Shown here: piece by piece, positions 1 to 64,000 of the stretch
Position numbering within the stretch: position 1 is the first letter of the stretch
How the letters are laid out: each line of letters begins with the position of its first letter
NCBI GenBank assembly: GCA_965199855.1
Contig: OZ241326.1
Location: 320,001 to 384,000 of the forward strand
Reading direction: 5' to 3'
DNA length: 64,000 nucleotides
Origin: a bacterium
GTDB taxonomy: Bacteria; UBA8248
The notes under the pieces: generated by a model
The model's database searches: none
What the model saw: only the letters and a program-made list of their open reading frames with translations
Told to the model about the DNA's origin: nothing
Made by a program: the position numbers and the translations under genes

Positions 1-368
1 ACGGCGAGGGGAAGGCCGCTCGCCGCGACGGGCGCCTCGAGCCTGCCCAGGCGGCTGGCCTTCCCCGCGTCGATGAGAAGGCAGGCGTCGAAGCGCGACG
101 CCCAGCCCTCCTCCGCCAGAAGCGCGCCGCCCTCCCGGACGAGGCCCTCGGGGTCGAAGGGGGCGGCGAAGGCGGGCGCCTTGTCCTCGGCGACGACCGT
201 GGCCCGCCTGCCGAGGATCCGGAGGTAGCGGGCGAGGGCGATGGCCGAGAGGAGGCCGTCGCCGTCCGGTCCCGCGTGGGTGAGGAGCAGGAGGCGATCG
301 TGGCGCGAGAGGAAGTCTCTCAGGGGCTGAAAGCGGCCGGGCTCCCCGTCCCTCCCGTCCGCGCTCAC
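1..368 (-). CDS. DHH-family phosphoesterase (NrnA-like), truncated at window edge
   Basis: Hand-translated. GTG at 368 overlaps the pncB stop (GTGA). Reads ...LLLTHAGPDGDGLLSAIALARYL..., the DHH motif I (H.PD.D). Not in the ORF track. Confidence 0.8.
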   Translation of the reverse strand, partial: MSADGRDGEPGRFQPLRDFLSRHDRLLLLTHAGPDGDGLLSAIALARYLRILGRRATVVAEDKAPAFAAPFDPEGLVREGGALLAEEGWASRFDACLLIDAGKASRLGRLEAPVAASGLPLA

Positions 369-1537
369 GGGGCCGCGTCCAGGCTCACGCGGTGGAGCTG
401 GCGCAGGACGTAGGCCCTGATCTCCTTCGCGGAGGGCGCGGGCGCCGCGCGCTCGCCCTCCGTCATCACGGGCGCGAGCAGCTGCTCCATCACCCCGCCG
501 CAGGAGTCGCAGTCGCCGTAGGGCCTCTCCATCGGGATGACGCGCTCGGCGCCGCAGTCGCGGCAGCGCAGCAGATGCTTCGCGCCCGAGCGCTTGCCGC
601 GCTTGGCCGCGGCCGCGCCCTCTATCTCCACGATGTCCATCGAGAAATCTATCGTCGCCGCCGCGCTTATCGAGGTGCCCACCCCGTAGCCGCCGTCCAC
701 GACCGGGTTGAGCTCCAGAATCTTCTCCTCGTCCAGCCCCCCGCTCACGAAGAGCTTCACGCGCGGGAAGCCCGCCCTGTCCAGCTCCCAGCGCACCTCC
801 TCGAGAATCTGGCGCAGGTTCCCCCGGCGCGAGGCCGGCGTGTCGATCCGCACGGCCGAGAGGCGGTCGGCGAGGGCGCGCGCCGCCGCCAGCGCCTCGA
901 ACTTCTCGTCCCCGAAGGTGTCCGCCAGCGCGACGCGCTCCACCTCGGGCTCGATGGTCTCGTCGAAGGCGCGCAGCGCCGGCGCCAGGCCCTCCATGAG
1001 CAGAACCAGCGCGTGGGGCATCGTGCCCGCCGCCGGAATCTCCAGGAGCTCGGCCCCCAGAGCCATGGCGACGCCGTCGCAGCCGCCGAGGAAGGCGGCG
1101 CGCTCGACCATCGGCGCGACGGCCGGGTGCATCCGCCGCGCGCCGAAGCTCGCGAGCCGACGGCCCCCGGCCGCGATGCGGCAGCGCGCCGCCTTGGTGG
1201 CGATGCCGCTCGCCTGGCACATCAGCCCGAGGACGGGGGTCTCCAGCCGGCAGAAGTCGTTGTAGAGGCCCTCGATCTCGAGGACGGGGTGGGAGGGCCG
1301 GAAGACGGCGCCCTCCGGCGCGGCGCGGACGCTCAGGGGCAGACCCTCGAGCAGGGAGAGAATCTCCTCCAGGCCCGCGAACACCCCCCAGCCGCCGGGA
1401 AGCGACTTGGCCGCGAACTCCGCGCGCGCGCGCTTTCTGACGCCCTTGGCCTCGAGAATCCTGCGCGTCCGCTCGAAATAGACGTCCGTCACCCGGCCCG
1501 AGCGGATGTCGTCGAAATCCGCGGTGAAAAAACTCAA
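365..1537 (-). CDS. pncB: Nicotinate phosphoribosyltransferase (archaeal-like, with C-terminal CxxC..CxxC Zn ribbon)
   Basis: TDVYF, SFGARR, GTMPHAL, VRIDT, SGG, YGVGT and AKRGK motifs. Confidence 0.9.
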   Translation of the reverse strand: MSFFTADFDDIRSGRVTDVYFERTRRILEAKGVRKRARAEFAAKSLPGGWGVFAGLEEILSLLEGLPLSVRAAPEGAVFRPSHPVLEIEGLYNDFCRLETPVLGLMCQASGIATKAARCRIAAGGRRLASFGARRMHPAVAPMVERAAFLGGCDGVAMALGAELLEIPAAGTMPHALVLLMEGLAPALRAFDETIEPEVERVALADTFGDEKFEALAAARALADRLSAVRIDTPASRRGNLRQILEEVRWELDRAGFPRVKLFVSGGLDEEKILELNPVVDGGYGVGTSISAAATIDFSMDIVEIEGAAAAKRGKRSGAKHLLRCRDCGAERVIPMERPYGDCDSCGGVMEQLLAPVMTEGERAAPAPSAKEIRAYVLRQLHRVSLDAAP

Positions 1538-1559
1538 GGGAGCTCCGCCAGGAAAGCCG

Positions 1560-2108
1560 CTATTCGGCGGGCGCCGCCTCTGCGGGGGCTTCGGGGCGCA
1601 TGTCCGCCTCCTGGTTTCTGAGGCCGAACAGCTTGCCCCAGGGGCGGGGGCCCGCGTAGTTCACCTCCTTCTCCCAGACGTCGTAGAGGCGCTCCTTGCC
1701 GAAGACGAGATCGTCGCGGAAATACCCGGGCGTCTCGTATTGGTGGGTGTGGACGATGGATTTGGGCGTCGTGGGACACGCCTCGGTGCAGAGGCCGCAA
1801 TACATGCAGCGCATGTAGTCGATGTAGAACTCGCGGGCGTACATCTCGCGGCCCTTGCCCGCCGTGACGATGGTGATGCAGTCCACCGGGCACGCCTTCT
1901 CGCAGTTCAGGCAGCCGATGCAGAGCTCCTCGCCCGTCTTGAAGTCGCGCGTGAGGCCCAGAAACCCCCGGAAGCGCTCGGGCGGCTCCCAGCGCTCCGT
2001 GGGATACTGGAGCGTGACGGGCTTCTTGAACATGTGCCGCAACGTGGCGGCCATGCCCTTCGCGATGTCCCAGAGAAAGAATTTTTTGAGCCCTCTGGCG
2101 AACTCCAT
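1560..2108 (-). CDS. nuoI: NADH-quinone oxidoreductase subunit I-like 2x[4Fe-4S] protein (orphan)
   Basis: VTLQYP.E, RFRG, CIGCLNCEKACP and CMYCGLCTEACP. Confidence 0.85.
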   Translation of the reverse strand: MEFARGLKKFFLWDIAKGMAATLRHMFKKPVTLQYPTERWEPPERFRGFLGLTRDFKTGEELCIGCLNCEKACPVDCITIVTAGKGREMYAREFYIDYMRCMYCGLCTEACPTTPKSIVHTHQYETPGYFRDDLVFGKERLYDVWEKEVNYAGPRPWGKLFGLRNQEADMRPEAPAEAAPAE

Positions 2109-2133
2109 TCCTCTCTCTCCCCGTCCTGAAGCC

Positions 2134-3090
2134 TTAGGAGGCCGCCGCGGCGGCCTTCCTCGCCTCCGCCTGCGCCTCGAGATACTTCTCGGCCGCCACC
2201 GCCGCCGTCGTCGCGTCGCCCGAGGCGTTCGTGATCTGGCGAATCAGCTGGCTGCGGCAGTCGCCCGCCACGAAGAGGCCCGGAACGCTCGACTCCATGT
2301 TCTGATCCGTCAAGATGAAGCCGGCCTCGTCCTTCTCGACGGGGTCTTTTATCAAATCCGTGTTGGGAATGAAACCGATGAACACGAACAGGCCGGTGGC
2401 GTCGATCTCCTTCGCCTCGCCGGTCTTCACGTTCCTGACGCGCAGCTTCTTCATCTCCTTCTCGTCGCCGACCACCTCCTCGGCCACGTGATCCGTGATG
2501 ATGTCCATCTTGGGGTTCCCGCGCGCCTTGTCCACCAGCACCGCGTGGGCGCGGAACCGATCCCGGCGGTGGACGAGATAGACCTTCGAGCCGTATTTCG
2601 TGAGGAACTGCCCCTCCTCGACGGCGCTGTTGCCGCCGCCCACGACGGTGATCACCTCGTCCTGGAAGAAGGCGCCGTCGCACAGGGCGCAGTAGCTCAC
2701 GCCCTTGCCCGCGTATCTCTCCTCGCCCGGAATCCCGAGCTTGCGCGGATGGCCGCCGGGCGTGTAGATGACGGCGCCGCAGCGGCGCTCGCCCACGTCG
2801 GTGACGACGATGAAGTCGTCCCCGTCCTTGCGCACCTCCGAGACGTCCTCCATCTCGATCTTCAGGCCGAACTTCAGCGCGTGGTCGGTGAACTTCGCCG
2901 CCAGCTCCTGGCCGCCGATGAGCTCGAAGCCCGGGTAGTCCTCCACGTGCTCGGTGTTGAGAATCTCGCCGCCGGGGGCGAGCTTCTCGTAGCAGACCAC
3001 GTTCATCTTCGAGCGCGAGGCGTAGAGCCCCGCCGTCAGCCCGGCGGGCCCCGCCCCGATGATGATGATGTCGAAATCGCGCGTCGCCAA
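2134..3090 (-). CDS. trxB: Thioredoxin-disulfide reductase
   Basis: GAGPAG, GVSYCALCDG, GGGNSA, VHRRD and AGD motifs. Confidence 0.93.
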   Translation of the reverse strand: MATRDFDIIIIGAGPAGLTAGLYASRSKMNVVCYEKLAPGGEILNTEHVEDYPGFELIGGQELAAKFTDHALKFGLKIEMEDVSEVRKDGDDFIVVTDVGERRCGAVIYTPGGHPRKLGIPGEERYAGKGVSYCALCDGAFFQDEVITVVGGGNSAVEEGQFLTKYGSKVYLVHRRDRFRAHAVLVDKARGNPKMDIITDHVAEEVVGDEKEMKKLRVRNVKTGEAKEIDATGLFVFIGFIPNTDLIKDPVEKDEAGFILTDQNMESSVPGLFVAGDCRSQLIRQITNASGDATTAAVAAEKYLEAQAEARKAAAAAS

Positions 3091-3210
3091 AGCGAATCTC
3101 CAGACCTGAAGGAACGAACAGAGGCGAACCCCGCCGCCGAACCCGCGCGCAACGGGCGGATTCTAGCATCCGCGCCGCGCCGCGCCAACCCCGCGAGGGG
3201 GATCCCCCGC

Positions 3211-3456
3211 TCAGCCGGCGGCGCCCAGCAGGGCCTCGAGCCGCGCCGGGTCGAAGCCGACGACCTTCTCCCCGCCCACGAAGACGACCGGGGCGGCGCG
3301 CATGTTCGCCCTCCGGAAGAGCTCCTCGAGTGCCTCCTGGTCCTCATCCACCAGCTTCTCCTCGTAGGGAACGCCGCGCCGGGAGAGAAACTCTCTCACC
3401 GCCTTGCAGGGCGCTCAGGCCGAGGATGCGTAGAGCGTCACTTTCAAATCCGGCAT
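3211..3456 (-). CDS. Glutaredoxin/NrdH-like selenoprotein (UAPC active site, in-frame TGA at 3415-3417)
   Basis: ATG at 3456 preceded by GGGAGG. Reads MPDLKVTLYASSA-U-APCKAVREFLSRRGVPYEEK...AAPVVFVGGEKVVGFD. The TGA sits at the first Cys of the CxxC motif. Confidence 0.85.
3380..3401 (-). promoter_or_regulatory. Candidate bacterial SECIS hairpin
   Basis: CGG-U(bulge)-GAGAGA-GUU-UCUCUC-CCG, starting 13 nt after the in-frame UGA. Confidence 0.65.
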
Positions 3457-3547
3457 CGTCCCCTCCCGGAAAAACCCATGGCGGCGCGCCCTCGACGCCA
3501 CATTCCCGCGTTCGCTCCACCGCTCCCGGGGCGCGGGGGAGCCTCCG

Positions 3548-4918
3548 CTACCGGGGCGTGTTCACCCGCTCCAGCAGCACCGTCAGCTCCCTTACGCGAA
3601 TGGCGTCCAGCCTCGATACGGCGTCCACGATCTCCGCGCGCAGCCGGGCGTCCGCGCGGGCCTCGCTCAGCGCCTCGAACTTCTCGTTCACCGTCCCCCA
3701 CCGCATCGGGGAGGAGAAGTGCCCCTCCCAGGCGGATTTGTCCAGCCTGTAGATTTCGCCGTCCTTCATCCGGATGGAGAGCAGGACGGGCGACAGGGCG
3801 GGATACCGCGCCGTCATCTCGTCCGAATTCACGGTCCGCACCTTCTTCAAGAGCGTCTGCGCGTCGTCCGCGCGGATTCTCTCCTCCTCATACTGCGCGG
3901 GCAGAACCTGCTCGTCGAGGAGGGCGGCGGCCAGGACGTAGGGCAGGCTGTGATCCGCCGTCTCCTTGTTCAGCACGCGCTCGCGCGCGCCCGCCTTGCC
4001 CTCTCCCATGATGAAGTAGGCGCGCTCGTAGATTCCGACTTCGATCTCCTCGATCTCGCCGGGGTCGATGCCGTGCCTGCGCTTCATCTCGATGACGCCC
4101 TCGATGGCCGTCTGGGAGTGGAGGCCCGCGTTGTAGCGCTTCACGCTGATCTCGAGCATCTTGGTCAGGCTCTCGTCCGACCAATCGACCTCGAACTCTC
4201 CCGTCACCGACTCGAAGACCCCCAGGGGGCCCTCCACCAGCAGGAGGGGCCCCTCCACCCCGCGCATGGCGAGGAACGTCGAGTGCACCCCGCTGTGCGC
4301 GCAGGCCGCGTAGGCGAACCCCTTCCAGTGGGAGAGCTCGCCCGTGCGCGTGATGAGCAGGGGATTCTGGCGCACCCCGCTCAGCGCGATGGCGTGGGCC
4401 GTTCTCTCCGCGTCGAGGCCCAGGGCGCGCGAGGCGCCCGCCGCCACGGCGTAGGCGCCCGCCATGGGCTGGTCGAAGCCCCGCTTCTCGTAGGGGGCGC
4501 CGTCGCAGAGGCGGCACTGCACCTCGTACGCCAGGGCGAGGGAGGCGAGGAACTCCGCCCCGCTCGCGTCCGCGTATTCGGCCGCCGCCAGCACGCTGCC
4601 CGCGTTGTCGCTCGGGTGCGAGGTGGCCAGCCTGCCCATGAATCCGTCGTTGAAGTCGAGGTAGCGGATCAGCGCGGTGTTGTAGAACGCCGCCGCGTCG
4701 GGCGCGGCCCTGCCGCCGCCGATGAGCGCGCACAGGGGCGCGCCGCCGAAGTCGTCCGCCTGCTCGCGCAGGAAGCGCACCGGGCCCTCGCCCAGCGAGC
4801 CGATGGCGCAGCCGATGGCGTCGAGCGCGAGCATCTTCATCTGCCCGCGCGCGTCCTCGGAGAGGTCGTCGAAGCTCCGCGCGGCGGCGAACGCCGCGAT
4901 TTCCTCCACAATCGTCAT
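3548..4918 (-). CDS. MmgE/PrpD family protein (2-methylcitrate dehydratase-like)
   Basis: RYLDFND, HPSDN, GELSHWKG and TADHSLPY motifs. Confidence 0.88.
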   Translation of the reverse strand: MTIVEEIAAFAAARSFDDLSEDARGQMKMLALDAIGCAIGSLGEGPVRFLREQADDFGGAPLCALIGGGRAAPDAAAFYNTALIRYLDFNDGFMGRLATSHPSDNAGSVLAAAEYADASGAEFLASLALAYEVQCRLCDGAPYEKRGFDQPMAGAYAVAAGASRALGLDAERTAHAIALSGVRQNPLLITRTGELSHWKGFAYAACAHSGVHSTFLAMRGVEGPLLLVEGPLGVFESVTGEFEVDWSDESLTKMLEISVKRYNAGLHSQTAIEGVIEMKRRHGIDPGEIEEIEVGIYERAYFIMGEGKAGARERVLNKETADHSLPYVLAAALLDEQVLPAQYEEERIRADDAQTLLKKVRTVNSDEMTARYPALSPVLLSIRMKDGEIYRLDKSAWEGHFSSPMRWGTVNEKFEALSEARADARLRAEIVDAVSRLDAIRVRELTVLLERVNTPR

Positions 4919-4948
4919 GTTCGCTCCTTCGTCGAATCCGGGCGGGGG

Positions 4949-5959
4949 CTAGCCGCCGTTCAGTTTCCGGTACGCCTTCTGCATGACGAGGGCGTCGTAT
5001 TCCAGCGCCGGACTCTCGCACACCACCCGGCCCTCGGCGCCGAAGTCTATCAGCGCGCGGAACAGATCCGGATAGTTCATGTCCGACTCGTCGAGCTCGA
5101 GGTGGTGCGCCTCGCCCTTGTCCGAATACGCGATGCCCGAGAGGTGGATGTGCATGTCCAGCAGGGCGCCCGCCCCCATCCTGTTCTTCAGGAGCTCGAG
5201 CTGCGCCCCGAACTCCTCGTAGGTGTTGTTCGCCCCGGCGGAGCGGGCGTGGACGTGGGCGAAGTCGATCGTCATCCCGACGTTCTTCTCCGCGAGCGCC
5301 TCGCCCATGCCGGCGATCTCCTCGAGCGAGCCGAACTGGCTGCCCTTGCCCGTCGTCTCCGGATCCAGGCGAACCGGGCAGCCCTCCTCCTCCAGAGCGT
5401 CGGCGAGCTCCCCTATCTGGCGGCAGATGAAGTCATAGACCTCCTTCGGGTCGCGCTTCTGGTAGAAGCCGGGGTGGAAGCACGCCCCGTCGCCGCCGCA
5501 GGCGGCCAGGGCGCGCGCCGTGTCCAGCACGCGCTTGCGGCTCGCCTCCACCTTCTCCTCCTCCAGCGAATAGAGGTTCACGTAATAGGGGCCGTGCGCC
5601 GTGACGCGGACGCCCGTCTCCGCCCGGGCGGCTCGCACCTCCTCGCAGGTTTCGGGCCGGATGCGGACGCCGTGGACGAACTCCATCTCATAGACGCCCA
5701 GCCCCAGCTCCCGGAGCCGGCGCGCCGCCGCCGGGTGGGTCTGCGGGCGCGCCGAGTGCGGGACGCCCCCGGTGCCGAAGAAGAGCCTGTCCGCCCTTTT
5801 GGGCTTCGCGCTCGGGCGGAGCGGGCCGTCATAGGTTCGATTCTTCGGCTTCTCCCGCGGAACGCCCGGCGCCCAGCCGCGCACGTCCGCCTTCGGCTTC
5901 GCCGCTTTCTTCCTGGCGGCGGCTCCGGGAGCCGCCCGTTTCCTCTCCGGCACGCTCAT
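4949..5959 (-). CDS. AP endonuclease IV-like TIM-barrel protein (archaeal-like subfamily) with basic N-terminal extension
   Basis: HGPYYVNL, FHPGFY, PETTGKGSQFG, DFAHVHAR and HIHLSGI motifs. Confidence 0.8.
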   Translation of the reverse strand: MSVPERKRAAPGAAARKKAAKPKADVRGWAPGVPREKPKNRTYDGPLRPSAKPKRADRLFFGTGGVPHSARPQTHPAAARRLRELGLGVYEMEFVHGVRIRPETCEEVRAARAETGVRVTAHGPYYVNLYSLEEEKVEASRKRVLDTARALAACGGDGACFHPGFYQKRDPKEVYDFICRQIGELADALEEEGCPVRLDPETTGKGSQFGSLEEIAGMGEALAEKNVGMTIDFAHVHARSAGANNTYEEFGAQLELLKNRMGAGALLDMHIHLSGIAYSDKGEAHHLELDESDMNYPDLFRALIDFGAEGRVVCESPALEYDALVMQKAYRKLNGG

Positions 5960-6176
5960 CCCCCGAAGCTATCCCGCGCAAATGCGCCGTTTTTTTCTCG
6001 GATCGCTCTTTCAGGCGGTCGATGGCCCACTCTAGCAGATATGCGCGCACGCTGCGAAGCCTCCCTGAAGACAATGGCGCTTGCGCCGCCTCACCATTTA
6101 CGGGACTCACGGGAAAAATATCCGCGCTCACGCAGAGCCGGTCAAACCCTCTCCGAATGCGAAATGTATCCTGAAT

Positions 6177-6803
6177 TCACGCGGCGGACGAGCCGCCGGG
6201 GGCGTCCGCAAGCCACTGCGCCATCTGCGCGAGAATCTCCCGCCTGCCCCGCCCGTCCTTCGCGCTACAGAGAACCGGCCCGGCCCACCGCCCATACAGC
6301 CCGCCGCCGGCCGTCATGGTCGAGGCGAGGGCGTCCACGGTCTTTCGCCTCTCGCTCTGCCTGAGCTTGTCCGCCTTGGTGAGCGCGAGGCAGGCCGGAA
6401 CGTCCGCCGCCGCCAGCCATTCCAGGAGCGCCAGGTCCATCTCCCCCGCTCCCCGGCGCGAATCGATGAGCACGACCACGCCCAGGAGCGTCTCGCGCTC
6501 CCTGAGATACGCCTCGACCATCGGCCGCCAGCGCGCCCTCTCCGCAAGCGGGGCGCGCGCGTAGCCGTAGCCCGGCAAGTCCACGAGCGCGAAGCGGTCG
6601 TCCACGCCGAAGAAGTTGATGAGCCGGGTCTTGCCCGGCGCCGCGCTGGTCTTGGCGAGGCTCTTTCGATTCGTCAGAAAGTTGATGAGCGAGGATTTGC
6701 CGACGTTGCTCCTGCCCGCGAAGGCGATCTCCGGAAGGTCGGCGCCGGGCCAGCCGGCGCGCTCGGCCGCGCTCTTGATGAACGCGGCGCTTCGGATTCT
6801 CAT
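6177..6803 (-). CDS. engB: Ribosome biogenesis GTPase YihA/YsxC
   Basis: GRSNVGKSS, PGKT, DLPGYGY and TKADK motifs. Confidence 0.93.
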   Translation of the reverse strand: MRIRSAAFIKSAAERAGWPGADLPEIAFAGRSNVGKSSLINFLTNRKSLAKTSAAPGKTRLINFFGVDDRFALVDLPGYGYARAPLAERARWRPMVEAYLRERETLLGVVVLIDSRRGAGEMDLALLEWLAAADVPACLALTKADKLRQSERRKTVDALASTMTAGGGLYGRWAGPVLCSAKDGRGRREILAQMAQWLADAPGGSSAA

Positions 6804-6819
6804 GTCTCGCGCCCGGGCG

Positions 6820-8136
6820 TCAGGAGGAGTCCCCCGCCGGGGGAGCGAAGGCGTGAACCACGAGCCCCGTGCGCAGCTTGGGGTAGAAATAGGTCGATTT
6901 GTGGGGCATCCGCCCGCCGGCGCGGGCGATGGCGCGCACCGAGGCGATGGGGGTGGGATTCAGCAGAAGCGCCGCCGCGCACGCCCCGCTCCGGGCGGAG
7001 GCGAGCGCCCGCTCCGGATCGGGCGTGAAGCCGATGTCCGCCTCCCCGTGGGACGCTCGATACGCGCCCTCCACGACGTCCGCGTGCAGGCGGCTCACGT
7101 CCAGGGCGGCGACGGCCTCCTCCACGGAGCCCGCCTCCCCCCCGCGCGGCGCGCCGACGAGATACCGCAGGCGCGCGCCGCCGTCGTAAAGACAGAACGC
7201 GGAGACCTCGCCCCTCTCCCGCGCCAGCCGCGCCAGCCGCGCCGCCGCCTCCGCGCCGCGCCCGGCCGCGGGCGCCGCTTCTTCCAGAATCTCGTATTTC
7301 CCCGCGAGGACGGCGAGCGCCTCCTCCGTCGTCGCGCCCGTCTTCCCGAGCAGCCTGTGCGTGGGCAGAATCGCCATCCCCGGGTCCGAGGCGTCCGCCA
7401 GGCACATGAGCGCGTAGTCCGCCGGGCCGCCCTCGGGCGCGCCGCGCGCCCGCGCCGCCTCCCGAAGGTTCAGGGAGGTTTCATAGCGGTGGTGGCCGTC
7501 CGCGATGAACACATCCTCCCCGCGGAGCGCCTCGCGCGCGGCCGCTATGGCGCGGGCGTCCGCGCACCGCCACAGGGTGTGGCGCACGCCGCCGTCCTCG
7601 AAATCGGCGAGGGGCGCGCCGGCCCTCGCGCCCTCCAGGACGCGCGCGGCCGCTCCGCGGGCGCCCTCGCTGAAGCCGAAGACGGGCCCCAGGTGCGCCC
7701 CGCACGCGCCCCACAAATCGAACAGATAGCCCTTGGGCTTCGGGAAGGTGCGCTCGTGCGGGTGAATCCGGCCCTCGCCGTAGGGCTCGAGCTTCACGGC
7801 GGCGAAAAACGAATGCCGCTCCAGGCGGGCGCCGTCGGGAAGGGAGAAGCGCTGCCGGTAGGGATAGAGGGCGGGGGCGTCGTCCAGCGCCATCTCCCCG
7901 CTCTCGCGCCACTCCCGAAGATGCGCGGCGGCGCGCGCCACCCGGCCCGCGTCTCCCTCCTCGCCCTCGTGGATTTCGCCCTGAATCAGCCGGGCGACGT
8001 TGCGGGGGTGGCGCTCGTGATAGGCGCGCCTCATTTCGGGCGTGAAGACGTCATAGGGCGGGGAGGAGACTTCTCCCATCTCCTCCGGCGCGGCGTTCGC
8101 GTACCTGAGCGCGCGAAACGCGCGGATTTCGACCAC
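6820..8136 (-). CDS. DUF1015 family protein
   Basis: PPYDV, PHERT, IADGHHRYET and MPHKSTYFYPK. Start moved to GTG 8136, downstream of the predicted promoter. Confidence 0.85.
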   Translation of the reverse strand: MVEIRAFRALRYANAAPEEMGEVSSPPYDVFTPEMRRAYHERHPRNVARLIQGEIHEGEEGDAGRVARAAAHLREWRESGEMALDDAPALYPYRQRFSLPDGARLERHSFFAAVKLEPYGEGRIHPHERTFPKPKGYLFDLWGACGAHLGPVFGFSEGARGAAARVLEGARAGAPLADFEDGGVRHTLWRCADARAIAAAREALRGEDVFIADGHHRYETSLNLREAARARGAPEGGPADYALMCLADASDPGMAILPTHRLLGKTGATTEEALAVLAGKYEILEEAAPAAGRGAEAAARLARLARERGEVSAFCLYDGGARLRYLVGAPRGGEAGSVEEAVAALDVSRLHADVVEGAYRASHGEADIGFTPDPERALASARSGACAAALLLNPTPIASVRAIARAGGRMPHKSTYFYPKLRTGLVVHAFAPPAGDSS

Positions 8137-8179
8137 GAAAAGCCCCTTTGCGCGAAGAGGGAAGGCGGGCGGCGCGAGG

Positions 8180-8208
8180 ATGGTAAGGCGGGGCGGGCGC
8201 GCTGTCAA
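8180..8208 (-). promoter_or_regulatory. sigma70-type promoter of the DUF1015-engB unit
   Basis: TTGACA-17 bp-TACCAT on the minus strand. Confidence 0.6.
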
Positions 8209-8327
8209 AACGGGACGGCCAGGGCGGGCGCGTCCGAATTTCCGGTGCGGGAGTTGACCCCGGCGGCGGGGCGGCCTAGTTTCCCGTTGACGGGGGGATC
8301 GCGCCGCGGGCGCGGAGGAGGAAGCGG

Positions 8328-9278
8328 TTGAGGACGAAATTCGGCGTCAGCTTCGGGATGCACCCCGAGCGCCTCTATCCGCCCGGGGAGATGTTCGCCT
8401 TCGCGGAGGAAGCCGAGGCGCTGGGCTACGACTCCCTGTGGATAGGCGATCACGTCTCCTTCTACGGCCACTACACCGAGAGCCTCACCACCCTGGCCGC
8501 CTACGCGGCGCGAACCAGCCGGATCACGCTGGGGACGAGCGTCTATCTCCTGCCGCTCCGAAGGCCCGCCGTCGCCGCCAAGACGGCGGCCACGGTGGAC
8601 TACCTCACGGGCGGGGGCCGCTTCATCTTCGGCGTGGGCGTGGGCGGCGAGGGGGCGGCGGAGTTCGAGCTCTGCGGCGTGCCGCTCTCGGAGCGGGGAG
8701 CGCGGACGGACGAATCCCTCGAAATCATGCGGAAGCTCTGGAGCGGCGAGGCGGTGAGCCACCAGGGGCGCTTCTGGCGGTTCGGCGGGGCGCGCCAGAC
8801 GCCGGCCCCGCTCACGCCGGGCGGCCCGCCCGTCTGGGCGGGCGGACGCAGCGACGCCGCCCGAAGGCGCGCCGCGCTCGCCTGCGAGGGCTACGTCTCC
8901 TACATGTTCACCGCCCCGCGCTTCGCCAGGGGCCTCGAGGACATGAGGCGGTGGGCGGAGGAGGCGGGCAGGCCCCTCGATATCGAGGGCGGAAAGTGGA
9001 CGCCCGCGCACCACGCCTTCATCTACGCGCACGAGGACGCGGAGCGCGCCCTGCGCCGCGGCGTCGAGAACCTCTCGATGCGCTACAACATGGACTTCGA
9101 CGGCATCGCGCAGAAGTATCTCCTCTACGGGCCGCCCGCGCGCTGCGTGGAGCGCATAGCCGAGTTCAAGGAGGCGGGGGTCAGGCACTTCATCTTCAAG
9201 CACGCGGGGCCGGCCGAGGAGGAGAGGGAGCAGATGGCGCTCCTGGCGCAGGAGGTGATTCCGGAGATGAGAGATTGA
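8328..9278 (+). CDS. LLM-class flavin-dependent oxidoreductase
   Basis: GYDSLWIGDH, AARTSRITLGT, GRFIFGVGVG and PPVWAGG motifs. Confidence 0.88.
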   Translation: MRTKFGVSFGMHPERLYPPGEMFAFAEEAEALGYDSLWIGDHVSFYGHYTESLTTLAAYAARTSRITLGTSVYLLPLRRPAVAAKTAATVDYLTGGGRFIFGVGVGGEGAAEFELCGVPLSERGARTDESLEIMRKLWSGEAVSHQGRFWRFGGARQTPAPLTPGGPPVWAGGRSDAARRRAALACEGYVSYMFTAPRFARGLEDMRRWAEEAGRPLDIEGGKWTPAHHAFIYAHEDAERALRRGVENLSMRYNMDFDGIAQKYLLYGPPARCVERIAEFKEAGVRHFIFKHAGPAEEEREQMALLAQEVIPEMRD

Positions 9279-9628
9279 GCGGAGCGAAGAGAAGCGGCCT
9301 CAAGTGGCCGGCGTGCACCCTTTTGATTCTCGCGATCCTGGGCGGAACGGCCTACTGGGGCTACGACAGATTCCAGGCCGAGCGCGCCATGACGAAGGCG
9401 CGCGCCGCCGCGCAGGCGCAAAAAGCGGGAGAGGCGGCGGCCGCGTCCCCCGCGCCGCCGACCTACCGGCCCGTATTTCCCCTGTCCTTTCTGGCGGGCT
9501 TCGCCCTGGTGATGGCGGCCATTCTGGGGAGCGTCATCTACTTCTGGTGGTCGCTCAAGGACATGGAGGGCGGCGGACGCTACGGCGAGGAGGAGGAGAA
9601 GGCCCCCGACGAGGCCCCCGCTCCCTGA
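9275..9628 (+). CDS. Small two-TM membrane protein, hypothetical
   Basis: TTG overlaps the LLM stop. Two hydrophobic stretches and an acidic tail. Confidence 0.6.
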   Translation: MSGAKRSGLKWPACTLLILAILGGTAYWGYDRFQAERAMTKARAAAQAQKAGEAAAASPAPPTYRPVFPLSFLAGFALVMAAILGSVIYFWWSLKDMEGGGRYGEEEEKAPDEAPAP

Positions 9629-9640
9629 AAGGCTCCCGCC

Positions 9641-10729
9641 TCAATCCTGCTCGATGGCGGAGAGGAACCACCGGCCCTCGTCCCGCGCCCTCACCCACGT
9701 CCATCGCTCGCTGAAGCGCTCGGGCTCCGCGCGGCTTCCCTCCAGCACCTCCCCGGTTCCCTCGCGCACCACGTAGTCGCAAAGGCTCGCCTCGTAGCGC
9801 GCGGTGATGAAGTCGTAGCCCTCCTCGCTCCAGGCCTCGACGACCTCGGCGCGCTCGATCTCCACGTTGTCCAGCCTGTTCACCTTGCCCTCGCGCCTCA
9901 GGCCCTCGATGTCGCGCTCGACTTCCGCGTATATCTCATCGTCCATGAGCTCGCGGACGGGCGCCAGGTCGCGCGCCGACCACGCCTGCTGGAACCGAAG
10001 GAAGTTCTCCTTCGCCATATCCAGGAACGCCTCCTCGGAGAAGGAGGAATCCGCCTCGGCCATTTTCCGCAGCGCCTCCTCCGCCCCCGAGTCGCGGCGC
10101 GGGGCGACGCCCGAGGCGCCCCCGCCCCGGGCCGGGCCGATGTCCGGGCCGCGATACGCGCCGCCTCCCCTTTCGCGCCCGCCGCGCGGCGCCTCTTCAT
10201 GTTCATGTCCGCCCACGCCGTAGGGGTCGGCTCCGGCGCGGCCCTCTCCCGCGTAGCGGGGCGCCTCGTAGGAGGCGGCGGCGCGGCTGCGCATCATCCG
10301 GAAGATGAGGAAGACGGCGCCGCCGATGAGGAGGATTTCGAGAAGCCCGAAGCCGCCCCCCATCCCGTAGCCTCCCATGCCGCCGAACATCATCCGCCCC
10401 AGCATCCCGCCCAGCAGAAAGCCGCCGATGCCCGCGAACAGGCCGCTCCCGAGGCCGCCGCCCAGGAGCGAGCGCCTCTGAAGCGGCCGGCGCGAAAACG
10501 CCCGCGAGCGCGAACCGAAGTTCGAGCGCCTCGAGAAGCCCCTGCGCCCGAAGCCCCCGAACCCGCGCGAGCCGCGAAACCCGAAGGAGCGGAAGCCGCC
10601 GAAGCGGCGCGCCTCCGCCTGATCGACCGCCAGGCCCAGGCCGCCCCCCGGCGCGCGCGCGGGCGTCCCCAGGTGCGCCGGCGCGAAAAGCAGGAGCGCG
10701 AAAAGCGAAACGATGAACAGGCGCCTCAT
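9641..10729 (-). CDS. Tim44-domain membrane protein
   Basis: ATG 10729 with GGAGG. Signal peptide, Gly/Phe/Arg-rich region, TM segments, then F..Q.AW..RD and E.WTW.R...W.L.AI.Q. Confidence 0.85.
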   Translation of the reverse strand: MRRLFIVSLFALLLFAPAHLGTPARAPGGGLGLAVDQAEARRFGGFRSFGFRGSRGFGGFGRRGFSRRSNFGSRSRAFSRRPLQRRSLLGGGLGSGLFAGIGGFLLGGMLGRMMFGGMGGYGMGGGFGLLEILLIGGAVFLIFRMMRSRAAASYEAPRYAGEGRAGADPYGVGGHEHEEAPRGGRERGGGAYRGPDIGPARGGGASGVAPRRDSGAEEALRKMAEADSSFSEEAFLDMAKENFLRFQQAWSARDLAPVRELMDDEIYAEVERDIEGLRREGKVNRLDNVEIERAEVVEAWSEEGYDFITARYEASLCDYVVREGTGEVLEGSRAEPERFSERWTWVRARDEGRWFLSAIEQD

Positions 10730-10966
10730 CCCGAACCTCCGCAGGCGGCCGAAGCCGAAAAAGAAAACAGACGCGCCGACGCCCCCGATTATCCCAGCAT
10801 GGAGGCTCCAAGTCCATTGCGAACGGGGAGGCGGGGCGGGAACCCGCCCGAATCGTTGATGGAGCGGCCGCCCTCTGCTACCATCGGACGCTCCCGGAAG
10901 CCTGGGCAGCGAACCCCTCCGGCGCCGCGCGGCGAGCGGCCCGGACAGCCGAGGACGCCCCTCCCC

Positions 10967-12166
10967 ATGAGCGACCCCAAAAGAATGCCGCTCGAAGGCG
11001 TGCGGGTCATCGACGTCGGCACCCTGTTCGCCGGCCCCTGGATAGCCACCTACATGGCGGACTTCGGGGCGGACGTCGTCAAGATCGAGCATCCGCGCGG
11101 CGACTCGCTCCGGAACTTCGCCTCCCAGAAGAACGGCGTCTCCCTGTGGTGGAAGCTGGCGGGCCGCAACAAGAAGTCCGTCACCTGCGACATCTCCGCG
11201 CCGGAGGGAGGGGAGATCCTCCGCAGGCTCTGCGAGGACGCCGACGTGCTGGTGGAGAACTTCCGCCCCGGCGCCATGGAGAGGTGGGGCTTCTCCTGGG
11301 AGCGGCTCCACGCGCTCAACCCGAAGCTGATATTCGCGCGGACGAGCGGCTTCGGGCAGAAGGGCCCCTACGCGCGGAGGCCGGGCTTCGGCACGCTCGC
11401 CGAGGCGATGAGCGGCTTCGCGCACGTCACGGGCTTTCCCGACGGGCCGCCCACGCTGCCGCCCTTCGCCCTCGCCGACGGCATCAGCGCGATGTGCGGC
11501 GCCTACGCCGTAATGATGGCGCTCTACCACCGCGACGTCCACGGCGCGCCGGGCCAGGAGATCGACATCGCCATCTACGAGCCCATCACCACGGTGCTGG
11601 GCCCCCAGCCGCTCGAATGCGATCAGCTCGGCCTCGTCCAGACGCGCACGGGAAACGCCATACCCTTCGCCGCGCCCCGAAACGCCTACCGCTGCCGGGA
11701 CGGACGCTACGTCGTGATTTCCGCGAGCGCGGAGAGCATCTTCGGGCGCGTCATGCGCGCCGTGGACCGCCCCGATCTGGCCGAGGACCCCAGAATGCGG
11801 ACCCAGGCGGGCCGGGTGGAGAACATGGCCGAGCTGGACGCGGCCATCCAGGGCTGGATAGGCGAGCATTCGCTCGAGGAGACCATCGCCCACTTCGAGG
11901 AGCGCGAGTGCGCCCTGGGGCCCATCTACGACGTGGCCCAGCTGATGGCGGACCCCCACGTTCAGGCGCGCGGGAGCATCACCACGGTGGAGGACGAGGA
12001 GCTGGGCCCCATCCGGATGCAGAACGTCATCCCCCGGCTCAACGGCTCGCCCGGGCGAATCCGCTGGGCGGGGCCTCCCAAGGGCAGGCACACCGAAGAG
12101 GCGCTCTCGGAAATCGGATACGACGCGGCGGCGGTCGCCGCCCTGAGAGACAAGGGCGTCGTCTAG
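10967..12166 (+). CDS. CaiB/BaiF family III CoA-transferase
   Basis: PLEGVRVID, GADVVKIEHP, RNKKS and ENFRPG motifs. Confidence 0.9.
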   Translation: MSDPKRMPLEGVRVIDVGTLFAGPWIATYMADFGADVVKIEHPRGDSLRNFASQKNGVSLWWKLAGRNKKSVTCDISAPEGGEILRRLCEDADVLVENFRPGAMERWGFSWERLHALNPKLIFARTSGFGQKGPYARRPGFGTLAEAMSGFAHVTGFPDGPPTLPPFALADGISAMCGAYAVMMALYHRDVHGAPGQEIDIAIYEPITTVLGPQPLECDQLGLVQTRTGNAIPFAAPRNAYRCRDGRYVVISASAESIFGRVMRAVDRPDLAEDPRMRTQAGRVENMAELDAAIQGWIGEHSLEETIAHFEERECALGPIYDVAQLMADPHVQARGSITTVEDEELGPIRMQNVIPRLNGSPGRIRWAGPPKGRHTEEALSEIGYDAAAVAALRDKGVV

Positions 12167-12173
12167 CCCCCCG

Positions 12174-13076
12174 ATGCGCGAACCTCCGGACCACTGCGTC
12201 TTCATCTTCCATGAAGACTACCGCGCCGACGTGGGCGACCACGTCCTCCAGGTCGAGAAATACCGGAAGACCCACGCCCGGCTGCGGGAGGCCGGGCTGC
12301 CCGAGGCCGCCTTTCTCGCCCCGCGCGCGGCGACGGAGGAGGAGCTGGGCCTCGTCCACGCCCCCGAATACCTGGCCGATCTGCTCGGCGGCGCGCACAC
12401 CGCGCGCACGCTTCCGAGCGAACTCCCCATCAGCCGGGAGATCGTCCGCGCGGGCTTTCTGGCGGCGGGCGGCGGCATCCTCGCCGCGCGCGAGGCGATC
12501 GGGAGGGGCCGCGCCCTGAACCTCACGGGCGGGTTCCACCACGCCTTCGCCGACCGGGCGGAGGGCTTCTGCTACGTGAACGATCTGGCGGTCGCCGTCC
12601 GCGTCCTTCAGAAGGAGGGCGCCATAGCGCGGGCCGCGGTCATCGACTGCGACCTCCACCAGGGAAACGGCACCGCCGCCATCTTCCGGCGCGACGAGGC
12701 CGTGTTCACCTTCTCGATTCACCAGGAGAACATCTATCCCGAAAAGAGAAGGAGCGACCTGGACGTGGGGCTCTCCGACCTCGCCACAGACGAGGAGTAT
12801 CTGCCCCGCCTGGAAAGGCATCTCCCCGGAATCCTGGACGGCCACGCCCCCGATCTGGTTCTCTACCAGGCCGGGGCGGACCCCTACGCCGGGGATCAGC
12901 TCGGAACCCTCCAGCTCTCCAAGGAGGGGCTGGCGAGGCGCGACGAATACGTCATCGGGCAGTGCCTCTCGCGCGGCATCCCGATAGCGGGCTCCCTCGG
13001 CGGGGGCTACGCGCTCGATCCCGAGGACACGGTCGACATCCACTTCCGGACGGCGCTTCGCTTCTGGGAGGCGTGA
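12174..13076 (+). CDS. Histone deacetylase family protein
   Basis: GGFHHA, GFC, DCDLHQGNG, GAD and GGGY motifs. Confidence 0.9.
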   Translation: MREPPDHCVFIFHEDYRADVGDHVLQVEKYRKTHARLREAGLPEAAFLAPRAATEEELGLVHAPEYLADLLGGAHTARTLPSELPISREIVRAGFLAAGGGILAAREAIGRGRALNLTGGFHHAFADRAEGFCYVNDLAVAVRVLQKEGAIARAAVIDCDLHQGNGTAAIFRRDEAVFTFSIHQENIYPEKRRSDLDVGLSDLATDEEYLPRLERHLPGILDGHAPDLVLYQAGADPYAGDQLGTLQLSKEGLARRDEYVIGQCLSRGIPIAGSLGGGYALDPEDTVDIHFRTALRFWEA

Positions 13077-13153
13077 GGAGGCGCTTCGCCCCAGGCGCGG
13101 GCGGGGCGTATAATCCCCCCGGCGTCCGCGATTCGCCATCAGCAGGGAGGCGC

Positions 13154-14461
13154 ATGGCCACCACCTCGCAAAGCGGCCCCGTCCGCCGGCCCGGGTTCTA
13201 CTACGGCTGGCTCATCGTCTGGCTCTCCTTCGGGACGCTGGCGTTCCACATCGTCACGCGCTTCTCCTTCGGCATCTTCCAGGTTCCGCTGATCGAGGAG
13301 TTCGGCTGGAGCCGGGGACTGCTGGGCGGAGCCTTCGCCCTCTCCATGGCCGTCTACGCCTTCTGCTCGCCGCTGGCGGGCTCGTGGCTGGAGAAAAGAG
13401 GCCCGCGCGCCCTCATGCCCTGGGGGTCGGTGCTTCTGGGCGCGACGTTCGTCGCGTGCTTCTTCATCGGCTCGATCTGGCACGTCTATATCCTCATCGG
13501 GCTGTGCGGCGGCTTCGGCCTCTCCCTGAGCGGCTTCTCCACGCACAGCGCCATCATCCCGAGGTGGTTCGTCAGGAAGCGGGGCCGCGCCACGGGCGTC
13601 GCGCTCTCCGGCATCGGCATCGGCATCCTCGTCCTGGCGCCCCTCATCGAGCGGCTCATCGCCTCGGTCGGCTGGCGCTCCACCTACCTGATCTACGGCC
13701 TCGTCGTGCTGTGCGTCGTCGCCCCGGCGGGGTTCGCGCTCCTGCGCGACGCGCCCGAGGACGTGGGCCAGGGCCCGGACGGCGGGGCGCCGCGCGCGCC
13801 GGAGGAGCTGGCGAGGGCGGGCATCGGCCGCGGCGGCGAGGGCAAGGGGGTGCGGGAGGTGTTCCTCCTCGTGAAGGGCGACGCGCGCTTCTGGTGCCTC
13901 ATCCTGATGGTGTTCGCCATCGGCCTGAACAACAACACCATCATGAGCCAGCTCCAGCTCTACCTCGTGGACGCGGGATACGGCACCGCCTTCGCCGCCG
14001 TCGTCTTCGGCATGGTCGGGTTCATCCGCACCTTCGGCAGCGTCGGCGGGGGGTGGGTGGGCGACGTCATCGGGCGCGGGCGCGGGGTGGCGCTCTCCGC
14101 CATGGTGGTGGCGGCGGGCCTCGCCCTGCTCCTCCTGATTCCCCGCTTCGGCGGAGGCGCGCTTCCGGCCTACGCCTTCGCGCTGGTCTATGGGGTCGGC
14201 ATCGGCGGCATGAGCGCCTGCTACTCCGCCCTTGCGGGCGACTGCTTCGGGGGGCGCGCCTACGGGGTGATCATCGGCTTCATGGAGATATGCTACGGGC
14301 TGGGGGGCGTCGTCGGCCCCCCGTTCGCGGGCTTCATGTACGACTACGCGAAAAGCTACCTCGTCCCGTTCTCGACCATCATCTTCTTCATGTTCGTCTC
14401 GACGGGGCTCGCCCTGTGGCTGCACGCCCACATGCGAGAGCGCGGCGGCGCGCCCGCGTAG
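13154..14461 (+). CDS. MFS transporter
   Basis: ATG 13154 with GGGAGG. About 12 hydrophobic segments; WF.RKRG.A.G motif. Confidence 0.88.
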   Translation: MATTSQSGPVRRPGFYYGWLIVWLSFGTLAFHIVTRFSFGIFQVPLIEEFGWSRGLLGGAFALSMAVYAFCSPLAGSWLEKRGPRALMPWGSVLLGATFVACFFIGSIWHVYILIGLCGGFGLSLSGFSTHSAIIPRWFVRKRGRATGVALSGIGIGILVLAPLIERLIASVGWRSTYLIYGLVVLCVVAPAGFALLRDAPEDVGQGPDGGAPRAPEELARAGIGRGGEGKGVREVFLLVKGDARFWCLILMVFAIGLNNNTIMSQLQLYLVDAGYGTAFAAVVFGMVGFIRTFGSVGGGWVGDVIGRGRGVALSAMVVAAGLALLLLIPRFGGGALPAYAFALVYGVGIGGMSACYSALAGDCFGGRAYGVIIGFMEICYGLGGVVGPPFAGFMYDYAKSYLVPFSTIIFFMFVSTGLALWLHAHMRERGGAPA

Positions 14462-14468
14462 CGTCGCC

Positions 14469-15179
14469 TCAGCCGCGGGCCCCCTCCATGCGCCTGGGCG
14501 CGATGAGCAGGACGCACTCGCCCCGGACTTTCCCGTCCCGCAGCCTCTCCTCCAGCTCGCGCGCCGCGCCGCGCAGAATCTCCTCGTGCAGCTTCGTGAG
14601 CTCGCGCGCGAGCGCGAGGGGGCGCGCGGGCGAGAGGGCGGCGATCTCCCCCGCCAGCCTCCCGATTCGATGGGGCGACTCGAAGAGGACGACGGTGCGC
14701 TCCTCGTTCAGGAGCGCCTCGATTCTCGCCAGCCTCTTGCGGCCCCTGGCGGGCAGGAAGCCCTCGAAGACGAACCTGTCGGTGGGAAGCCCCGAGGCGA
14801 CCAGGGCGGCGAGGACGGAGGAGGCGCCGGGGACGGGGACGACGCGGACGCCCGCCTCTATCGCTGCGCGCGCGACCCGGTAGGCGGGGTCGGAAACGCC
14901 CGGCGTTCCGGCGTCGGAGACGACGGCGACGCGCTCGCCCCGCGCGGCGCGCGCGGCCAGCCCGCCCGCGCGCGCGCTCTCGTTGCGCTCGTGACAGCTC
15001 AGGAGCGGCTTCTTCAGCCCCAGGCGGGAGAGGAGCCTGCCCGTCCGGCGCGTGTCCTCGCAGGCCACGAGGTCGCACCCGGCGAGCGTGCGGCGGGCGC
15101 GTTCGGAGATATCCTCCATGTTCCCGATGGGCGTGGCGACGAGATAGACGCCGGGCTCCAGGGGCGGCGGCTCGGCCAT
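14469..15179 (-). CDS. rsmI: 16S rRNA C1402 2'-O-methyltransferase
   Basis: VATPIGN, EDTR, SDAGTPGVSDP and FESPHR motifs. Confidence 0.93.
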   Translation of the reverse strand: MAEPPPLEPGVYLVATPIGNMEDISERARRTLAGCDLVACEDTRRTGRLLSRLGLKKPLLSCHERNESARAGGLAARAARGERVAVVSDAGTPGVSDPAYRVARAAIEAGVRVVPVPGASSVLAALVASGLPTDRFVFEGFLPARGRKRLARIEALLNEERTVVLFESPHRIGRLAGEIAALSPARPLALARELTKLHEEILRGAARELEERLRDGKVRGECVLLIAPRRMEGARG

Positions 15180-15185
15180 GGGCTC

Positions 15186-16388
15186 TCAGGCCACGACGCC
15201 CGCGTCCCGCAGGCTCTTTATCTCGTCCTCGCTCTTGCCGAGCTCCCGAAGCGCCTCGTCGGTATGCTCCCCCAGAAGCGGCGCGGGCGCGCGCACGCCC
15301 GCCGGCGTCCTCGAGAGCTTGGGCGGGAAGCCGAGGACCCGGGTGCGGCCCGCGGCGGGATGCTCCACCTCCACGCTCATCTCCCGCGCCTGAATCTGGG
15401 GATGCGCGAAGGTCTCCGCCATGTTCAGAATCGGGCCGCAGGGAACCCCGCCGGAATCGAGGAGCGCCACCCACTCGGCGCGCGTCTTCTCCGCGAAGGT
15501 CTCCTCCAGCTCCTCGGCCAGCTTCAGGTAATGCTCGCGGCGCGAGCCGTCCGTGGCGTATTCGGGGCGGCGCGCGAGGTCCTCGCGTCCGATGGCGCGG
15601 CAGAACAGCTCCCAGTTCCGCTGGTTCGCCGCGCCCAGGGCGAGGTAGCCGTCCCGGCACCGGAAGGCCTGGTAGGGCGCCGTCATCTCGTGGGCGGAGC
15701 CGAGCGGCTCGGGCGGCTCCCCGGAGGGGAAGAACTGCGACGCCTGCCAGAAGGCGTAGCCCAGGCCGGCGTCGGTGAGGGCGACGTCGACGCGCTGCCC
15801 CTCGCCGGTTCGCTCCCGGTGGACGTAGGCGGAGAGAATGGAGAGCGCCGCGTACATGCCGGCGTTCAGATCGCAAATCGGCACGGGAATCTTCGCGGGC
15901 GCGCCGCCGGGCTCGCCCGTGAAGCTCATGAGGCTGGAGAGGCCCTGCGACACCAGGTCGAAGCCGCCCTTGCCGGCGAAGGGGCCCGTGCTCCCGTAGC
16001 CGGAGATGGAGGCGTAGATGAGGCGCGGGCTGGCCTCGGAGAGCGCCTCCCAGCCCAGGCCCATCCGCTCCATGGCGCCGGGCCGGAGGTTCTCCACCAG
16101 CGCGTCGGCGCGCTGCGCGAACTCCTTGACGAGGGCGGCGCCCGCGGGCGACTTCATGTCCACCGCGAGGCTCCGCTTGTTGCGGTTCAGGTTCATGAAG
16201 CCGTGGGCTTCCCCGCCGGCGAAGTGGCGGCCCAGGCGGCGCGCGCTGTCGCCGCCCTCGGGGTTTTCCACCTTGAGGACGTCCGCCCCCATGTCCGCCA
16301 GCAGACACCCGCAGAAGGGGCCGGCCATGACCTGGCAGATTTCCAGCACCCGCACGCCCTCGAGCGGGCCGCCCGTTTTCCGGCTCAT
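15186..16388 (-). CDS. CaiB/BaiF family III CoA-transferase
   Basis: PLEGVRVLE, GADVLKVE, NRNKRS and GFDL motifs. Confidence 0.9.
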   Translation of the reverse strand: MSRKTGGPLEGVRVLEICQVMAGPFCGCLLADMGADVLKVENPEGGDSARRLGRHFAGGEAHGFMNLNRNKRSLAVDMKSPAGAALVKEFAQRADALVENLRPGAMERMGLGWEALSEASPRLIYASISGYGSTGPFAGKGGFDLVSQGLSSLMSFTGEPGGAPAKIPVPICDLNAGMYAALSILSAYVHRERTGEGQRVDVALTDAGLGYAFWQASQFFPSGEPPEPLGSAHEMTAPYQAFRCRDGYLALGAANQRNWELFCRAIGREDLARRPEYATDGSRREHYLKLAEELEETFAEKTRAEWVALLDSGGVPCGPILNMAETFAHPQIQAREMSVEVEHPAAGRTRVLGFPPKLSRTPAGVRAPAPLLGEHTDEALRELGKSEDEIKSLRDAGVVA

Positions 16389-16394
16389 CCCTCT

Positions 16395-17204
16395 TTACTT
16401 CCCCCGAAATTCCGGCGCGCGCTTGTTCAGGAAGGCGTCCACCCCCTCGCGGAAATCCTCGGTGTCGAAGCAGGCGAACTCGCGCGCGCGCTCCTTCTCC
16501 GTGAGGCCGGCGAGGGCGGGATCCTTCAGGATTTTCTTCACGAACCCCTTGTGCCACCGGTGAACGAGGGGCGCCAGGGAGGCGATGCGCTCGGCCGCGC
16601 CATACGCCGCCTCCGCGACCTCCTCATCCGGGACGACGCGCGCCAGAAAGCCCGCCTCGAGCATCTCGCGCGCCGTGAAGAGCCGCGCCGTCAGCAACAT
16701 GTCCAGGGTGCGCGCCGGCCCGATGGACTGCACGAAGCGCCTGAGCTCCGAATGGCCCGCCACCAGCCCCAGCTTCGCCACCGGCACGCCGAAGCGGGAG
16801 CTCTCGCCCGCGATTCGCAGATCAGCGGCGGCGGCGAGCTCCACGCCCCCGCCCACGCAGGCGCCGCGAATGAGGCACAGCGCGGGCTTCGAGAAGGCGT
16901 CCACCGCGTCCAGCCCGCGCAGGAACGCGGTCTCCGCGTAGCGCCTCGCCTGGCCGGAGCTCCAGCGCTCCTCGCGGAAGCGCGAGATGTCCGCCCCCGC
17001 CGAGAAGGCGCGCTCGCCCGCGCCCCGGAAGACGACGACGCGCGCGGAATCGTCCGCGTCGAGCTCGGGCATGAGGCGGGCGATCTCCAGCCACATTTCG
17101 TATTCGATCGCGTTGAGCTTCTCCGGCGCGCGAATCTCTATCGTCGCCACGGCGCCCCGCCGGGAGAGGCGTATTTTTCCGTCCGCGCGCGGCTCCCCGC
17201 TCAC
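16395..17204 (-). CDS. Enoyl-CoA hydratase/isomerase family protein
   Basis: C-terminal part of the 717-aa track ORF: KLNAI, FSAGADI, CVGGG and EGVDAFLNKRAP.F.G. GTG 17204 assumed as start. Confidence 0.85.
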   Translation of the reverse strand: MSGEPRADGKIRLSRRGAVATIEIRAPEKLNAIEYEMWLEIARLMPELDADDSARVVVFRGAGERAFSAGADISRFREERWSSGQARRYAETAFLRGLDAVDAFSKPALCLIRGACVGGGVELAAAADLRIAGESSRFGVPVAKLGLVAGHSELRRFVQSIGPARTLDMLLTARLFTAREMLEAGFLARVVPDEEVAEAAYGAAERIASLAPLVHRWHKGFVKKILKDPALAGLTEKERAREFACFDTEDFREGVDAFLNKRAPEFRGK

Positions 17205-17268
17205 GCCGAGCCGCCCCGGGGCGCGGGGCGCGGGGCGCGCGCGCTCCTTCGATGAGCGCGGGAGGGCG

Positions 17269-17487
17269 TCAGTCCCCCTGGGCATCCCTGTATTCCTCAA
17301 GCCACGCCATCTGGATGGCCTCGAGCTTCCCCTCGGTCGAGGACATCGGGTCGTCGTCGAACGCATCCAGTCCGCACACCCACTCGTGCAGGTCGGTGAA
17401 GCGGACGGAGAGCGGGTCGGTCTCCGGAAACTTCTCGTAGAGGGCGATGCCGACGTCCTCGGCGTCCTCCCAGCCGAACTTCTCCAC
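17269..17487 (-). CDS. iscX: Fe-S assembly protein IscX
   Basis: W.D...I...L, P.SVRFTDL and E.KLEAIQ.AW; last gene of the isc core. Confidence 0.9.
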   Translation of the reverse strand: MEKFGWEDAEDVGIALYEKFPETDPLSVRFTDLHEWVCGLDAFDDDPMSSTEGKLEAIQMAWLEEYRDAQGD

Positions 17488-17512
17488 GCGCTCGTTCTCC
17501 CGGGGCGAATCC

Positions 17513-17869
17513 CTAGCGGACGCCCTGCTCCCTGGCGGCGTCCGGCCCCTCCTGCACCAGGTTCACGTTCCAGAAGGGCACGTGCACCTCGATGACCTCC
17601 TCGGTCTCGCGCTCCAGCGTCGCCTGGCAGGCGAGGCGGCTGTCGAGGTCCACGTCGCGCGCGTCGTCGAGCTGATCCTCCTCGTCCTCGGTGGACTCGC
17701 TGAAGGAATCCGCCCCGCTCCGCAGCTTCACGTGGCACGTCGAGCAGGCGCACACCCCGCCGCAGGCATGATCGAGATCGAGGCCGTTCTCGAGTGCCGC
17801 CTCGAGAATGTTCTCGCCCACGTGAATGTCGATGGTCTGCTTCTCTTCGATGAATCGCAGCTTCGCCAT
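17513..17869 (-). CDS. fdx: ISC 2Fe-2S ferredoxin
   Basis: HACGGVCACSTCH and SRLACQ. Confidence 0.9.
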   Translation of the reverse strand: MAKLRFIEEKQTIDIHVGENILEAALENGLDLDHACGGVCACSTCHVKLRSGADSFSESTEDEEDQLDDARDVDLDSRLACQATLERETEEVIEVHVPFWNVNLVQEGPDAAREQGVR

Positions 17870-17905
17870 TTTTCTCCCCCGCGCTTCGCGGCCTCTCCGC
17901 GGCGC

Positions 17906-19741
17906 CTAGTCCCTCAGCGCCTCGCTCACCCTCTTGTTCTCCAGCGCCGACTTGAGAACGCTGTCCATCATCCGCTCGGCGAGCGGCATGGTGACGGCGT
18001 TGAGCGCGTCCACCCCGTCCCGAATCGCTCCCGGCTCCTCCCCCCGGCGCGACGCCTCCAGGGCGCTCACCGCCTCGGCGATTCTCGCGCGCTCCTCGGG
18101 GGAGACGGCGCGTTCTCCATAGTCGTTCATCGCGCGCGCCGTGGCCATGAGGATGGCCTCCGCCTCGTTTCTGGCGTCGAGAATCTGGCGCGAGCGAACG
18201 TCCTCCTCCGCGCGCTCGAAGGATTCCAGCAGCATCCGCTCGACCTGCTCGTCCGTCAGCCCGTAGGAGGGCCGCACCTCCACCGAGGCGGCCTTGCCGC
18301 TTCTCAGGTCGCGCGCCGTCACGCTCAGGATGCCGTTGGCGTCGATGAGAAACGTCACCTCCACGCGGGCCAGGCCGGCCGGGGCGGGGTCGATGGCCAG
18401 GCGGAAGCGCGCGAGCGAGCGGTTGTCCCGCGCCAGCTCGCGCTCCCCCTGGAGCACGTGGACGTCCACGCCCGTCTGGTTGTCCTTGAAGGTGGTGTAG
18501 GCCTCCTTCGCGCTCGCGGGAATGGTGGTGTTGCGGGGGATGATCCACCCCATCGCCCCGCCCATGGTCTCGATGCCCAGCGAGAGCGGGGTCACGTCGA
18601 GCAGCAGCATGTCCCGCGCCCCGCCCGCGAGGATGTCCGCCTGCACCGCGGCGCCCAGCGCCACCACCTCGTCGGGGTTGATGTCCGCGTGGGGCTCGCG
18701 CCCGAACAAGTCCCGCACCATGCGGCGGACGAGGGGCATCCGGGTGGAGCCGCCCACCAGAACCACCTCGTCCACGTCCTCCGGCGAGAGGCCCGCGTCC
18801 TCCAGGGCGCGGCGGCAGGGCGCCAGCGTCCGTCCGGCGATGGGCGCGAGGAGCGCCTCCATCTCCTCGCGGGAGAGGCGCCCCTCGTGGCGGAGCGGGA
18901 GGCCGCCCGGGGCTTCGAGCGCGTATTCCGCCGAGTCGCTCTCCGAGAGCTCCCGCTTCACGCGCTCCGCCAGAAGCGCGAGCTCGGCCAGCGCCTCGGG
19001 GGTCTCGCCCGGGTCCGCGCCGCGCTGCGCGAGAACCTCCTCCCGGATGCGCGCGGAGACGGCGCGGTCGAAGTCGTCGCCGCCCAGGCGGGTGTCCCCG
19101 CCCGTCGAGAGCACCTCGAACACGCCCTCCCTGATCCGCAGGATCGAGATGTCGAAGGTGCCGCCGCCCAGGTCATAAACCGCGACGACGCCGCGGTTGC
19201 GCTCATGGAGGCCGTAGGCCAGGGAGGCCGCCGTGGGCTCGTTGATGATGCGAAGCACCTCGAGGCCCGCGAGCCTGCCCGCGTCCTTCGTCGCCTGGCG
19301 CTGCGCGTCGTTGAAGTGCGCCGGAACGGTGATGACCGCCCGGAGCGCGGGACGGCCCAGCGCCTTCTCCGCCCGCGCCTTCAGGCGCCGCAGCACGAGG
19401 GCGCTGACTTCGGGCGCGCTGTAGGAGCGCCCCCGCGCCAGGACGTGAACGACCTCCTTTTTCGACGGGTCGGCCTCGAAGGGCAGATGGCGCATCTCCT
19501 CCTCGACGTCCGCATAGCCCCTGCCCATGAGCCGCTTGATGGAGAAGACGGCGTTTCCGCCGTTGGAGACGCGATCCGCCTGCGCCTCCTCGCCGATGAG
19601 AACGCGGTCGGGGCGGAAGCTCACGACGGAGGGCACGATGCCGCGCTCGCCCTCCGGCGCCAGAATCGCCGGCTCGCCGTCCGAGACGGCGGCGACCAGG
19701 CTGTTCGTGGTGCCCAGGTCGATGCCGATGATCCCGCTCAA
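17906..19741 (-). CDS. hscA: Fe-S chaperone HscA (Hsp70)
   Basis: [26 protein letters not shown] and RSLARF; follows hscB. Confidence 0.9.
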
Positions 19742-20379
19742 CCGCTCTTCTCCAGGGCGTCGTTCAGGCTTTTGAGGGTGTTCTCGATGTATTTTCGGCT
19801 GCCGAGAACGGCGCGCATCTTTCTCAGGATTTCAGGCGGGGCGGGTTCTCCCCTCTCCGCCGCCTCGTCCCAGGCGGCGCCCAAGCCGTCGAGCGCCGTC
19901 CGCTGGCCGCGGCGAAGCGCCAGGAAGCACTCCCGCGCCGCGCCGATGCGCTCGCGCAGACGCTCGCCGTCCTCCGCGTCCCCGCGGGGGCGAAGCGCCT
20001 CCACCGCCTCCCGCGCCTCGAATATCTCCTCGAGCAGCTCGGCGGGCGGCTTCGCGTCGTTCTCCGCAAGCGCGCCGCTTTCGAGCTCCACGAGATACGC
20101 CGCGCGCGCCGCCGGCTCCCTGAGCGTCTGATAGGCCGCGTTGACGCGGGCGGTCGCCTCCAGGCTCCTGACGCGGACGGCGGCGGGCGCGTCCATGAAA
20201 AAATCGGGGTGAAGCCGCCGGCTGAGCCGGTAGAAGGCGGACTCCAGCGCCTCGGCGTCAACGCCGAACCTTCGCTCGAAGCCCAGGAGGGCGAAATGGT
20301 CGATCTCGGCGGGGACGGCCTCTATCTCTCCGGCCTCGTCGAAGACGGAGAAGGCCCTGTTCTGCGTCGCTTCGCTCAT
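19738..20379 (-). CDS. hscB: Fe-S co-chaperone HscB
   Basis: J-domain HPD, N.AY.TL..P..RA.YL. Confidence 0.9.
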
Positions 20380-20457
20380 CGCGCGATTCCAGGCCCGCGT
20401 GAACCGCCGGGCGTCATGAATCCAAAAGAAAACGCGGCGCGTTCCGCTCCGCCTCCG

Positions 20458-20814
20458 CTACGCGGAGAAGCTCTCCCCGCAGCCGCAGGACTGGCGGGCG
20501 TTCGGGTTCTTGAAGGTGAAGCCCTGCCCCATCAGCCCGTCCTCGAAGTCCAGCGTGGTGCCCGCGAGGAAAAGCAGGCTCTTCCTGTCCACGACCACCC
20601 GGACGCCGCCCTTCTCGATCACCTCGTCCATGAGCGGGTTGACGCGCTCGGCGCCCTCGAACTGGAGAACGTAGGAAAGCCCGGAGCAGCCGCCACCCTT
20701 CACGCCGACGCGGAGGACCTGCCCCGGCTTCCCCTCCCTCTCCAGAAAGCGGTTCATGTGCGCTACGGCCTTGTCGGTCACCTCCAGGGCGGGCCCCTTC
20801 GCGGCCGTTTCCAT
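20458..20814 (-). CDS. iscA: A-type Fe-S carrier IscA
   Basis: GGCSGLSY and CGCGESF. Confidence 0.9.
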   Translation of the reverse strand: METAAKGPALEVTDKAVAHMNRFLEREGKPGQVLRVGVKGGGCSGLSYVLQFEGAERVNPLMDEVIEKGGVRVVVDRKSLLFLAGTTLDFEDGLMGQGFTFKNPNARQSCGCGESFSA

Positions 20815-20845
20815 GTCCTCTCCTCCGTCGGCGAATCGCCCGCGC

Positions 20846-21256
20846 CTAGTGGTGGCCCCGGCGCTCGACGACCGGCATGTCGTTCTTCGCGCGAAAGTCG
20901 TTCAGCGCGGTCTTGATGGCGTCCTCCGCCAGCACGGAGCAGTGAATCTTCACGGGGGGGAGGTTCAGCTCCTCGACGATCTGCGTGTTCCTGATCTCCT
21001 CGGCCTCGTCCACCGTCCTGCCCTTGAGCCACTCGGTCGCCAGCGAGCTCGAGGCGATGGCGCTTCCGCAGCCGAAAGTCTTGAACTTCGCGTCCTCGAT
21101 GACGCCCTCCCCGCTCACCTTGATCTGCAGCTTCATCACGTCGCCGCACTCGGGCGCGCCGACGACGCCCGTGCCCACGGCGGGGTCCGCCTTGTCGAGC
21201 GAGCCGACGTTGCGGGGGTTGTTGTAGTGATCGACCACCTTGTCGCTGTAAGCCAT
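20846..21256 (-). CDS. iscU: Fe-S scaffold IscU
   Basis: MAYSDKV.DH, CGDVM, FGCGSA and LPPVKIHC. Confidence 0.95.
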   Translation of the reverse strand: MAYSDKVVDHYNNPRNVGSLDKADPAVGTGVVGAPECGDVMKLQIKVSGEGVIEDAKFKTFGCGSAIASSSLATEWLKGRTVDEAEEIRNTQIVEELNLPPVKIHCSVLAEDAIKTALNDFRAKNDMPVVERRGHH

Positions 21257-21328
21257 CTCATCGCTCTCCTCTTGTCGGCCTCCGGGCGCCGGAGGCCCCT
21301 GTTCGCGGGACGCGGGCAGGCCGCGCGC

Positions 21329-22549
21329 CTAGTGCGCCTGCCATTCCACCTTCGAGAGATCGACGCCCTCCTTCACCATCTCGTAGAGGGGGCTCATCTC
21401 GCGCAGGCGGTTCACGATTTTCGTCGTCTTCTCGGCCACGTATTCCATCTCCTCCTCGGTGGAGAAGCGGCCGAACCCGAACCGGATGGACGAATGCGCC
21501 AGCTCGTCGCCCCGGCCCATGGACTTGAGCACGTAGCTCGGCTCCAGGCTCGCCGAGGTGCAGGCGGAGCCCGAGGAGACGGCCACGTCGTTCAGCCCCA
21601 TGATGAGGGATTCGCCCTCCACGTAGGGGAAGCTCAGGTTGAGGTTGCCGGAGAGGCGCTTCGTCTCGTGGCCGTTCACGTAGACCTCCTCCAGGCTCTC
21701 GAACATGATGGACCTGAACCTGTCGCGCAGGTTCGAGAGGCGGGCGTTCTCCGCCTCCATTTCCTCCCCGCACAGCTCCGCCGCCCTGCCGAAGCCCACG
21801 ATGCCGGAGACGTTCAGCGTGCCCGAGCGCATCCCCCGCTCGTGGCCGCCGCCGTCGATGATGGCGGAGAGGCGGACGCGCGGGCGGCGCCTTCGCACGT
21901 AGAGCAGGCCCACGCCCTTGGGGCCGTATATCTTGTGGGCGGACGCCGAGAGCAGGTCGATGTTCATCTCGTTCACGTCGATGGGAATCTTCCCGTAGCC
22001 CTGGGTGGCGTCCGTGTGGAAGATGGCGCCGCGCTCGCGGCACAGCGCGCCTATCTCGGCGATGGGGTTCAGCACGCCGACCTCGTTGTTCGCCGCCATG
22101 ATGGAGACGAGAATGGTGTCCTCGCGCATGGCGGCCTCGACCATCTCCTTCGTCGTGATGCCGTCCTCGGGAGGCTCGATGTAGGTGACGTCGAAGCCCC
22201 AGGTCTCGAGGCGCTTGGCCGAGTCGATGACGGCCTTGTGCTCGATCGCCGAGGTGACGACGTGGTTGCCCTTCTTCCTGTACATCTCGGCGGCGCCCTT
22301 GAGCGCCATGTTGTCCGATTCGGTGGCGCCGCTCGTGAAGATGATCTCGCGCGGGTCCGCCCCGATGAGGGCGGCCAGCTTCTCCCGGGCGTCGTCCACC
22401 GCCTTCTCCGCCTCCCAGCCGAAGCTGTGGTTGCGGCTGGCGGCGTTGCCGAACCTCTCGCCGAAGTAGGGCAGCATCTCCTCCAGGACGCGCGGGTCCA
22501 TGGGCGTCGTCGCCTGGTAGTCCATGTAGATGGGGAACTTCAAGCTCAT
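21329..22549 (-). CDS. iscS: Cysteine desulfurase IscS
   Basis: [10 protein letters not shown] and SSGSACTS. Confidence 0.95.
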
Positions 22550-22971
22550 CTGATCTCTCCCGCCGGCGCACCCACCATGTCCTGAAGGGTCATGCCCTCA
22601 AGCAGGTCGGTCACCTTTCTCTGGATTCTCTCCATGGGATAAAAAATGGTGCATCTCTCGTATTGCTCGCAGTCGGCGCCGCCGCCGATCTGGCAGACCG
22701 CCATGGCGATGGGCCCCTCGATCGCTCGGATGACCTCCGCCACCGAGATGGACTCCGGCCGGCGCGAGAGAACGTAGCCCCCCCTGGGGCCGCTCCTCGA
22801 CTCCACGATGCCGTTTCTGGCGAGGAGCTGCAACGTCTTGGCGAGCAGCTCGGCCGGAATGCGGAACCTTCGCGCGATGTCCCTCGAGGCGACGGCCTCG
22901 CCTTCCTCCCGCTCCGCCAGATAGGAGAGCGCCATCAGGCCGTAATCCGTGCGCTTGGCAATCGAGAACAT
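22546..22971 (-). CDS. iscR: Rrf2-family regulator, IscR-like
   Basis: G..GGY.L wing and three Cys (C..C..C) in the C-terminal half; first gene of the isc operon. Confidence 0.75.
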
Positions 22972-23029
22972 TCCTCTCTCCGCCCCGAACCGCGCCGCCC
23001 TTCGGAGGCGGCACCCTCTCCCGCGAAAT

Positions 23030-23046
23030 GCGACCGGAATGGTCGC
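23030..23046. promoter_or_regulatory. Candidate IscR-type operator
   Basis: GCGACC-GGAAT-GGTCGC inverted repeat (GAC-N7-GTC) between the promoter and the rrf2 start. Confidence 0.55.
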
Positions 23047-23063
23047 CGACCCGTCCGCTCGCA

Positions 23064-23093
23064 GATATACGCCCCGGAGGGGGGTTCTGTCAA
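23064..23093 (-). promoter_or_regulatory. sigma70-type promoter of the isc operon
   Basis: TTGACA-18 bp-TATATC on the minus strand. Confidence 0.5.
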
Positions 23094-23118
23094 CCGCCCC
23101 GGGCCGGGAACGCGGCGG

Positions 23119-24291
23119 CTATTCCTTCCCCCGGACGAGCTCCCACCGGCCCTTGCGGACGCGAACCAGCGCGAGGGAATCGACCCCCAGCCCGTTGTGG
23201 TCGCTTTTCGAGAAGCTGTATCGCCCGTTGAGCCCCTGGAAGTTCCGCGTCTCCTCGAGGGCGGCGGGAATGCGCGCCCGGCTCGCTCCCACCCCCCGCG
23301 CCGCCCACGCCAGAAGCCGCAGTGCGTCAGCGGCCGCGGCCGCCGTCTCCCCCGGCGCGCTCCCGTATTTCTTTCGATACGCGGCGCGAAACGCCAGGGC
23401 GTCCTCCCTGGCGGGGTGCGACTTGGCGAGGAGATGCGCCGCCGTGAGCCGGGAGGCGGGGAACACCGCGCCCTCGGCCGCGCCGGCCCCGCTTTTCGGG
23501 CCGAACAGCCCGGGGGAGGCGTGGGAGACGTAGAGCGGCAGCTTCAAATCCAGCGCCGCGCGGGCGCGCGCCAGCGCCAGGCGCGCGGCGCCCCTCGCCC
23601 AGAGCAGGAAGCCCCCGGCGCCGCGGTCGGAGGCGCGCCGCAGGAAGGGCAGAAAGTTGTGCTCGCCCGGCCTGAAGGATTCGTTCAGCAGGATGGAGAC
23701 GCCGAAGTCCGGCGCGAGCGCCGTCATCTGCTCCCGTCCCTCCGAGCCGTAGCCCGCCGAGGAGCCCACGACGGCCGCGCGCCGGACGCCCCTTTTCCTC
23801 ATGTGGCCCAGCATCAGCCGGACGGGAAGCGAGGCGCGCCGCGCGGTGGAGAACACCCACTCGCGCGCGGGGACGAGAATCTCCTCGGGCGCGGCCAGCG
23901 AGAAAAGCGGCGTCCTCTCCCGCTCCGCGGCGCGCGCGGCGGCGATGGCGGCGTAATGCCCGACGGTCCCTATCACGGCGACGGCCCCGCGCCTGCGCGC
24001 GAGCTGCCGCACGGCGGCGGCGGCGGCCTTCGGGCTTCCCCGGGTGTCGAGGGTGAGCAGGAACACGCGCCCGCCGGCGACCCCGCGCCGGTTGATGCGC
24101 TCCCTTTCGAGCAAAAGCGCGCGGCGCGCCTCCCGGCCCGGCGCGCCGGCCTCTCCCGAGAGGTTCAGCGCCGCGCCGACGACGATTCTGCCCGGAGAGG
24201 CCGCCGGGGCGGCCTCCGCGCCCGCGCAACAGGCGAGCGCCAGCGCGGCCGCCCGCGCCGCGCGCCATGCGCTTCCGATCGCCTCGCTCAT
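23119..24291 (-). CDS. ABC substrate-binding protein, LivJ/branched-chain amino acid family (orphan)
   Basis: Signal peptide, LSG.A...G, IN..GV.G and F.G.NG.Y.FS..DHNG. Confidence 0.75.
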   Translation of the reverse strand: MSEAIGSAWRAARAAALALACCAGAEAAPAASPGRIVVGAALNLSGEAGAPGREARRALLLERERINRRGVAGGRVFLLTLDTRGSPKAAAAAVRQLARRRGAVAVIGTVGHYAAIAAARAAERERTPLFSLAAPEEILVPAREWVFSTARRASLPVRLMLGHMRKRGVRRAAVVGSSAGYGSEGREQMTALAPDFGVSILLNESFRPGEHNFLPFLRRASDRGAGGFLLWARGAARLALARARAALDLKLPLYVSHASPGLFGPKSGAGAAEGAVFPASRLTAAHLLAKSHPAREDALAFRAAYRKKYGSAPGETAAAAADALRLLAWAARGVGASRARIPAALEETRNFQGLNGRYSFSKSDHNGLGVDSLALVRVRKGRWELVRGKE

Positions 24292-24375
24292 GCCTTATGA
24301 TCCGGCCCAGGGACGAAGGATGCCGCTTCGGGGAACGCCCCCCGCGCCCTCGCTGGATAACGGCCGGCCGGAGCC

Positions 24376-25569
24376 ATGTCAAACAAACCGCAGGGCGGGG
24401 AAGCGGCGGCGCGGCTCGACGCGCCCGGACGCGGGAGGCTCCGGCGGCGCCTCCTCTCCTGGTACGATCGGGAGAAAAGAGCGCTCCCCTGGCGCGGCGA
24501 GAAGAACCCCTACCGCGTCTGGGTCTCCGAGGCGATGCTCCAGCAGACGCGGGCGGAGACCGTGCGGGCGCGCTGGCCCGCCTTTCTCAAGCGGTTTCCC
24601 ACCCTCGCCGCCCTCGCCGACGCGCCTCTCGATTCCGTCCTCGCCGAATGGCAGGGGCTCGGCTACTACGCCCGCGCGAGAAGCCTCCACCGCGCCGCGC
24701 GGGAGGTGATGCGCCGCGGGGGCGCGCTGCCGCGAACGCGCGAGGAGCTGCTCGCGCTGCCGGGCGTAGGCCCCTACACGGCGGGCGCCGTCGCCAGCAT
24801 CGCCTTCGGGGAGCGTTGCGCGGCCATCGACGGAAACGCCCTGCGCGTCCTGAGCCGCGTCCTGAACCTCGCGCTTCCCGTCGATTCCCCGCCCGCGCGG
24901 AGGATCATCGGGGAAGCGGCGGAGGCACTCGTTCCGCCCGCGAGGCCGGGCGACTTCAACCAGGCGCTCATGGAGCTCGGCGCGAGGGTCTGCCTGCCGG
25001 CGCGGCCCGCCTGCGCGCGCTGCCCTCTCCGCGCCTCCTGCGCGGGGCGAAGCGCCGGAACCCAGGACGCCCTGCCGGTGAAGGCCGCGAAAAGGCCGCC
25101 CGCGCCGGTCACCATCTTCCAGTTCTGGGCGGAGCGGGAAGGGCGCGTCCGCCTCGTTCAAAGAGAGCGAAGCGGACTTTTCGGCGGCATGTGGGAGCTG
25201 CCCGGCTTCATGGAGAAGGGCCGCCCGGGGAGAATCGACCCGCGCCGCCTGCGCGCCGAGTGCGCGAAGGCGGTCGGGGGCGGCTGGCGGCCGACGCGCG
25301 AGCTCGCCCGGGTCGAGAGGACGCTCACGCACAGAAAAATCCTGTTCGTCGTGCATCTGGCGGAAAACCCCGGCGGGAAGGCGGCGGCGAACGGGGAGGG
25401 GCGCCTCTGGGCGTCGGAGGAGGAGGCCGCCGCGCTTGCGCTCTCCTCCGCCCAGCGCGCCGCGTGGCGCGCGGCGAGGGACGCCCTCGACTCCAAGAGG
25501 GAGAAGCCGGACGGCGGGCGCCGCGCCGCGCCTTTTCAGGCCGCGCCCCCGAAGCGCTCCTTCAGGTAG
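24376..25569 (+). CDS. mutY: A/G-specific adenine glycosylase
   Basis: VSEAMLQQT, WQGLGYY, LPGVG.YTA and the C..P.C..CP...C Fe-S loop. Confidence 0.92.
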   Translation: MSNKPQGGEAAARLDAPGRGRLRRRLLSWYDREKRALPWRGEKNPYRVWVSEAMLQQTRAETVRARWPAFLKRFPTLAALADAPLDSVLAEWQGLGYYARARSLHRAAREVMRRGGALPRTREELLALPGVGPYTAGAVASIAFGERCAAIDGNALRVLSRVLNLALPVDSPPARRIIGEAAEALVPPARPGDFNQALMELGARVCLPARPACARCPLRASCAGRSAGTQDALPVKAAKRPPAPVTIFQFWAEREGRVRLVQRERSGLFGGMWELPGFMEKGRPGRIDPRRLRAECAKAVGGGWRPTRELARVERTLTHRKILFVVHLAENPGGKAAANGEGRLWASEEEAAALALSSAQRAAWRAARDALDSKREKPDGGRRAAPFQAAPPKRSFR

Positions 25570-26444
25570 TCCTCGAGCGTCCTGGGCTTCAGGCCGAAGG
25601 CCGCCTTGAAGGGTTCGGGGTCGCACACGTTGTCCTCGCCCAGCATCGTGATCTGATCCTCGGTGAAGGGAGGCTTCATGGGGAGCAGGTTGAACGCCCT
25701 GGCCTGGAAGCGCGCGAGGGGCGTCGGCAGGCGCAGGAGCAGCCGCCTCTTGCCCATCGCCCCGACCACCATGGAGAGCAGCTCCCTCAGCGAATACGCC
25801 CTGTCTCCGCCCACGTCGTAGGTCTGCCCGATGGTCTCCGCCATGTTCAGGCAATCGGCGAAGCAGCGGCACACGTCCTCCACCCAGACGGGCTGAAGTT
25901 TCCCCTCCCCCGAGCCGATGACGGGAAGGGCGGGGGCCGCGCGCGCGATGCCGGCGAAGGCGTTGATGAATTCGTCGCGCTCGCCGAAGATGATGGAGGG
26001 GCGGAATATCGTCCAGTCCAGCCCGCTTTCCCGAACGAACCGCTCGGCGGCGAACTTCGTTTTGTGATAGCGGGCGACGGCGTCCTCCCGCGTCCCCAGG
26101 GCGCTCATGTGGACGAAGCGCTTCACGCCCGCCTGCTCGGCGGCGGCCACCATCCGCCGCGTCCCCTCCGCGTGGACGGCCTCGAAGCCGGGCGTTCCCT
26201 TCTCGATGATGATGCCCACGAGGTGGATGACGGCGTCCTGCTTCTTCATCAGTTCGGCGAGCTGATCCACCGAATACGAGGCGACGTCCCCCCGGACGGG
26301 ATAGACCCCGCTCAGCGAGGCCAGGCGCTGCCTGGCGGGTTCGGGGTCGCGGGAGAGCGTCCTGATTTCATGTCCCGCCAGCGAGAGCATCGGAAGCAGC
26401 GCGCCGCCGACGTATCCCGTTCCGCCCGTCAGAAAAACCTTCAT
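25536..26444 (-). CDS. NDUFA9-like atypical SDR, NAD(P)-binding
   Basis: MKVFLTGGTGYVG, HLVGII and YHKTK. ATG overlaps the truD stop. Confidence 0.85.
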   Translation of the reverse strand: MKVFLTGGTGYVGGALLPMLSLAGHEIRTLSRDPEPARQRLASLSGVYPVRGDVASYSVDQLAELMKKQDAVIHLVGIIIEKGTPGFEAVHAEGTRRMVAAAEQAGVKRFVHMSALGTREDAVARYHKTKFAAERFVRESGLDWTIFRPSIIFGERDEFINAFAGIARAAPALPVIGSGEGKLQPVWVEDVCRCFADCLNMAETIGQTYDVGGDRAYSLRELLSMVVGAMGKRRLLLRLPTPLARFQARAFNLLPMKPPFTEDQITMLGEDNVCDPEPFKAAFGLKPRTLEDYLKERFGGAA

Positions 26445-27754
26445 CGAACCGCCTCCCCCGTGAAGCGCGAAGCGCCGCCCGTTCCGCCCGCCTCCCCGAG
26501 GCGCGCGACCGCGCCCACCGGAGGCTCGCCCTTCGTCAGCTCCCGCAACGCCTCGCTCGCGTACGCCCCCGGCGGCAGGGTGAACCACAGGCGCAGGTTC
26601 GCGCCCTCCATCTTAAGCCCCGCGTCCAACATCCGCGCGCGATAGGGCCGCCTCGCGCCGTAAAGCCCCAGCCCGGCCAGCCCGTCGAGAATCTTGTGAT
26701 CCCCGACGCCCAAGGATTCTAGCACGCTCCGCTCCATTTTTCGCGGCTCGCCCCGCGCCTCGAGGAGCTTCCGGCCGATGAGGGGCCCGGCGGGGCTCGT
26801 CTCGAAGCGCGCCGCGGCGTCCGCCTCCTTCTCCGCCGCGCCCGCCCTTCGCGCCCTGCCCGAGGGGTGGTGAAAAAGCGCGTCGCCCGCCCAGACGCGG
26901 TCGTGGGCGCGCGCCTCGAGCCTCCGCGCCAGACACAGGTTGAAGACGGCCGCCTGAAGCGCGCCGCCATACAGCGCGCGCTCCCTCGCGGGAATGGCCG
27001 CCGCCGCGCGCCCGGGCGAGGCGCCTCCCTCCAGGCGGGCGAGGACGCGCCTCTCCGCCTCCCAGGAGGCCGGGCAGAGCCGCCGCGCGCCCCCGAAATC
27101 GCCCGCCTCGTATCTGCGGGCCGCCTCCAGGAGCCGCGCGTCCGCGCCCTCGCGCGCGGAGGAGAGCCTCGCGGCGCCCAGCATCGCGTCGAGCGCGCCC
27201 CGCCAGTCTCTCCCCGAGAGCGCCAGGCCGATTCGCGCCGTGTGGCCGTGCGCGCCGAACCTCTGATCGCCGAAAGCGTTGGGGAGCCCCCGCGAGAGGA
27301 GCGCGTCCAGCGTCGTCCGCGCCCTCTCCTCCGCGCCGGGGGCGACCTCCCGAATCAGTATCTCGAAGCGGTTGCCCGCCAGCGCGCCGCGCCTGAGTCC
27401 GCTCCGGGAGCGCGCCGCCTCCAGCACCCGGACGCCCTCGGCGGCGTCTTTCGCCTTCGGCAGGGCGTCCGCGGCCTCGCGCTCCGGCAGGCGGAAGGAA
27501 AGCCACTGCCGCGCCACCGCGTTGGCGTCCTTCAGGCCCGCGCAGCCCGCCCGATCCTCGTCCAGGTTCAGCGCGCGGCGCAGAGCGCGCAGCGCCTCGA
27601 GGGTCGAGACGCCCCGCTTCTCCACCAGCAGATGGAGGTATTCCCCGTCGCCGTCCGGCGGGCGGAGGGGAATTTCCTCCACGCGGAAATCCTCGGGCCG
27701 CTCCCGCAGGCGTCCGCCCACGCCCGGCGTTTCGGTGAGATACGCTCCCGCCAT
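26441..27754 (-). CDS. truD: tRNA pseudouridine(13) synthase
   Basis: PEDF.VEE, AGLKD..AV.RQ, GNRF, N.FG.QRFG and LPPG.YA motifs. Confidence 0.9.
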   Translation of the reverse strand: MAGAYLTETPGVGGRLRERPEDFRVEEIPLRPPDGDGEYLHLLVEKRGVSTLEALRALRRALNLDEDRAGCAGLKDANAVARQWLSFRLPEREAADALPKAKDAAEGVRVLEAARSRSGLRRGALAGNRFEILIREVAPGAEERARTTLDALLSRGLPNAFGDQRFGAHGHTARIGLALSGRDWRGALDAMLGAARLSSAREGADARLLEAARRYEAGDFGGARRLCPASWEAERRVLARLEGGASPGRAAAAIPARERALYGGALQAAVFNLCLARRLEARAHDRVWAGDALFHHPSGRARRAGAAEKEADAAARFETSPAGPLIGRKLLEARGEPRKMERSVLESLGVGDHKILDGLAGLGLYGARRPYRARMLDAGLKMEGANLRLWFTLPPGAYASEALRELTKGEPPVGAVARLGEAGGTGGASRFTGEAVR

Positions 27755-27871
27755 CTCCCCTCCGGACGGCTTCGTCCATTCATCCCATCGGGGCTATACT
27801 GCGGACTTTCTCCGCGCGGCTTCGCCCGGGGGCCTGCTTGCGCGCCGCGCTTTTGTCATGAGGAAATCGCC

Positions 27872-28390
27872 ATGTCCGCCTTTTTCGACAAGACCGCCTT
27901 CATTCTTCTGGCCATGGCGGCGGGTCTCGCGCTTCTGTCCTGGCAGAAAACCGGGGAGCTGCCCTGGGCGCCCGCCGGCCGCGCCGCGAGCCTGATCGCG
28001 AGCATCTTTCCCAAGCTCGCCGTCGGAATGCTCATCGGCGCGCTCATGGTCGAGGTTCTGCCGAAGGAACTCCTGCAGGCCTGGCTCTCCGACCGCTCGG
28101 GCTGGCGCGGCATCCTCGTGGGCTGGGCGGCCGGGTGCCTGCTCCCCGTGGGCGCGCCCTTCGTCTTATACCCGATCGTGGCGGGGCTGCTCCAGGGAGG
28201 GGCGGGCTTCGGGCCGATGGTGACGCTGCTCACGGCGTCCGCCCTGGTCGGCCCGGTGCGAACGCTCATCTACGAGATTCCCATCATCGGAACCGAGTTC
28301 TTCCTCTTCCGCATCCTCGCCGTCTTCTGGGTTCCGCCCGTCGCGGGCGCGCTCTCGCAGGTGGTGGTTCGCCTCCTCCGCGGCGGCTGA
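27872..28390 (+). CDS. Small permease-like membrane protein
   Basis: ATG 27872 with GAGG. Several TM segments and G...P...F..YP pattern. Confidence 0.65.
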   Translation: MSAFFDKTAFILLAMAAGLALLSWQKTGELPWAPAGRAASLIASIFPKLAVGMLIGALMVEVLPKELLQAWLSDRSGWRGILVGWAAGCLLPVGAPFVLYPIVAGLLQGGAGFGPMVTLLTASALVGPVRTLIYEIPIIGTEFFLFRILAVFWVPPVAGALSQVVVRLLRGG

Positions 28391-28441
28391 GGCGGGGCAC
28401 GCCGAGGGGCGCGCGACCGCGGGGAGGGGCGGCGTGATTTT

Positions 28442-29778
28442 GCAGGTGAAGCGCGGGAGCGTTTCCCTTCTTGCGCCCCGTTGCGGGTCGGCGATGGCGC
28501 CGCGCGCGGCGATTACGGCAATCGTAGGGACAACCCCCTGTGGTTGTCCTCGCCGCCGCATCCGCATCCAGCCGCCGCGCGAAAATCCCGTAGGGGTCAT
28601 TCGGGAACGCCCCGCCCCGCCAACCAAACGGACAATCACCGGGGGGTCGGCCCACGCCGTCGAAACGGGCGGTTCACGAACCGCCCCTACGAAACCATGA
28701 ACCCGCGCATGGATTGACCGGGAACGCCCGTTCGCCGCCGCGCGCCCCGGTTCCGGATTCCGGCCTTCGCCGGAATGACGGCGAAAGACTAACCCCGGCG
28801 CCCCTTCGATCTGATAGAGAACAACATCGAGACGACGGCGAGGATTTCCCCTCCGCCGCCCGCCGCGTTTGTCAATTCGTCATTCCGGCGAAGGCCGGAA
28901 TCCAGGGTTTTGATTCCCTTCCCTTCAAAACGGGCGGTTCCCGAGCCGCCCCTACGAAAACATGAAACCCATGTCCCCGCCGATCGCCGGGCGGGACGCA
29001 TATATGCGTCCCCTACGCAAAATCAAAATCGCCTCGCCCGTAGGGGGCGCATTCTTGCGCCCCGTTCCGCGGGTCGGCGATGCCGCGGCCCGTAGGGACA
29101 ACCCCCTGTGGTTGTCCGCCCCGCGTCCTTCCCCGCATCGGGACAATCCCCTCGCCCCGTCGGAATCGATCGCGCATTTGCCCGCATTTGCGGTTATGGG
29201 GCTTTCCCCTGAATGCGCGAGAATCCGCCGTGAGAGGGAGGAGGCGAACGCATGGGCTTCGGGAAGCGGATGACGGCGAAGGCGAGGGCGTGGGTCAGGG
29301 CGTTTTTCGCTCCGCGCCGTTTTCGCGTCGTCAATTCCGGCGAGGAGGAGGGTTTGCGGAATCCGTCATTTTCCCGTCGGCGTCGGATTGCGGGTTCCGC
29401 AGGCGCGGCGCGCGCGCGTCGTCCGCGCCATAATGAAAACGATCCCGTTTTCGACAAAATCCGACAAATTCACGGCCTTATCCCGCAAATTCGCGCCTTT
29501 TTTCGACAAATTCAAGACCCTTCGGAACGCGGAAAAAATATCAAGTCATTGAAAATAAAATGGTTATGGAAACAAAGGGGCACCGGGAGGGGGTATTTCG
29601 CAAGGCCGCGGCGTTTGCGCGCATCTGCCCGCACTTGCTCCGCGCCGCCATCCCGCAGGAGTCGTTCGGAAACGCCCCGCCGCCTGTGGCGCGAATCCTT
29701 CCCCAAAACGGGCGGCTCGGCGAGCCGCCCCTACGAAACCCTCGCCACCGCCGCCGTAGGGGGCGCATATATGGCCCC
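28442..29778. repeat. REP mosaic 1 (GTAG- and CGTC-tagged palindromes)
   Basis: GTAG/CTAC-ended hairpins at 28524, 28590, 28667, 28932, 28993, 29040, 29092, 29710 and 29756. Inverted pair of CGTCATTCCGGCGAAGGCCGGAATCC at 28755-28780 and 28878-28903. Confidence 0.9.
29539..29569. promoter_or_regulatory. IHF-like binding site
   Basis: TATCAAGTCATTG (29539-29551) matches WATCAANNNNTTR exactly, within an AT-rich patch. Confidence 0.55.
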
Positions 29779-29846
29779 GTCGGCGGGCGTGGGGTTCGCG
29801 TCCGCGCGGAGGGGCGGCACCTTTTCGTCGGGACGATTCAGGGAAG

Positions 29847-30869
29847 CTAGGAGGCGCCCAGGTGGTCGGCCAGACCGCGCAGGAGGGTCTCGCGCGAGAC
29901 GGCGCCGACCACCTCGCCCGCGGCGTCCACCACCCGAAGCGGGGATTCGCTCGCCAGGGACTTCATCACCATGTCCTGGAGGACGGTGTTGCGCGCGACG
30001 AACGGCCCGCGCGTCTCCTCCTCCGGCGGCGTCATGATGGCCCCCGCCGTCACCACGCGGCCGCGCCGCGCGTCCCGCGCGAACACGCGCACGTAGTTGG
30101 TGGCGGGGCTGAGCAGAATCTCCTCCGGCTCGCCCACCTGGTGAACCGCGCCGTCCTTCAGGATGGCGATGCGGTCGCCGATCTTGAGCGCCTCGTCCAG
30201 ATCGTGGGTGATGAAAACGATGGTCTTCTTGAGGTCGCGCTGGAGCACGATGAGGTGCTCCTGCATCTGCTTGCGAATCAGGGGGTCGAGGGCGCTGAAG
30301 GGCTCGTCCATGAGCAGGATGTCCGGGTCCGTGCAGAGGGCGCGCGCCAGGCCCACCCGCTGCTGCATCCCCCCCGAGAGCTGCGCCGGATAGGCCTCCT
30401 CGTAGCCGGCGAGCCCCACGTCCTCTATCCAGCGCATCGCCCGCCGGGTGCGCTCCTTGAGCGGCGCGCCCTGCACCTCGAGGCCGTAGCAGGTGTTCTC
30501 GAGCACCGTCATGTGGGGAAAGAGCGCGAAGCGCTGGAAGACCATGCTCGTGGTTTCCCGGCGAAACGCGATCAGCTCCTCCTGGGAGAGCTGGAGGATG
30601 TCCCTGCCCTCGACGATCACCTGGCCCGCGGTCGGGTCGATGAGCCGGTTGACGTGGCGGATGAGGGTCGATTTCCCGGAGCCGGAAAGCCCCATGACCA
30701 CGAATATCTCCCCGCTCTCGACGGAGAGGCTGACGTCCTTCAGGCCGAGCGTACAGCCGGTCTTCGCCAGCAGGTCGTCCTTGCCGGCGCCCTCCCGAAC
30801 CAAGGCGAGGGCCTCCTCCGCGGCGTCTCCGAATATCTTGAAGACGCTTCGTATCTCGATGAGCGGCAC
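29847..30869 (-). CDS. proV: Glycine betaine/proline-type ABC ATPase
   Basis: GLSGSGKST, LSGGMQQRVGLARAL and DEPFSALDPLIR. Confidence 0.88.
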   Translation of the reverse strand: MPLIEIRSVFKIFGDAAEEALALVREGAGKDDLLAKTGCTLGLKDVSLSVESGEIFVVMGLSGSGKSTLIRHVNRLIDPTAGQVIVEGRDILQLSQEELIAFRRETTSMVFQRFALFPHMTVLENTCYGLEVQGAPLKERTRRAMRWIEDVGLAGYEEAYPAQLSGGMQQRVGLARALCTDPDILLMDEPFSALDPLIRKQMQEHLIVLQRDLKKTIVFITHDLDEALKIGDRIAILKDGAVHQVGEPEEILLSPATNYVRVFARDARRGRVVTAGAIMTPPEEETRGPFVARNTVLQDMVMKSLASESPLRVVDAAGEVVGAVSRETLLRGLADHLGAS

Positions 30870-30873
30870 CGGC

Positions 30874-31779
30874 TCAGCCCTCCCCGGTCGTTTTGATGAG
30901 CCGCTTGCCGTAGGCCTGGGTCGCCCGATCCATGACGATGGCGAGCAGCACGATTCCCACGCCCGCCTCGAGCGCGCGCCCGACGTTGAGCTGCTGGAGG
31001 CCCAGGAGCACCTCGTTTCCGAGCCCGCGGGTTCCGATCATCGAGGCGATGACCACCATCGAGAGCGCCATCATCGTGGTCTGGTTGACGCCCTGCATGA
31101 TGTTGGAGAGCGCCATGGGGATCTGCACGCCGAGGAGCTTCTGCCGCTTGCTGGCACCCATGGCGTCGGACGCCTCCACAATGTCCTCGTCGACCAGGCG
31201 GATGCCGAGGTCGGTGAGGCGGATCACCGGCGGGACGGCGTAGATCACCGTGGCGAATACGGCGGGAACCGCGCCCAGGCCGAACAGCATGATCGCCGGA
31301 ATGAGATAGACGAAGCTCGGCATGGTCTGCATGAGGTCGAGCACCGGAAGGACGAGGTTGCGCATCCGGTCGCTCCTCGAAATCGCGATGCCGATGGGGA
31401 TGCCGATGACGATGCAGATGAGGGTGGAGATCAGCATGACCGAGAGGGTCATCATCGCGTAGTCCCAGAGCTTGGGATCCACGAGGCCGATGAAGAGCAG
31501 ACACCCCGCCACGAGCGCGGTCACGCCGCGCTGGCGGCCGCTGGAGAAGTAGGTGAGCGCGGTCACGGCGGCGAACACGACGATCCACGGAAGGTCGCGC
31601 AGGAAATGCTCCAGGCCGACCAGCAGCGCGAGGAGGGTGTCCGAGACGGTCTCGAAGACGATTCCGTACTCCGAGACCAGCCATTCCACGAAAACGTTAG
31701 CCCACCTGTTGAGCGGCAGGTTCAGGCCCTTGGGCCATTCAACCGCCCAATCGGGAAGCAGTCCGCGCAAAAGCGCCAT
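30874..31779 (-). CDS. proW: Glycine betaine/proline-type ABC permease
   Basis: LDLMQTMPSFVYLIP and GVNQT.MMALSMVVIASMIG. Confidence 0.88.
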   Translation of the reverse strand: MALLRGLLPDWAVEWPKGLNLPLNRWANVFVEWLVSEYGIVFETVSDTLLALLVGLEHFLRDLPWIVVFAAVTALTYFSSGRQRGVTALVAGCLLFIGLVDPKLWDYAMMTLSVMLISTLICIVIGIPIGIAISRSDRMRNLVLPVLDLMQTMPSFVYLIPAIMLFGLGAVPAVFATVIYAVPPVIRLTDLGIRLVDEDIVEASDAMGASKRQKLLGVQIPMALSNIMQGVNQTTMMALSMVVIASMIGTRGLGNEVLLGLQQLNVGRALEAGVGIVLLAIVMDRATQAYGKRLIKTTGEG

Positions 31780-31844
31780 GGCGAGCGGGCCTCCTCGTGA
31801 CTACGGGCGCCGCCCCTGCGGAAGAGGCGCCGCGCGGGGGCGGT

Positions 31845-32894
31845 TCAGGCGGCGGCGAGCGCCGCCTCTATCTTCTTCGCCACGTCGGCCGGCACCCACT
31901 TCTTCCACACCTTGTTGGTTTTGAGGAAGTGGATGGCGGTGGTCTTCGCGTCGCCGTTCGCTTCTTTCTCGAGATAGGCCAGCGCCTTCGAGACCACGCT
32001 GGACGGCAGGGTGTACTTGTCGAGAAAGGCGATGATCTTCGGATTCTCGGCCGCGAACTTCGCGGTCACCGACTTCGGCAGCTCCACCGACGGATAGGCG
32101 GTCGCCTTCTTCGGGTCGCCCATGGCGCCCTCGCCGCCCTTCTTCACCGCCGTCACGTGCTTCATCATTTCGTCCCAGTCGGCCTTGTTCCACGCCGGCT
32201 CCTCGAGCTTGACCAAGTCCAGCTGCCCCAGCAGCGGCGTCGGCGCCCAGTAGTAGGCGAGCACCGGCTTCTTCTTGATGTAGGCGCCCTTGATGGCCGC
32301 CGCCAGCGCGCCGCCCGAGCCCGGACGGAAGTTCGTGTAGTGCTTCTCCAGCCCGTAGACGCGCATCTTCACCGTGTTGATGAGCTCGCAGGTCCAGCCC
32401 GGGATGCAGTTCACGAAACGGCCCTTGGAGGGATTCTCGGGGTCCGTGAAAAGATGCTTGTACTTCGGAAGATCGAACACCGACTTGAGGCCCGGGTTCT
32501 GCTTCTGGACGAAGCGCGGGATATACCAGCCCTGCTCGCTGTCCGGCGTATTGACGCTCAGCCGCTTGACCTTTCCGCTTTTCAGAGCGGCGTCGTATTG
32601 CTCCTTGAGGTTCTCGTACCAGAGCTCCATGACCACGTCGTTCTTGCCCTTGTAGTGCGCCGCCATAATCGGCAGGGTGCCGCCGTAGGTCATCTTCACC
32701 TCGCAGCCGTAGCCGTGCCGCAGGATGAAGGCGGTCACCTGGTCGTGGAAGTTCGCGCTGTCCCAGTTGAAGTCGCCGATGTGAACACGGCAGGCCGCCT
32801 CCGCCCCGCGAGGCGAGGCGAGAGACGCGGCGGCGATGATGACGGCGAAAGCGGCTACCGCGAGCGCCCTGAACTTCATGGTCTTCGGCTTCAT
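31845..32894 (-). CDS. proX: Betaine-family ABC substrate-binding protein, copy A
   Basis: NWDS, GYGC, E.W, C.PGW.C and YYWAPT motifs; upstream of proW. Confidence 0.8.
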   Translation of the reverse strand: MKPKTMKFRALAVAAFAVIIAAASLASPRGAEAACRVHIGDFNWDSANFHDQVTAFILRHGYGCEVKMTYGGTLPIMAAHYKGKNDVVMELWYENLKEQYDAALKSGKVKRLSVNTPDSEQGWYIPRFVQKQNPGLKSVFDLPKYKHLFTDPENPSKGRFVNCIPGWTCELINTVKMRVYGLEKHYTNFRPGSGGALAAAIKGAYIKKKPVLAYYWAPTPLLGQLDLVKLEEPAWNKADWDEMMKHVTAVKKGGEGAMGDPKKATAYPSVELPKSVTAKFAAENPKIIAFLDKYTLPSSVVSKALAYLEKEANGDAKTTAIHFLKTNKVWKKWVPADVAKKIEAALAAA

Positions 32895-33033
32895 GGCTGA
32901 TCCCCCGTTGCCGTGCGGGCGTATGAAAACGGACAGTCCTCTCCTCCAAGCGTCATGCGATTATACGCGGATCGGCGCGAAACGCAAACGCCCCCTTCTT
33001 CACGCGGGAGGAGAGGCGCCGCGCGGGGGCGGT

Positions 33034-34068
33034 TCAGGCGGCGGCGAGCGCCGCCTCTATCTTCTTCGCCACGTCGGCCGGCACCCACTTCTTCCACACC
33101 TTGTTGGTTTTGAGGAAGTGGATGGCGGTGGTCTTCGCGTCGCCGTTCGCTTCTTTCTCGAGATAGGCCAGCGCCTTCGAGACCACGCTGGACGGCAGGG
33201 TGTACTTGTCGAGAAAGGCGATGATCTTCGGATTCTCGGCCGCGAACTTCGCGGTCACCGACTTCGGCAGCTCCACCGACGGATAGGCGGTCGCCTTCTT
33301 CGGGTCGCCCATGGCGCCCTCGCCGCCCTTCTTCACCGCCGTCACGTGCTTCATCATTTCGTCCCAGTCGGCCTTGTTCCACGCCGGCTCCTCGAGCTTG
33401 ACCAAGTCCAGCTGCCCCAGCAGCGGCGTCGGCGCCCAGTAGTAGGCGAGCACCGGCTTCTTCTTGATGTAGGCGCCCTTGATGGCCGCCGCCAGCGCGC
33501 CGCCCGAGCCCGGACGGAAGTTCGTGTAGTGCTTCTCCAGCCCGTAGACGCGCATCTTCACCGTGTTGATGAGCTCGCAATACCAGCCCGGGATGCAGTT
33601 CACGAAACGGCCCTTGGAGGGATTCTCGGGGTCCGTGAAAAGATGCTTGTACTTGGGAAGATCGAACACCGACTTGAGGCCCGGGTTCTGCTTCTGGACG
33701 TAACGCGGGATGAACCAGCCCTGATCGCTGTCCGGCGTGTTGGCGCTCAGCAGCTTGATCTTGCCGCTCTTTCTGGCGGCCTCGTAGCCGTCCTTGATGT
33801 TGTCGTACCATACCTCCATGACCACGTCGTTCTTGCCCTTGTAGTGCGCCGCCATAATCGGCAGGGTGCCGCCGTAGGTCATCTTCACCTCGCAGCCGTA
33901 GCCGTGCCGCAGGATGAAGGCGGTCACCTGGTCGTGGAAGTTCGCGCTGTCCCAGTTGAAGTCGCCGATGTGAACACGGCAGGCCGCCTCCGCCCCGCGA
34001 GGCGAGGCGAGAGACGCGGCGGCGATGATGACGGCGAAAGCGGCAATCGCAAGAATTTTGAGTCTCAT
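33034..34068 (-). CDS. proX: Betaine-family ABC substrate-binding protein, copy B
   Basis: Near-identical tandem copy of 31845-32894, offset 1189 bp. Confidence 0.8.
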   Translation of the reverse strand: MRLKILAIAAFAVIIAAASLASPRGAEAACRVHIGDFNWDSANFHDQVTAFILRHGYGCEVKMTYGGTLPIMAAHYKGKNDVVMEVWYDNIKDGYEAARKSGKIKLLSANTPDSDQGWFIPRYVQKQNPGLKSVFDLPKYKHLFTDPENPSKGRFVNCIPGWYCELINTVKMRVYGLEKHYTNFRPGSGGALAAAIKGAYIKKKPVLAYYWAPTPLLGQLDLVKLEEPAWNKADWDEMMKHVTAVKKGGEGAMGDPKKATAYPSVELPKSVTAKFAAENPKIIAFLDKYTLPSSVVSKALAYLEKEANGDAKTTAIHFLKTNKVWKKWVPADVAKKIEAALAAA

Positions 34069-34252
34069 GGCGGGTCTCCCGTCGCCGCGGGGGGCGCGCG
34101 GAAAGAAAGAAAAGGGAACCTCTCCTGTCCTCTGGCTGGAGCATCTTACTGCAAATCGCCGGGAAGCGCAAACCGCCGCCCCGATGCCGCCCGTTCATGC
34201 TACCATCGCCCCATCGCCCCATCGCCCTTCCGCCCGAGCGAGCGGCGCGCCC

Positions 34253-35308
34253 ATGCCCGAGATGAGACATGACCCGCTCCGCGGCGAATGGACGCTCATC
34301 GCGCCCGGCCGCCGCGCCCGGCCACGCCCCCCGCATTACGCGAACGCCACGCCCTCATCGGAGGATCCGTCCTGTCCCTTCTGCCCGGGAAACGAGAGCG
34401 AAACGCCGCCCGAGACCGGCGCAGTCAGGGACGAAGGAACGAGGGAGAACGCCTGGGGCTGGCGCGCCCGCTGCGTGCCGAACAAATACCCCGCCGTCGG
34501 CGAGGGCGAGCCTGCGCGGGAAGGGAAGGGCGCTTTCTCCTCTCTCAGGGGCGGGGGACGCCACGAAGTGCTGATCGATTCGCCGCGCCACGCGAAGGGG
34601 CTGGCCGATTTGAGCGACGCGCACGCGGGCGACGTCCTGCGCCTGCTCCGGCAAAGGGCGCGCGCGCTTGCGCGGGCGCCCGGCGTTCGCTCCGTCTGCG
34701 CCTTCAAGAACCACGGGGCGATGGCGGGGGCGTCCATCCTCCACTCGCACATCCAGATTCTCGCCCTTCCCGCCCGCGCGGGGGCGGAGGCGGCGGCGCG
34801 GCGGCGGGAGGCCGCCTTCCACCGCCACCGCGAGCGCAAAATCGCCCTTTTCGACCACGTGGCCGCCCGCGAGCTGGAGGCGGAAGCGAGGGTGGTGGAG
34901 GCGGGAGCGGAGGGCGCGGTCGCGTTCTGCCCCTGGGGGTCGCGCTTTCCCTATCTCGTCTGCATCGCGCCTTGGCCGTCGGAAGCCTCCTTCCAGGAGA
35001 GCGCGCCGGAGGCCATCGCGGCGGCGGGGCGCGCGCTGGCGCGAACGCTCAGACGCTACAAGAGGCTTCTGCGCGATCCGCCCGTCAACGTCTCTTTCTT
35101 CTTGGGAGCGGGAGGCGCGGACGAGGTCTCCTCCGCGCACCGCTGGCGCATCGAGCTCTTTCCCCGTCTGACGCCCCCGGCGGGACTCGAGACGGGTCTG
35201 GGGACGCACATAAACGAGGTCGCTCCGGAGCGCGCGGCCAAGGAACTGAGGAGCGCGGACGCCGCCTTCGAGGAAGACGGGGCGGCCGCCCCGCCAGGCG
35301 GGGGGTGA
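34253..35308 (+). CDS. GalT-like HIT-family nucleotidyltransferase
   Basis: R.DPL..EW, CPFCPGNE, PNKYP and FKNHG..AGAS..HSHIQ. Confidence 0.82.
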   Translation: MPEMRHDPLRGEWTLIAPGRRARPRPPHYANATPSSEDPSCPFCPGNESETPPETGAVRDEGTRENAWGWRARCVPNKYPAVGEGEPAREGKGAFSSLRGGGRHEVLIDSPRHAKGLADLSDAHAGDVLRLLRQRARALARAPGVRSVCAFKNHGAMAGASILHSHIQILALPARAGAEAAARRREAAFHRHRERKIALFDHVAARELEAEARVVEAGAEGAVAFCPWGSRFPYLVCIAPWPSEASFQESAPEAIAAAGRALARTLRRYKRLLRDPPVNVSFFLGAGGADEVSSAHRWRIELFPRLTPPAGLETGLGTHINEVAPERAAKELRSADAAFEEDGAAAPPGGG

Positions 35309-35347
35309 TCGCAGGCTCGCCCGCGCGCCGTTTCGGCGCGGAGCCTC

Positions 35348-36106
35348 CTAATGCACGTATTGCCCGCCGTTCACGTCGAGCGTCACGCCCGTGATGTAGC
35401 CCGACCCCGGCGTGGAGAGATACCAGATCGCGTCCGCCACGTCCTCGGGCTCGCCCCCGAAGCCCACGGGAATGCCCGCCACGATGGCCGGCACGCGCTC
35501 CCCGTGCACGAGCCGGAAGCGCCTGGTGAGCGTCGCGCCCGGAGCCACGGCGTTCACCGTGACGCCGTGGGGGGCGAGCTCCACCGCGAGCCTCCGGGTG
35601 AAGCCCTGCATCGCGGACTTGGATGCGCTGTAGGCCAGCGAGATGCCCGGCAGGGCGTCGCGGGCGGAAATGGAGGATACGTTCACGATGCGGCCGTAGC
35701 CCGCCTTCTTCATCGGAGCGGCCGCCGCGCGGCTGGCGAGGTAGCAGCTCGTCAGGTTCCAGTCCATGATCTTTCGCCACTCCGCCTCGTCAAGGTCCTC
35801 GATGTCGGAAACCTCGACGAAGCCGCCCGCGCAGTTCACCAGAATGTCGAGGCGGCCCCACGCGGCGAGCGTCCGCGAGAAAAGACGGTCGACGTCCTCT
35901 TTTCTGGCGGCGTCGCCCGGAGAATAGATGGCCTCTCCGCGCTCGCCCAGCCTGGCGAGCGCCGCCGCGCCGCGCTCCCGGTCGCGCCCCATGACGGCGA
36001 CCTTCGCGCCCTCCCCGGCGAAGCGGAGCGCCGCCGCCAGGCCGATGCCGTCCGTCGCGCCCGTGACGACGGCGACGCGCTCTCTTATGGAGGATCGCTC
36101 ATGCAC
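35348..36106 (-). CDS. SDR oxidoreductase, paralog 1
   Basis: TGATDGIG, NCAG and YSASK. Confidence 0.9.
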   Translation of the reverse strand: MHERSSIRERVAVVTGATDGIGLAAALRFAGEGAKVAVMGRDRERGAAALARLGERGEAIYSPGDAARKEDVDRLFSRTLAAWGRLDILVNCAGGFVEVSDIEDLDEAEWRKIMDWNLTSCYLASRAAAAPMKKAGYGRIVNVSSISARDALPGISLAYSASKSAMQGFTRRLAVELAPHGVTVNAVAPGATLTRRFRLVHGERVPAIVAGIPVGFGGEPEDVADAIWYLSTPGSGYITGVTLDVNGGQYVH

Positions 36107-36118
36107 GGAAAAAACCCC

Positions 36119-36880
36119 CTAGTGCGCGTATCTGCCGCCGTTCACGTCGAGCGTCACGCCCGTCACGTAGCGCGCGCCGGGGCGGACGAGATACCACACG
36201 GCGTCGGCGACGTCGGCGGCCTCCGCCACGCGGCCCAGCGGAATCTTCGAGACGATCTCGGGCAGCCTCTCCCTGTGCAGGGCGGCCACGCGAGGGGAGA
36301 GCACCACGCTGGGCGCCACCGCGTTCACGGTGACACCATGGGGCGCGACCTCGACCGCCAGGCGCCTGCAGAAGCCGAACAGGCCGGCCTTCGCCGCGCT
36401 GTAGGCGAGGCCCGTCTCCAGAATGCCGTCGCGGCCCGAGAGGGAGGATACGTTCACGATGCGGCCGTAGCCCGCCTCTTTCATGGCGGGCGCGACTGCG
36501 CGCGAACAAAGGTAGGCGCTTTTCAGGTTCAGGTCCACGACGCTACGCCACGCGGCCTCGTCCAGATCCTCGAGGGCCGGATTGTCCACGAAGCCGCCCG
36601 CGCAGTTCACCAGAATGTCGAGGCGGCCCCACGCGGCCAGCGTCTCGCTCACCGCCGCCCGGATTTCATCCGCCGCCGTGGCGTCCGTCCTGATGAAGCG
36701 AACCTCCGCGCCCGCCTCGCTCGCGCGACTGGCGGCCGCTTCGCCCCCGGCCTCGTCCACGTCCAGCAGGGCGACCCGCGCGCCCTCCGCCGCGAGACGC
36801 TCGACGATGGCCGCGCCGATGCCCGCCGCCCCCGCCGTAACGACGGCCGCATGGCCCTGAATCGAGGATCTGTCTTCCAT
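36119..36880 (-). CDS. SDR oxidoreductase, paralog 2
   Basis: TAGAAGIG, NCAG and YSAAK. Confidence 0.9.
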   Translation of the reverse strand: MEDRSSIQGHAAVVTAGAAGIGAAIVERLAAEGARVALLDVDEAGGEAAASRASEAGAEVRFIRTDATAADEIRAAVSETLAAWGRLDILVNCAGGFVDNPALEDLDEAAWRSVVDLNLKSAYLCSRAVAPAMKEAGYGRIVNVSSLSGRDGILETGLAYSAAKAGLFGFCRRLAVEVAPHGVTVNAVAPSVVLSPRVAALHRERLPEIVSKIPLGRVAEAADVADAVWYLVRPGARYVTGVTLDVNGGRYAH

Positions 36881-36922
36881 CCCGTCCGACGCCTCGTCCG
36901 CGAGCCGGCTCCCCGGCCGCCC

Positions 36923-37288
36923 CTATCCGGAGCCGCGAACCAGCAAAAGGCCCTCATAGACGAGCAGCGGCGCCGCGAGCGGCACCAGAATCAGCCACAG
37001 GGCGTTGTTCTCCAGGCCGCTGTCCGCCATCTTGGCCAGGTAATTGTAGGCGTAGAAATTCGCCAGCGCGCCGCCGAGGAGCGTCGTCGCCCGTCGATGC
37101 CATTCGGTTTCGCGCTTCGCCAGCCCGCGAACGCCGTCGAAGAGAACGACGGCGAAAGCCGCTATCACGAAGGCGTCGATCCAGTCGAAGAGCGGCTTGG
37201 CGGCCCTGGGATTGACGGCGAAGAAAAAATTGTTGAGCATCATCGCGATGGCGGCGGCCAGAACGAAGAACCCCTTTCGCGAGCGCAT
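36923..37288 (-). CDS. Hypothetical four-TM membrane protein
   Basis: ATG 37288 with a purine-rich RBS; four hydrophobic segments. Confidence 0.65.
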   Translation of the reverse strand: MRSRKGFFVLAAAIAMMLNNFFFAVNPRAAKPLFDWIDAFVIAAFAVVLFDGVRGLAKRETEWHRRATTLLGGALANFYAYNYLAKMADSGLENNALWLILVPLAAPLLVYEGLLLVRGSG

Positions 37289-37378
37289 GTTTCTCCCCCT
37301 CGTGGTCACATGGTGAGGCGAGCCGGCCTTCCCGCGGGCCGCCGGGTGCGACAGCGCGCCGCCTCATCCCCGAAAGCG

Positions 37379-37975
37379 CTACCCCGCCCGCGCGGAGGCG
37401 AAATAGGTGTTGCCGTCGAAATCCCACCAGCGGGCGCGCCGAAAGCCCGCCTTTCGCAATTCGCCCAGCAACTCGGCGGGGCGAAAGCGCGCGCGAAGGG
37501 GCGGCCCCATGTCCATGGGCTTTCTGTGCCATTCGATCAGGACGAGCGAGCCTTTTTCCCGCGTCGCGCGGCGGGATTCCGCAAGCAGGGGCCCGGGGTC
37601 GGCCATCCCGTGAACCACGAACGCGAGAAGAGCGAGGTCCGCGCTCCCGTCGGGAAAGGGGACGCGGGGGTTTTCGCATCGCCTCGCCGTCAGGTTGGCG
37701 CGGCCGCGCTCCTTCGCCTGCGCCCGGACCTCCCGTATCATTACGGGCGAAGTGTCGCACGCGAGCACGCGCCCGTATTTTCCCACCACGCCGCAGGCGG
37801 GAAGCGAGAAATACCCGGGGCCGCAACCCACGTCCAGAAAACTCATGCCGCGCCCGAGGCCCAGGCCGCGCAGCGTCCTGGCGGGCGGCATGACGCGGCG
37901 TCTCTGGCGGGTGAGAAGCAGATGCCGCCTGCGGGCGGGAAACGTCCATTCCAGCCGCGGGGACGCGCCGCTCAA
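37379..37975 (-). CDS. Class I SAM-dependent methyltransferase
   Basis: LDVGCGPG, V.HG and EW..GPP. TTG overlaps the upstream stop; start uncertain. Confidence 0.8.
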   Translation of the reverse strand: MSGASPRLEWTFPARRRHLLLTRQRRRVMPPARTLRGLGLGRGMSFLDVGCGPGYFSLPACGVVGKYGRVLACDTSPVMIREVRAQAKERGRANLTARRCENPRVPFPDGSADLALLAFVVHGMADPGPLLAESRRATREKGSLVLIEWHRKPMDMGPPLRARFRPAELLGELRKAGFRRARWWDFDGNTYFASARAG

Positions 37976-39054
37976 GCCTCGTCCTCGAGGTAGCCGCTGA
38001 GCGCCTCGCGGATGAAGCCCTCCTCGCGCCCCTCCCGGATGAGCAGGAGCCCCTCCGCCAGGCACTCGAGCCTGCGCCGCTCCCGGTCGAGGCGGGTCTG
38101 GCCCTTTCGCGCCAGAAGCCTTTCCACGTCGTCTATCGCGGCGCCGTCGAGCCCCCATTTCAGCCCCATCTTGAGAAGAGGCTCCTGAATCCACTCGAGC
38201 CGCTCCTCTATCGCGCCGCTCCCCTCGCGGCCGGCGAGGCCCGCGAGCTCCACGCACAGGCCGATGATGTCCACCGCGGCCTGCGCCGACGGGGAGAAGC
38301 GGACGCCGGGCAGGCGCTCGTAGTCCGCCTCGCCCTCCGGCAGGAAGGCGACGAGCCGCGCCCGCGCCCGCTCCTCGCTCGCTCCCTCGAGTATCGCCAG
38401 CGCGCCCTCTATGGCGATCTCCTTGTTCCGCTCCATCGCGCCGAGGGCGGATTCTATCTGCCGCGCGAGGATCATCTCGGCCTCGTCGCAGGGTGCCTGA
38501 TCCGCCAGCATCCGCAGACCGGCGGCGAAAATTCCGTCCGGACTCCGCTCGAGCGCGGGCTCCAGGGAGAGCAGGCCGTGCCGCTCCGCGCGCGCGGCGA
38601 GGGCGGCGACCACCGAAACCGCCTGCCCGGCCGCGCTTTCGGGGGCGTGAAACGCGGCGATCTCCTCCTCCAGCGCCTGCTCCAGCGGGGGAATGGCGTC
38701 ATCGGCGGGGCCGTCGAATGTGATGTCGCCGTGCTCCTTCATGGCGTAGGCGGTTTCCATCAGCATCTGGCGCGCCTCGACCGCCTGGCCGTTCTCGTCC
38801 GCCTCGCTCCTCTTGATTTCCTCGCGGATGCGCGCCGCGTTCCTGGACGAGACGTTCCGCAGCACGCGCTCCACCACGCCCGCCTCCGCGTCCCGAAGCG
38901 CCAGGGCGAGAACCTCGAGGTCGAGCCGCTCGATGACGCGCCGCAGCGCGCGGCCGGACATCTCCGCGATGGGGGCGAGGTCGGGGTTCTCGCCGGGGGA
39001 GAAAAAGCGATGCCCGGGGGGCTCCTCCATCCAGCGATCGCGGTCAAGACTCAT
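37972..39054 (-). CDS. FliG C-terminal domain fused to two MotA-like cytoplasmic repeats (no TM segments)
   Basis: aa ~25-113: LALALR...VLRNVSSRNAARIREEI...VEA.Q...GDI. aa ~146-238 and ~263-356: A.R.GLL.LE...F..GL....D...E.IL plus I.EG.LAI.EG.....L..FL. Confidence 0.7.
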   Translation of the reverse strand: MSLDRDRWMEEPPGHRFFSPGENPDLAPIAEMSGRALRRVIERLDLEVLALALRDAEAGVVERVLRNVSSRNAARIREEIKRSEADENGQAVEARQMLMETAYAMKEHGDITFDGPADDAIPPLEQALEEEIAAFHAPESAAGQAVSVVAALAARAERHGLLSLEPALERSPDGIFAAGLRMLADQAPCDEAEMILARQIESALGAMERNKEIAIEGALAILEGASEERARARLVAFLPEGEADYERLPGVRFSPSAQAAVDIIGLCVELAGLAGREGSGAIEERLEWIQEPLLKMGLKWGLDGAAIDDVERLLARKGQTRLDRERRRLECLAEGLLLIREGREEGFIREALSGYLEDEA

Positions 39055-39106
39055 CTTTTCGTCTCCAGGGCTCCCGGGAGCGGCGCGCGCCGGAGCGGCT
39101 TTCCCC

Positions 39107-40750
39107 TCAATTCTCCTCGGCCAGCTTCGGGGGCTGGACGGAGCGGTTCACGTAGAACTGCTGGGCGATGGAGAGCAGGTTGTTCACCAGCCAGTAAATC
39201 ACCAGGCCGACGGGCACGGGATAGAAGACGAACATGCCCGTGAAGATGATGGGCATGAACATCATCATCTTCGCCTGGGTGGGGTCGCCCGCCATGGGCG
39301 TCATCTTCTGCTGCAGGAACATCGACGCGCCCATGAGTATCGTATAGACGTGGTAGGGGTCCTGCACCGAGAGGTCCTGCACCCAGCCGAAGAAGGGCGC
39401 GTTGCGCAGCTCTATCGACACGAGAAGCGCCTCATACAGCCCGAAGAACACGGGAATCTGTATCAGCATGGGCAGGCAGCCCATCATCGGGTTGACCTTG
39501 TGCTCCTTGTAGAGGGACATGGTCTGCTCGTTCAGCTTCGTCTTGTCCTCCTTGTAGATCTCCCGAAGCTGCGCGATGCGCGGCTGGAGCTTCTGCATCT
39601 CCTTCATGTTGCGCATGCTGACGTGGGTGAGGGGATAAAAGACGATCTTCACCAGGATGGTCAGCAGGATGATGGCCACCCCCCAGTTGCCCGCCACGGC
39701 GTGCAGGGCGCGAAGAATCGACATGAGCGGCTTGGCGATGAAGGCGAACATTCCGTAGTCCAGAGAATCCTCCAGGCCGACGCCGAGCCTTTCGAGATGA
39801 TCCAGCGCCTTGGGGCCCGCGTAGACGTCGAAGGCCGCCTCGACCTCCCTTCCCCGCGAGAGGGGGACGATGGCGGCGTATTCGCTCAGGACGTCCGTCT
39901 GGCCGAGCAGGCGAACCTCCGCGCCGCCCGCCCCGCTTCGGGGGATGAGCGCCGCGATGAAGTGCTTCGACTGCAACGAGGTCCACTTGAGGCCCTCGCC
40001 GTGGGCGACGGGCTTTCCCTCCTCGGGATAGTCATAGACGATCTCCTTGCCCACGAAGCTCATCGGCCCCTCGATGACGCCGCCGTAGGTGTTGCCGTCG
40101 CTTCCGCCCACCCGCGGGCCCCAGACGACGCCGATGGCCTCTTCTCCCAAGGGGCGGGAAACCCGTATCCTGGTCTTCACGTTGTAGCTGTTGTACCTGA
40201 AGGCGAGCGTCTTCTCCGCCGAGAGGCCGTCCTCGCCCCGGTAGAGGAACCGCACCACCCCCTCGGGATTCGTCCTCGAGAGGGAGAGATCGCCGCCCTC
40301 GACCTGATAGGACGCCTCGTTCAGCCGCTGCGCCGTCCGCCCGCCCCAGAAGAAAAGAGGCCGCACGTCCGGGCGGCCCGCGGGCACGAGTTCGACGAAG
40401 CCCCTCTCGCCCTGCCTGTATTTGAGCAGGCGCGCGGAGAGAAAGCCCGCGCCCCGGCTCGTCAGCTCATACACCGCGTCGCCCACGTCCACGCGGACGC
40501 GGCGCTGCGGCGCGGAGGCGGTGGGAGCGGGAGCCGGGGACGCGGCGGAAGTCGCCGGCCCGACGGCGGGCGGCGACCTAAGGGGCGCGCTGGCCGCGCT
40601 CCCTCCCTTGCCGCGCTGGGCCGCGGCGCGCGCCTTGGCCGCCCGCTGCTTCTGGGCCTGCTCCTCCTCCATCGGCCTCACGACGAGGTATTGCCAGCCG
40701 ATCAGGATCGCCAGCGACAGGACGGCGGCGAGAATCGCGTTTTTTTCCAT
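39107..40750 (-). CDS. yidC: Membrane protein insertase YidC
   Basis: GNWGVAIILLT, NPMMGCLP.LIQIP and YWLVNN. Confidence 0.95.
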   Translation of the reverse strand: MEKNAILAAVLSLAILIGWQYLVVRPMEEEQAQKQRAAKARAAAQRGKGGSAASAPLRSPPAVGPATSAASPAPAPTASAPQRRVRVDVGDAVYELTSRGAGFLSARLLKYRQGERGFVELVPAGRPDVRPLFFWGGRTAQRLNEASYQVEGGDLSLSRTNPEGVVRFLYRGEDGLSAEKTLAFRYNSYNVKTRIRVSRPLGEEAIGVVWGPRVGGSDGNTYGGVIEGPMSFVGKEIVYDYPEEGKPVAHGEGLKWTSLQSKHFIAALIPRSGAGGAEVRLLGQTDVLSEYAAIVPLSRGREVEAAFDVYAGPKALDHLERLGVGLEDSLDYGMFAFIAKPLMSILRALHAVAGNWGVAIILLTILVKIVFYPLTHVSMRNMKEMQKLQPRIAQLREIYKEDKTKLNEQTMSLYKEHKVNPMMGCLPMLIQIPVFFGLYEALLVSIELRNAPFFGWVQDLSVQDPYHVYTILMGASMFLQQKMTPMAGDPTQAKMMMFMPIIFTGMFVFYPVPVGLVIYWLVNNLLSIAQQFYVNRSVQPPKLAEEN

Positions 40751-40774
40751 CCGAGAGCGCCTCTGCCGGATTCA

Positions 40775-41062
40775 TCAGGGAACCGGATCGTTCCCCCCGG
40801 GGTGAAATGGATGGCAGCGCCCTATCCGGCGGGCGGTGAGCCACAAGGCCCGCGCGGGCGCGTGGCGGCGGAACGCCTCGAGCGCGTAGCAGGAGCAGGT
40901 GGGCGAAAAGCGGCAACTGCCCGGCAATACGGGAGACAAGACGAGCTGATACCCCCGAATCAGAATGGTCGCCAGCGCGCTCGCCGCCCGCGACGCGGGG
41001 CCGGCTTCTTCCCTACGGCGGCCCCGCTTCAGGGAAAGCGCCGCGGAATGCCCTTTCCACAT
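40775..41062 (-). CDS. yidD: Membrane protein insertion efficiency factor
   Basis: YQ..LSP, CRF.PTCS.Y and RCHPF.PGG.DPVP; start uncertain. Confidence 0.88.
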
Positions 41063-41360
41063 CCTCTAGCCTCGCCTTCGCTATGGAACTCCTGGCCACG
41101 GCGACGACGTCCGTCCCCGGGGGCAGACGAGAGCCGCGGCGGCGAAACGCCTCTCGCAGGAGCCGCTTCGCCCGATTCCTCTCAACGGCGGCGCCCACCC
41201 GGCGCGACGCGATGACGCCCAGGCGCGCGCAACCCCCCGAGGGAGTGGACAGGATGTGAAGCGTGAAGTGCGGACACCTGCGCTTGCGCCCCTTCCCGAG
41301 GACGGCGGCGAATTCATGGGCCTTGCGAATCCGGCGCTCCGGCGGAAAGCCCTGGCTCAT
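41013..41360 (-). CDS. rnpA: Ribonuclease P protein component
   Basis: RLG..ASRRVG.AV.RNR.KR.LRE; ATG 41360. Confidence 0.9.
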
Positions 41361-41410
41361 CTCCGCCGTCCCTCCCGGTCGAGAACGAGGGGGCGGCGCG
41401 CCGCCCGGGG

Positions 41411-41551
41411 CTAGGAGGAAACGCCGAGACGCTTGCGGCGCTTGGCCCGACGCCGCCTGATGATCGCGCGGCCCCCGGTGGTCCTCATCCGCCGACGAAA
41501 CCCGTGCGTCTTCGCCCGCTTCCTTCTGTTCGGCTGATAGGTTCGCTTCAC
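41411..41551 (-). CDS. rpmH: 50S ribosomal protein L34
   Basis: Hand-translated: [46 protein letters not shown]. Not in the ORF track. Confidence 0.95.
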
Positions 41552-41638
41552 GAAACGCTCCACATCCCGGCCCGAAAGGCCGGCTCCTCAAGACGCCGGC
41601 GCGCGACAGGGAAAACGCGCACCCGAAAAACCGGGCGT

Positions 41639-41667
41639 AAGATATCCGCCGGAGTCCCGATTGTCAA
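41639..41667 (-). promoter_or_regulatory. sigma70 promoter of the rpmH operon
   Basis: TTGACA-17 bp-TATCTT. Confidence 0.7.
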
Positions 41668-41842
41668 GAACCGACCGACGCCGCGCGGACGGACAAGAAA
41701 TCGCCCGTCCCGGAGAGGGCCCGGTTTCACTCCCCTCGCTCTCGCTTTTTCCCTAAAAAAACTTGGTTTTTGTTCGCGGCCACCGGAAAATCTGAAAAAA
41801 CACCTCTTTTCCCGTGAAAGGCGCTTGCCCCGGGCGCTGTTT

Positions 41843-41892
41843 TGTGGAAAACTCCCATCTTCGTCAGTCTCATGCCTCGCCCTTGTGGAAAA
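41843..41892. promoter_or_regulatory. DnaA boxes upstream of dnaA
   Basis: TGTGGAAAA at 41843 and 41884, fitting the TTWTNCACA consensus. Confidence 0.75.
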
Positions 41893-41957
41893 CGCTCGCC
41901 GGCGCGTTGCCAGAGAACGCCTCGCCACGCGGCGGCCTTTGCCCATCGGTTCACGCC

Positions 41958-43277
41958 ATGACGAATCTGTGGCTTCGTTGCGCGGATAAAATCAGGGAAG
42001 AGGTATCCCCGAAAACGTTCGAGCGATGGTTCGCCGGCGTCGAGGAAGTGGACGCGAACGAATCCTCCCTGACGATCCAGGCACCCAACTCCTTCACGGC
42101 GGGAGCTCTGCGCTCACGCTATTGGGGCATCCTGACGGACATCCTCAAGCAGGAGGCCGGGCCGAACGTCGCGCTCGCGCTATTGGCCGGCAACGGCGCG
42201 AGCGAAAAGCGCGCGGAAGAAGGGCCGGCGGAGCGCGACCCCGCGCCCAAGCGCCCGGACTTCCTGAACCCCAGATACCACTTCGAGAATTTCGTGGTGG
42301 GCGCGTCGAACGAGCTCGCCCACGCCTGCGCCGCCCGCGTGGCGGACGGCATGGGCGCCACGCTCAACCCGCTTTTCATCTACGGCGGGGTGGGTCTCGG
42401 CAAAACACACCTGCTGCACGCCATTGCTCACCGCATTCTCAGCAAGCGTCCCGGAGCCCGCGTCTTCTACGCCTCGGCGGAGAGCTTCGTCAACGACCTC
42501 ATCTCCTCGATCAGGCGAAACCGCATGGCCGCGTTCAGAAACAAATACAGAAAAGTGGACGCGCTGATGATAGACGACATCCAGTTCATCGCGGGCAAGG
42601 AGCGAACCCAGGAGGAGTTCTTCTTCACCTTCAACTCCCTGCACGAAGCGAGAAAGCAGATCATCATCACGAGCGACAAAATGCCCAAGGACACGCCGGG
42701 CCTGGAGGAGCGTCTCCAGGCGCGCTTCGTGTGGGGGATGATGGCGGACATCGGCGCGCCCGACTTCGAGACCAAGGTGGCCATCCTCCAGAAAAAGGCG
42801 AGCGAGCAGGAGCTCTCCCTCCCCCGCGAGGTCGCCCACTACATCGCCGAGAAGGTTCGCTCCAACATCCGGGAGCTCGAGGGATGCCTCATCAAGCTCA
42901 ACTTTCACGTTTCCCTGCACGACATCGAGATTGACCTGCCGGTCGCGCAGGAGGTGCTGCGGAGCATCATCCGCGACCCCGCGCGCAACTCCTCGGTGGA
43001 CAACATCCAGAGAATCGTAGCCGCCCACTTCCAGGTGCGGGTCGCCGACCTCAAATCGAAAAACCGCTCGCGGTGCTTCGCGATTCCCCGGCAAATCGCC
43101 ATGTATCTGTCAAGAAAACTCACGCGAGCCTCGACCACGGACATCGGACGCCGCTTCGGCGGCAAGGATCATTCCACGGTCATTCACTCCACCAATAAAA
43201 TCGAGGAACTGCTCAAAACGGATCAGGCTCTCTCGGACGCCATCCAGGCCATCCGCCAGAAGATAGACCTCTCCTGA
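41958..43277 (+). CDS. dnaA: Replication initiator DnaA
   Basis: NPLFIYGGVGLGKTHL, DDIQF, SNIRELEG and FGGKDHSTV. Confidence 0.97.
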   Translation: MTNLWLRCADKIREEVSPKTFERWFAGVEEVDANESSLTIQAPNSFTAGALRSRYWGILTDILKQEAGPNVALALLAGNGASEKRAEEGPAERDPAPKRPDFLNPRYHFENFVVGASNELAHACAARVADGMGATLNPLFIYGGVGLGKTHLLHAIAHRILSKRPGARVFYASAESFVNDLISSIRRNRMAAFRNKYRKVDALMIDDIQFIAGKERTQEEFFFTFNSLHEARKQIIITSDKMPKDTPGLEERLQARFVWGMMADIGAPDFETKVAILQKKASEQELSLPREVAHYIAEKVRSNIRELEGCLIKLNFHVSLHDIEIDLPVAQEVLRSIIRDPARNSSVDNIQRIVAAHFQVRVADLKSKNRSRCFAIPRQIAMYLSRKLTRASTTDIGRRFGGKDHSTVIHSTNKIEELLKTDQALSDAIQAIRQKIDLS

Positions 43278-43512
43278 AAAGAAGTGGAAAGAGTTGTGGA
43301 CAACGGTGTTGAAACCCCGCGGCCTCGCCGCGCTCCATGGAAAAATGATGCGCGAAAAACGCTTGTCCACAACCGCGCCAACATGCCAGGTCTCGAAAAA
43401 GACGCTTTTTTTCAGCCTCGTATCCGGTTTTCCACAAATTCACGCTCCCTGTCACTACTATTTTCTGGATATTTTCCTGCATCCTAAAAGATCTGGTATC
43501 TGAGAATATCCC
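43278..43512. other. oriC unwinding region (DnaA boxes, DnaA-trios, AT-rich tract)
   Basis: Boxes TGTGGACAA 43295, TTGTCCACA 43363 and TTTTCCACA 43428, followed by AATTCACG-CTCCC-TGT-CAC-TAC-TAT-TTT. Confidence 0.8.
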
Positions 43513-47144
<3,632 letters not shown>

Positions 47145-47266
47145 CGCGCCCCTTCGCGGCGCGAGAGACTGATTTTCCTGCGTCCGCCTCGTCCCGCCCC
47201 CGTTCGATGTTTTGAACTTTGAGACGGCCGTCCCTTCGCGCCGTCGCCGGGAGAGTTTCCGAGAAA

Positions 47267-49696
47267 ATGGACGACCTTCGAGAAGTCAGCATCGAGCAGG
47301 AGATGAGCACCTCCTTCATGGACTACGCGATGAGCGTCATCATCGCGCGCGCCCTGCCCGACGTGCGGGACGGGCTGAAGCCCGTGCAGCGGCGCATCCT
47401 CACCACGCTGAACGACCTGGGCCTCGCCCACAACCGGCCGTTCCGAAAGTGCGCGAAGATAGCGGGGGACGTGAGCGGGAACTACCACCCCCACGGGGAG
47501 GCGGTGGTCTATCCGGCGCTGGCGCGCATGGCGCAGGACTTCTCCCTGCGGGGCCTCCTGGTGGACGGGCAGGGCAACTTCGGCTCCGTGGACGGCGACC
47601 CGCCCGCGGCCATGCGCTACACCGAGGCGCGGATGACACAGCTCGCCGAGAGCATGCTCGCCGACATCGAGAAGGACACCGTAGACTTCGTCCCCAACTA
47701 CGACAACACGCGCGCGGAGCCCTCCGTGCTTCCCGCCCGCGCTCCCAACCTGCTGCTGAACGGCTCGACGGGCATCGCCGTCGGCATGGCCACGAACATC
47801 CCGCCCCACAACCTGGGAGAGGTCTGCGACGCGCTCATCCATCTGCTGGAGAAGGGCGACGCCTCGACGGAGGAAATCCTCCGCAGGATGCCGGGCCCCG
47901 ACTTCCCCACGGCGGGCATCATCTACGGGCGCGCGGGCATCCGCGACTACTACGAGACGGGCCGCGGCTCGCTCCGGATACGCGCCAGGGCGATGGTGGA
48001 GGTCAACGCGCGGAGCGGCCGCCAGTCCATCGTGGTGACCGAGATTCCCTACGCGCTCAACAAGGCGCGGCTGATCGAAAAGATCGCGGACCTGGTGCGC
48101 GAGCAGAAGATCGCCGACATCGCCGACATCCGCGACGAGAGCGACAGGAGCGGGATGCGCATCGTCATCGACCTGAAGCGCGACGCCGTGGGCGGCGCGG
48201 TGCTGAACCAGCTCTACAAGCACACCCAGATGCAGACGAGCTTCGGCGTCATCCTCCTCGCGCTCGTGAACAACCAGCCGCGCGTGATGGGCTTGCGGGA
48301 GATGCTCTCCCATTTCCTGCGCTACCGCCGGGAGATCGTGCTCAGGCGGAGCCGCTTCGAGCTCGACAAGGCCGAGAAGCGGGCGCACGTCCTCGAGGGC
48401 TACCGCATCGCCCTCGACAATATCGAGGAGGTCATCCGGCTCATCCGGGGGAGCAAGACGCCCGAGGAGGCGCGCGAGGGCCTCGCGGGGAGCTTCGGCC
48501 TCTCCCGGCCGCAGGCCCAGGCGATCCTGGAGATGCGGCTTCAGCGCCTCACGGGCCTCGAGCGCGACAAGATAGAGGAGGAATACAAGGAGCTCCGGAA
48601 GGTCATCAAGCGCCTCCGCAAAGTGCTGGTGGATCAGGCTTTGCAGACCGCCATCATCAAGGAGGAGCTTCTCGAGGTGCGGGAGAAGTTCGCGGACGAG
48701 AGAAGAACGCAGATCGCGGACGAGACGAGCGAGATATCCCTCGAGGACATGATCGTCGAGGAGGACATGGCGGTCGCCATCTCCAATTCGGGATACATCA
48801 AGCGAAACGCCGTCAGCCTCTACCGCTCCCAGCGGCGCGGCGGCAAGGGCGTGATGGGCATGGGGACGAAGGAGGAGGATTTCGTCGAGCAGCTCTTCAT
48901 CGCCTCCACGCACGACTACATGCTGTTCTTCACCTCGCGCGGCCGCTGCCACTGGCTGAAGGTCCACGAGATTCCGCAGGCGGGCCGCGCCGCGCGCGGC
49001 AAGGCCGTCGTGAACGTGCTGCGCCTGGAGGCGGGCGAGGCCGTCTCCGCCGTCATGCCCGTCCGGCAGTTCGAGCCGGATCGCTACGTCATCATGGCGA
49101 CGAGGCGGGGCGTGCTCAAGAAGACGCAACTCGCGGCGTTCAGCCACCCGAGGACGGGCGGCATCATCGCGCTCCAGCTGGATGAGGGCGACGAGCTCAT
49201 CGGGGTGGGCCAGACGGACGGCGGCCTCGACGTGTTCATTGGAACGAGGGGCGGCAAGGCCATCCGCTTTCCCGAGAGCAAGGTTCGCGCCATGGGCAGG
49301 AGCGCGCGCGGCGTGCGCGGCATCGCCCTGGCGGAGGGGGACTACGTGGTCGGCATGGAGGTCGTCTCGCCGGGCAACGTCATCCTCACCGCCACCGAGC
49401 TCGGCTACGGCAAGCGCAGCCGGGTGGACGACTACCGGCTCACGAACCGGGGCGGCAAGGGGGTGATCAACATCAAGGTGACGGAGAAGAGCGGGCCGGT
49501 CGTCGGCGTCCGGCGCGTGACCGAGGACGACGAGTTCATGCTCATCACGACCGGGGGGCAGCTCATCCGCTCCCGCGTCCGGGACGTCTCCGTCATCGGG
49601 CGCGCCGCGCAGGGGGTCCGGCTGATCGGCGTCCGCGAGGGAGACCGCGTCGCGGCGCTCGCCCGCATCGAGGAGAACGGAAACGGCTCCCCGTAA
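47267..49696 (+). CDS. gyrA: DNA gyrase subunit A
   Basis: [20 protein letters not shown] and GyrA-box QRRGGKG. Confidence 0.96.
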
Positions 49697-49819
49697 GAGA
49701 GATTGAAAACGACCTCCTCCGGGCGGGCGCGGGCGCGGAAATGGGGTATAATGCGCCCGACGACGCCCCGCGAGAGCGAGGAGGAAAACGAACCTCCCCG
49801 AAGAAGGAGAGACGCGCCC

Positions 49820-50308
49820 GTGAGAACAAAACGCTTCCTGCTCCCGGCGCTGGCCGCCGCGGCGTTGCTGGCCTCCGTCGCCGAAGCCCAGGTGCTGCCG
49901 CCCGTGCGAGAGCCGCCGCCCGCTCCCGCGCCCGAAGTCAGGCCCGCGCCTCCCCTGGCGCCTCCCGGCCAGCCCGTGGTGGGGCTTCCGGTACGGCGGC
50001 CCCTGGACCTCATCGCCACCATCACGCTGGCGACGGGCAAGACGGAGACCTTCGCCCGCGAGATCGACCGGCTCGAGATCATCACCGGGCCCGACGGCGC
50101 CATCGAGCTGATCCACCTGCTCCTGGTCGCCGACGGGGAGCGCAACACGCACGTCTGGTACAACTATGGACAGGTCGCCAAGCTGAGCTACCGCTTCGTC
50201 ACCCCCCAGGGCAGCTCGAAGGTATTCGTTCGCCTGCTGCGCGCCTCGCCGCCGACGAGAGAGCTCACGGAGAGGGTCGAGCCCCTGAGCCCCCTCGAGT
50301 TCCGCTAG
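49820..50308 (+). CDS. Hypothetical secreted protein
   Basis: GTG 49820 with AGGAG. Signal peptide (AEA-Q), Pro-rich linker and beta-rich domain. Confidence 0.7.
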   Translation: MRTKRFLLPALAAAALLASVAEAQVLPPVREPPPAPAPEVRPAPPLAPPGQPVVGLPVRRPLDLIATITLATGKTETFAREIDRLEIITGPDGAIELIHLLLVADGERNTHVWYNYGQVAKLSYRFVTPQGSSKVFVRLLRASPPTRELTERVEPLSPLEFR

Positions 50309-50315
50309 GGCGCCG

Positions 50316-51215
50316 ATGAGCGCGAAGGGCTACGCGAATCCGCGCCTCGCCCTCGCCCCCGCGCAGCTCGCCGAGCGCATCGGCGGGCGCAAGGGCGACG
50401 ATCTCGTCATCATCGACGCCCGCCCGACGCCCGAGTTCTGCGCGGGCCACATCGAGGGCGCCGCGCACCTCGACCTGTATGGAATCTCGCTCAACGACAC
50501 AGGCCCCTCCGCGCTGGCCGCCTTCACCTGGATGCTCGCGTATCTCATGGAGATACGGGGCGTGGACTACGACAGGACGGTCGTGTTCTATCAGGAGAAC
50601 GCGGGGTTCCGCGCCGCGCGCGGATTCTGGTTTCTCGAGTATCTGGGCCATGAGGACGTCCACGTTCTGGACGGCGGCCTCAACGCGTGGAAAGCCGCCG
50701 GCCTGCCCGTCACGCGCGAGGCGTGGCCGATGGCGGGAGGGCCGTATGAAGCGGACGCGCGGGGCGAGAGGCGCATTCTGAGAACCTCGTTCGCCAGCCG
50801 CCTCAAGCCGCCCGAGGCGGGCCGCATCGCCACGGCCGACTACGTTCTCGGCCATCTGGACGATCCGGACGTCGTGATTCACGACACGCGCTCCGAGGGG
50901 GAGTATTTCGGCGAGAACGTCCGCGCCGCGCGCGGCGGCGCCGTTCCGGGCTCGGTTCACCTCGAGTGGTCGGAGGCTCTCGCCGCCGACGGGTCGCTCC
51001 GGCCGGCCTCCGAGCTCAGGGCGCTGCTCGAACCCCGGGGCCTGACGCCCGACAGGGAAATCGCGCCCCTGTGCCAGGGCGGCTACCGCTCGGCGCACGC
51101 CTATCTCGTCTATCGGTTGCTCGGCTACCCGAGAATCAGAAACTACCTGGGCTCCTGGAAGGAGTGGGGCGACAGGGAAGACCTCCCCATCGAGGTTCCC
51201 GGGCGAAGCGGATAG
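50316..51215 (+). CDS. Tandem-domain sulfurtransferase (rhodanese)
   Basis: GHIEGA, LDGG..AW, CQGGYRS and Y.GSW.EW. Confidence 0.9.
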   Translation: MSAKGYANPRLALAPAQLAERIGGRKGDDLVIIDARPTPEFCAGHIEGAAHLDLYGISLNDTGPSALAAFTWMLAYLMEIRGVDYDRTVVFYQENAGFRAARGFWFLEYLGHEDVHVLDGGLNAWKAAGLPVTREAWPMAGGPYEADARGERRILRTSFASRLKPPEAGRIATADYVLGHLDDPDVVIHDTRSEGEYFGENVRAARGGAVPGSVHLEWSEALAADGSLRPASELRALLEPRGLTPDREIAPLCQGGYRSAHAYLVYRLLGYPRIRNYLGSWKEWGDREDLPIEVPGRSG

Positions 51216-51252
51216 AACCCCGCCCGCCCGCCGCCCTCGCCGACCCGCAAAC

Positions 51253-51919
51253 GGGGCGCATATATGCGCCCCCCACAAAACCGCCACCCTCCCCGCAGGG
51301 GACGCATTCACGCGCCGCGTTCGTAGAGGGCGTGCGCGATTCGCCTTCGTAGGGGCGGCTCGCGAGCCGCCCGTTTTGAAGGGAAGGGAATCAAACCCCT
51401 GGATTCCGGCCTTCGCCGGAATGACGGCGGACGGACGCGGGGCGGACAACCACAGGGGGTTGTCCCTACGGCGGGGCGCAAGAATGCGCCCCCTACGGGC
51501 GAGGGCGGCGAGGATTTCCCCTCCGGCGCGCGCCGCCGCAAAACCCGTCATTCCGGCGAAGGCCGGAATCCGGAACCGGGGCGCGCGGCGGCCAACGGGC
51601 GTTCCCGGCCAATCCATGCGCGGGTTCGCCTTCGTAGGGGCGGCCCCCTGTGGCCGCCCGTTGGGATGATCGTTCGCCGATCGGGTTCCGCCCCCGACGT
51701 GCAGGGACAGGTCGCGACCTGTCCCTACGGGATTTTCGCGCGGCGGCGGGACGGGAATCCGGCGAAGGACAACCACAGGGGGTTGTCCCTGCGATTGCCG
51801 CAATCGCCGCGCGCGGCGTCATCGCCGGCCCGCAACGGGGCGCAAGAATGGAAACGCTCCCGCGCTCACCTGCGAAACCGTCGCTATCTTCATCCGTAGG
51901 GGACGCATTCATGCGTCCC
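51253..51919. repeat. REP mosaic 2, inverted and rearranged homolog of mosaic 1
   Basis: Hairpins at 51253, 51349, 51444, 51473, 51634, 51701, 51767 and 51896; CGTC-type pair at 51401-51426 and 51546-51571. Linkers match mosaic 1 in reverse complement. Confidence 0.9.
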
Positions 51920-52079
51920 GCGTTTTTCCCGTCCCTGCGGGCCGCGCGGCGCTTCCCGCGAACGCGCGCCGCGCCTGCTGGATTATTTTCCCGCGCTGTG
52001 GCATTTGCATGGCGCGGCGTTCTTTCATCCGCGCGCCCCGCCCGGCGAACCGGCGCGGGCGGCGAGGGAGGCTGGGCGC

Positions 52080-53510
52080 ATGGACGGCCACCACGGCGAA
52101 AGGGAGACCATCGTCGCGCTCTCCACGCCCCCCGGACGCGGCGCCATCGCCATCGTCCGCCTGAGCGGAGGGGAGTCGCTCCCGATTCTCGAGCGGATTT
52201 TCGCGCCCCGGAAAAAGAGAAGCGCCTTCCCCGCGCGGCGGCCCGTGCTGGGGCGCTTCGTGGAGGCGGGCGAGGCGTTCGACGAGGGGGTGGCGTTGTT
52301 TCACCCGGGCCCCGGCTCCTCCACCGGCGAGGACGTGGTCGAGATGCACTGCCACGGCGGCCCCGCCATCTCGCGCGCCATCCTGCGCCTGGCGCGGGAG
52401 GCGGGGGCGAGGACCGCCCTGCCCGGCGAGTTCACCCGTCGCGCCTTTCTGGAGGGGAAAATCGACCTGCTCCAGGCGGAAGCGGTGGCGGATCTGGTGA
52501 TGGCGCAGACCCAGCGGGCGGCGCGCGCCGCCCTCCATCACCTGGACGGGCGGCTTTCCTCGGCGCTCGAGGCGGCCTGGGAGAAAATCGTGGAGGCGGG
52601 CGCGCACGTCGAGGCGGCGATAGACTTTCCCGACGAGTTCGAGCCGGGGGCGGGTCCCTCGGTTTCGGGCGCGCCCATGGGCGGCGCCGGCCTCGCGCGC
52701 CTTTTCGCGGAGATAGAGGGGGCGCTGGCGAGGCTTCTGGCGAGCTACCGCTCCGGCAGGATTCTCCGGGAGGGGGCGCGGGCGGCCATTCTCGGAAGGC
52801 CCAACGCCGGAAAGTCCACCCTGCTGAACGAGATGCTGGGCGCCGAGCGCGCCATCACGAGCGAGATTCCCGGCACCACGCGGGACACGGTGGAGGAGGT
52901 CTGCGAGGTGGGCGGCGCACCGGTGCGGCTCATCGACACGGCGGGTCTCAGGGAGGCGGGCGATCCGGTCGAGCGCGAGGGGACGGCGCGGGCGCGAAGG
53001 GCGGCGGAGGGCGCGGACGTCTGCCTCATGGTGATGGACGCCGCGCGCGGGCGGGAGGAGGCGGCCTGGGCGGCGCGGGAGGCGCGCTCCCTGAAATGCC
53101 ATAATATATTTATATTCAATAAGTTGGATAAAATATCCCCCGAGGAGGGAGAGGAGGTGCGCGCCTTTTTGCGCGAGGTCGCGCCTGAGGCCGGCGAGCC
53201 CGTTTTCGTCTCCGCGCTGACGGGCGAGGGGCTGCCCGCGCTGCGAGAGGCGATGGCGCGCGCCCTGATGAACGGGGATGGTCTCCGGGGCGGCGAGGCG
53301 CTCCTCACGCGGGAGCGGCACCACGGGGAAATCTCCCGGTGCCTGGAGGCGGTGCGGCTCGCCGGGGCGGGCGCGCGGGAGGCGGCCTCGCCCGAGCTGG
53401 TGGCGGTTCACCTGAACGAGGCGCAGTCCGCCCTCTCCGGGCTTTTGGGGAAGGATTACGGAGAGGCGCTGCTGGACAGGATTTTCTCCACCTTCTGCAT
53501 CGGAAAGTAG
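52080..53510 (+). CDS. mnmE: tRNA modification GTPase MnmE
   Basis: [30 protein letters not shown] and FCIGK. Confidence 0.96.
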
Positions 53511-53562
53511 GGGCGCGCGGGCGGGCTTCGCCTCGTTCGCGCGGAATTCGGGAGGCTTCGGC

Positions 53563-55491
53563 TTGGGCGGTCGTTATGACGTCATCGTCGTGGGCGGCGG
53601 ACACGCCGGCTGCGAGGCGGCGCTCGCCGCCGCGCGCATGGGCGCCCGCGCCCTGATGCTCACGATGAACCTCGACACCGTGGGCCTCATGTCGTGCAAT
53701 CCGGCGATAGGCGGGCTGGCCAAGGGCGTTCTGGTGCGCGAGGTGGACGCCCTGGGCGGCGAGATGGCGCGCGCCATCGACGCCACGGGGATTCAGTTCC
53801 GGATGCTCAACACGAAGAAGGGCCCCGCCGTGCAGGCCCTGCGCGCCCAGGCGGACAAGCAGCGATACCGCGCCTGGATGAAGCAGGCGGTCGAAAGCCA
53901 GGAGAACCTCCATCTCAAGCAGGGCATGGCGCAGAGGCTTCTCGTGAAGAACGGGGCGATAGCGGGCCTTCGCGATCACTTCGGGGAGGTTTATGAATGC
54001 GCCGCGCTCGTCCTCACGCCGGGCACCTTCGCGCGCGGCCTTCTCCACTACGGGGCGCGGAAGGTGGAGGGCGGGCGCGCCGGCGAGGGCGCGGCGAACG
54101 AGCTGACCGCCCAGCTCCTCTCCCTCGGCTTCTCGATGGGGCGGATGAAGACGGGGACGCCCCCCAGGATAGACGCGCGATCCATCGACTTCGGGCGGCT
54201 CGCCGTCCAGCCCGGAGACGAGCCGCCCCTTCCGTTCTCCTACCGGACGCCCGCCATCGAGCGGGAGCAGACGCCCTGCTGGATCGCCTGGACGAACCCG
54301 CGGACGCACGGAATCATCCGGGAGAACATCGACCGCGCGCCGATGTACAACGGGCAGATCGAAGCCGTCGGCGTCCGGTATTGTCCGAGCATCGAGGACA
54401 AGATCATGCGGTTCGAGGGCAAGAGGGAGCACCAGATATTCCTGGAGCCCGAAGGCCGGGAGACCCGCGAGATTTACGTGAACGGGCTCTCCACCAGCCT
54501 GCCGGTGGACGTGCAGACGCGGATGCTGAGGACGATAGAGGGCCTGGAGAAGGTCGAGATGATGCGCCCCGGCTACGCGGTGGAATACGACTACGCGGCG
54601 CCGACCGAGCTCGACGCGAGCCTGATGACGAAGAGGACGCCCGGGCTGTTTCACGCCGGCCAGATGAACGGGACGACCGGCTACGAGGAGGCCGCGGCCC
54701 AGGGAATCATCGCCGGCGTCAACGCCGCGCGGCGGGCGGGCGGCGGCGACCCCGTCGTTCTTGGGCGGGAGGAGGCGTACGTCGGCGTTCTGATTGACGA
54801 TCTCACCACCAGGGGAACGGCCGAGCCCTACCGGATGTTCACTAGCCGCGCCGAGCACAGGCTGAGGCTGCGGCACGACAACGCGGATTTCCGGCTCATG
54901 GAGCTGGGCCATCGCGTGGGCTCCCTGGACGGGGCGGCCTTCCGCGCCTTTCGGGCGAGGGCGAAGCGGGCGCGCGAGGCCATCGCCTACGCGGAGAGGA
55001 CGATGGCGCGACCGACGCCCGGGGTTCGGAGCGTTCTGGAGGCGGCGGGCTCCCGCGTGCTCAGGAAGCCGGCGTCCCTGGGCGACATTCTCCGCAGGCC
55101 GGAGGCCGGGCCGGAGCTGGCGGCGCGCGTTGACGCCGTGAACGGGGGCCGCTTTCGGGCGATCTGGGAAGGACTCGGAAGGGAATCCCGGCGATACGTT
55201 CTGGCGGAAATCAAATACAGGGAGTATTTCGAGCGCGAGCATCGGCAGGTCGCCCACCTGAGAATGGCCGACCGGGTGACGATACCCGAGGACATCTCCT
55301 ACGCCGGGGTGAGCCACCTCACCGCCGAGGTGAGGCAGAGGCTCGAGCGGATACGCCCCCGGACGCTCGGGCAGGCGAGCCGCATTTCGGGCGTGACGCC
55401 GGCCGCGATCGCCGTGCTGGAAGTCCACCTCCGAAAGCGAAGCGGGGAATCCGGTCGCCGGGAGCGCGTTCCCGTCCGCGATGACGAATAG
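53563..55491 (+). CDS. mnmG: tRNA uridine-5-carboxymethylaminomethyl modification enzyme MnmG
   Basis: [27 protein letters not shown] and [12 protein letters not shown]. Confidence 0.96.
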
Positions 55492-55581
55492 CCCGAGATA
55501 ATCGCCCCCCCCTCGCCGTCGGCGCGGTCCCTCCGAATACGGGAAGCCCCCCCCCTCGCCGGGAGCAAAAACCTCTCGAAT

Positions 55582-55749
55582 TGTTCCACGTGGAACATTT
55601 TGCCGTCCCGGGGGAGCCGTTCGGCGGAATCCCTCCCGAAAGCTCCGAATTGTTCCACGTGGAACATTCGTCGAACGTTCGCCGCCGGAAAACAGGGGCC
55701 GGCGCGCGTCTGGTATGCTGTCGCCACAAATTTTGTTCCACGTGGAACT
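55582..55749. repeat. Three parS sites
   Basis: TGTTCCACGTGGAACA at 55582 and 55651, TGTTCCACGTGGAACT at 55734, directly upstream of parAB. Confidence 0.92.
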
Positions 55750-55825
55750 TTTTGTTGAATTTTTCCGGGCGATGTGAGAGCCTTTGAACGCTGGCTTTTC
55801 TTTCGCCTCGCCCTGAAAGCGGGAT

Positions 55826-56665
55826 ATGGAAACGGCGCTCAGCGAGGCGGCCCCGATGATCGGCCGGAATTCCGATGCGGGCGAGGACGCCTGCAGGGTC
55901 GTTGCCGTCGTGAACCAGAAGGGGGGCGTCGGCAAGACGACGACGGCGGTGAACCTGGCGGCCTGCCTCGCCGTGGCGAATGAGCCGACCCTGCTGGTCG
56001 ATCTGGATCCGCAGTCGAACGCGACGAGCAATTTCGCTTTATTTTCGCAATCTTCCGCCCTTTACAGCGCTCTGGTTCTGGACGGATCGATTGATGATGA
56101 ATCCTTGCAAAAGACTGAAATAAAAGGGCTTTGCGTTCTGCCCTCCTCCATCGATCTGGCGGGGGCGGAGGTGGAGCTCGCGGGGTTGCCGGAACGGGAG
56201 AATCGCCTGCGGAAGGCGCTCGCGCCGATGCGGCGGCGGTTTCGCTACGTATTCATCGACTGCCCGCCCTCGCTCGGCTTTCTCACCCTGAACGGCCTGC
56301 GGGCGGCGGACGAGGTGCTGATACCCATCCAGGCGGAATACTTCGCGCTCGAGGGTCTGGCGCGGCTGATGAAGACGGTGGAGCGGGCGCGGCGAAGCCT
56401 GCATCCCGCCTTGAGGGTGGGCGGAATCCTGCTGACCATGTATGATTCGAGAACGAATCTCTCGCGTCAGGTGCGGGAGGATTTGAGGTCCCACCTGCCG
56501 GAGCTGACCTATCGGGTCGTGATTCCGAGGAGCGTGCGGCTGGCGGAGGCGCCGAGCCACGGAAAGCCGGTGATCGCCTATGACATCTCCTCGCCGGGCG
56601 CCCAGGCGTATCTCGCCCTGGCGAGCGAGTTTCTGGCGCGCTCGAAGGAGGGGAAGAGGGGCTGA
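55826..56665 (+). CDS. parA: Chromosome partitioning ATPase ParA/Soj
   Basis: NQKGGVGKTTT, DLDPQ.NA, DCPPSL and LAEAPSHG; start may be 55856. Confidence 0.93.
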   Translation: METALSEAAPMIGRNSDAGEDACRVVAVVNQKGGVGKTTTAVNLAACLAVANEPTLLVDLDPQSNATSNFALFSQSSALYSALVLDGSIDDESLQKTEIKGLCVLPSSIDLAGAEVELAGLPERENRLRKALAPMRRRFRYVFIDCPPSLGFLTLNGLRAADEVLIPIQAEYFALEGLARLMKTVERARRSLHPALRVGGILLTMYDSRTNLSRQVREDLRSHLPELTYRVVIPRSVRLAEAPSHGKPVIAYDISSPGAQAYLALASEFLARSKEGKRG

Positions 56666-56667
56666 GG

Positions 56668-57588
56668 ATGGCGACCGCGAGAAAGAGAGGACTCGGCAGG
56701 GGGCTGGACGCGCTTCTCTCCCCCGGCGAGGCGGAAGCGCCTGCGGAGGCGGCGGCGTCCCCGCGCGCCGCGGAGGAGGGAGAAGTTCTGGTTCGTCTCT
56801 CGCCGGACAGCCTCGCCCCCGGCGTTCACCAGCCCCGGGTCGATTTCGACGAGGAGGATCTCTTCGAGCTCGCCGAGTCCGTCAGGCGGCACGGGGTGAT
56901 TCAGCCCATCCTGGCGCGGCGAACCGAGGGCGGCGGATACGAGATCGTGGCGGGGGAGAGGCGCTGGCGCGCCGCGCGCCTGGCCGCCGTCGATGAGATT
57001 CCCGCCATCCTGGTGGACGCCGCGGGGGACGAGGCGCTCGAGCTGGCGATCGTCGAGAACGTCCAGCGCGCGGATTTGAACCCGATGGAGGCGGCGGCCG
57101 CCTACGCGAACATGATGGAGCGCCTCGCCCTGACGCAGGAGGAGGTCGCCGCGCGCCTGGGCAAGGAGCGCGCGACGGTGGCGAACTGCGTCCGGCTTCT
57201 GCGGCTGCCCCCCTCCGTTCAGGAGAGCGTGGCCGCCGGCCTGCTCTCCATGGGACACGCGAAGGCGCTCCTCTCGCTGCGGACGCGGGAGGAGATGGCG
57301 AGCCACGGCGAGGAGGCCGTCCGCAAGAGGCTCTCCGTGCGCCAGCTCGAGCGGCGCCTGCGAAGGGCGCTCCCGGGCGAGAGCCGGGAGGAGGCGGCGG
57401 CCGGGAGCGCCGGACGCCGGGGCGGGCCCTCGGGGCCGCAGGCGCTCTATCTCCGAGAGGCGGCGGATCGGCTCAGGGGCGCGCTGGGCGCGAAGGTTTC
57501 GATTTTGGGGGACGAGAACAAGGGGACGATTGAAATCGAGTATTATTCGACCGAGACGCTCGAGGGGCTGATTCAGCGGATTTGCTGA
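56668..57588 (+). CDS. parB: Chromosome partitioning protein ParB/Spo0J
   Basis: GLGRGLDAL, GERRWRA, ENVQR.DL and HTH region. Confidence 0.93.
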   Translation: MATARKRGLGRGLDALLSPGEAEAPAEAAASPRAAEEGEVLVRLSPDSLAPGVHQPRVDFDEEDLFELAESVRRHGVIQPILARRTEGGGYEIVAGERRWRAARLAAVDEIPAILVDAAGDEALELAIVENVQRADLNPMEAAAAYANMMERLALTQEEVAARLGKERATVANCVRLLRLPPSVQESVAAGLLSMGHAKALLSLRTREEMASHGEEAVRKRLSVRQLERRLRRALPGESREEAAAGSAGRRGGPSGPQALYLREAADRLRGALGAKVSILGDENKGTIEIEYYSTETLEGLIQRIC

Positions 57589-57628
57589 AGCCGGGCTTCT
57601 CCCCTGGGGCCAAGGCGGGGGTCTGCGG

Positions 57629-58045
57629 ATGGCGAAAAACTACGAGAAAAGCATTCGGGCCTTTCTGGGAGAAGGCACGGAGTTCAAGGGCGTCATCTCC
57701 TTCGAGGGGACCGTGCGCGTGGACGGCGCCCTGGAGGGCGAGGTCGCCACGGAGGACACCTTCATCATCGGCCCGGCGGCGCGGGTGACGGCGCGCATCA
57801 CGGCCGGCGTCGTCATCATCATGGGCCGGCTGGACGGGAAGGTCGAGGCGAAGCAGAAGTGCGAGGTCCGCGTCGGCGCCCACGTGCGCGGCGACATCCT
57901 CACGCCGAGCATCTACATCGAGGAGGGCGCCGTGTTCGAGGGCGCCTGCCGCATGACGGGCGGCGAGCCGAAGGAAAAGGAAGCCGAAAGGCCCCCCGAG
58001 GCCCCGGCCGCGCCGGAGGACGAGGAGGACGGCCGCGCGTCCTGA
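57629..58045 (+). CDS. Bactofilin (polymer-forming cytoskeletal protein)
   Basis: G.GT.F.G.I.F.G.VRVDG..EG.V and IEEGA.F.G.C.M. Confidence 0.88.
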   Translation: MAKNYEKSIRAFLGEGTEFKGVISFEGTVRVDGALEGEVATEDTFIIGPAARVTARITAGVVIIMGRLDGKVEAKQKCEVRVGAHVRGDILTPSIYIEEGAVFEGACRMTGGEPKEKEAERPPEAPAAPEDEEDGRAS

Positions 58046-58091
58046 GGCGCGGGGCGCGGCGCGAGGCTTTCAGGAAGGGGCGCATACCGCG

Positions 58092-58358
58092 ATGGAGGGA
58101 GGCCGCTCGGTTTTCGGCGCGATCGTCGGGTTCTTCTTCTGGCTCGGCATCGCCTGGTATTTCTACCATCGGGACTTCGCGGGCGCCTTCCGGCTCGTCC
58201 TCGCCGGGTGCGCGCTATACGGCCTCTGGCTTCTGATCTCGCGGCTTCGCTCCGCGCGCGCGGGGCGGCCCCGCGCGGGGGAGGAGGCCGGCGCGCCGCC
58301 CGCCTCCGATTTTCCGGATTACGACTTCGAGAACGTGAAGCCGAAGGATTTTGAATGA
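58092..58358 (+). CDS. Small two-TM hypothetical protein
   Basis: Two hydrophobic segments; co-oriented with neighbours. Confidence 0.6.
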   Translation: MEGGRSVFGAIVGFFFWLGIAWYFYHRDFAGAFRLVLAGCALYGLWLLISRLRSARAGRPRAGEEAGAPPASDFPDYDFENVKPKDFE

Positions 58359-58428
58359 GGCCGGCCCGCCCCGGCTCCCAAGGCCCGCCCGCGGGCGCAG
58401 GCTCCTCCCCCGTGAACGGAAGGGCGAC

Positions 58429-59289
58429 ATGAAATTTCTGGCGGCGGCGGCGCAGATCGGCCCCACCCTGGGGAATCTCGAGGCGAACCGGGAGCTGCTG
58501 GTCAGGGAGGTGGCAAGGGCGGAGAGGAGAGGGGTCGATCTCCTCGTCTTCCCCGAGCTTTCGCTGACGGGCTACTTCCTCAAGGACATGGTGCCCGAAG
58601 TGGCGCTCCGGCGCGGGGACGCACGCATGAGGGAGATCGCCGCCCTCAGCCGCGGCGTCTCCCTGGTGGTCGGCTTCATCGAGGAATCCGCCGGGCACGG
58701 GTTCTTCAACGCCGCCGCCTATTTCGAGGGCGGCAGGCTCCTGCACGTTCACCGCAAGGTCTATCTGCCGACCTACGGGCTGTTCGACGAGAACCGCTAC
58801 GTGGGCAGGGGCGAGAAGGTTCGCGCCTTCGACACCCGCTTCGGGCGCGCGGCCATCCTCATCTGCGAGGACGCCTGGCACCCGAGCCTGGCGGGAATCG
58901 CCTCGCTGGACGGGGCGGATCTGCTCATCGTTCCCGCCGCCAGCCCTGCGCGCGGCGTCGGCAGGAGAGGCGGGAGGGGCGGCCTCGCCATCCAGCGCGT
59001 CTGGCGCGCCCTGACGGGAACCTACGCCGCCTCCTACAACCAGCACGTCATTTTCAGCAACCGGGTCGGCTACGAGGACGGCGTGAACTTCTGGGGCGGC
59101 TCGGAGATCCTCTCGCCCGCAGGCGAGCCGCTCGCCCGGGCGGGGCGGACGAAGGCGCAGCTGCTCCTCTCTCGGGTGGACGCGGCGAACGTGAGGCGCG
59201 CGCGAATCTCCTCCCCCACGGTGCGGGACGAGGACATGCGCCTCACCCTGCGCGAGCTTCGCCGCATTCAGAAAGAGCGGGAGAAGTGA
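58429..59289 (+). CDS. Carbon-nitrogen hydrolase, probable stand-alone glutaminase subunit of NAD synthetase
   Basis: FPEL.LTGY, RKVYLPTYG.FDE.RY, ICED.W and F.GGS. Confidence 0.8.
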   Translation: MKFLAAAAQIGPTLGNLEANRELLVREVARAERRGVDLLVFPELSLTGYFLKDMVPEVALRRGDARMREIAALSRGVSLVVGFIEESAGHGFFNAAAYFEGGRLLHVHRKVYLPTYGLFDENRYVGRGEKVRAFDTRFGRAAILICEDAWHPSLAGIASLDGADLLIVPAASPARGVGRRGGRGGLAIQRVWRALTGTYAASYNQHVIFSNRVGYEDGVNFWGGSEILSPAGEPLARAGRTKAQLLLSRVDAANVRRARISSPTVRDEDMRLTLRELRRIQKEREK

Positions 59290-59364
59290 GCTTCCGGAAG
59301 CGTCCCTGTCCCCTCGGCGAGAGCCTTCGCGGGCGAGGCGGAAGCCGCGCCGGCTTTCGCGTCC

Positions 59365-60144
59365 CTATTCGCCGCGCCATTCGGTTCGGGAGGGCAGCGC
59401 GCCGCCCCGGAAGTTGAACAGCGCGGCCGGTGCCCCGCCCGCGTTGTGAACCGTGTGCCAGACGCCGCCGGGGACGTGAACGAGGTCGCCCGCGGACGCC
59501 TCGATGGTCTCCTCCTCCACGATGAAGTTCATGCGCCCTTCCAGCACGAGCGTCGCCTCGTCCATCTCCCGCTGATGGCGGTGGACGCGGGGCTTGGCCC
59601 CCGGCGGAAACGAGACCACCTGGCATTCGAGATATTCCGTGGAGAAGGCGCGCCTGAGTCCCTTCTCCCTCGCCCTTTCGGGGTCGAACGGGGCGGCGAG
59701 CGCGTCCACCGATCCCTTGACGCAAGGGACGGGCGGCGACAGCCGGTTTTCGACGGATTCGGGGTCCGGATTCGGGGGCGGCTCGCCCTCCGGCAGGAGA
59801 AAGCCCGAGGGCATCCTGCCTCCCCGGAAGTTGAATTCCACGAGTTCGCCGCGGCCCGTGTTCTTCATGTGGTGCATGGCGCCGCGCGGGTTGAGCAGAA
59901 CGGCGCCCTCCCCGACGTCGAAGGCCACCCCGTCGCTGTGAATCAGCCCGCTTCCGCGCCAGATGAGATAGCCCTCGTCCATCTCCTCGTGGTGGGCGTG
60001 GTAGGGGGGATAGGCGCCCGGCGGCAGAACGATGGCGCGCACTTCGAGGCGCGGCGTGTCGATGCAGCGGGGCGAGCCCTTCTCTCTCGCCTCTTCCTCG
60101 TCATACGTCCATTTCAGGCTTTCGACGTTTCCCACGTAAGGCAC
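59365..60144 (-). CDS. Two-domain cupin protein
   Basis: Repeated H.H..MDE...P.G..H...N.G...FNFRGG..PS; GTG 60144 assumed as start. Confidence 0.8.
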   Translation of the reverse strand: MPYVGNVESLKWTYDEEEAREKGSPRCIDTPRLEVRAIVLPPGAYPPYHAHHEEMDEGYLIWRGSGLIHSDGVAFDVGEGAVLLNPRGAMHHMKNTGRGELVEFNFRGGRMPSGFLLPEGEPPPNPDPESVENRLSPPVPCVKGSVDALAAPFDPERAREKGLRRAFSTEYLECQVVSFPPGAKPRVHRHQREMDEATLVLEGRMNFIVEEETIEASAGDLVHVPGGVWHTVHNAGGAPAALFNFRGGALPSRTEWRGE

Positions 60145-60296
60145 GCGCGGCTCCCGGATGATCGGGTGGGGGGCAGAAGAAGGGTATCCCCGGCGCCGCG
60201 CCGGGTCAACGGGCGGGAGCCGTTGCGCGCGAAGTCCGCCGGGGGCATGATGGAGGCGGCGCGCGGCGGGGGCGCTTTTCACGAGGGAGGTCCGGC

Positions 60297-61148
60297 TTGT
60301 CGAACGAGGAGCTCATCCCGAGCGTGATGGCCGAGCTCGAGCTGGACGCCGGGCTCGCCGTCGGCCTGCTCGCCGGCTTCATCCGGGACGAGGTCTCCAA
60401 GGTGGGCGTGCGGAGGCTGGTTCTGGGCCTCTCGGGCGGAATCGACAGCGCGCTCTCGGCGTTTCTGGCGGCGCGCGCCATGGGGCCGGAGAACGTCACG
60501 GGCGTCATCATGCCCTACCGGCTCTCGAACCCCCAAAGCGAGGCGGACGCGCGCGCCGTGGCCGCCGCCTGCGGCATCCGGATCGAGGCGGTGGACATCT
60601 CCCCCCAGGTGGATGCGTATTTCGAGCGCTTCGCCGACGCCGGCAACCTGCGCCGGGGCAACAAGATGGCGCGCGAGCGCATGACGATTCTCTACGATCA
60701 CTCGGCCATGCTGGGCGCCCTGGTCGTGGGCACGAGCAACAAGACGGAGCTCCTCCTCGGCTACGGCACCCTGTTCGGGGACATGGCGAGCGCGGTGAAC
60801 CCCATCGGCGACCTGTTCAAGACCCAGGTGCGCCAGCTCTCGCGCTTCGTGGGCGTGCCGGCGCGGGTGGTGGACAAGGCGCCGAGCGCCGACCTGTGGG
60901 CGGGACAGACCGACGAGCAGGAGCTCGGCTGCAGCTACGAGGAGGCCGACGCCGTTCTGTATCGGATGATAGACTGCCGCTACGCGCCCGGGGAGCTGAC
61001 GGCCGAGGGGTTCTCCCCCGAGCTCATAGACGGCATCCGGCGGCTGGTTCAGCGCAGCCAGTACAAGCGGCGCCCGCCCCTGATCGCCAAACTCAGCCAG
61101 CGGACGATCGACCGGGATTTCCGCTACGCCAGGGACTGGGGGCTCTAG
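60297..61148 (+). CDS. nadE: NAD+ synthetase (synthetase domain only)
   Basis: [26 protein letters not shown] and KR. Confidence 0.92.
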
Positions 61149-61284
61149 TCCCGCCCGCCCTTGATGCGGGTTCGGAACTATGGCAGGATGAGCGCCTGAA
61201 CTCCGCGTCATCTTTCGTTTTTCCCGGACATGCGCCGGAGGCGCGTGATTTTTTTCATCCTCGAGGCTTCGGGGAGGGAGCGCG

Positions 61285-61743
61285 GTGGCGTCGCTGAGGA
61301 AAGGAGCCCGGGCGCCCGCCTTCGCCCTGCGCGACGCGCTCGGCAAGGTTCACCGGCTTTCCGGCTACAGGGGGCGCAGGGTCGTCCTCTACTTCTACCC
61401 GAGGGACGACACCCCCGGGTGCGCGGCCGAGGCGCGGGACTTCAACAGGGAGCTGGCGAAGATTCAGAAGAAGAACGCCGTCGTCATCGGCGTGAGCCCC
61501 GACAACGAGGTGAGCCACAAGAAGTTCGCGGAGAAGCTGAATCTGGGCTTCACCCTGCTGGCGGACCCGGACGGCCTGATTTCCTCGAAATACGGCGCCT
61601 ACGGCGAAAAGACGCTGTTCGGCAGAAAGTTCAACGGCATTTTCCGCACCACCTACATCATCGACGAGAAGGGCGTCATCGAGAAGGTCTTCGGGAACGT
61701 GAAGGTGGACGGACACGCGAAGGCCGTGCTCAAGGCGCTCTAG
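61285..61743 (+). CDS. bcp: Peroxiredoxin BCP/PrxQ (single Cys)
   Basis: YFYPRDDTPGC..EA..F and RTT.IID. Confidence 0.9.
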   Translation: MASLRKGARAPAFALRDALGKVHRLSGYRGRRVVLYFYPRDDTPGCAAEARDFNRELAKIQKKNAVVIGVSPDNEVSHKKFAEKLNLGFTLLADPDGLISSKYGAYGEKTLFGRKFNGIFRTTYIIDEKGVIEKVFGNVKVDGHAKAVLKAL

Positions 61744-61905
61744 GCGGCCCTTCGCGCCTCATGGCGGTTTTTTTGGTGCGTGGGCGCGGGGCTTTCCCGG
61801 GAGTTTTCTGACGAAAACGCGGGTTGCGAGGCTCTCGCGGGAGGGCGGGCGCCTGGCGGCGCGTTGCGCGCCGCGGGCGTGAAGCGAAAGAAGATTGGAG
61901 GCGAC

Positions 61906-62376
61906 ATGACGATTCGACCGAAGGAGCTGCCGGAGACCACCGAGAACTGGGCGGAGGCCGACTTCAAGGGCCACGCGAAGAGCGTCGTCACCGTCAAGGG
62001 CGGCCACACCATGGTCGTGGACGAACCCAGGCGGCTGGGCGGCTCGGATGAGGGCCCCTCGCCCACGGGCTACCTCGTGACGTCGCTCGCGGGCTGCACC
62101 GCGGTGATTCTGGAGAGGTGCGCGAAGGAGGCGAAGCTGGAGATAGGCTCCCTGAAGGTGAAGTCCACCATCGTCTATAGTCCCAGAGGCATCGCGGGTC
62201 AGGAGGGATACCGCTCGAACCCCAGCGAGGCCCGGAGCGAAATCTGGCTCGAGGTCGAGGCGAGCGACGAGCAGGTGGAGGCGCTCAAGGCGGACTATTT
62301 CCGCAGATGCCCCGTCTATAACCTCTTCAGGGCGAGCGGCTGCGCCATGAAGGACGTCTGGCGCGTCAACGAATAG
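61906..62376 (+). CDS. OsmC-family protein
   Basis: ATG 61906 with GGAGG; DEP..LGG.D.GPSP...LAGC and RCPV. Confidence 0.85.
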   Translation: MTIRPKELPETTENWAEADFKGHAKSVVTVKGGHTMVVDEPRRLGGSDEGPSPTGYLVTSLAGCTAVILERCAKEAKLEIGSLKVKSTIVYSPRGIAGQEGYRSNPSEARSEIWLEVEASDEQVEALKADYFRRCPVYNLFRASGCAMKDVWRVNE

Positions 62377-62474
62377 GCTCCGCCCCCGGGCCGGCGGCCC
62401 GCGCCCCCGGCGCGAGAGGTCGATTTCCTCCCCGAGCGGCGGAGAAGGCGGGAGGCTTCGGCCTGGCGCGCGCC

Positions 62475-62867
62475 TTATTTTTCTCCCGGACGCAGAACGC
62501 TGTTCGCCTTCTCGCCCTCGGGCGCGAAGGAGAGCGCGTCCAGGCTCGGGCGCGCGGGGCTTCTCACCAGGAGGATCTCCACAGGCCCCTCCAGCGCCAG
62601 AATTTCATGGACGTGTCCGGGCGGGAACCGGAGCAGATCCCCCGGCGCCGCCTCGAGAATCTCGCCTTCCACGGCGGCGCGAATCCTCCCCTTGAGAAGA
62701 TAGAGGAACTGCTCGTCCCGGTGATGGTGCGGGCTGGAATGCGCGCGCTCCTCCATGCGGAAATACCCGATGGTGGCGCGCTCGCCGTCCACCCACGCGG
62801 CGTTCGCGGACACGTAGTCGGCGGCCTTTTCCTGATCCTGGCCGGCGAAATCCCTGTAGATCGGCAT
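62475..62867 (-). CDS. Cupin-domain protein
   Basis: H.H.DEQ..Y.L.G and PGD...FP....H; ATG 62867. Confidence 0.75.
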   Translation of the reverse strand: MPIYRDFAGQDQEKAADYVSANAAWVDGERATIGYFRMEERAHSSPHHHRDEQFLYLLKGRIRAAVEGEILEAAPGDLLRFPPGHVHEILALEGPVEILLVRSPARPSLDALSFAPEGEKANSVLRPGEK

Positions 62868-63033
62868 GAGGCGGGCTCCTGTCGGGGGCGCGGGAAGTCC
62901 GGGGGCGCCGCGAGGCGGCGCGCCGGGGCATTCTAGCGCATCGGACTCGCAATATCCCCTTCGCCCGTGTATATTCCGTTCGGAATCTCTGGCCGCTTTC
63001 TTCGCGCGCGAAACTTCGGACGATGAGGACGCC

Positions 63034-64000
63034 GTGAGCGAGCCTCCCCTGGATGCGTTCGAGTATTTCTTCGGGAAGGAATGGTCGGACGGCCTGCCCG
63101 TCGTCCCCCCGACCCCGGAGCGCGTGGAGGCGATGCTGGCGGGGGCGCGGCGCGACCCGGACGAGGTGATAGGCGAGGTTCCCCCGCTGCTGGGGCGGGC
63201 GGACGTTCGCGCCGTCGCCGTCCACGCCGTCATGGCCGGATGCAGGCCGGAGTATATGCCCGTTCTCATCGCAGCGATGGAGGCGATTCTCGAGGAGAGG
63301 TTCAACGTGGGCGGGGTGCAGGCGACGCTCTCCTGCGCGGCGCCCCTGCTGATCGTGAACGGCCCCCGCGCCGCGGAGATCGGGCTGAGCGGCGGGCTCG
63401 GCTGCTTCGGCCCGGGCAATCGCGCGAACGCGACCATCGGCCGCGCGGTCCGCCTCCTGCTCCTCAACGCGGGCGGGGGCATACCGGGGATCACCTCGAT
63501 GAGCACCTTCTCCCAGCCGGGAAGGTTCACGTTCTGCATCGCCGAGAACGAGGCGGAAAGCCCCTGGCCGTCGCTCGCGGAGACGAAGGGCTTCGGCGCG
63601 GAGGAGAACGTCGTCACCGCGGTGAACGTGGAGGGCCCCTGCATGGCGTGGGACGACGCGAGCGGCGAGCCCGGGCGGATGCTTCCCTCCATCGCGGACG
63701 CCATGTCGCATCTGGGCGCGTGGAACTGCTGGGCCGACACCGATCTGGTGGTCGCGATGAGTCCCCAGCATGCGGCGATTTGCGCCGAAAAGGACTGGTC
63801 GAAGGAGGACGTTCACCGACGCCTTTGCGAAATCGCGGGCCGGACGGTGGGCGAGCTCAAGAGGGGCGGCCATTTCCGGGAAAACCGCGTCGGGAGCTTT
63901 CCGTTCCCCGTCGCGCTGGACGACGACGATGCGTTCGTGCCGACGATCAAGGACGCCGATCGGCTCTTCCTGATCGTGGCGGGCGGGGTTCCGGGGCCGA
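63034..64000 (+). CDS. Conserved hypothetical protein (WxDGLPVVPPT family, often linked to UGSC-type redox proteins), truncated at window edge
   Basis: Hand-translated from GTG 63034 (GAGGA RBS): WSDGLPVVPPTPERVEAML, AV.AVMAGCRPEY.PV, NGP and RANATIGRA.RL. Open to the window end; not in the ORF track. Confidence 0.75.
   Translation, partial: MSEPPLDAFEYFFGKEWSDGLPVVPPTPERVEAMLAGARRDPDEVIGEVPPLLGRADVRAVAVHAVMAGCRPEYMPVLIAAMEAILEERFNVGGVQATLSCAAPLLIVNGPRAAEIGLSGGLGCFGPGNRANATIGRAVRLLLLNAGGGIPGITSMSTFSQPGRFTFCIAENEAESPWPSLAETKGFGAEENVVTAVNVEGPCMAWDDASGEPGRMLPSIADAMSHLGAWNCWADTDLVVAMSPQHAAICAEKDWSKEDVHRRLCEIAGRTVGELKRGGHFRENRVGSFPFPVALDDDDAFVPTIKDADRLFLIVAGGVPGP

Follow-up and report, generated by a model that had tools for sequence, protein, structure and literature searches.

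The contact between stator and rotor is the site at which the flagellar motor generates torque. The two surfaces that meet there are the C-terminal domain of FliG (FliG_C) and the cytoplasmic domain of MotA. In a 2025 survey of MotAB (PMC12505986), the charge pairs of this contact in the Escherichia coli motor are MotA R90 with FliG D288-D289 and MotA E98 with FliG R281. The same survey treats the stator-rotor contact as a flagellum-specific innovation and describes TolQ and ExbB as lacking the expanded cytoplasmic domain of MotA to which FliG_C binds. PDB entry 8ucs presents a MotA5B2 stator together with FliG_C, obtained from a laboratory MotA(1-262)-FliG(239-333) fusion, in which two neighboring MotA cytoplasmic domains grip a single FliG_C (PMC11302681). 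YcgR and similar brakes act at the stator-rotor interface (PMC12943098).

Here we describe a soluble protein that carries both surfaces in one chain. Its gene, referred to as X, lies at 37972..39054 on the minus strand of a 64,000-nucleotide stretch of contig OZ241326.1 (hereafter the window) and runs from an ATG start to a TGA stop, encoding 360 amino acids. A GGAG at 39063..39066 (minus strand), 8 nt upstream of the ATG, is likely its ribosome-binding site. A preliminary description based on the sequence had reported no hydrophobic segment and three modules, one resembling FliG_C and two repeats. Both points stand: a Kyte-Doolittle scan of the whole 360 residues (19-residue window) found no membrane segment, the highest mean being 1.51 at aa 257-275, which contain both D and E, and profile and fold matches agree on an architecture of one FliG_C domain followed by two MotA-cytoplasmic-like domains (G-A-A). 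The protein has a net charge of -27 and is 14% Glu. AF2 models it as a single compact body (pLDDT, 86.7; pTM, 0.80). We found 30 homologues of 46-99% identity, and an alignment of 20 sequences, with identity down to 47%, retains 72 invariant columns.

The G module (aa 24-116; 38707..38985, minus strand) corresponds to the FliG C-terminal domain. Pfam FliG_C (PF01706) matched aa 29-112 at an E value of 8.4e-12 (45.8 bits against a cutoff of 23.3), PDB FliG chains matched aa 29-113, and VIA aligned 92 residues of the model (24-115) with 1lkv at a Z score of 14.9 and an rmsd of 1.8. The torque-helix equivalent falls at aa 67-82 (38809..38856, minus strand; offset of +210 to Salmonella FliG, 8umd_B), consistent with the earlier assignment of aa ~25-113 to FliG-C with a torque helix. 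Residue K/R71 of X is equivalent to E. coli FliG R281, and E78/E79 to D288/D289. Within the X family (n = 20), position 71 is basic in 19 members and position 78 or 79 is acidic in all 20, while the equivalent of R297, the fifth classical charge, has been lost (basic in 0/20; E in 10 and G in 5). MgtE_N is a relative of the FliG domains, and it had been named as the identity that might suit the N-terminal module better. We ruled it out, given that MgtE_N (PF03448) had no Pfam match in X at E ≤ 1 and that the MgtE cytoplasmic domain (8gps) reached a Z score of only 5.8, against 14.9 for FliG. Neither FliG_N nor FliG_M (PF14842 and PF14841) was matched in Pfam at E ≤ 1, and the full-length FliG model TIGR00207 scored 33.7 bits, below its cutoff of 226.7. 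The module is followed by a conserved Pro/Asp-rich linker (aa 117-135; 38650..38706, minus strand) that, with the end of G, reads GDITFDGPADDAIPPL. In the X family alignment G109, G115, P116, D119, P122, and P123 are invariant in this region, and aa 108-125 are devoid of regular secondary structure in the AF2 model.

The two remaining domains, A1 (aa 136-245; 38320..38649, minus strand) and A2 (aa 252-360; 37975..38301, minus strand), are repeats of one another. Aligned to each other, aa 134-243 and 252-360 scored 111, compared with 34 ± 6.8 for shuffled sequences (n = 300; z = 11.4), which substantiates the internal repeats previously placed at aa ~146-238 and ~263-356. Five NCBIfam MotA, MotP, and stator models matched X with E values of 1.4e-13 to 2.7e-8, all below their own cutoffs (50.4 bits for the best MotA model, against 340). 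Each of these matches is in two parts, aa 126-201 and aa 257-325, both on model positions ~58-140; on A2, NF005997 pairs aa 257-325 with MotA positions 72-140. Two segments of PDB chain 6ysl_G also matched X, residues 60-141 on A2 and residues 218-248 on A1 (aa 210-240). The MotA_ExbB channel region (PF01618) had no Pfam match in X at E ≤ 1. In the structural comparison that the preliminary description had proposed for an AF2 model, PomA and MotA chains reached VIA Z scores of 11.7-14.0 alongside the FliG value of 14.9. The top 10 VIA chains were all FliG or MotA/PomA, with the next unrelated chain at 6.7, and ExbB against the soluble-family fold scored 5.0. Foldseek of the same model against the PDB returned nothing at E ≤ 0.001 (best, 0.022), with top rows that were all MotA or FliG.

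To place the repeats on MotA, we used seven native MotAs from flagellated relatives of the same phylum. Positions 5-75 of the repeat profile align with MotA ~69-140 in all seven, and positions 66-108 align with MotA ~205-247 in six, so that the profile skips ~65 MotA residues between loop and tail. The skipped stretch contains a TM-grade segment (~176-203 in a hydrophobicity scan) in those native MotA ORFs where one was called. Each repeat is thus the TM2-TM3 loop of MotA joined to the tail that follows TM4, with the TM3/TM4 hairpin removed precisely. The direct junction of loop and C-terminal tail, read earlier from the sequence, is thereby mapped onto native proteins, and the MotA relationship of the repeats holds in both profile and fold comparisons.

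Judged by profile similarity, X belongs, as one branch, to a large family of proteins that are soluble and combine FliG_C with MotA heads. An hhalign comparison of the X family with 26 distant G-A-A proteins gave a probability of 99.95% (E value, 4e-38; 337 columns), and a relative with 20% identity is likewise predicted by AF2 to be compact (pTM, 0.84), with Z scores of 17.7 to FliG and 13.8 to MotA. Of 148 top representatives, 122 contain G together with A, arranged in 16 different orders, and 143 are free of any TM-grade segment. A metagenome scan, run with a six-sequence alignment and a search pattern within FliG_C, yielded 58 loci, of which the 9 with full-length or near-full-length matches supplied genomic context. 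Source annotations call the family members only "hypothetical" or "FliG C-terminal domain-containing," and we found no description of the G-A architecture in the full-text literature outside subscription-only papers. Neither X nor any of seven relatives matched a PADLOC defence model, Zorya ZorA included, at E ≤ 0.01, and a plasmid tblastn search returned no match.

In the alignments, the torque-contact charges are conserved but divided between the repeats, with Glu in A1 and Arg in A2. Within the X family, Glu165 of A1 (equivalent to MotA E98) is present in 20/20 members, whereas a basic residue occurs at 157/158 in 9/20. The pattern is reversed in A2, where position 275/276 (equivalent to MotA R90/R91; Arg276 or 275) is basic in 20/20 and E283 is found in 11/20. 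In 18/20 members the Arg is displaced by one position from the canonical R90 column; native MotAs have Arg at the R90-type column in 7/7. A similar division is seen in wider G-A-A representatives (n = 30), with 25 Glu and 18 Arg in the first A domain and 27 Arg and 9 Glu in the second. Proteins with a single A domain tend to keep both charges (Arg in 26/31 and Glu in 22/31 of G-A proteins; Arg in 36/42 and Glu in 39/42 of A-G proteins). None of 122 proteins showed a charge flip in G compensated by one in A, so that covariation does not support the pairing. The asymmetry could also stem from one ancestral duplication, in which case the sequences would not be independent. With one G to two A domains, the split charges fit a single FliG domain held between two MotA heads, as seen in the solved complex of the stator with FliG.

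We therefore favor, with a probability of roughly 0.55, a reading in which the two MotA-like heads of X grip its own FliG domain and the protein acts independently of a flagellum, as a binding switch or scaffold and not as a component of the motor. The reading is based on the ratio of one G to exactly two A domains, the split charges, and the compact AF2 models. A1 and A2 would clamp G as adjacent MotA subunits hold FliG, and function would consist in opening and closing this intramolecular contact or in offering the closed protein to a partner. The nearest structural counterpart, 8ucs, has the same partners in one polypeptide, and its contact of FliG_C with a MotA pair corresponds to the one G and two A domains of X. 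However, 8ucs is an engineered, membrane-embedded pentamer, whereas X is natural and soluble, has two heads, and resides in a flagellum-less genome; for X, docking of G within A1 and A2 of the same chain is inferred.

With FliG (PDB entries 1lkv, 1qc7, 3hjl, and 8umd) X shares the C-terminal domain and the charges equivalent to R281 and D288/D289, but it is without FliG_N and FliG_M and thus without the parts that bind FliF or FliM, and its MotA-like domains come after the C-terminal domain. Its repeats correspond to the cytoplasmic torque-generating domain of MotA/PomA (PDB entries 6ysl, 6ykm, 8bri, and 8gqy), including the R90/E98-type motif. Unlike MotA, X lacks the four TM helices, the ion channel, and the MotB partner, and has two copies of the domain per chain, each with one of the two contact charges. 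The same domains, within the same profile family, also occur in natural membrane MotA_ExbB-FliG_C fusions (P0118, P0133, P0150, and P0159; L058 and L065). These keep the MotA_ExbB channel region and one head only, with three TM-grade segments in the four P-numbered proteins, and may stand as intermediates between MotA and the soluble forms. X would descend from a MotA, perhaps by way of such fusions, a direction that we infer. YcgR, FlgX, and other PilZ proteins that bind the motor interface have no sequence or fold relation to X.

X starts 52 bp past the stop codon (39107-39109) of yidC (39107..40750, minus strand; Pfam 60KD_IMP at 2.6e-61 and YidC_periplas), which encodes the membrane insertase. 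On its other side lies a class I SAM methyltransferase gene (37379..37975, minus strand; Methyltransf_11 at 1.3e-15) whose likely TTG start at 37975 overlaps the TGA of X (TTGA); in four relatives the methyltransferase frame opens only at the X stop. The spacing from yidC and, as likely, the overlap with the methyltransferase start both agree with the preliminary description. With rpmH (L34; 41411..41563, minus strand; from its ORF translation) as the probable first gene, the genes likely form an operon, rpmH-rnpA-yidD-yidC-X-methyltransferase. The sole promoter-like site is at 41667-41639 (minus strand), and no terminator-like site was found between yidC and X. Among close relatives, yidC is upstream of X in all 25 loci with upstream DNA, and the methyltransferase is downstream in 23/26. 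The link to yidC nevertheless appears positional, because sister genomes without X retain the yidC-methyltransferase-SDR order and the loci of distant relatives have yidC nearby in 0/9 cases. The gene jag or mnmE often follows yidC, and jag was not found in the genome carrying X. That X is functionally coupled to yidC, or takes the place of jag, was rejected as the main reading, since yidC-methyltransferase-SDR is intact without X. No MotB/PomB partner gene adjoins X, the neighbors being yidC and the methyltransferase, and ExbD/TolR-type genes occur in the genome only beside TolQ/ExbB, away from X.

The absence of flagellar genes, noted earlier for the window, extends to the whole genome, which is closed, 3.04 Mb in size, and 100% complete. 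FlhA, FliF, and flagellin (FHIPEP, YscJ_FliF, and Flagellin_N) had no match in it, and neither a second FliG_C nor any MotA was found, which settles the check for fliG and motAB that had been suggested. In genus g1, FlhA is present in 0/23 genomes and X in 21/23. X is under purifying selection in flagellum-less genomes: across 16 such congeners (120 pairs), its dN/dS is 0.17 (yidC, 0.14), with values of 0.12-0.18 across the three modules. FlhA occurs in 6/15 genera of the lineage, whose ancestors were probably flagellated. X coexists with FlhA in six genomes (G011, G012, G013, G037, G041, and G047), all of which encode native FliG and MotA as well. The flagellum is missing throughout g1. These six carriers leave an ancestral motor-related role for X conceivable. 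Flagellar genes adjoin X in neither the close (0/26) nor the distant (0/9) loci.

Several other readings were weighed against the internal clamp. The G domain of one chain could dock with the A pair of the next, producing head-to-tail oligomers or rings that act as a cytoplasmic scaffold. Both charges are kept in single-A proteins (31 G-A and 42 A-G), which could form a pincer only with the help of another chain, the five A domains in tandem of P0033, P0034, and P0044 mimic the MotA5 ring, and L036 has G-A and G-A-A paralogues in tandem. We consider docking between chains a possible but doubtful account of X, as a G:A stoichiometry of 1:2, a conserved linker of ~29 residues, and the single-chain pTM values of 0.80 and 0.84 suit an internal clamp at least equally well. 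An improbable alternative is that X is a motor decoy or brake in flagellated relatives, with A-A capturing FliG_C and/or G occupying MotA, and that the flagellum-less copy is a reused leftover. Both modules are homologous to motor surfaces and keep the contact charges, the six FlhA-bearing genomes supply native targets, and known brakes such as YcgR work at the same interface (PMC12943098). Against this, X never adjoins flagellar genes, in G012 motA is 96 kb away and fliG is on a different contig, and all of its modules are under selection equal to that on yidC in the absence of a motor here or in the 23 g1 genomes. A decoy or brake cannot hold in this organism, because the complete genome has no motor and X is still selected. 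Of the two interpretations offered in the preliminary description, a repurposed cytoplasmic module or non-flagellar scaffold therefore fits, while a motor decoy or brake is excluded for this genome.

An envelope role, in which X works with co-transcribed YidC or docks via G with the 5:2 motors TolQR/ExbBD, would draw on the invariant yidC-X order, the short gap without a terminator, the missing jag, and the three TolQ/ExbB-type motors in the genome. It is quite unlikely, given that the gene order survives without X, that yidC is not near the distant loci, that TolQ and ExbB are without the expanded cytoplasmic domain (PMC12505986), and that ExbB matched the fold only weakly. Although the acidity of X and weak MgtE_N co-matches on some family members are compatible with a cation sensor, an acidic helical body binding Mg2+ or other cations in the manner of MgtE-N, we regard this as very improbable; the Pfam and fold comparisons above speak against MgtE_N, and neither a CBS domain nor a channel is attached. 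That X is a remnant without function, left from a flagellar system since lost, is scarcely credible in view of its dN/dS and invariant columns, despite the probable flagellated ancestry and a single genome (G023) in which the gene is split in two.

Both the soluble module and the interface in the motor go back to a single origin, and soluble proteins that have both faces, with charges kept, in flagellum-less hosts indicate that this interface has another use. For structural and biophysical studies of the FliG-MotA grip, the family offers a compact model that occurs in nature and needs no membrane, and it provides new material on how the motor interface arose. More speculatively, the contact between FliG_C and the MotA head may be a free-standing recognition module, widely reused outside the flagellum, whose self- or mutual clasping, in single-chain pincers or in five-repeat mimics of the MotA5 ring, gates outputs such as ECF sigma factors and AraC-type regulators. 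The soluble pair may even be older than the motor contact, which would then have been recruited from it. Some family members are fused to ECF sigma, AraC, TPR, or LRR domains, and where the partner is a sigma factor or a DNA-binding domain, the fusion suggests a regulatory input domain not recognized before.

The protein encoded by X (37972 to 39054, minus strand; 360 amino acids) is soluble, carries both faces of the flagellar torque contact, and is maintained by selection in a genome that lacks a motor. Its ORF has an ATG start, a TGA stop, and a GGAG motif 8 nt upstream of the start. We found 30 homologues of 46 to 99% identity, nearly all ~360 amino acids long, and an alignment of 20 contains 72 invariant columns; X is a real gene. 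The protein is strongly acidic (net charge of −27), and its highest 19-residue Kyte-Doolittle mean is 1.51; thus, it has no membrane-grade hydrophobic stretch, in agreement with the preliminary description. Across 16 genomes (120 pairs), dN/dS was 0.171 for X versus 0.142 for yidC, and 0.18, 0.145, and 0.12 for the three modules of X. All 16 sequences came from the window's own genus, which is flagellum-less, and were assigned by matching locus coordinates. In one congener (G023:C4:1268187-1269276, L028), X is split into two adjacent ORFs (P0029 and P0030; profile positions 1 to 199 and 200 to 363), which could reflect a frameshift, pseudogenization, or misassembly.

X had been described as a FliG C-terminal domain followed by internal repeats with MotA patterns, and both identities were borne out. 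The N-terminal module (G, residues 24 to 116) is matched by Pfam FliG_C at residues 29 to 112 (E value of 8.4e-12; 45.8 bits versus a cutoff of 23.3). MgtE_N, weighed as a better match for this module, gave no Pfam match in X at an E value of ≤1. The repeats (A1, residues 136 to 245; A2, residues 252 to 360) are supported by alignment of residues 134 to 243 with 252 to 360, which scored 111 versus 34 ± 6.8 for 300 shuffles (z of 11.4). Five NCBIfam MotA/MotP/stator models match both repeats at model positions ~58 to 140 (E values of 1.4e-13 to 2.7e-8), with scores far under the full-length cutoffs of those models. PDB sequence matches were to MotA (6ysl_G, residues 60 to 141 and 218 to 248) and, on X residues 29 to 113, to FliG chains. 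We compared an AlphaFold2 model of X, built from a 20-sequence alignment (pLDDT of 86.7, pTM of 0.80), against 48,161 PDB representatives. The ten top chains were FliG (Z of 14.9, 13.6, 13.5, and 13.0) or MotA/PomA (Z of 14.0 to 11.7); the FliG middle domain ranked 11th (Z of 7.0), the top unrelated chain scored 6.7, and MgtE scored 5.8. Foldseek placed the identical FliG and MotA chains on top, with weak E values (0.02 or worse).

Each repeat was also said to join a MotA loop pattern directly to a C-terminal pattern. Profiles of both repeats were used to score native MotAs encoded by four flagellated genomes in this phylum. In 7/7 matching MotAs, profile positions ~5 to 75 fall on MotA residues ~69 to 140 (the TM2-TM3 loop); in 6/7, positions ~66 to 108 fall on residues ~205 to 247 (the tail after TM4), the seventh ORF being cut short. 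An eighth locus (L096) gave no match with the repeat profiles. The ~65 MotA residues between loop and tail are skipped, and in some of these ORFs (L089, L091, L093, and L095) a hydrophobicity scan places a TM-grade segment inside this stretch, at residues ~176 to 203. Because the profile covers loop and tail and skips what lies between, the earlier description is correct, and the X repeat is a MotA without its TM3/TM4 hairpin.

The window sits in one 3.04-Mb contig, whose rated completeness is 100%. A search of this genome for fliG and motAB returned X as the sole FliG_C match and three MotA_ExbB genes, which by NCBIfam models and gene order are a TolQ-TolR pair member and two ExbB/TolQ-type genes with ExbD neighbors. 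No match to FHIPEP (FlhA), Flagellin_N, or YscJ_FliF was found in the same complete genome. Among 51 genomes of the phylum, X is present in 29, all within one family, and FlhA in 9. X and FlhA occur together in six genomes of other genera, and FlhA occurs without X in three; within the window's genus X is present in 21/23 genomes and FlhA in 0/23. This distribution, together with selection on X in the flagellum-less genus, means that X is older than the loss of flagella and was retained without them.

In Escherichia coli, the charge pairs at the torque interface are MotA R90 with FliG D288/D289 and MotA E98 with FliG R281, as cited in a 2025 survey of MotAB evolution (PMC12505986). The corresponding columns of X were placed via PDB alignments and then checked on the native MotAs, in which the R90 column is Arg in 7/7 and the E98 column is Glu (n = 3) or Gln (n = 4). 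Among 20 X-family sequences, G is basic at position 71 (R281 equivalent) in 19 and acidic at position 78 or 79 (D288/D289 equivalent) in all 20. A1 has Glu165 (E98 equivalent) in 20/20 and a basic residue at 157/158 (R90/91 equivalent) in 9/20; A2 has a basic residue at 275/276 in 20/20 and Glu283 in 11/20. The same columns in 30 G-A-A representatives from the broader family showed Glu in 25 and Arg in 18 for the first A, and Arg in 27 and Glu in 9 for the second. Fisher values for this charge split were 6e-5 and 0.015, which overstate the case because the sequences are related. Single-A proteins retain both charges (G-A, Arg in 26/31 and Glu in 22/31; A-G, Arg in 36/42 and Glu in 39/42). Of 129 G domains, 116 have a basic residue in the R281 column and 110 an acidic one in the D289 column. 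The Arg of X lies one column off in 18/20 members, no R297 equivalent is retained in the X family, and no compensatory charge flips were found. One G and two A modules sharing out two charges are what a single-chain pincer predicts. Since the flagellum-less genus keeps these residues although neither a FliG nor a MotA is there to be contacted, each face most simply pairs with the opposite face, in the same molecule or in a second copy.

An X-family profile search of 1.84 billion representatives retrieved 2,919 matches at an E value of ≤1e-3, the weaker of which will include ordinary FliG and MotA, and 205 at ≤1e-10. Modules were assigned in 148 of the top 150 matches by means of sub-profiles for G and A. 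Among these best matches, 122/148 contain both modules, in 16 different orders, and 143/148 have no TM-grade segment. The commonest orders are A-G (38, plus 4 with membrane segments), G-A (31), and G-A-A (29, plus 1 with a membrane segment); others include A-A-G, A-A-A-G, and, in three proteins, five A modules followed by G. The A-G proteins of ~340 amino acids are not ordinary FliG, as they lack FliG_N and FliG_M. The family was seen in Nitrospinota, Latescibacterota, Spirochaetales, Treponema, Thermodesulfobacteriota, and Bacillota. When the profile of the X family was compared with that of 26 distant G-A-A proteins, the probability was 99.95% (E value of 4e-38, 337 columns), and the model of one of these distant proteins, which shares 20% identity with X (pLDDT of 92.4, pTM of 0.84), resembles FliG (Z of 17.7) and MotA/PomA (Z of 11.7 to 13.8), with ExbB at just 5.0. 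A G-A-A subgroup of ~435 to 450 amino acids (P0053, P0057, P0058, P0065, and similar) carries at its N terminus a conserved extension of ~80 residues, unmatched by any of the Pfam models scanned, and on one marine metagenome contig (L036:1474-3281) a 232-residue G-A protein adjoins a 360-residue G-A-A protein.

A full-text literature search found no description of this soluble architecture, and neither Pfam nor NCBIfam has a model for a soluble MotA-like head. The available portion of the MotAB survey (PMC12505986) considers the torque-generating interface a feature peculiar to flagellar stators, and the words "soluble" and "fusion" do not occur in it. These soluble FliG_C/MotA-head proteins form a large, unnamed family.

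Fusion partners among 46 family proteins scanned include ECF sigma factors (P0041 and P0063), AraC-type helix-turn-helix domains (P0055 and P0061), TPR (P0040, P0070, and P0112), LRR (P0114, P0142, and, from a second scan, P0148), and DnaB_C (P0079); an ABM fusion (P0153) also came from the second scan. The G/A module stands behind the ECF sigma and AraC-type domains, and these fusions suggest that it can act as a regulatory input domain. In X, the two MotA-like heads probably grip a FliG-like domain, either the one in their own chain or one in a neighboring chain. The protein would then work through this grip, or through letting go, as a binding switch or a scaffold, which would account for fusion of the module to sigma factors and DNA-binding domains elsewhere. 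Three proteins of 894 to 1,060 amino acids (P0033, P0034, and P0044; P0185, from a Treponema sp. MAG, belongs to the P0034 cluster) carry five tandem MotA heads and then one or two FliG_C domains, a design that would imitate the pentameric MotA ring within one chain.

FliG_C also occurs at the C terminus of true membrane MotA_ExbB proteins, found four times among the parsed proteins (P0118, P0133, P0150, and P0159) and twice in metagenome loci (L058:5713-7107 and L065:1498-2961). They share their design with the laboratory fusion behind PDB entry 8ucs. The two metagenome loci have sulfatase, rhamnosidase, and sensor-kinase genes as neighbors and no MotB-like neighbor. The simpler direction of descent is from a MotA that lost its membrane helices, since the head is contiguous here and split by the channel hairpin in MotA; this is an argument rather than a test. 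The natural membrane fusions are plausible intermediates between MotA and the soluble forms.

X lies in a row, divergent from dnaA, of rpmH-rnpA-yidD-yidC-X-methyltransferase, a small membrane ORF in some genomes, and SDR genes. It begins 52 bp past yidC, as first described, and yidC is upstream in 25/25 loci with upstream DNA; the methyltransferase is downstream in 23/26. At one locus (L024), a DsbA-like ORF and a membrane ORF separate yidC from X, whose stop overlaps the SDR start, and another (L025) has a similar ~1.2-kb gap. The sole promoter-like site is upstream of rpmH, with no terminator-like site between yidC and X. The reported overlap with the methyltransferase start holds if that gene begins, as is likely, at a TTG overlapping the TGA of X.

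A functional pairing of X with yidC is disfavored by the comparative evidence. In two sister genomes without X (G039, L105; G046, L104), the methyltransferase and SDR genes come immediately after yidC, and a third (G042, L106) has yidC, a small ORF, and SDR. With these rows intact, X acts like an insertion or deletion in a conserved gene row. At nine loci from distant relatives, the neighbors are diverse housekeeping genes, and none is yidC, a flagellar gene, or a MotB-like gene. For both reasons, the yidC link is best read as the place where X sits in this lineage. In other bacteria, yidC is often followed by jag (KhpB); the source genome as a whole has no such gene, with neither a Jag_N nor an R3H match. 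The SDR genes of the window are two tandem paralogues (35348 to 36880, minus strand; 252 and 253 amino acids), and in relatives the methyltransferase is followed by one or two such copies. Five of the window's seven DnaA-box-like sites (one mismatch allowed; 1.8 expected by chance) flank dnaA, at 41843, 41884, 43295, 43363, and 43428. Cumulative GC skew reaches its minimum at 42 to 44 kb, and positions 41800 to 43500 are likely the replication origin.
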